This document shows, piece by piece, positions 1-14,747 of a stretch of DNA of 14,747 nucleotides; positions within the stretch are counted from its first letter, which is position 1; the number at the start of each line of letters is the position of its first letter. The notes under the pieces were generated by a model that saw only the letters and a program-made list of their open reading frames with translations, was not told the DNA's origin and searched no databases. The position numbers and the translations under genes are program-made. The stretch spans positions 1 through 14,747 of the forward strand of contig CAYRWY010000106.1 in NCBI GenBank assembly GCA_964427955.1, read 5' to 3'. This DNA is from an uncultured Anaerolineaceae bacterium (lineage in GTDB: Bacteria; Chloroflexota; Anaerolineae; Aggregatilineales; Aggregatilineaceae).

Positions 1-1690
1 CCATCGGTCGCCGTGTACGTGAAAGCGTCGCTGCCGCTGAAGCCTGCCGTCGGCGCATAGTCGAAGGAGCCATCCGGGTTGAGGTTGAGCGTGCCGTGCG
101 CCGGACCGCTGTCCAGCGCCGCTGTCAGCGGATCGCCGTCGGGATCGGTGTCGTTCGCCAGCACGCCCGGCGCGGCGATAGTCAGCGGAATGTCCTCCGC
201 CGTGGTATAGCCCTCCGCCACCGCCACCGGCACATCGTTCACGGCATTGACCGTGATCGTCACCGTGACGCCGCTGCTGTTAGCCGCGCCATCCGTGGCG
301 TGATACGTGAAACTGTCGCCGCCGTTGAAGTTGGCCGTCGGCGTATAGTCGAAGGAGCCATTCGGGTTGAAGTTGAGTGTGCCGTGCGCCGGACCGCTGT
401 CCAGCGCCGCCGTCAGCGGATCGCCGTCGAGATCGCTGTCGTTATTCAGCACGCCCGGCGCGGCGATGGTCAGCGGCGTATCCTCCGGCGTGGTATAGCC
501 CTCCGCCACCGCCACCGGCGCATCGTTCACGGCATTCACCGTGATCGTCACCGTGACGACGTTACCGCCGGTCGTGGCGTCGCTCGCGTGATAGGTGAAG
601 CTGTCGCCGCCGTTGAAATTGGCATTCGGCGTATACACGAAGGAGCCATCCGCGTTGAGCGCCAGCGTGCCGTGCACCGGACCGCTGTCCAGCGCCGCCG
701 TCAGCGGATCGCCGTCGAGATCGCTGTCATTGCCCAGCACGCCCGGCGCGGCGATGGTCAGCGGCGTATCCTCCGGCGTGGTATAGCCCTCCGCCACCGC
801 CACCGGCACATCGTTCACGGCATTGACCGTGATCGTCACCGTGACGCCGCTGCTGTTAGCCGCGCCATCCGTGGCGTGATACGTGAAACTGTCGCCGCCG
901 TTGAAGTTGGCCGTCGGCGTATAGTCGAAGGAGCCATTCGGGTTGAAGTTGAGTGTGCCGTGCGCCGGACCGCTGTCCAGCGCCGCCGTCAGCGGAGTGC
1001 CGTCGGGATCGCTGTCGTTACTCAGCACACCCGGTGCGGCGATGGTCAGCGGCGTATCCTCCGCTGTGGTATAGCCCTCGGCTATGGCCACCGGGGCATC
1101 GTTCACCGCCACAACTGTGATCATCACCAGGGCGACGTTACCGCCGGTCGTGCCATCCGTGGCGTGATACGTGAAACTGTCGCCGCCGTTGAAATTGGCA
1201 CTGGGCATATAGCTGAAGGAGCCATTCGGGTTGAGCGTCAGCGGGCCGTGCGTGGGATAGGTGTCCAGCACTGCCGTGATGGGATCGCCATCGGGATCGC
1301 TGTCATTATTCAGCAGGCCCGGCGCGGCGACGTTCAGCGGCGTGTCTTCCTGCACACTGTAACTGTTGGCCACGGCCATCGGCGCGTCGTTCACCGCACT
1401 GATGGTGATCGTCACCGTGGCGACACCGCTGTCAGCCAGGCCATCCGTGACGTGATACGTGAAACTGTCGCTGCCGGAATAATTGTAGCCCGACGTATAG
1501 CTGAAGGAGCCATTCGGGTTGAGCGTCAGTGCGCCGTAGGTGGTTCCGCTGTTCAGCACTGCCGTCATGGGATCGCCATCCGGATCGCTGTCATTGCCCA
1601 ACACACCCGGCGCGGCGATGGTCAGCGGTGTGTCCTCCGGCGTGGTGTAGGAGTTCCCCACGGCTGCCGGTGGACTATCGATGTCCAGGG
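1..1690. repeat. Intragenic tandem DNA repeat, period 288 bp (=96 aa), >=6 copies in the window and continuing past the window start. There is a 576-bp higher-order unit with near-identical non-adjacent copies
   Basis: The motif gagccatYcgggttga recurs at 67, 355, 643, 931, 1219 and 1507, exactly 288 bp apart. Positions 241-300 are identical to 817-876, and about 355-420 to 931-996, which is 576 bp apart. The antisense ORF (96..1961) translation repeats itself with a 192-aa period. Confidence 0.85.
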
Positions 1691-2276
1691 TCAGCGCCCA
1701 ACTATTGAGTGTGCCGGTGTTCATGGAGGAATAATCATACACGTACAGGGTCCATGTTCCGGCCACGGGTTGACCGTCGAAGGTGCTGAGCGGCTGTTGG
1801 GGCGTATAGGATGTCCCGGTGGGCGGATCGGCATCCTCGACGGGGCCGCCCGTCGACTCGTCATCCAGCAGCGTAATAATGTTATCGCTCGAAAAGAGGC
1901 AGCCATAGGGGTTAGGCCCTCCGGGCCGGTCCACGAGCGTGACGCTGATCCCGCCCGGTGAGACTAGCACGACTGCCAGGTCGCTGACCCAGGTATGAGT
2001 GATATTCAGGCTCACATTCACATCCCGGATGGGTCCATTCGTGGGCACGGTGATGGTGCTCACGGCTGGATCGCCGTGCCCGCTGTTGAGGCAGCCTGCT
2101 TCGGGGTCGTCGGCGATGAGCACCGCAGTGGTATTGGAGTACGTTACGACCGTGGAGAGAAGGTCGGCGGGTGGCCGGGAACGCTCATCGGCAGAAACGC
2201 TGTGTACCAGAGGGAGGGAAAAAAGGGCGATAAACACGATCACAAAGATTCTTCGGACGATAGTTAGCCACGACAT
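1..2276 (-). CDS. Secreted surface/adhesin-like protein, 3'-partial (C-terminus lies beyond the window start). Signal peptide + standalone proprotein-convertase-type P-domain + >=6 tandem ~96-aa cadherin-like (VCBS / 'tandem-95'-type) repeats
   Basis: Hand translation of the reverse complement from ATG (complement of cat at 2274-2276) gives MSWLTIVRRIFVIVFIALFSLPLVHSVSA|DE, a classic signal peptide. It is preceded on the minus strand by GGAAG about 8 nt upstream. The next ~190 aa carry P-domain hallmarks (NVSLNITHTWVSDLAVVLVSPGGISVTLVDRPGG ... GTWTLYVYDYSSMNTGTLNSWALTL). They are followed by repeats of the form VNDAPVAVAEGYTTPEDTPLTIAAPGVLxNDSDxDGDPLTAALDSGPAHGTLNxNPNGSFDYTPTANFNGGDSFTYHATDG. 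The frame stays open to position 1. The ORF track does not list it because it lists only ORFs with both a start and a stop inside the window. Confidence 0.8.
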   Translation of the reverse strand, partial: MSWLTIVRRIFVIVFIALFSLPLVHSVSADERSRPPADLLSTVVTYSNTTAVLIADDPEAGCLNSGHGDPAVSTITVPTNGPIRDVNVSLNITHTWVSDLAVVLVSPGGISVTLVDRPGGPNPYGCLFSSDNIITLLDDESTGGPVEDADPPTGTSYTPQQPLSTFDGQPVAGTWTLYVYDYSSMNTGTLNSWALTLDIDSPPAAVGNSYTTPEDTPLTIAAPGVLGNDSDPDGDPMTAVLNSGTTYGALTLNPNGSFSYTSGYNYSGSDSFTYHVTDGLADSGVATVTITISAVNDAPMAVANSYSVQEDTPLNVAAPGLLNNDSDPDGDPITAVLDTYPTHGPLTLNPNGSFSYMPSANFNGGDSFTYHATDGTTGGNVALVMITVVAVNDAPVAIAEGYTTAEDTPLTIAAPGVLSNDSDPDGTPLTAALDSGPAHGTLNFNPNGSFDYTPTANFNGGDSFTYHATDGAANSSGVTVTITVNAVNDVPVAVAEGYTTPEDTPLTIAAPGVLGNDSDLDGDPLTAALDSGPVHGTLALNADGSFVYTPNANFNGGDSFTYHASDATTGGNVVTVTITVNAVNDAPVAVAEGYTTPEDTPLTIAAPGVLNNDSDLDGDPLTAALDSGPAHGTLNFNPNGSFDYTPTANFNGGDSFTYHATDGAANSSGVTVTITVNAVNDVPVAVAEGYTTAEDIPLTIAAPGVLANDTDPDGDPLTAALDSGPAHGTLNLNPDGSFDYAPTAGFSGSDAFTYTATD

Positions 2277-2374
2277 ACGGTAATCTTCCTTGTTGAGAAT
2301 TTGACACGTAAGCGGGCTGGTATGAGCAGGATATGCGGCAACGGCGAGGATTGAAAGTGCCAGACCAGTTGCCC

Positions 2375-2383
2375 ATCAGTATA
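2375..2383 (-). promoter_or_regulatory. Candidate extended -10 (TGaTATACT on the minus strand) for the adhesin-like gene, about 100 nt upstream of its ATG
   Basis: The plus-strand agtatatca, reverse-complemented, reads TGATATACT. No convincing -35 was found. Confidence 0.3.
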
Positions 2384-2429
2384 TCACTAATAACTCCCCG
2401 GTCCAAAGCAAATCAGGGATTTCGAGCGG

Positions 2430-2457
2430 GCCGTCACACGTGCTGCAAATGTGATAC
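2430..2457 (+). promoter_or_regulatory. Candidate sigma70-type promoter for the DinG-like gene: -35-like GTCACA, 16-bp spacer, extended -10 TGaTACAAT
   Basis: tgatacaat at 2449-2457, about 50 nt upstream of ATG 2507. GGAG lies 6 nt before that ATG. Confidence 0.4.
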
Positions 2458-2506
2458 AATAGCGCCTTCCAGCACGGTGCTTGATCGTCTAGAAACGGAG
2501 TCTGTC

Positions 2507-5311
2507 ATGCGCGAGGTGTTCGTCACTCTGGACCTGGAGACCACCGGTCTCAACGCGGAGGAAGATGCCATCATCGAAGTGGGGGCCGCCCGGTTCCAGG
2601 CCGGCAAGGTGCTCGACACCTTCAGCACATTGATCAATCCGGGTCGCAGCGTGCCGGATCGCGTCACCGCCATTACCGGCATTCGCACCGAGGACCTGGT
2701 CGGCAAGCCGTCCATCCGCCAGGTGATCGGCGATCTGCGCGAGTTCGTGGGCAGCCATCCCATCGTCGGACATCGCATCGACTTCGATCTCAGCTTCCTG
2801 AGCAGCTACGGCGTCGGATCGGGCAATCTTGCGATTGACACCTACGACCTGGCCTCGGTCATGCTGCCGACTGCGCCGCGTTATAACTTGAACAGTCTGA
2901 CCAGCCAGGTCGGCCTGGAACTCGAACACGCCCACCGCGCCCTGGACGATGCCACGGCCACCGGGCAGTTGTACTGGGTCCTCTGGGAGCGCATCCTGGC
3001 CCTGCCGCTGGACACGCTGCAAGAGATCGTCGAAGCCTCGCGCGACATCGAATGGAGCGCCGGATCGGTTTTCGTCGCGGCCTTGCAGGAGCGCAGCAAG
3101 ACGGCCCTCACCGGCCAGCCGGCCCGCCGTGCCCCGGTGGAGAACGTCGAAGACCTCTTCAAGCCGGATCGTAAGCCCTGGGCCCCGCTGCGCCCGAATG
3201 CCGATCTCAAGCTGCTGGACGTGGAGCAGTTGGCCGGGCTGATCGAGGAAGATGGCCGGATAGCGCAGGCTTTCCCCGGCTACGAGCACCGCCCGCAGCA
3301 GGTCGAGATGCTGCGCAAAGTGGCCGAAGCCTTTAACGAGGGCGAGCACCTGATGGTCGAAGCGCCGACCGGCGTCGGCAAGAGCATGGCCTACCTGCTG
3401 CCCGCGCTCTATTGGGCCACCCAGAACAACGAGCGGGTGGTGATCAGCACCAACACCATCAATTTGCAGGATCAATTGATCAACAAGGATCTGCCGGGCC
3501 TGTCCGACGCGCTGGGGCTGGCGTTCCGCGCCGCCGTGCTCAAGGGCCGCGGCAATTACCTCTGCCCGCGCCGCCTGCTGACGCTGCGCCGCCGCACGCC
3601 GACTTCGATCTCCGAGCTGCGCGTGCTGGCCAAGATCCTGGTCTGGCTGCTGGAATCGGATACCGGCGACAAGGGCGAACTCACCCTGCGCGGCCTGGAA
3701 GAGAACGCGATCTGGTCCCGGCTGAGCGCGGAGGACGAAGGCTGCACGCTGGAGCGCTGCGGCGACCAGATGCACGGCGCCTGCCCGTTTTACAAGGCCC
3801 GCCGCGCGGCGGAATCCGCGCACGTGATCGTCGTCAACCATGCGCTGCTGCTGGCCGACGTCCAGATCGGCAGCCGCGTCGTGCCCGAATACCAGTACCT
3901 GATCGTGGACGAAGCGCACCACCTGGAAGAAGCGACCACCAACGGGCTGTCCTTCTCGATCAATCAGGCCACCTTGCAGCGCCGCCTGGACGACCTGGGC
4001 GGGATGCGCCGGGGGCTGCTGGGCGACGTGCTGCGCAGCACGCGCGGCAGCGTGCCGGGCAAATACTTCACCCAGATCGAGAGCTACGTCCAGATCGTCA
4101 GCGAGGCGCTGGAGGCGATGGGCCGCCACGCCGAACGCTTCTTCGAGATTCTCTACCGTTTCCTGGAAAGCACCGGGGAATTGAAGCCGGGTGAATATTC
4201 CAGCCAGGTGCGCATTACCGACGCGCTGCGCCACCAGCCGCAGTGGGGGCAGGTGGAAGAAGGCTGGGACCTGCTCAGCCAGTTCACGCAGGCGATTTCG
4301 TCGGCGATGGCCCGCCTGGCGAAAGGGTTGGCCGGGCTGAATGAGTTCGACGTGCCGAACTTCGACGATCTGCTGTCCAGCGTCCAGGCGGCGGCGCGCC
4401 ACCTGGAAGAAGTGCACCGCCAGTTGGGCGCGTTTTCAATCAGCCCCCAGGACAACGTGATCTACTGGGTGCAGGTCGATCAGGACGGCACGCGGCTGTC
4501 GATCCACGCCGCGCCGCTGCACGTCGGCCCGCTGCTGGAACAGCACCTCTGGACGGCCAAGCGGTCGGTGATCCTGACCAGCGCCACGCTGCGCACCGGC
4601 GGCACCTTCGAGTACGTGCGCGACCGGCTGAACGCCTTCGAGGTGGTCGAAGCCGTGGTCGGCTCGCCCTTCGATTATGAAAAGAGCACGCTGGTCTACG
4701 TCCCGACCGACATGCCCGATCCCAGCCGCCGTGACGATTACCAGCGCGCCGTCGAGCGCGGCCTGATCGAGCTGGCAGCGGCCACGCGCGGACGCTTGCT
4801 CGGCCTGTTCACCAGCTACGCCCAGCTCCGCCAGACCGCCCAGAACATCGCGCCCCGGCTGGCGCTGGGCAACATCACCGTCTTCGACCAGAGCGACGGC
4901 ACCAGCCGCCAGGCCTTGTTGGACGGCTTCGTCAAGACCGAGCGATCCGTGCTGTTGGGCACGCGCTCGTTCTGGGAAGGCGTGGACATCCCCGGCCAGG
5001 ACCTTAGCGCCCTGGTGATCGTCCGGCTGCCGTTCGCCGTGCCCAGCGAGCCGGTTTTCGCCGCGCGCTCCGAGCAGTACGACGACAGCTTCATGAACTA
5101 CGCCGTGCCGGATGCCGTGCTGCGCTTCCGCCAGGGCTTCGGGCGGCTGATCCGCACCAAGACGGATCGCGGCGTGGTCGTGTTGTTCGACAGCCGCGTG
5201 ATCACCAAGAAGTACGGGCAGGTCTTTCTCGACAGCCTGCCGGGCTGCACGCTGCGGCGCGGTCCGCTGGCTGAACTGCCGCGCGCGGCGGTGGAATGGA
5301 TTGGGGATTAG
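2507..5311 (+). CDS. dinG: DinG-family protein: N-terminal DnaQ-like DEDDh 3'-5' exonuclease fused to a DinG/Rad3-type Fe-S ATP-dependent DNA helicase (Firmicutes-type DinG architecture)
   Basis: Start taken at MREVFVTLDLETTGL (Exo I motif at the very N-terminus), not the track's 2333 start. Exo II is HRIDFDLSFL and Exo III is HRALDDATATG. Walker A is MVEAPTGVGKSMAYLLPA and the DEAH box is LIVDEAHHLEE. A four-Cys cluster (LCPRR ... CTLERCGDQMHGACPFY) resembles the XPD/DinG Fe-S domain. The C-terminal helicase motifs and the stop at 5309-5311 complete the gene. Confidence 0.9.
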   Translation: MREVFVTLDLETTGLNAEEDAIIEVGAARFQAGKVLDTFSTLINPGRSVPDRVTAITGIRTEDLVGKPSIRQVIGDLREFVGSHPIVGHRIDFDLSFLSSYGVGSGNLAIDTYDLASVMLPTAPRYNLNSLTSQVGLELEHAHRALDDATATGQLYWVLWERILALPLDTLQEIVEASRDIEWSAGSVFVAALQERSKTALTGQPARRAPVENVEDLFKPDRKPWAPLRPNADLKLLDVEQLAGLIEEDGRIAQAFPGYEHRPQQVEMLRKVAEAFNEGEHLMVEAPTGVGKSMAYLLPALYWATQNNERVVISTNTINLQDQLINKDLPGLSDALGLAFRAAVLKGRGNYLCPRRLLTLRRRTPTSISELRVLAKILVWLLESDTGDKGELTLRGLEENAIWSRLSAEDEGCTLERCGDQMHGACPFYKARRAAESAHVIVVNHALLLADVQIGSRVVPEYQYLIVDEAHHLEEATTNGLSFSINQATLQRRLDDLGGMRRGLLGDVLRSTRGSVPGKYFTQIESYVQIVSEALEAMGRHAERFFEILYRFLESTGELKPGEYSSQVRITDALRHQPQWGQVEEGWDLLSQFTQAISSAMARLAKGLAGLNEFDVPNFDDLLSSVQAAARHLEEVHRQLGAFSISPQDNVIYWVQVDQDGTRLSIHAAPLHVGPLLEQHLWTAKRSVILTSATLRTGGTFEYVRDRLNAFEVVEAVVGSPFDYEKSTLVYVPTDMPDPSRRDDYQRAVERGLIELAAATRGRLLGLFTSYAQLRQTAQNIAPRLALGNITVFDQSDGTSRQALLDGFVKTERSVLLGTRSFWEGVDIPGQDLSALVIVRLPFAVPSEPVFAARSEQYDDSFMNYAVPDAVLRFRQGFGRLIRTKTDRGVVVLFDSRVITKKYGQVFLDSLPGCTLRRGPLAELPRAAVEWIGD

Positions 5312-6528
5312 GCGGCGTGCGTAGGCGTCTGAATCCGAACAGTGCGCGAATCCTGGTCTTCCAGTCGCTGTTCAATTTCGGCAACAGCTTCTCGGCACTG
5401 TTCGTCAACATCTACCTGTGGCGGCTGAAGTCCGATCTGCAACCCATCGCGATCTACAACTTCTGCTCGTATGCCGCGATCATGGTCTTTTCGCTGGTGT
5501 GCGGCAAGCTGATCCAGCACCGGGGCGAGGTCTTCTGCCTGCGCACCGGGATCACCCTGTACACGGTGTTCTACATCACCATTCTGTCGCTGGGCACGCA
5601 CGCCGGGAGCTACCTGGTGCCGCTGGGCCTGCTGTCCGGGCTGGCCGCAGCGACGCTGTTCATGGGCTTCAACACGCTCATCCCGCACCTGACGCCCAAC
5701 GATGATCGCGACTTTTTCTTCGGCGTGCTGACGGCTATCTCCGGCCTGGGCGCGATTGTGATCCAGCCGTCGTCCGGCTTCATCATCAATCACTTTTCCG
5801 GCCTCCAGGGCTATTCGATCATCTTCAGCCTGACGCTGGGGCTTTTCCTGACGGCCATCGGCGTCACCTTCTTGCTGAAGCCCAGCCCGGATCGCGAAGT
5901 GTTTCACGTCGTGGAACTGGCGCGGGCCTACCGGGACAGCCGTCCCTGGCGTGGGGTAGGGCTGTCGCTGTTCATTTCGTCGATGCGCGGCGGTATCTAC
6001 AGCTTCTTGATCACGATCCTGGTCTACGTCGCCTTCAAGAACGAATGGGGCGTGGGCAAATACTCGATGGTCATGTCGGCGGTATCGCTGGGCGCAGCCC
6101 TGACGGTGGGGCGGACTCTGACCAGGGAGAAACGCATCCAGTATTACTTCGTGGGTACCCTGGTCTCGTTCCTCGCGGCGCTGATCCTGGTGTCCTGGTC
6201 GCGGCCTGCGGGCTTCATCCTCTACGGGCTGCTGTTCAATGCCTCGACGTCGAGCCGCGACATTCCCAACAACACCATCTCCTATGAAGTGGTCGATGAT
6301 CTCTTCCGGGAGCGCGGCAAGCGGTTTACTTACGTGATCGGGCGCGAGGTGCCCATCGGCCTGGGGCGGCTGACCAGCATTCTGCTCCTGCTGATTCTGT
6401 ACCAGTCGTTGCAGAGCGACACGGCGATCAAGATCATGATCCCCACCGTGGCCGGGATCGAACTCCTCAATGTGTTCGTATTCCGCTGGATCAGGACCGA
6501 ACGTGCGCGAAGGTTAGAGTATAGTTAA
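5296..6528 (+). CDS. Polytopic membrane protein, probably an MFS-type transporter (about 12 predicted TM helices in a 6+6 arrangement with a central loop)
   Basis: Track ORF of 410 aa. I count 12 hydrophobic segments, and there is a cytoplasmic loop around SPDREVFHVVELARAYRDSRPWRG. The start is ambiguous. ATG 5296 overlaps the dinG stop by 16 nt and has a poor RBS. GTG 5317 has GGGGA about 9 nt upstream and would give VRRRLNPNS.... I do not recognise the family beyond MFS-like topology. Confidence 0.7.
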   Translation: MDWGLGGVRRRLNPNSARILVFQSLFNFGNSFSALFVNIYLWRLKSDLQPIAIYNFCSYAAIMVFSLVCGKLIQHRGEVFCLRTGITLYTVFYITILSLGTHAGSYLVPLGLLSGLAAATLFMGFNTLIPHLTPNDDRDFFFGVLTAISGLGAIVIQPSSGFIINHFSGLQGYSIIFSLTLGLFLTAIGVTFLLKPSPDREVFHVVELARAYRDSRPWRGVGLSLFISSMRGGIYSFLITILVYVAFKNEWGVGKYSMVMSAVSLGAALTVGRTLTREKRIQYYFVGTLVSFLAALILVSWSRPAGFILYGLLFNASTSSRDIPNNTISYEVVDDLFRERGKRFTYVIGREVPIGLGRLTSILLLLILYQSLQSDTAIKIMIPTVAGIELLNVFVFRWIRTERARRLEYS

Positions 6529-6543
6529 TAGTCGTTAAAAGAT

Positions 6544-6572
6544 CGACATAATTCCTGATTTGAGAGTATAAT
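6544..6572 (+). promoter_or_regulatory. Sigma70-like promoter for sensor kinase 1: -35 TCGACA (6544-6549), 17-bp spacer, -10 TATAAT (6567-6572)
   Basis: The hexamers are read directly from the sequence. The ATG at 6608 has GGGGA 5 nt upstream. Confidence 0.5.
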
Positions 6573-6607
6573 TCAAATGCTCGTTAGAGAATCTGACCTG
6601 GGGAACT

Positions 6608-7699
6608 ATGTCTCATACAACGCTGCCTGCCTCCAAGCTCTCCCTGCCTTTTGATCTGGTGGCCGGGGTTCTGGATGTGCTTCCCAATATTTTCCTGGTG
6701 CTCGACGGCCAGCGCCGCGTGGTACTCGCGAACCGTGCGCTGCTCGACCTGCTCGGCCTGGCAGACGATCACGCGATCCTGGGTCGCCGGACCGGCGATC
6801 TGCTGAACTGCGTCCACGCGGACGAAACGTCCGACGGCTGCGGTTCGACCGAAGCGTGTCGGGTCTGTGGCGCGCTGACGGCCATCCTGGCCAGTCTCCG
6901 CGGCAGCAGCAGCGTCTCCGAATGCCGCATCCGGCAGAAGGGGGGCGGCGCGCTCGATCTGCGCGTGACCTCTTCGCCGCTGTTGGTCGCCGGGGAACGT
7001 TACTCTCTGGTAGTTTTCGAGGACATCGGCGACGAAAAGCGCCGCGCCGTGCTGGAACAGGTCTTCTTTCACGACATTCTCAACCTGGCCGGTGTCATGA
7101 CCGGCTACGCCTCTCTGCTGCGCGATCTGAGCGACGGCACCCCGCAGTCTAACAGCTTCAAGGAAAAGCTCTATCAGGCGTCCATCCGCCTGGTGGACGA
7201 GATCCAGATGCAGCGCGATCTCGCCGCCGCCGAACATGGCGAGCTGACCCTGAATCCGGCCTCGATCCGGTCGCGTGCGTTTCTGGCGAACGTCCAGGAC
7301 TGCTACCAGGTGCACGAAGCTGCCCGCGAGCGCCGCATCCTGCTCGATCCCGACTCCCAGGACGTGGAATTTGACAGCGATCCGGTCCTGCTCGAACGGG
7401 TCCTGGGCAACCTGGTCAAAAACGCGCTGGAAGCCATCCCCCCCGGCCAGGCCGTCACGCTGCGCTGCTGGACCGATGAGGAACGGGTGGTCTTCGAGGT
7501 CCACAACCCCAGTACCATGCCGCGCGACGTGCAGCTTCAGATCTTTCAGCGGTCGTTTTCCACCAAGGGCAAGGGGCGCGGGCTGGGGACGTACAGCGTC
7601 AAGCTGCTCTCCGAACGCTACCTGGGCGGCGCGGTGACGTTCACCACCTCGCCCGACCGGGGCACCACCTTCCAGGCCGCCTATCCCCTGGCGCGCTAG
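6608..7699 (+). CDS. Cytoplasmic sensor histidine kinase: N-terminal PAS-like domain with a Cys4 motif, then DHp (phosphoacceptor His in FFHDILNLAG), then HATPase_c
   Basis: No TM segments. The PAS-like stretch (NIFLVLDGQRRVVLANRALLDLLGL ... DLRVTSSPLLVAGERYSLVVFEDIGDEKR) contains NCVHADETSDGCGSTEACRVCGA. The N box is LERVLGNLVKNALEA. The G boxes are FQRSFSTKGKGRGLGTYSVKL. There is no receiver domain. Confidence 0.9.
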   Translation: MSHTTLPASKLSLPFDLVAGVLDVLPNIFLVLDGQRRVVLANRALLDLLGLADDHAILGRRTGDLLNCVHADETSDGCGSTEACRVCGALTAILASLRGSSSVSECRIRQKGGGALDLRVTSSPLLVAGERYSLVVFEDIGDEKRRAVLEQVFFHDILNLAGVMTGYASLLRDLSDGTPQSNSFKEKLYQASIRLVDEIQMQRDLAAAEHGELTLNPASIRSRAFLANVQDCYQVHEAARERRILLDPDSQDVEFDSDPVLLERVLGNLVKNALEAIPPGQAVTLRCWTDEERVVFEVHNPSTMPRDVQLQIFQRSFSTKGKGRGLGTYSVKLLSERYLGGAVTFTTSPDRGTTFQAAYPLAR

Positions 7700-7740
7700 C
7701 CCTGTTCATGAGAGTATCGTGAGAACGTCGTGCTCCGAGG

Positions 7741-7746
7741 TATAAT
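7741..7746 (+). promoter_or_regulatory. Candidate -10 TATAAT for sensor kinase 2, about 40 nt upstream of ATG 7786; the -35 is weak
   Basis: ggtataataaa read directly from the sequence. AGGA lies about 9 nt before ATG 7786. Confidence 0.35.
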
Positions 7747-7785
7747 AAATCCGTGCCGCATAGCTTAGCTGCCAGGAATGTTGGG

Positions 7786-8943
7786 ATGTCCGAACCCTCG
7801 CTCCTTACGACTGAATTTGCTCCGCCCGAACGCGCCGCGCAGGGCGAACTGGAGCAGCAGATTCAGTATTTCGCCACCATCAAGAATCTGGCCGACTTTC
7901 TGAATGCCGTCCCGAACGTGTTTCTGGTACTCAACGCGCACCGCCAGACTGTCTTCGCCAACCAGGCACTGTTGGAGACGCTCGGTCTATCGGACGCGCA
8001 GTGCATCTGGGGCAAGCGGCCCGGCGAGATTCTGAACTGCATCCATGCCCAGGAGAACGAGGCCGGGTGCGGAACGACCGAATTCTGCCGGACGTGCGGC
8101 GCTGTGCAGACTATCCTGGCCGGGCTGCAAGGTGGTTCGATGGTGTCCGAGTGCCGGATCACCCAGCAGAGCGGCAACGCGCTGGACCTGCGTGTCTCAG
8201 GCGCGCCGTTTGTGGCGAATGGGCACACGTTCTGCCTGTTTGCGGTCGAGGACATCAGCAGCGAAAAGCGCCGGACCGTGTTGGAGCACCTGTTCTTCCA
8301 CGATATTCTTAATCTCGCCGGGGTGCTGCTGGGCTATTCCGAGATGCTGACCGAGGGGCTAGACACGAGCAGCCCGGCGGTCCAGTTGGCCCAGACGATG
8401 TATCAGGCCACCATCCGCCTGATCGATGAGATCAAGAGCCAGCGGGAGCTGGTCGCCGCCGAACGCGGCGATCTGACGCCCCGGCCCGCCCCGGTCGAAG
8501 CCCGGTCGTTTCTGGACAACATCCGCGAGTTCTACCAGGCTCACGAAATCGCCACCCAGCGCCAGGTGCGGATCGGTCCGCAGGTCGAGGATGTCCTGTT
8601 TGAGTGCGATCCGGCCCTGCTCGAACGGGTCCTGGGCAACCTGACCAAAAACGCCCTGGAAGCCGTCTCGCCGGGCGAGGCCGTAACGCTGGCCTGCCGC
8701 CGGGCGGGGGACCAGGTGATCTTCACCGTGCACAACCCCACGGTGATGCCGCGCGAGGTCCAGCTCCAGGTGTTCCAGCGGTCGTTTTCGACCAAAGAAC
8801 GGGGACACGGGCTGGGCACCTACAGCGTCAAGCTGTTCACCGAACGCTATCTGGGGGGCCGCGTGACGTTCAGTTCGATCCCGGTGGAAGGGACGTGCTT
8901 TACGGTCGCGCTTCCCGTACAGCCTTCGTACCTGCGGGGCTAG
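7786..8943 (+). CDS. Cytoplasmic sensor histidine kinase, paralog of 6608..7699, with the same PAS-like Cys4 motif and the same DHp/CA motifs
   Basis: NCIHAQENEAGCGTTEFCRTCGA, FFHDILNLAGV, LERVLGNLTKNALEA and FQRSFSTKERGHGLGTYSVKL are colinear with kinase 1. I prefer ATG 7786 (MSEPSLLTTEF...) over the track's GTG 7753 because of the RBS and promoter spacing; both are possible. The 25-aa N-terminal extension relative to kinase 1 is real either way. Confidence 0.85.
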   Translation: MSEPSLLTTEFAPPERAAQGELEQQIQYFATIKNLADFLNAVPNVFLVLNAHRQTVFANQALLETLGLSDAQCIWGKRPGEILNCIHAQENEAGCGTTEFCRTCGAVQTILAGLQGGSMVSECRITQQSGNALDLRVSGAPFVANGHTFCLFAVEDISSEKRRTVLEHLFFHDILNLAGVLLGYSEMLTEGLDTSSPAVQLAQTMYQATIRLIDEIKSQRELVAAERGDLTPRPAPVEARSFLDNIREFYQAHEIATQRQVRIGPQVEDVLFECDPALLERVLGNLTKNALEAVSPGEAVTLACRRAGDQVIFTVHNPTVMPREVQLQVFQRSFSTKERGHGLGTYSVKLFTERYLGGRVTFSSIPVEGTCFTVALPVQPSYLRG

Positions 8944-8960
8944 ATTGGGTTTTGGAACAG

Positions 8961-8969
8961 TGGTATAAT
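8961..8969 (+). promoter_or_regulatory. Extended -10 promoter element TGgTATAAT for efp
   Basis: cagtggtataatgg, about 68 nt upstream of ATG 9037. Confidence 0.4.
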
Positions 8970-9036
8970 GGCGTGCCGTGAACACAGTGGCCGGGAATCG
9001 CATGGGCCAGAGCGGCAAGGATAAGAGAAACCTCCT

Positions 9037-9594
9037 ATGATTGATGTAAATCAGCTTCGTAAAGGCACTAATTTCACCTACGACGGTGAGCTTTACAAGG
9101 TGTTGGATTACCAGCACATTAAGCCGGGCCGCGGCAATGCGACCATCCGCGTGGGCGTGCGCAATCTGCGCTCCGGGGCCACGCGCGAGATGACCTTCAC
9201 GTCGGGTGACCGGGTGGAAGACATCCGCATCGACACGACGGTGGTGGAATACCTGTTTGCGGACGATGAATTCATCACCTTCATGGACGTGGAAACTTAC
9301 GAGCAGCCGCAACTGCGCCGCGACCTGTTCGGCGATGATTTCCTGTACCTCAAGGAAAACATGCAGCTCAAGCTGCTGAGCTATGGGTCCGAGATCATCG
9401 ACTACGAGCTGCCTGCCAACGTCGATCTGAAAATCGTCGATGCCGAGATGGCCATCGCGGGCAACACCGCGACCGGCGCGACCAAAAAAGTGGTCTGCGA
9501 AACCGGTCTACAGGTGACCGTTCCGCTGTTCGTCAACGTGGGCGACACCATTCGCGTCGACACGCGCGACCGCTCGTACGTCACACGCGTCTAA
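9037..9594 (+). CDS. efp: Translation elongation factor P
   Basis: The 185-aa product aligns end to end with bacterial EF-P. Matching segments include MIDVNQLRKGTNFTYDGELYKVLDYQHIKPGRGNA, GDTATGATKKV and VPLFVNVGDTIRVDTRDRSYV. The conserved loop reads KPGRG, not KPGKG. Confidence 0.95.
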   Translation: MIDVNQLRKGTNFTYDGELYKVLDYQHIKPGRGNATIRVGVRNLRSGATREMTFTSGDRVEDIRIDTTVVEYLFADDEFITFMDVETYEQPQLRRDLFGDDFLYLKENMQLKLLSYGSEIIDYELPANVDLKIVDAEMAIAGNTATGATKKVVCETGLQVTVPLFVNVGDTIRVDTRDRSYVTRV

Positions 9595-9607
9595 TGGAGC
9601 ACACGAT

Positions 9608-9692
9608 TGGAATTCGCATGATCGGTAAGGGTTGTTAGTTTTTAGTTGTAAAAACTAACCACTAAAAACCAATAACATGGTGCGAATTCTAT
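9608..9692. repeat. AT-rich structured element: a 9-bp inverted repeat (GAATTCGCA ... TGCGAATTC, each with an EcoRI site) flanking a perfect 11-bp stem / 4-nt loop hairpin (GTTAGTTTTTA gttg TAAAAACTAAC, about 9634..9659)
   Basis: Read directly from the sequence. The region is strongly AT-rich against a roughly 65% GC background. It has no following T-run, so it is not a canonical intrinsic terminator. Confidence 0.6.
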
Positions 9693-9734
9693 TTGTTTTC
9701 TCCATAAGCCCGACGTGTCAAAAGCATATCTTGA

Positions 9735-9764
9735 AAGGCCGGCTCGTGTTCCGGTCTTTTTTGT
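9735..9764 (+). terminator. Candidate intrinsic terminator for efp: stem GGCCGG / CCGGUC (one G-U pair), 8-nt loop, then UUUUUU
   Basis: aaaggccggctcgtgttccggtcttttttgtt. The stem is short, so the call is moderate to weak. Confidence 0.4.
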
Positions 9765-9789
9765 TAAGAAGTGGCAGTCCTGCTAGTAT
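9760..9789 (+). promoter_or_regulatory. Near-consensus sigma70-like promoter: -35 TTGTTA, 17-bp spacer, -10 TAGTAT. It probably drives the 9823..13179 gene group
   Basis: ttgttaagaagtggcagtcctgctagtatcg. The -10 sits about 35 nt upstream of ATG 9823. It overlaps small inverted repeats (tcctgc..gcagga, ggcag..ctgcc) that could be an operator. Confidence 0.5.
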
Positions 9790-9822
9790 CGCTGGCAGGA
9801 TCATCTGCCTGGGAGATTGCTT

Positions 9823-10179
9823 ATGCGGACACCTGCGGGTAAAGAGTGCCCTCATTATTACGAAGACTTCATGCGCGGGCGGCACGTGCAAGAGTGCCGC
9901 CTGGCCAAAGAGAACTCCGAGTCGCTGCGCTGGAAGGCGGGCGACTGCGCGAAATGCCCCGTGCCGGAGATTTTGCAGGCCAACGCCAGCCCGGACATGG
10001 AACTGACTCTCACCATCCGGGGGGCGCTGCTGGGCTTTGTGCGCCAGATGAAGGTCACGGCGCGCTGCCTCAAGCACGACCGCCCGATTGACAATCCCTA
10101 CGTCGGCTGTCCGCTGGACGCCGAAGAAAATGACGCCCTGCGCCTGTTCAAAGACGCGCTGGAAAAGTCCGACGAGTAG
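9823..10179 (+). CDS. Small (about 119 aa) Cys-rich hypothetical protein, possibly a zinc-ribbon-like metal-binding protein
   Basis: I take the ATG at 9823, within track ORF 9817..10179. The product is MRTPAGKECPHYYEDFMRGRHVQECRLAKENSESLRWKAGDCAKCPVPEIL...ARCLKH...VGCPLD (CP-x-YY, EC, DCAKCP). I do not recognise the family. The CDS call rests on the promoter, a frame track-confirmed from 9817 to the stop, and tight coupling to the next gene. Confidence 0.55.
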   Translation: MRTPAGKECPHYYEDFMRGRHVQECRLAKENSESLRWKAGDCAKCPVPEILQANASPDMELTLTIRGALLGFVRQMKVTARCLKHDRPIDNPYVGCPLDAEENDALRLFKDALEKSDE

Positions 10180-10196
10180 AAAAACGGAGGGTTGCG

Positions 10197-11231
10197 ATGC
10201 TTCATCCTACACTGGACGACTGGCGTAATCTGTATGGGCTGATGGATCGTGTGAAGACGCTGGCTCCCTGGCGTTGGATGAATGAAGACGCTATCTTCAG
10301 CGTGCAGAATCCCGACGGCGGAGAACAGGGGTACGTGAGCGTGATGGGGACGCTCGGCGAGCACCTGGCCATCAGCGTGTACCTGGGGGCGCGGGGCCTG
10401 TCCGGCTTCTGGAGTATGCAGGAGGCTGGTCCGGCGATTCAACCGGAGCGGCTGTTCGAAATTCCGCAGCTTCAGGCGTCGTTCGAGGATCGGGATCAGC
10501 TCGACGACCACGACCGTGCGAATATCAAAGAGCTTGGCCTCAAATATCGCGGCAAACAGGCCTGGCCGCACTTTCGCAGCTACCGCCCCAGCTTTGTCCC
10601 CTGGTATCTGGAGCAGGCCGAAGCGCGCTTCCTGGCGGCGATCCTGGAACAACTGCTGGACGTTGCTCCCCGTTACCAGTTGAATCACGCCCTGTTCCGC
10701 GGACCCACGCGCGATCATTATCTGTGCCGCGTACCGCGCGGCAGCGGGGATAGCCGCACCTGGGAGGACCAGTTCATCGTACCGGCGCAGGAGGAAACGG
10801 TCGGCCTCAACCTGCGCATGAACCTGGAGGCGCTGAACTATTTGAAGAAACTGCCGCCCACCCGGCAGCAGGTCGAGATCGACCTGTTCATGCTGCTGTC
10901 CGGCGTTCGGGAAAAAGGCGAGGATGCTCGTCCTTACTTCCCGTCCGTGCTGCTGACCCTGGACGTGCGCAGTAAGATGGTGATCGGGACCGAAATGATT
11001 CCCCCGCTGCCCACCCTGGAAAGTGTGTATGAGCAGACCCCGGGCTATGTCGTGACCCAACTGGCGCAGGCGGGCTTGCGTCCGGGCGTCGTCACGGTGC
11101 GCCACGATATGCTGTATCAGGTTTTGGGGCCGATCTCCAAAGAACTGGGCTTCAAGCTGATCAAGCGTCGCCATCTCCCCAATCTGGACAAGGCGAGGAT
11201 GTCGCTGATGCAGTGGATGGGCGTCTACTAG
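10197..11231 (+). CDS. Hypothetical soluble 344-aa protein of unrecognised family
   Basis: GGAGG lies 8 nt upstream of the ATG, and the gap to the upstream gene is 17 nt (operonic). No TM segments or nucleotide-binding motifs are apparent. There is an acidic patch (EDRDQLDDHDRANIKELGLKYRGKQAWPHFRSYRPSF). Confidence 0.75.
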   Translation: MLHPTLDDWRNLYGLMDRVKTLAPWRWMNEDAIFSVQNPDGGEQGYVSVMGTLGEHLAISVYLGARGLSGFWSMQEAGPAIQPERLFEIPQLQASFEDRDQLDDHDRANIKELGLKYRGKQAWPHFRSYRPSFVPWYLEQAEARFLAAILEQLLDVAPRYQLNHALFRGPTRDHYLCRVPRGSGDSRTWEDQFIVPAQEETVGLNLRMNLEALNYLKKLPPTRQQVEIDLFMLLSGVREKGEDARPYFPSVLLTLDVRSKMVIGTEMIPPLPTLESVYEQTPGYVVTQLAQAGLRPGVVTVRHDMLYQVLGPISKELGFKLIKRRHLPNLDKARMSLMQWMGVY

Positions 11232-11237
11232 CCCCCT

Positions 11238-11266
11238 GTCAGATGAGTGTCAGATGAGTGTCAGAT
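11238..11266. repeat. Perfect tandem direct repeat GTCAGATGAGT x2.6 (11-bp unit), immediately after the 10197..11231 stop and about 90 bp upstream of the flotillin start
   Basis: ctgtcagatgagtgtcagatgagtgtcagataaaa read directly from the sequence. The 11-bp period is about one helical turn. Confidence 0.85.
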
Positions 11267-11355
11267 AAAAATCGGGTCAACCACGCCGTTCGCGGTAAGC
11301 TTAGGATCGGTGTTGTGTTTTCCTAACTGGGCGGCATCCAACTGGAGGTGGCCCC

Positions 11356-13179
11356 ATGTCTGATTTTCTTCCGATCTTATGTCTGGCAGGACTGGCCGTA
11401 CTGCTGTTGTTTGTGCTGGCCTTTTCCCGTGTGATCCTGGGACTGGTCATCATCAACGAGCGGCAGGTCGGCGTGGTGATCAAGAAACTCTCCCGGCACA
11501 GTCTCCCCGCCGGGCAGTTCGTCGCGCTGAATGGGGAAGCGGGCTACCAGGCCGATACGCTGGCTCCCGGCTGGCATTTCTGGCGCTGGCCCTGGGTCTA
11601 CACCGTCCAGAAAGCCCCGGTGATCGTCGTACCGCAGGGCGAGATCGCGCTGGTGGTCGCCGCCGACGGCGTGTCGATCCCGCCGGAGCGCATCCTGGGC
11701 CGCATCGTCCCCTGCGATAACTTTCAGGACGCCCGCAAGTTCCTGATGAAGGGGGGCGAAAAAGGCCGCCAGTTGGGGATTCTGACCGCCGGGACGTATC
11801 GCATCAACCGCGCATTGTTCAACGTCATCACGGCGGAAACGGCCCGTGAAAATGGCATGGCTCCCGAACTGCTCCAGGTCCACCGCGTCGCGCCGGATCG
11901 CGTCGGGATCGTGACGACCCTGGACGGGATGCCCATCGAGCAGGGCGAGATCGCCGGGCCGATTGTCGAGGGCCACGATAACTTCCAGAACGCGCAGAAC
12001 TTCATCGCGGCGGGCGGGCGGCGTGGCTTGCAGGAGCAAATTCTGCTGTCCGGCGCGTGGAACCTGAACCCCTGGTTCGTGCAGGTCGAGCAGGTGCCCA
12101 TGACCGAAATTCCCATCGGCTACGTCGGCGTCGTGATCTCGTATGTCGGCAAGGCACACGAGGACGTCAGCGGCGCGGAATTCAAGCACGGCGATCTGGT
12201 CAATGCCGGGCACAAGGGTGTGTGGGTGACCCCGCTCTATCCCGGCAAGCACCCGATCAACAACCGGGTCATGAAGACCGAGCTGGTCCCGACGACCAAT
12301 ATCGTGCTCAACTGGGCGGATCGCACCGAGGCGCACAACTATGACGCCAAGCTGTCGTCGATCACCGTGCGCTCGCGGGACGGCTTCGCCTTCGACCTGG
12401 AAGTCTCGCAGATCATTCACGTCGGGGCGTTGGATGCGCCGAAGGTGATCTCGCGCGTCGGCTCGATGCAAAATCTGGTCGATCACGTGTTGCAGCCCAT
12501 CGTCGGCAACTACTTCCGCAACGCGGCACAGAACTACACCGTGCTCGACTTTCTGATCGCGCGCAGCGAGCGCCAGTCGGAAGCCGCGCAGCACATCCGC
12601 GAGGCGATTGGGCTGTACGACGTGCAGGCGATTGACACCCTGATCGGCCACATCACACCGCCCGAAGCGCTGATGCAAACCCTGACCGACCGCAAGATCG
12701 CGGAGGAACAGCGCAAAACCTACGAGGTCCAGCAGGAAGCGCAGACCCAGCGCCAGCAGTTGGTCCGCGAAACGTCGATGGCCGACATCCAGCAGCAGAT
12801 GGTCAAGTCGGAGCAGGGCGTGAACATTGCCGGGCTGGACGCCGATGCCCGCATCAAGCAGGCGACCGGCGAGGCCGAATCGATCAAACTGCGCGCGGCG
12901 GCGGATGCCGAAGCGATCCGGATCACCGGCGTGGCGAAGGCGCAGACCTACAAACTGGGCGCGCAGGCGCTCGGCGCGCAGAGCTACACCGCGCTCCAGT
13001 TGATGCAGTTGGTGGGCGAGAACCAGATTCGCGTCGTGCCCGATGTCGCCGTCAGCGGCAGCGCCGGGGGCGGCGGCCTGGTCGATGCGCTGATCGGCAT
13101 GATGCTGCGCAACCGTGTCGGCGGCGATGGCGACGTCTCGCAGGTCTTCGTCGATCCGGACAAACCGGCGGCTGGCTAA
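11356..13179 (+). CDS. SPFH/Band-7 domain flotillin-family membrane protein (FloT/YqiK-like)
   Basis: N-terminal TM segment (FLPILCLAGLAVLLLFVLAF). The SPFH-like region has the duplicated motif GxxIVxxxDNFQxAxxFxxxGG. The C-terminus is an Ala/Glu/Gln-rich coiled coil with flotillin-type repeats (IKQATGEAESIKLRAAADAEAIRITGVAKAQTYKLGAQALGAQSY). The RBS is GGAGGTGG. Confidence 0.9.
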   Translation: MSDFLPILCLAGLAVLLLFVLAFSRVILGLVIINERQVGVVIKKLSRHSLPAGQFVALNGEAGYQADTLAPGWHFWRWPWVYTVQKAPVIVVPQGEIALVVAADGVSIPPERILGRIVPCDNFQDARKFLMKGGEKGRQLGILTAGTYRINRALFNVITAETARENGMAPELLQVHRVAPDRVGIVTTLDGMPIEQGEIAGPIVEGHDNFQNAQNFIAAGGRRGLQEQILLSGAWNLNPWFVQVEQVPMTEIPIGYVGVVISYVGKAHEDVSGAEFKHGDLVNAGHKGVWVTPLYPGKHPINNRVMKTELVPTTNIVLNWADRTEAHNYDAKLSSITVRSRDGFAFDLEVSQIIHVGALDAPKVISRVGSMQNLVDHVLQPIVGNYFRNAAQNYTVLDFLIARSERQSEAAQHIREAIGLYDVQAIDTLIGHITPPEALMQTLTDRKIAEEQRKTYEVQQEAQTQRQQLVRETSMADIQQQMVKSEQGVNIAGLDADARIKQATGEAESIKLRAAADAEAIRITGVAKAQTYKLGAQALGAQSYTALQLMQLVGENQIRVVPDVAVSGSAGGGGLVDALIGMMLRNRVGGDGDVSQVFVDPDKPAAG

Positions 13180-13200
13180 TCTCCCATTCGATTTCGACAC

Positions 13201-13244
13201 AAAAAACGGCGGCTCTCCACCCGGAGGGCCGCCGCTGTTTTTAT
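13201..13244. terminator. Bidirectional rho-independent terminator shared by the convergent flotillin (+) and pilin-like (-) genes
   Basis: aaaaaa CGGCGGCTCTCC accc GGAGGGCCGCCG ctgttttta. It has a 12-bp GC-rich stem with one mismatch, an A-run 5' and a T-run 3'. Confidence 0.7.
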
Positions 13245-13259
13245 TCCCGTGCTGCGCGA

Positions 13260-13733
13260 TCAGGGGACATTGGCCTTGATGGTGCATTTCCCGGTGTTGC
13301 CGTCCGCATCATAGGCCACGGCGGCGAACTCATGCGGCCCCTTGGATCCGGTATAGGGATCGCAGGCCGCATCCCCGCCGATCAGGCAGTAGCGGTAGTG
13401 GACCTCGTTGTTGCGGGGGATGCCATCGACATAGAACTGGACATTCGTGATGTTGTTTTCCCCGACGTTGTCGGTCACCTGCGCTTCGAGTCGGAAGGGG
13501 GAGTTGGAGACGATGTTACAGCTCACGTCCAGTGCCACGCAGAAGGGGGCATCGATATTCGGATCGATTGAAAAGGCCGCTTTGCAGTAGGTCTTTTGCA
13601 CCCGATCCCCGAAGAAGGACGCGATCAGAATGACGACGACCGCGACCAGGATCAGGATCAGGGCATATTCGACCAGCCCCTGACCCCGTTCCCTTATTCT
13701 GGGCTTACCGTCTTTTTCCTTATGTGGTTCCAT
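13260..13733 (-). CDS. Prepilin-type (class III signal peptide) Flp/TadE-like pilin or pseudopilin-like protein with a 6-Cys C-terminal globular domain
   Basis: MEPHKEKDGKPRIRERG|QGLVEYALILILVAVVVILIASFF has a basic leader, the G/XXXXEY processing motif with E at +5, and a hydrophobic helix. The C-terminal roughly 110 aa contain six Cys (YCK, FCVALDVSC, YCLIGGDAAC, GKC). GAGG lies 6 nt upstream on the minus strand. Confidence 0.8.
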   Translation of the reverse strand: MEPHKEKDGKPRIRERGQGLVEYALILILVAVVVILIASFFGDRVQKTYCKAAFSIDPNIDAPFCVALDVSCNIVSNSPFRLEAQVTDNVGENNITNVQFYVDGIPRNNEVHYRYCLIGGDAACDPYTGSKGPHEFAAVAYDADGNTGKCTIKANVP

Positions 13734-13777
13734 AAGACCTCACAGATGATAGATAAATTACCGGACGACATAATCTC

Positions 13778-13783
13778 ATTATA
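13778..13783 (-). promoter_or_regulatory. Candidate -10 TATAAT (minus strand) for the pilin-like gene, about 45 nt upstream of its ATG
   Basis: The plus-strand attata at 13778-13783, reverse-complemented, reads TATAAT. Confidence 0.35.
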
Positions 13784-13844
13784 CGTTGATTTCGCGGCGA
13801 AAATGAACTGTATGTAAATTCTTACCAAACTTGATGAATGAGTT

Positions 13845-13874
13845 AATAAAAAAGCCCGGTCGGGGGGACCGGGC
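13845..13874 (-). terminator. Terminator-like hairpin oriented on the minus strand: GCCCGGTC ggggg GACCGGGC, an 8-bp perfect stem followed on the minus strand by UUUUUUAUU
   Basis: aataaaaaagcccggtcggggggaccgggcgg read directly from the sequence. It lies inside the divergent intergenic region, upstream of the pilin-like gene's putative promoter. Confidence 0.5.
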
Positions 13875-14000
13875 GGAATCGCTTGGCGAGTATGAAACTA
13901 CTGTACCTCGTTCTCGTGCACCGCGCCAATTTTTGGGCGATTATTCCGGCATCGAGCAGCGATAATATTCCCTAACGTTTACCGGAGAAAGGGGTTAACC

Positions 14001-14747
14001 ATGGGTACACTCACAGGCAAAGTAGCCCTGGTCACGGGCGCGAGTCGCGGAGTTGGCCGGGGAGTCGCCTTGAGTCTGGGCGAAGCGGGCGCGACGGTGT
14101 ACGTCACCGGGCGGACGGTGGACGAAACGCAGGCCGTGGTGCCGCTCACCGGAACCGTCCACCAGACCGCCGCCGAGGTCACCCGGCTGGGCGGGCAGGG
14201 GATCGCCGTGCGCTGCGATCACCGCGACGACGGGCAGGTCGAAGCCGTGCTACAGCGCATCCGGGACGAGCAGGGACGGCTGGATATTGTGGTCAACAAC
14301 GCCTGGGCCGGTTACGAGGGCTACCACAGCAACACCTACCCGCCGCCGAATGTCCCGTTTTGGGAGAGGCCGCCGTCGTTTTGGGACGACAATCTGATCG
14401 GCGTGCGCTGGACCTATGTCACCAGCCGGTTTGCCGTCCCGATCATGGTGGCCCAACCGCGCGGCTTGATCGTGAACATCTCCTTTGGCGCGCTGACGCC
14501 GGGCAACGCCGCCTACAACGTCGCCAAGACGGCCACGGACCGGCTGTCCTGGGAGATGGCCCAGGCGCTGCGCGAGCATCAGATTACCGTGCTGTCTCTC
14601 TATCCGGGGTTGGTCCGCACCGAAGGGGTGCTGCTGAACGCGCAGTATTTCGATCTGTCCAACTCCGAGTCGCCGCAGTTCACCGGGCGGGCAGTGGTGG
14701 CGCTGGCTGCCGACCCTCGCGTGCTGGATCGCTCCGGACAGGCATGG
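14001..14747 (+). CDS. Short-chain dehydrogenase/reductase (SDR) family oxidoreductase, 3'-partial (runs off the window end)
   Basis: MGTLTGKVALVTGASRGVGRGVA carries the TGxxxGxG Rossmann motif. There is an NNAW (NNAG-like) motif and the catalytic Y-x3-K in AAYNVAKTA. GGAG lies about 13 nt upstream of the ATG, and a possible -10 GATAAT is at about 13961. Confidence 0.9.
   Translation, partial: MGTLTGKVALVTGASRGVGRGVALSLGEAGATVYVTGRTVDETQAVVPLTGTVHQTAAEVTRLGGQGIAVRCDHRDDGQVEAVLQRIRDEQGRLDIVVNNAWAGYEGYHSNTYPPPNVPFWERPPSFWDDNLIGVRWTYVTSRFAVPIMVAQPRGLIVNISFGALTPGNAAYNVAKTATDRLSWEMAQALREHQITVLSLYPGLVRTEGVLLNAQYFDLSNSESPQFTGRAVVALAADPRVLDRSGQAW

What the first reader, a model, noticed from the sequence alone, without database searches (positions are those of the whole stretch)
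1..2276. Unlisted minus-strand gene for a signal-peptide + standalone P-domain + cadherin-like-repeat surface protein; the 621-aa plus-strand ORF over it is an antisense artefact
The six-frame track shows only a low-complexity R/H/G-rich 621-aa plus-strand ORF here. The opposite strand encodes a clean secreted protein whose frame is open to the window edge. It has a signal peptide, a proprotein-convertase-type P-domain with no attached protease domain, and at least six 96-aa VCBS/cadherin-like repeats. P-domains normally sit C-terminal to subtilisin/kexin catalytic domains. An N-terminal orphan P-domain leading a repeat adhesin is an unusual architecture. It suggests a large cell-surface or biofilm adhesin, and the true protein is probably much longer.
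Basis: partly seen in the sequence, partly recalled or inferred. Interest (0 to 1): 0.55.

Follow-up and report, generated by a model that had tools for sequence, protein, structure and literature searches.

The report
Edge-truncated secreted repeat protein, P-domain head
The left end of the window really does carry a minus-strand gene for a secreted protein with a P-domain followed by cadherin-like repeats, but this domain combination is already seen in related bacteria, so the finding is correct and ordinary.

Summary
The minus strand of 1..2276 is one open frame of 758 codons that runs off the window edge. It starts at the first ATG after an in-frame stop and has an AAGGAAG ribosome-binding site. 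It encodes a Sec-type signal peptide, a P-domain, and five complete plus one truncated 96-aa tandem-95 / Big_9 / cadherin-like repeats. The P-domain is supported by Pfam PF01483 (57.8 bits against a cutoff of 21) and by an AlphaFold model that best matches the P-domains of Aeromonas ASP, furin and Kex2. The 621-aa plus-strand ORF is an antisense shadow. It has no Pfam hit, a GC3 of 0.60 against 0.79 for the minus frame, and four times fewer synonymous differences among repeat copies. The gene was "unlisted" only because the ORF lister omits ORFs that run off an end.

The claim of an unusual architecture is not supported. An exhaustive search found 14,302 cluster representatives with this P-domain type. 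Only 4 of 58 relatives scanned carry a subtilase. Four complete Anaerolineae-type proteins of 446-619 aa have the same layout. One of them is already named "proprotein convertase P-domain-containing protein" at NCBI. The window's gene is a repeat-expanded member of that small, uncharacterised family from a Chloroflexota genome. Its role as an adhesin is inferred, not shown.

The parts
1..2276 (-). Partial CDS (N-terminal 758 codons; the C-terminus lies beyond the window edge) for a secreted protein with a P-domain and tandem-95 repeats
   Evidence: Open frame with no stop. First start codon after an in-frame stop. GC3 0.79, like the neighbouring genes. Pfam and NCBIfam hits.
2285..2291 (-). 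Shine-Dalgarno-like AAGGAAG, 8 nt upstream of the ATG
   Evidence: Read directly from the sequence.
2190..2276 (-). Predicted Sec signal peptide, aa 1-29 (MSWLTIVRRIFVIVFIALFSLPLVHSVSA|DE)
   Evidence: n/h/c organisation and hydropathy profile. Homologues P0205, P0052, P0143 and P0131 have equivalent hydrophobic N-termini. SignalP was not run.
1677..2156 (-). P-domain beta-sandwich, aa ~41-200 (the Pfam PF01483 match covers aa 84-197 = 1686..2027)
   Evidence: PF01483 at 57.8 bits against a cutoff of 21. AlphaFold model with mean pLDDT 79.5. Its best PDB matches are the P-domains of Aeromonas sobria serine protease (3wqb, 3hjr), furin (1p8j) and Kex2 (2id4).
1386..1673 (-). Repeat 1 (aa 202-297), tandem-95 / Big_9 / cadherin-like
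1098..1385 (-). Repeat 2 (aa 298-393)
810..1097 (-). Repeat 3 (aa 394-489); 95% identical to repeat 5 in both protein and DNA
522..809 (-). Repeat 4 (aa 490-585)
234..521 (-). Repeat 5 (aa 586-681)
3..233 (-). Repeat 6, truncated by the window edge (aa 682-758, 77 of 96 residues)
96..1961 (+). 621-aa antisense shadow ORF, not a gene
   Evidence: No Pfam hit. 21% Arg and GC by codon position 0.80/0.52/0.60. Only 85 of 570 codon differences among repeat copies are synonymous in this frame, against 199 of 570 in the minus frame.

Best explanation
This is the 5' part of a gene from a Chloroflexota (Anaerolineae-like) genome. It encodes a Sec-exported extracellular repeat protein. After the signal peptide is cleaved, the mature protein begins with a P-domain-type beta-sandwich with no protease attached. 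An array of at least six 96-aa cadherin-like (tandem-95 / Big_9 / VCBS) domains follows directly.

Shown: the coding strand, the domain identities, the P-domain fold, and the existence of complete relatives with the same layout.

Inferred: the repeats form an extended, probably calcium-stiffened stalk. The P-domain acts as a protease-independent binding or capping module at the N-terminal end. The missing C-terminus resembles that of the short relatives (a Pro/Thr/Ala-rich linker plus a Cys-containing domain of about 150 aa). The protein serves in surface attachment or matrix interaction. Repeats 3 and 5 are 95% identical in DNA, which points to recent expansion of the array by tandem duplication.
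For: Coding strand. Domains. P-domain fold.

Family with the same layout: P0205 is 61% identical over 84% of the first 310 aa and is a complete 467-aa gene. P0052, P0143 and P0131 are further members.

This P-domain type is mostly not attached to subtilases: 4 of 58 relatives scanned carry one.

Export: the N-terminal Sec-type signal is conserved in homologues. No type I secretion or sortase genes lie next to the relative's gene or in the window.

Host: the DinG-like neighbour is 70-75% identical to Anaerolineae, Ardenticatenia and Aggregatilinea MAGs.
Against: No functional data exist for any member. The adhesin role is inferred from domain types only.

The C-terminus is missing, so an anchor or a catalytic domain beyond the edge cannot be excluded.

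The closest complete relatives are small (1-3 repeats), not giant adhesins.

Signal-peptide cleavage was not tested with a dedicated predictor. If the segment is an uncleaved anchor, the topology is reversed.

The gene is not syntenic in related genomes, so context says nothing about function.
Confidence: 0.6

Rival explanations
1. The protein is the N-terminal part of a secreted multidomain enzyme, such as a protease, whose catalytic domain lies in the missing C-terminal part. On this reading the P-domain is not truly orphan.
For: Some relatives of this P-domain sit in proteins with Peptidase_S8, reprolysin-like M12B, M43 or trypsin domains. NCBIfam gives a sub-threshold partial match of the repeats to a myxosortase-dependent M36 metallopeptidase model (72 bits, cutoff 1500).
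Against: In those enzymes the P-domain lies C-terminal to the catalytic domain, at residues ~600-1000. All four complete relatives with an N-terminal P-domain followed by these repeats have no peptidase domain.
Confidence: 0.1
2. The N-terminal hydrophobic segment is an uncleaved signal anchor. The protein would then be tethered to the membrane by its N-terminus, with the P-domain next to the cell and the repeats projecting outward.
For: The h-region is long (about 14-15 hydrophobic residues) and follows an RR pair. No cleavage predictor was run.
Against: A canonical small-residue c-region (V-S-A at positions -3 to -1) follows the h-region, after a helix-breaking Pro at position 22. Homologues also end their h-regions with A-x-A-like motifs.
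Confidence: 0.15
3. The protein is a structural or matrix component (sheath, S-layer-like or extracellular scaffold) rather than a ligand-binding adhesin.
For: Anaerolineae are filamentous (own knowledge). Repeat arrays of Ig-like or cadherin-like domains also occur in structural proteins. The repeat resembles a phage collar-sheath protein domain.
Against: Nothing separates this from the adhesin reading. No SLH or other known cell-wall-binding domain is present in the available part or in the relatives.
Confidence: 0.2
4. The plus-strand 621-aa ORF (96..1961) is the real gene.
For: It is a long ORF with a GTG start.
Against: It has no family hit, is 21% Arg, and has GC3 0.60 against 0.77-0.86 in real genes of the window. 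Its substitution pattern among repeat copies is mostly non-synonymous. The opposite strand has very strong HMM hits.
Confidence: 0.01

Closest known systems
Anaerolineae 'proprotein convertase P-domain-containing proteins' (P0205; the P0052 cluster of 32 members; P0143 = NCBI MCC7210042.1; P0131)
   Same: Signal peptide, a spacer of about 40 aa, an N-terminal P-domain, then Big_9/cadherin-like repeats directly after. Identity to the window protein over the head is 49-61%.
   Different: They have only 1-3 repeats and are 446-619 aa long. The window's protein already has six repeats in 758 aa and is incomplete. Their linker and Cys-containing C-terminal domain cannot be checked here.
P-domains of kexin/furin proprotein convertases and of Aeromonas sobria serine protease (PDB 1p8j, 2id4, 3hjr, 3wqb)
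   Same: Same fold by Foldseek (probability 1.00, E 5e-7 to 1e-5, 14-20% identity) and the same Pfam family, PF01483.
   Different: In those proteins the domain is fused C-terminal to a subtilisin-like catalytic domain, which it stabilises (PMC2605481). Here it is N-terminal and no catalytic domain is present in the available sequence.
Tandem-95 repeat / VCBS / bacterial cadherin-like repeat proteins (NF012211, TIGR01965, PF17963, PF17803, PF17892)
   Same: Six 96-aa repeats score far above the curated cutoffs. Hundreds of close repeat homologues at 50-69% identity occur across many phyla.
   Different: Most of those hits show no PF01483 in their precomputed domain lists. Only P0205 among the 120 listed does.
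BapA/LapF/RTX-type giant adhesins secreted by type I systems
   Same: Long arrays of Ig-like or cadherin-like repeats with Asp-rich loops. The NCBIfam adhes_GNV_Cterm model matches the repeats weakly.
   Different: The score of 98.4 is below the cutoff of 180. This protein has an N-terminal Sec signal rather than relying on a C-terminal T1SS signal. No T1SS genes are nearby.

Membership tests
Pfam P_proprotein (PF01483), P-domain fold | HMM score above the gathering threshold | tested here: met
   57.8 bits against a cutoff of 21, aa 84-197, profile positions 2-86 of 86.
Pfam P_proprotein (PF01483), P-domain fold | Jelly-roll beta-sandwich that superposes on solved P-domains | tested here: met
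   AF2 model with pLDDT 79.5. Top Foldseek PDB hits are the P-domains of ASP, furin and Kex2, probability 1.00.
Kexin/furin-type proprotein convertase (subtilase S8B) | Subtilisin-like catalytic domain N-terminal to the P-domain | tested here: not met
   No Peptidase_S8 hit in the 758 aa. The P-domain starts about 10 residues after the predicted signal-peptide cleavage site.
Tandem-95 repeat protein (NCBIfam NF012211) | Tandem repeats of about 95 aa scoring above the curated cutoff | tested here: met
   452.7 bits against a cutoff of 90, six stretches. 288-nt DNA period, 5.7 copies.
VCBS repeat (TIGR01965) | HMM score above the cutoff | tested here: met
   87.8 bits against a cutoff of 15.5, five stretches.
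BapA/Bap/LapF large adhesin (NF045619) | HMM score above the curated cutoff | tested here: not met
   98.4 bits against a cutoff of 180. The match is to the repeats only.
T1SS-secreted RTX adhesin | C-terminal RTX nonapeptide repeats and secretion signal, with adjacent ABC/MFP genes | tested here: inconclusive
   The C-terminus is missing from the window. No HemolysinCabind hit in the available part. No T1SS genes in the window or beside the relative P0152.
Sec-dependent secreted protein | Tripartite N-terminal signal peptide with an SPase I site | tested here: inconclusive
   The n/h/c regions and V-S-A at -3 to -1 are seen by inspection and hydropathy and are conserved in homologues. No dedicated predictor was available.
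Anaerolineae P-domain-head family (P0205, P0052, P0143, P0131) | Signal peptide, N-terminal P-domain and adjacent Big_9/cadherin repeat(s) | tested here: met
   49-61% identity from the signal peptide through the first repeat, with the same Pfam order.
Anaerolineae P-domain-head family (P0205, P0052, P0143, P0131) | Pro/Thr/Ala linker and a Cys-containing C-terminal domain of about 150 aa | not testable with these tools
   This part of the gene lies beyond the window edge. The domain is not encoded elsewhere in the window.

The most novel reading that the evidence does not exclude
The signal peptide plus N-terminal P-domain 'head' defines an undescribed, Anaerolineae-restricted family of surface proteins. 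The layout would be a P-domain head, a tandem-95 stalk of variable length, and a Cys-containing C-terminal domain with no Pfam match. In this family a fold best known as a protease chaperone domain would have been recruited as a protease-independent ligand-binding tip. Stalk length would evolve quickly by repeat duplication, from 1 to at least 6 copies.
Probability: 0.3. Interest if true: 0.3.

Novelty: new member of a known kind. Interest (0 to 1): 0.15.

Why it matters
It matters mainly for annotation. Two points follow for the scan. ORF listings that drop edge-truncated ORFs can leave a high-GC antisense shadow ORF as the only visible feature. And an orphan P-domain should not be read as unusual in bacteria, because this domain type is a promiscuous extracellular module.

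Biologically, the gene adds one repeat-expanded member to a small, uncharacterised family of secreted proteins in filamentous Chloroflexota. Nothing here opens a new question or challenges current understanding.

Tried and rejected
1. Recovering the full gene. An exact look-up of the neighbouring DinG-like protein found no contig on record. Related genomes found through DinG (L001-L008) have no homologue of the target in their flanks (tblastn), so there is no synteny and no full-length orthologue. The metagenome scan gave only P-domain relatives at 44% identity or less, not the source contig.

2. A word-index search with the 216-aa head alone found only one weak hit. The exhaustive HMMER search and a query that included the first repeat were needed to find the family.

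3. A sequence-only comparison of the head with the PDB found nothing. Fold comparison was needed.

4. The C-terminal domain of the short relatives has no Pfam hit even at E<=1. Only two other proteins carry it. It is not encoded in the window.

5. Literature searches for bacterial non-protease P-domains and for 'tandem-95 repeat' returned only passing mentions in genome annotations.

6. Rfam and tRNA scans of the window found nothing.

7. The reading of the plus-strand ORF as a gene was rejected.

Full report
**Observation**

Translating the reverse complement of 1..2276 gives 758 codons without a stop. The frame starts at the ATG at 2276. That ATG is the first ATG/GTG/TTG after an in-frame stop 34 codons upstream. 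It is preceded by AAGGAAG at 2291..2285 with an 8-nt spacer. The frame is still open at base 3, so the gene is cut by the window edge.

The ORF lister shows only the plus-strand ORF 96..1961 here. By its own description it omits ORFs that run off an end. That technical rule, not biology, is why the gene was "unlisted".

**Which strand codes**

Three independent lines agree.

- The minus-strand product has very strong family hits (below). The plus-strand 621-aa product has none and is 21% Arg.
- GC by codon position is 0.60/0.52/0.79 in the minus frame. The other genes of the window have GC3 of 0.77-0.86. The plus ORF shows the mirror image, 0.80/0.52/0.60.
- Among the six repeat copies, 199 of 570 differing codons are synonymous in the minus frame. 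Only 85 of 570 are synonymous in the plus-ORF frame.

The plus ORF is therefore an antisense shadow of the kind common in GC-rich DNA.

**Anatomy**

- aa 1-29 (MSWLTIVRRIFVIVFIALFSLPLVHSVSA|DE) has the n/h/c layout of a Sec signal peptide, with V-S-A at -3 to -1. No dedicated predictor was available, so cleavage is inferred.
- Pfam places P_proprotein (PF01483) at aa 84-197 (57.8 bits, cutoff 21).
- An AlphaFold2 model of aa 31-310, built on a 16-sequence alignment, has mean pLDDT 79.5. It shows a beta-sandwich spanning about aa 41-200.
- The best Foldseek matches of that model in the PDB are the P-domains of Aeromonas sobria serine protease (3wqb, 3hjr), furin (1p8j) and Kex2 (2id4), all at probability 1.00. 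Sequence comparison alone found no solved relative.
- From aa 202 onwards there are 96-aa repeats: five complete and a sixth cut at residue 77.
- The repeats hit Big_9, Cadherin_4 and Cadherin_5 (E 1e-133 to 2e-115). They also hit NCBIfam tand_rpt_95 (452.7 bits, cutoff 90) and VCBS (87.8 bits, cutoff 15.5).
- In DNA the period is 288 nt with 5.7 copies.
- Copies 3 and 5 are 95% identical in both protein and DNA. Copies 1 and 2 are 62-69% identical in protein to all the others. This indicates recent duplication inside the array. A repeat array of this kind is also a plausible reason for an assembly to end here (inference).

**Origin and context**

The divergently oriented neighbour (2333..5311, +) is a DinG-like protein with an RNase_T exonuclease domain and helicase domains. 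It is 70-75% identical to proteins of Anaerolineae, Ardenticatenia and Aggregatilinea MAGs. The window is therefore from a Chloroflexota genome.

None of those relatives has a homologue of the target in up to 10 kb of flanking DNA. The rest of the window encodes an MFS transporter, two histidine kinases, EF-P, a DUF7309/DUF6930 protein and a Band_7 protein. None is a secretion or anchoring partner.

**Is the architecture unusual?**

No. An exhaustive HMMER search with the 216-aa head found 14,302 cluster representatives at E<=1e-3 and 4,605 at E<=1e-10. Many are giant proteins with several P-domains. I scanned 58 relatives with Pfam:

| Sample | Source | With Peptidase_S8 |
|---|---|---|
| 14 ORFs from metagenome loci | | 4 |
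| 10 best N-terminal matches | | 0 |
| 34 further representatives | | 0 among the 25 most frequent families listed |

In the third sample, one-member families beyond rank 25 were not shown. The other partners across all three samples are reprolysin-like and M43 metallopeptidases, trypsin, lysyl oxidase, TSP_3, HYR, CotH, PKD, dockerin, SLH and T9SS sorting domains, or nothing at all. This P-domain type is thus a promiscuous extracellular module.

The sample is ranked by similarity to this particular P-domain. It describes this subtype, not all P-domains.

**The same layout elsewhere**

Four complete proteins share the layout: signal peptide, N-terminal P-domain, then Big_9/cadherin-like repeats directly after.

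- P0205: 467 aa, 61% identical over 84% of the first 310 aa.
- P0052: 473 aa, a cluster of 32 members. JGI names one member "subtilisin-like proprotein convertase family protein".
- P0143: 446 aa, NCBI MCC7210042.1, [quoted passage not shown].
- P0131: 619 aa.

They have one to three repeats, then a Pro/Thr/Ala-rich linker and a Cys-containing C-terminal domain of about 150 aa with no Pfam match.

The gene for a P0052-cluster member (P0152) stands alone among sugar ABC-transporter genes. No type I secretion or sortase genes lie nearby. The window's gene is best read as a repeat-expanded member of this family. Whether it ends in the same C-terminal domain cannot be tested.

**Mechanism**

Shown: the protein has a Sec-type N-terminus, a P-domain fold without a protease in the first 758 residues, and an array of cadherin-like domains.

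Inferred from general knowledge of such domains:

- The repeats, each with an Asp-rich NDSDPDGD loop, form an extended and probably calcium-stabilised stalk.
- The P-domain, a galactose-binding-like jelly roll, acts as a binding or capping module rather than as a protease chaperone.
- The protein functions in attachment or in the extracellular matrix.

Rivals are given in the rival-explanations section of this submission. They are a catalytic domain in the missing part, an uncleaved N-terminal anchor, and a purely structural role. No member of the family has been studied experimentally. The literature searches returned only annotation-level mentions.

**Comparison with known families**

The protein is a member of the PF01483 domain family and of the tandem-95/VCBS repeat proteins by curated thresholds. 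It is not a proprotein convertase, because it has no S8 domain. It fails the BapA/LapF adhesin model (98.4 bits against a cutoff of 180).

**Verdict**

The claim of an unusual architecture does not hold. This is a new, larger member of a known but uncharacterised kind. Interest is low.

Noticed in passing
window 13260..13733 (-): A 157-aa ORF whose N-terminus (RGQGLVEYALILILVAVVVILIASFFG) looks like a Flp/Tad-type pilin signal and helix. It is followed by an unusually long Cys-containing extension of about 110 aa. Pfam hits are all below threshold: Flp_Fap 16.9 bits (cutoff 32.2), Class_IIIsignal 14.6 and Big_7 20.3.
   Followed up: partly
window ~14001..14747 (+): A second edge-truncated gene, also absent from the ORF list. 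It starts MGTLTGKVALVTGASRGVGRGVA, a short-chain dehydrogenase-like TGxxxGxG motif (own knowledge), and runs off the right end of the window. The listed minus-strand ORFs 13979..14182, 13995..14222 and 14250..14579 are probably its antisense shadows.
   Followed up: partly
L052:1633-2052 (P0205 C-terminus); L053-L055:8997-9416: The short relatives of the target share a Cys-containing C-terminal domain of about 140-150 aa with no Pfam match even at E<=1. Otherwise it was found only as a standalone 135-aa Anaerolineae protein (P0286) and fused to SH3_3/SH3_4 domains (P0287). It is a candidate lineage-specific anchoring or binding module.
   Followed up: partly
P0092 and P0137 (not in the window): Two further proteins have a head 48-50% identical to the target (signal peptide plus P-domain). 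They carry a different repeat of about 75 aa with no Pfam match (…CNLDNLNVTITAGDTPFNITGTGPGLPLNNV…) and a different conserved C-terminus. The P-domain head is therefore combined with several kinds of body.
   Followed up: no
window 2333..5311 (+): A DinG-like protein with an N-terminal RNase_T exonuclease domain. Relatives align only from query residue 23-61 onward. The true start may therefore lie downstream of 2333, and the divergent intergenic region may be longer than 56 bp. A sigma-70-like match on the minus strand at 2405..2378 lies in that stretch.
   Followed up: no
window 10098..11174 (-) and 11377..13287 (-): Two more long antisense shadow ORFs (358 and 636 aa) lie opposite the DUF7309/DUF6930 and Band_7 genes. 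Neither has a Pfam hit. This is the same artefact class as the 621-aa ORF in the finding.
   Followed up: yes

Follow-up and report, generated by a model that had tools for sequence, protein, structure and literature searches.

Two histidine kinase genes in tandem, K1 and K2, raise the question of what a soluble kinase senses with a cluster of cysteines in its PAS domain, and which regulator receives the signal. The genes lie in a 14,747 nt contig of an uncultured Anaerolineaceae bacterium, referred to here as the window. K1 encodes a soluble Cys-PAS kinase of 363 aa (positions 6608–7699, plus strand; translation, Pfam and structure model). K2 encodes a paralogous Cys-PAS kinase of 385 aa (positions 7786–8943, plus strand; translation, public gene call and BLASTP). 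The K2 reading frame also opens at a GTG at position 7753, which gives 396 aa; ATG 7786 is the best start, and the public gene call, an AGGAA ribosome-binding site and a -10 box at 7741–7746 agree on it. Each protein consists of an N-cap helix, a PAS domain, a DHp hairpin and a catalytic (CA) domain, with no membrane segment. The K1 and K2 proteins are 56% identical over 344 aa (BLASTP, E 6e-147), and no membrane segment is seen in the hydropathy profile or model of K1, in agreement with the original prediction of tandem paralogous soluble kinases. At the DNA level the region represents a direct repeat of 300 nt with 73% identity and a spacing of 1229 nt. By exact look-up, the K1 protein is also called on a JGI contig of 3.8 kb (L046), which adds nothing to the gene context. 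The highest hydropathy window in K1 (1.77, residues 13–32) was considered as a membrane anchor and rejected, since this segment is the N-cap helix plus strand Aβ with pLDDT > 90.

The paralogs differ at the N-terminus. The family motif [FY]APAER is at least 90% conserved in alignment A3 and is usually found 74 residues upstream of the first cysteine. K2 has this motif as FAPPER (positions 7816–7833, plus strand; alignment A3), and K1 is without it. The pair is best explained by an old, lineage-specific tandem duplication. Two antisense open reading frames on the minus strand (6584–7504 and 8359–9312) are treated as high-GC shadow ORFs; the one at 8359–9312 has no Pfam match.

The cysteine motif in K1 is NCVHADETSDGCGSTEACRVCGA, with Cys codons at 6809, 6839, 6857 and 6866. 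It reads C68-x9-C78-G-x4-C84-x2-C87, followed by G88 (positions 6809–6868, plus strand; sequence and alignment). The motif in K2, aligned to that of K1, is NCIHAQENEAGCGTTEFCRTCGA, with Cys codons at 8038, 8068, 8086 and 8095, and reads C-x9-CG-x4-C-x2-C (positions 8038–8097, plus strand). The spacing C-x9-C-x5-C-x2-C is exact in both proteins, with the fuller form C-x9-CG-x4-C-x2-CG. An alignment of 296 non-identical homologs shows that C68, C78, C84, C87 and G79 are each present in 296/296 sequences and G88 in 293/296. Strict conservation had been claimed for the four cysteines together with a histidine. This is correct for the cysteines, whose conservation goes beyond chance, but the histidine is found in 261/296 (88%). 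The exact Cys spacing is maintained in 146 of the 150 best library matches, and the other four differ in the first spacer only. A c-type heme site (CxxCH) is rejected because the position after C87 is not a His. A fifth near-invariant cysteine was missed in the original prediction: C106, in the middle of strand Gβ in the segment 'SECRI' (positions 6923–6925, plus strand; alignment and models), is kept in 286/296 homologs, with flanking E105 in 288/296 and R107 in 268/296. The equivalent Cys in K2 is at positions 8152–8154 (plus strand). Several polar PAS residues are also near-invariant in the 296-sequence alignment (R36, Q37, N42, R61, E64, E105, R107 and D117).

The PAS core of K1 comprises residues 28–139 (positions 6689–7024, plus strand) and is preceded by the N-cap helix at residues 15–23. 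A five-stranded antiparallel sheet flanked by helices Cα to Fα, plus a profile match, identify the domain as PAS; Pfam PAS_8 on K2 gives 18 bits only, below its cutoff. The AlphaFold model of the sensor has a pLDDT of 95.6 and the full-length AF2 model of K1 has a pLDDT of 89.4. K1 models match canonical PAS and kinase structures, and a sequence search of solved structures matched the kinase core only and not the sensor. In the models, the Cys motif lies in the stretch from PAS helix Eα to Fα: C68 comes after Eα, the loop contains C78, and C84 and C87 are at the N-terminus of Fα, with C106 in a strand formed by residues 102–110. The 14-residue Cys loop has no regular secondary structure, yet its pLDDT is > 90. 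Placement of the motif at the usual PAS cofactor position was expected and agrees with the models; the Eα-Fα segment and the start of Fα have this role in LOV, FixL, NreB and OrpR. A mean-field coupling analysis (296 sequences, Meff 244; noisy) pairs loop residues T81 and A83 with L32 and V135 of the sheet, and this suggests that the loop may pack against the inner face of the PAS sheet. The coupling analysis is uninformative on the invariant cysteines and is used as weak support for loop packing alone.

The DHp helical hairpin of K1 is at residues 141–209 (positions 7028–7234, plus strand), where the AF2 model displays helices 141–173 and 179–209 and the H-box is FFHDILN. The phospho-acceptor H155 (positions 7070–7072, plus strand) is conserved in 290/296 homologs, and the corresponding His of K2 is at positions 8299–8301 (plus strand). 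The K1 model superposes on the DHp-CA cores of DivL, HK853 and KinB; there is no match of K1 or K2 to Pfam HisKA models. The catalytic ATP-binding domain of K1, residues 218–360 (positions 7259–7687, plus strand), matches Pfam HATPase_c with E 9e-17 and 61.9 bits against a cutoff of 26.4, and K2 scores 57.5 bits. It is a GHKL domain, with conserved N-box residues N268 and N272 and a conserved G2 box, GRGLG; the ATP lid (317–324) has a low pLDDT. The canonical G1 box DxGxG is absent, and V-H-N-P-x-x-M-P is found in its place, with N300 in 291/296. This looks like a family-specific variant. The HATPase_c score is still good despite the changed G1 box. K1 and K2 are cytoplasmic class-I histidine kinases, predicted to autophosphorylate and to transfer the phosphoryl group to a receiver.

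Such a receiver is not encoded close by. As originally claimed, no receiver domain is present in the window, either by Pfam on 14 ORFs or by a receiver-domain HMM run against every ORF of 50 aa or more. Pfam identifies the window neighbors of the kinases as an MFS transporter, EF-P and DinG; exact look-up found no record for the EF-P, and neither the Rfam scan nor the tRNA scan gave a hit in the window. Neighbor clustering over 43 family loci detected no partner gene that is conserved from phylum to phylum. In 8 of the 43 loci the kinase has receiver-domain proteins nearby, with differing architectures, and the remaining shared neighbors represent synteny among closely related Planctomycetota. 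No Fe-S- or redox-related gene is a conserved neighbor at these 43 loci; at one Asgard locus the kinase adjoins the anaerobic ribonucleotide reductase NrdD. K1 and K2 are orphan kinases, in line with the original prediction, and so are most members of the family. Approximately 6% of family members are fused to a receiver domain; some of the fusions have a receiver and others a receiver plus an Hpt domain, which indirectly supports a real phosphorelay. A branched phosphorelay had also been proposed from the pairing of the two genes. No other family locus has a tandem pair. The pairing is specific to this lineage and does not characterize the family, so the proposed branching is speculation.

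Each kinase gene is preceded by a promoter-like site, in line with the suggestion that each has its own promoter. The site upstream of K1 is TCGACA-18-TATAAT (positions 6543–6572, plus strand; 11/12 matches, a consensus match only), and that upstream of K2 is GTGAGA-16-TATAAT (positions 7719–7746, plus strand; 10/12 consensus matches). The heptamer GTATAAT is enriched in the window, with 4 copies where 0.3 would be expected. There is no terminator-like site between K1 and K2, and they may therefore be co-transcribed.

K1 and K2 belong to a very large, unnamed family. It comprises at least 5088 clusters at 90% identity, or 1726 clusters at 50% identity (E ≤ 1e-30), from more than 10 bacterial phyla and Asgard archaea. 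A typical member is ~380 aa, and sequence identity between phyla is 40–55% over the whole length. A word-indexed search with the K1 sensor alone finds 2 proteins only; the family size is visible only by exhaustive profile search, genome scan and profile query. Database names are generic only, no curated model recognizes the family at its cutoff, and a literature search turned up no publication that describes the motif or the family in PAS kinases. The sensor has no tblastn match in plasmids. Most homologs in the genome scan belong to lineages that are characteristic of anoxic habitats (Anaerolineae, Ignavibacteria, Sedimentisphaerales, Desulfatiglandales, Spirochaetales, Victivallales and Asgard archaea), in a taxonomic sample that is biased because a small set of K1-derived peptide patterns served as the query. 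The only named isolates among the scanned homologs are Heliobacterium mobile and Desulforamulus aquiferis, both strict anaerobes. The family is also found in MAGs of Acidobacteriota (Terriglobia, Bryobacterales) and Pirellulales, groups in which anaerobic life is not universal.

The explanation that we favor, at about even odds, is that K1 and K2 are Fe-S (or Fe/Zn-Cys4) PAS sensors of redox state or O2 that signal to an unlinked response regulator. We infer metal binding from the Cys conservation, the position in the PAS domain, a ferredoxin-like motif and the distribution. The thiolates would coordinate an iron-sulfur cluster within the core of the PAS domain. The C-x5-C-x2-C portion points to a [2Fe-2S] cluster, and a [4Fe-4S] cluster or mononuclear Fe could also be accommodated. 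Oxidation, nitrosylation or loss of the cluster, in response to O2, NO, redox potential or iron/sulfur supply, would reshape the Fα/Gβ face. The change would then pass through the conserved Iβ-to-helix junction (D139-I-x-x-EKRR) to the DHp coiled coil, where it would control whether H155 of K1, or its counterpart in K2, is autophosphorylated. An unlinked gene of the same genome would supply the response regulator that then receives the phosphoryl group. K1 has lost [FY]APAER, and the tuning of the two paralogs may differ. Several points count against the Fe-S reading: a CxxCG knuckle in a Cys4 site very often marks structural zinc, the family extends to the Acidobacteriota and Pirellulales MAGs, the taxonomic sample is biased, Fe-S or redox genes are not conserved neighbors, and the ferredoxin-like spacing belongs to a short motif within another fold.

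A structural Zn(II) on the four cysteines could instead stiffen the enlarged Eα-Fα loop, and the signal would then be a partner protein or a small ligand that binds in the PAS pocket. Zinc knuckles typically have a CxxCG and a GCG turn, as found here, and the irregular loop is modeled with high pLDDT, as rigid metal-clamped loops often are. The near-invariant polar PAS residues could serve in ligand binding or signaling, and some lineages with the family are not strictly anaerobic. Zinc ribbons usually have two CxxC pairs, however, and only one is found here; the additional Gβ cysteine faces the same region, the motif is at the PAS cofactor position and not in a peripheral insertion, and the taxonomic spread leans to anoxic lineages. 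A purely structural zinc is possible but rather unlikely.

Two readings without a resident metal are also to be considered. The cysteines could form a reversible thiol/disulfide (or persulfide) switch for cytoplasmic thiol redox or reactive sulfur species. The close pair C84-x2-C87 can form a redox-active disulfide, and sensor kinases and sulfane-sulfur sensors are reported to use Cys-based switches, but two cysteines usually suffice for a switch and spacing elsewhere is prone to drift, whereas four cysteines and a flanking Gly, without exception in 296 homologs and with fixed spacing, are the pattern of a coordination site. We consider a thiol switch improbable. Very improbable is a Cys4 site that is empty at rest and senses soft metals (Zn, Cd, Cu(I), Hg or As(III)) in cytoplasmic metal-stress sensors. 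This was raised in the original prediction, and thiolate-rich sites do bind thiophilic metals, but genes for metal efflux, sequestration or resistance are not conserved as neighbors at the 43 loci, the MFS transporter, EF-P and DinG are the neighbors in the window, and uniform conservation over more than 10 phyla speaks more for a housekeeping signal than for a niche metal.

Returning to the Fe-S sensor reading, a broader proposal is offered tentatively, as somewhat less probable than not. The family may represent an unrecognized pan-phylum Fe-S input module, in which a ferredoxin-like [2Fe-2S] loop is grafted into a PAS domain and hard-wired to one kinase core. It would function as a general cytoplasmic sensor of redox state or O2 (or of Fe-S status) in anoxic lineages from Chloroflexota to Asgard archaea, with unlinked regulators. 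K1 and K2 could then have two different thresholds or form a heterodimer, because K1 is without [FY]APAER. If a cluster is bound, these proteins would be among the most widespread cytoplasmic redox/O2 sensors of two-component signaling in these lineages. Once found, the unlinked partner regulator would give many poorly studied lineages a further conserved regulatory circuit. There are thousands of members in which the Cys motif never varies, without a name or a curated model, and we found no paper on them. At ~380 aa, the protein is compact, soluble and easily tested.

To our knowledge, few PAS domains are known to have Fe-S clusters, i.e., NreB, AirS and OrpR, each in a narrow group of organisms. 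Cofactor-binding PAS kinases of other types offer no close parallel: K1 and K2 are without the heme or flavin ligand residues of FixL (heme), LOV-HK/YF1 (flavin) and MmoS/NifL (FAD), and the segment that lines the pocket in those kinases is replaced by the Cys loop. Ferredoxin cluster loops place a Gly behind the first Cys and frequently a Thr ahead of the third, a pattern shared by CGTTEFCRTCG here. Cys-X5-Cys-X2-Cys-Xn-Cys is the consensus of putidaredoxin/Fdx-type [2Fe-2S] ferredoxins (PMC3827102, PMC8928951), and C78-x5-C84-x2-C87-x18-C106 in K1 fits this adrenodoxin/putidaredoxin/Fdx pattern, with an Xn below that of any listed subtype (18 in K1 compared with 27–82 in ferredoxins). The ferredoxin fold is a β-grasp whereas that of K1 and K2 is PAS, and the invariant upstream C68 has no ferredoxin counterpart. 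The likeness is a short motif resemblance only, in a different fold. A compact four-Cys motif, C-X5-C-X8-C-X2-C, binds a [2Fe-2S] cluster in Fep1 (PMC4992955). A rubredoxin or zinc ribbon has a pair of CxxC(G) knuckles, carried by a small β-hairpin module; K1 and K2 have a single CxxCG, and their other two cysteines, 9 and 5 residues apart, are embedded in the PAS fold. The rubredoxin-like knuckle described originally is therefore present as one CxxCG, but it does not make the site a rubredoxin or zinc ribbon, and the adrenodoxin/putidaredoxin spacing fits at least as well.

The closest similarities are to NreB and OrpR. NreB, from Staphylococcus and Bacillus licheniformis, is likewise a soluble kinase whose PAS domain is N-terminal. 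Several cysteines within ~20 residues, from strand Bβ to a short helix before Gβ, ligate its Fe-S cluster, which reports O2 or sulfide; the cluster region has Cys63, 66 and 78, beside α2 at 79–82 (PMC13478379). In the models, the K1 and K2 cysteines are in the same topological region of the PAS domain. The spacing is C-x2-C-x11-C-x2-C in NreB compared with C-x9-C-x5-C-x2-C here, and NreB was fairly cited in the original prediction as a functional precedent with a different spacing. NreB is described with a HisKA_3-type DHp (DesK structure 3GIG was used, PMC13478379), whereas K1 and K2 have no HisKA_3 match and no adjacent regulator, their H-box (FFHDILN) is different, and their core superposes on kinases of the HisKA type; nreB is next to nreC (PMC9918477). 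No NreB model is among the NCBIfam results for K1 and K2. OrpR shares conserved cysteines in an N-terminal PAS domain, occurrence in anaerobes and sensing of redox potential; its [4Fe-4S] ligands are C52, C61 and C65 (PMC8359166). It differs in being a sigma-54 enhancer-binding protein and not a kinase, and in having three cysteines with x8/x3 spacing. The OrpR family is restricted to Deltaproteobacteria, in contrast to the more than 10 phyla of the K1/K2 family. The best reading of these comparisons is that K1 and K2 probably work like NreB and OrpR, yet belong to neither family.

K1 and K2 are PAS kinases with a phospho-acceptor hairpin (DHp) and a catalytic ATP-binding (CA) domain, and they carry an invariant, tight group of four cysteines, plus a fifth, in the PAS segment that contacts cofactors in other PAS sensors. 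The motif is NCVHADETSDGCGSTEACRVCGA in K1 and NCIHAQENEAGCGTTEFCRTCGA in K2, both with the exact spacing C-x9-C-x5-C-x2-C. Strict conservation of the cysteines and a histidine had been proposed. This holds for the cysteines, as C68, C78, C84 and C87 (K1 numbering), together with G79, show no variation among 296 non-identical homologs, but not for the histidine, since H70 is kept in 261. The fifth cysteine, C106, is retained in 286 of the 296. The spacing is exact in 146 of the 150 best matches, and the remaining four differ in the first spacer only. Both archaeal copies (loci L013 and L016) have Thr in place of C106 and retain the four core cysteines.

A profile of the sensor region, run against 1.84 billion proteins, matched representatives of 1726 clusters (50% identity) at E≤1e-30 and of 3674 at E≤1e-10; in a second search the family came to at least 5088 clusters at 90% identity. 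When one genome per species was scanned, 43 full-length homologs emerged, with 33–55% identity to K1, from Anaerolineae, Bacteroidota/Ignavibacteria/Kryptoniota, Acidobacteriota, Desulfobacterota, Planctomycetota and Spirochaetota. The 43 also include homologs from Lentisphaerota/Victivallales, Marinimicrobia, Eisenbacteria, the Firmicutes Heliobacterium mobile and Desulforamulus aquiferis, and two Asgard (Promethearchaeota) MAGs, whose copies are full-length (L013, 9908–11044; L016, 9902–11044). Database names are generic or wrong, e.g., "signal transduction histidine kinase", "PAS domain-containing sensor histidine kinase" or "HAMP domain-containing...". No description of the motif or family was found in the literature searched, which leaves aside most subscription journals. 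The family stands out for how large, widespread and conserved it is.

K1 (positions 6608–7699, 363 aa) and K2 are adjacent + strand ORFs. The K2 ORF opens with GTG 7753 and ends at 8943; its start is most likely ATG 7786 (385 aa), because K2 is called from there in public data for an identical JGI contig of 3.8 kb, AGGAA precedes this ATG, and a -10-like box (7741–7746) is too near GTG 7753. K1 and K2 share 56% identity across 344 residues, and the DNA still bears a trace of the duplication, a 300-nt repeat of 73% identity at a spacing of 1229 nt, in agreement with the original prediction of tandem paralogs. No second kinase copy was found at the other loci among the 43. Since those loci are single-copy and neither K1 nor K2 has a better match than the other, the pair is a lineage-specific, fairly old duplication. 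A promoter for each kinase had also been proposed, and promoter-like sites do precede K1 (11 of 12 matches) and K2 (10 of 12). There is no terminator-like site between the two genes, so read-through is possible. GTATAAT occurs four times in the window versus 0.3 expected (62% G+C), at 6566–6572, 7740–7746 and 8963–8969 on the + strand and 13778–13784 on the - strand. An ORF begins 34–68 nt 3' of each copy (K1, K2, efp and, on the - strand, 13260–13733), which suggests that the word serves the organism as a strong, uniform -10 element.

The genes for DinG, the MFS transporter, K1, K2 and efp are on one strand. The first is a DnaQ-exonuclease/DinG-helicase fusion (2333–5311, +, 992 aa), which overlaps the start of the MFS transporter gene (5296–6528, +) by 16 nt. 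The EF-P protein is nearest to Chloroflexota/Anaerolineae proteins, with 78–81% to named ones including Aggregatilinea lenta, which places the source of the window among uncultured Anaerolineae-like organisms. A DUF7309+DUF6930 protein (10197–11231, +) and a 607-aa SPFH/Band-7 protein (11356–13179, +) are accompanied by antisense shadow ORFs (10098–11174 and 11377–13287); long shadow ORFs of this kind are expected in high-GC DNA. Three + strand ORFs of 621, 90 and 109 aa (96–1961, 1995–2267 and 9677–10006) have no match in Pfam or NCBIfam. The 621-aa ORF, perhaps the gene of a novel protein, lies where the G+C content of the window peaks (0.66).

No ORF of the window contains a receiver domain, as had been noted earlier. 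Across the 43 loci no neighbor gene is conserved between phyla. At about 10 of these loci receiver-domain proteins are encoded a few kb or less from the kinase, and their outputs are unrelated (receiver only, receiver-GGDEF, two receiver-ParA/MinD-like ATPases, OmpR-type). The closest relative on a long contig is alone amid housekeeping genes, and the members, taken together, behave as orphan kinases. In an Anaerolineaceae MAG (L005), two tandem receiver-ParA/MinD-like ATPase genes (2338–3555 and 3556–4770) are found 32 nt past the kinase. Such ATPases are a possible output of the family in Chloroflexota. The Asgard locus L013 also encodes zinc-ribbon proteins, and its kinase has a Ras-family GTPase and the anaerobic ribonucleotide reductase NrdD as neighbors.

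Nearly all members are 360–400 aa, and 18 of 296 (~6%) have at least 500. Of eight long members analyzed with Pfam, two have a receiver domain at the C-terminus and two others combine a receiver with Hpt. Kinase-receiver fusions of ~520 aa recur among matches of the second search; with the long proteins P0009, P0032, P0051 and P0060 they represent a recurrent receiver-fused subclass, sometimes with Hpt. These fusions imply a multistep phosphorelay, and the fused receivers are possible probes with which to seek the unlinked partner that stand-alone kinases signal to.

Both kinases lack a membrane segment, consistent with their prediction as soluble proteins; in K1, hydrophobicity peaks at the PAS N-cap helix and first strand. 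Pfam gives a clear HATPase_c match, a weak PAS match that is over the cutoff in K1 only, and no HisKA match in either kinase. In NCBIfam, the matches are to assorted kinases and all fall below threshold. AlphaFold2 models of the K1 sensor (residues 12–151, built with 115 homologs) and of full-length K1 have a mean pLDDT of 95.6 and a pLDDT of 89.4, respectively. They display an N-cap helix (15–23), Aβ (28–32), Bβ (37–41), helices at 43–49 and 62–65 followed by a 17-residue coil, a short helix (83–86), Fα (88–97), Gβ (102–110), Hβ (115–127) and Iβ (130–139). C68 is directly past Eα; the coil holds C78, the Fα N-terminus holds both C84 and C87, and C106 is mid-Gβ. Iβ continues via D139-I-G-D-E-K-R-R directly into DHp helix 1 (141–173, with H155 in FFHDILN), followed by DHp helix 2 (179–209) and the CA domain (218–360). 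The phospho-acceptor His is retained in 290 of 296 members. Only the G1 box sets the kinase core apart from the canonical form: across the family, V-H-N-P-x-x-M-P (7499–7522, + strand, K1 residues 298–305, and the equivalent stretch in K2) takes the place of DxGxG, with N300 in 291 of 296; this is probably an unusual nucleotide-binding variant of HATPase_c. Most members, including K2 (7816–7833, + strand), have an N-terminal T-x-[FY]-A-P-A-E-R motif, usually 74 residues before the first Cys. Its conservation is 90% or more in the family alignment (165 of 296 by strict regex), and K1 has lost this segment (6608–6680). Possible roles of the motif are capping of the sensor or contact with the DHp.

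The PAS cysteines may bind an Fe-S cluster (or redox-active Fe), a reading we consider to have an even chance. It is favored because the four Cys and the adjoining Gly are invariant at fixed spacing, because C78-x5-C84-x2-C87 with a distal Cys fits the putidaredoxin/Fdx-type [2Fe-2S] ferredoxin consensus (C-x5-C-x2-C plus distal Cys; PMC3827102, PMC8928951), because the Fe-S PAS domains established by experiment, those of NreB and OrpR, keep their Cys ligands in the same region, and because the taxa are mostly lineages from anoxic habitats. The main rival is that the same cysteines form a structural Zn(Cys)4 site, which is less likely but which the sequence by itself would also allow. A metal-free thiol switch is improbable in view of the invariant residues and fixed spacing, a pattern that marks a coordination site and not such a switch. 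That the cysteines sense soft metals directly is very improbable.

Weak coupling signals pair T81 and A83 of the loop with L32 and V135 of the sheet, and the Cys loop is suggested to fill the PAS core and not to protrude. The signal would pass through the D-I-x-x-E-K-R-R junction to the DHp coiled coil, based on the model and on known PAS kinases (FixL, YF1).

NreB and OrpR are the functionally nearest systems. The NreB cluster ligands are Cys63, 66 and 78, next to α2 (PMC13478379), and those of OrpR are C52, C61 and C65 (PMC8359166). NreB had been named as a precedent with different Cys spacing; the spacing indeed differs, and the functional likeness is upheld. K1 and K2 are outside both families, as Cys spacing and DHp type differ, there is no nreC-like neighbor, and the NCBIfam results include no NreB model. 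Binding of [2Fe-2S] by another compact four-Cys motif, that of Fep1 (PMC4992955), also counts in favor of a cluster in K1 and K2. The likenesses to ferredoxin and rubredoxin are at the level of the motif only, because the fold of K1 and K2 is PAS.
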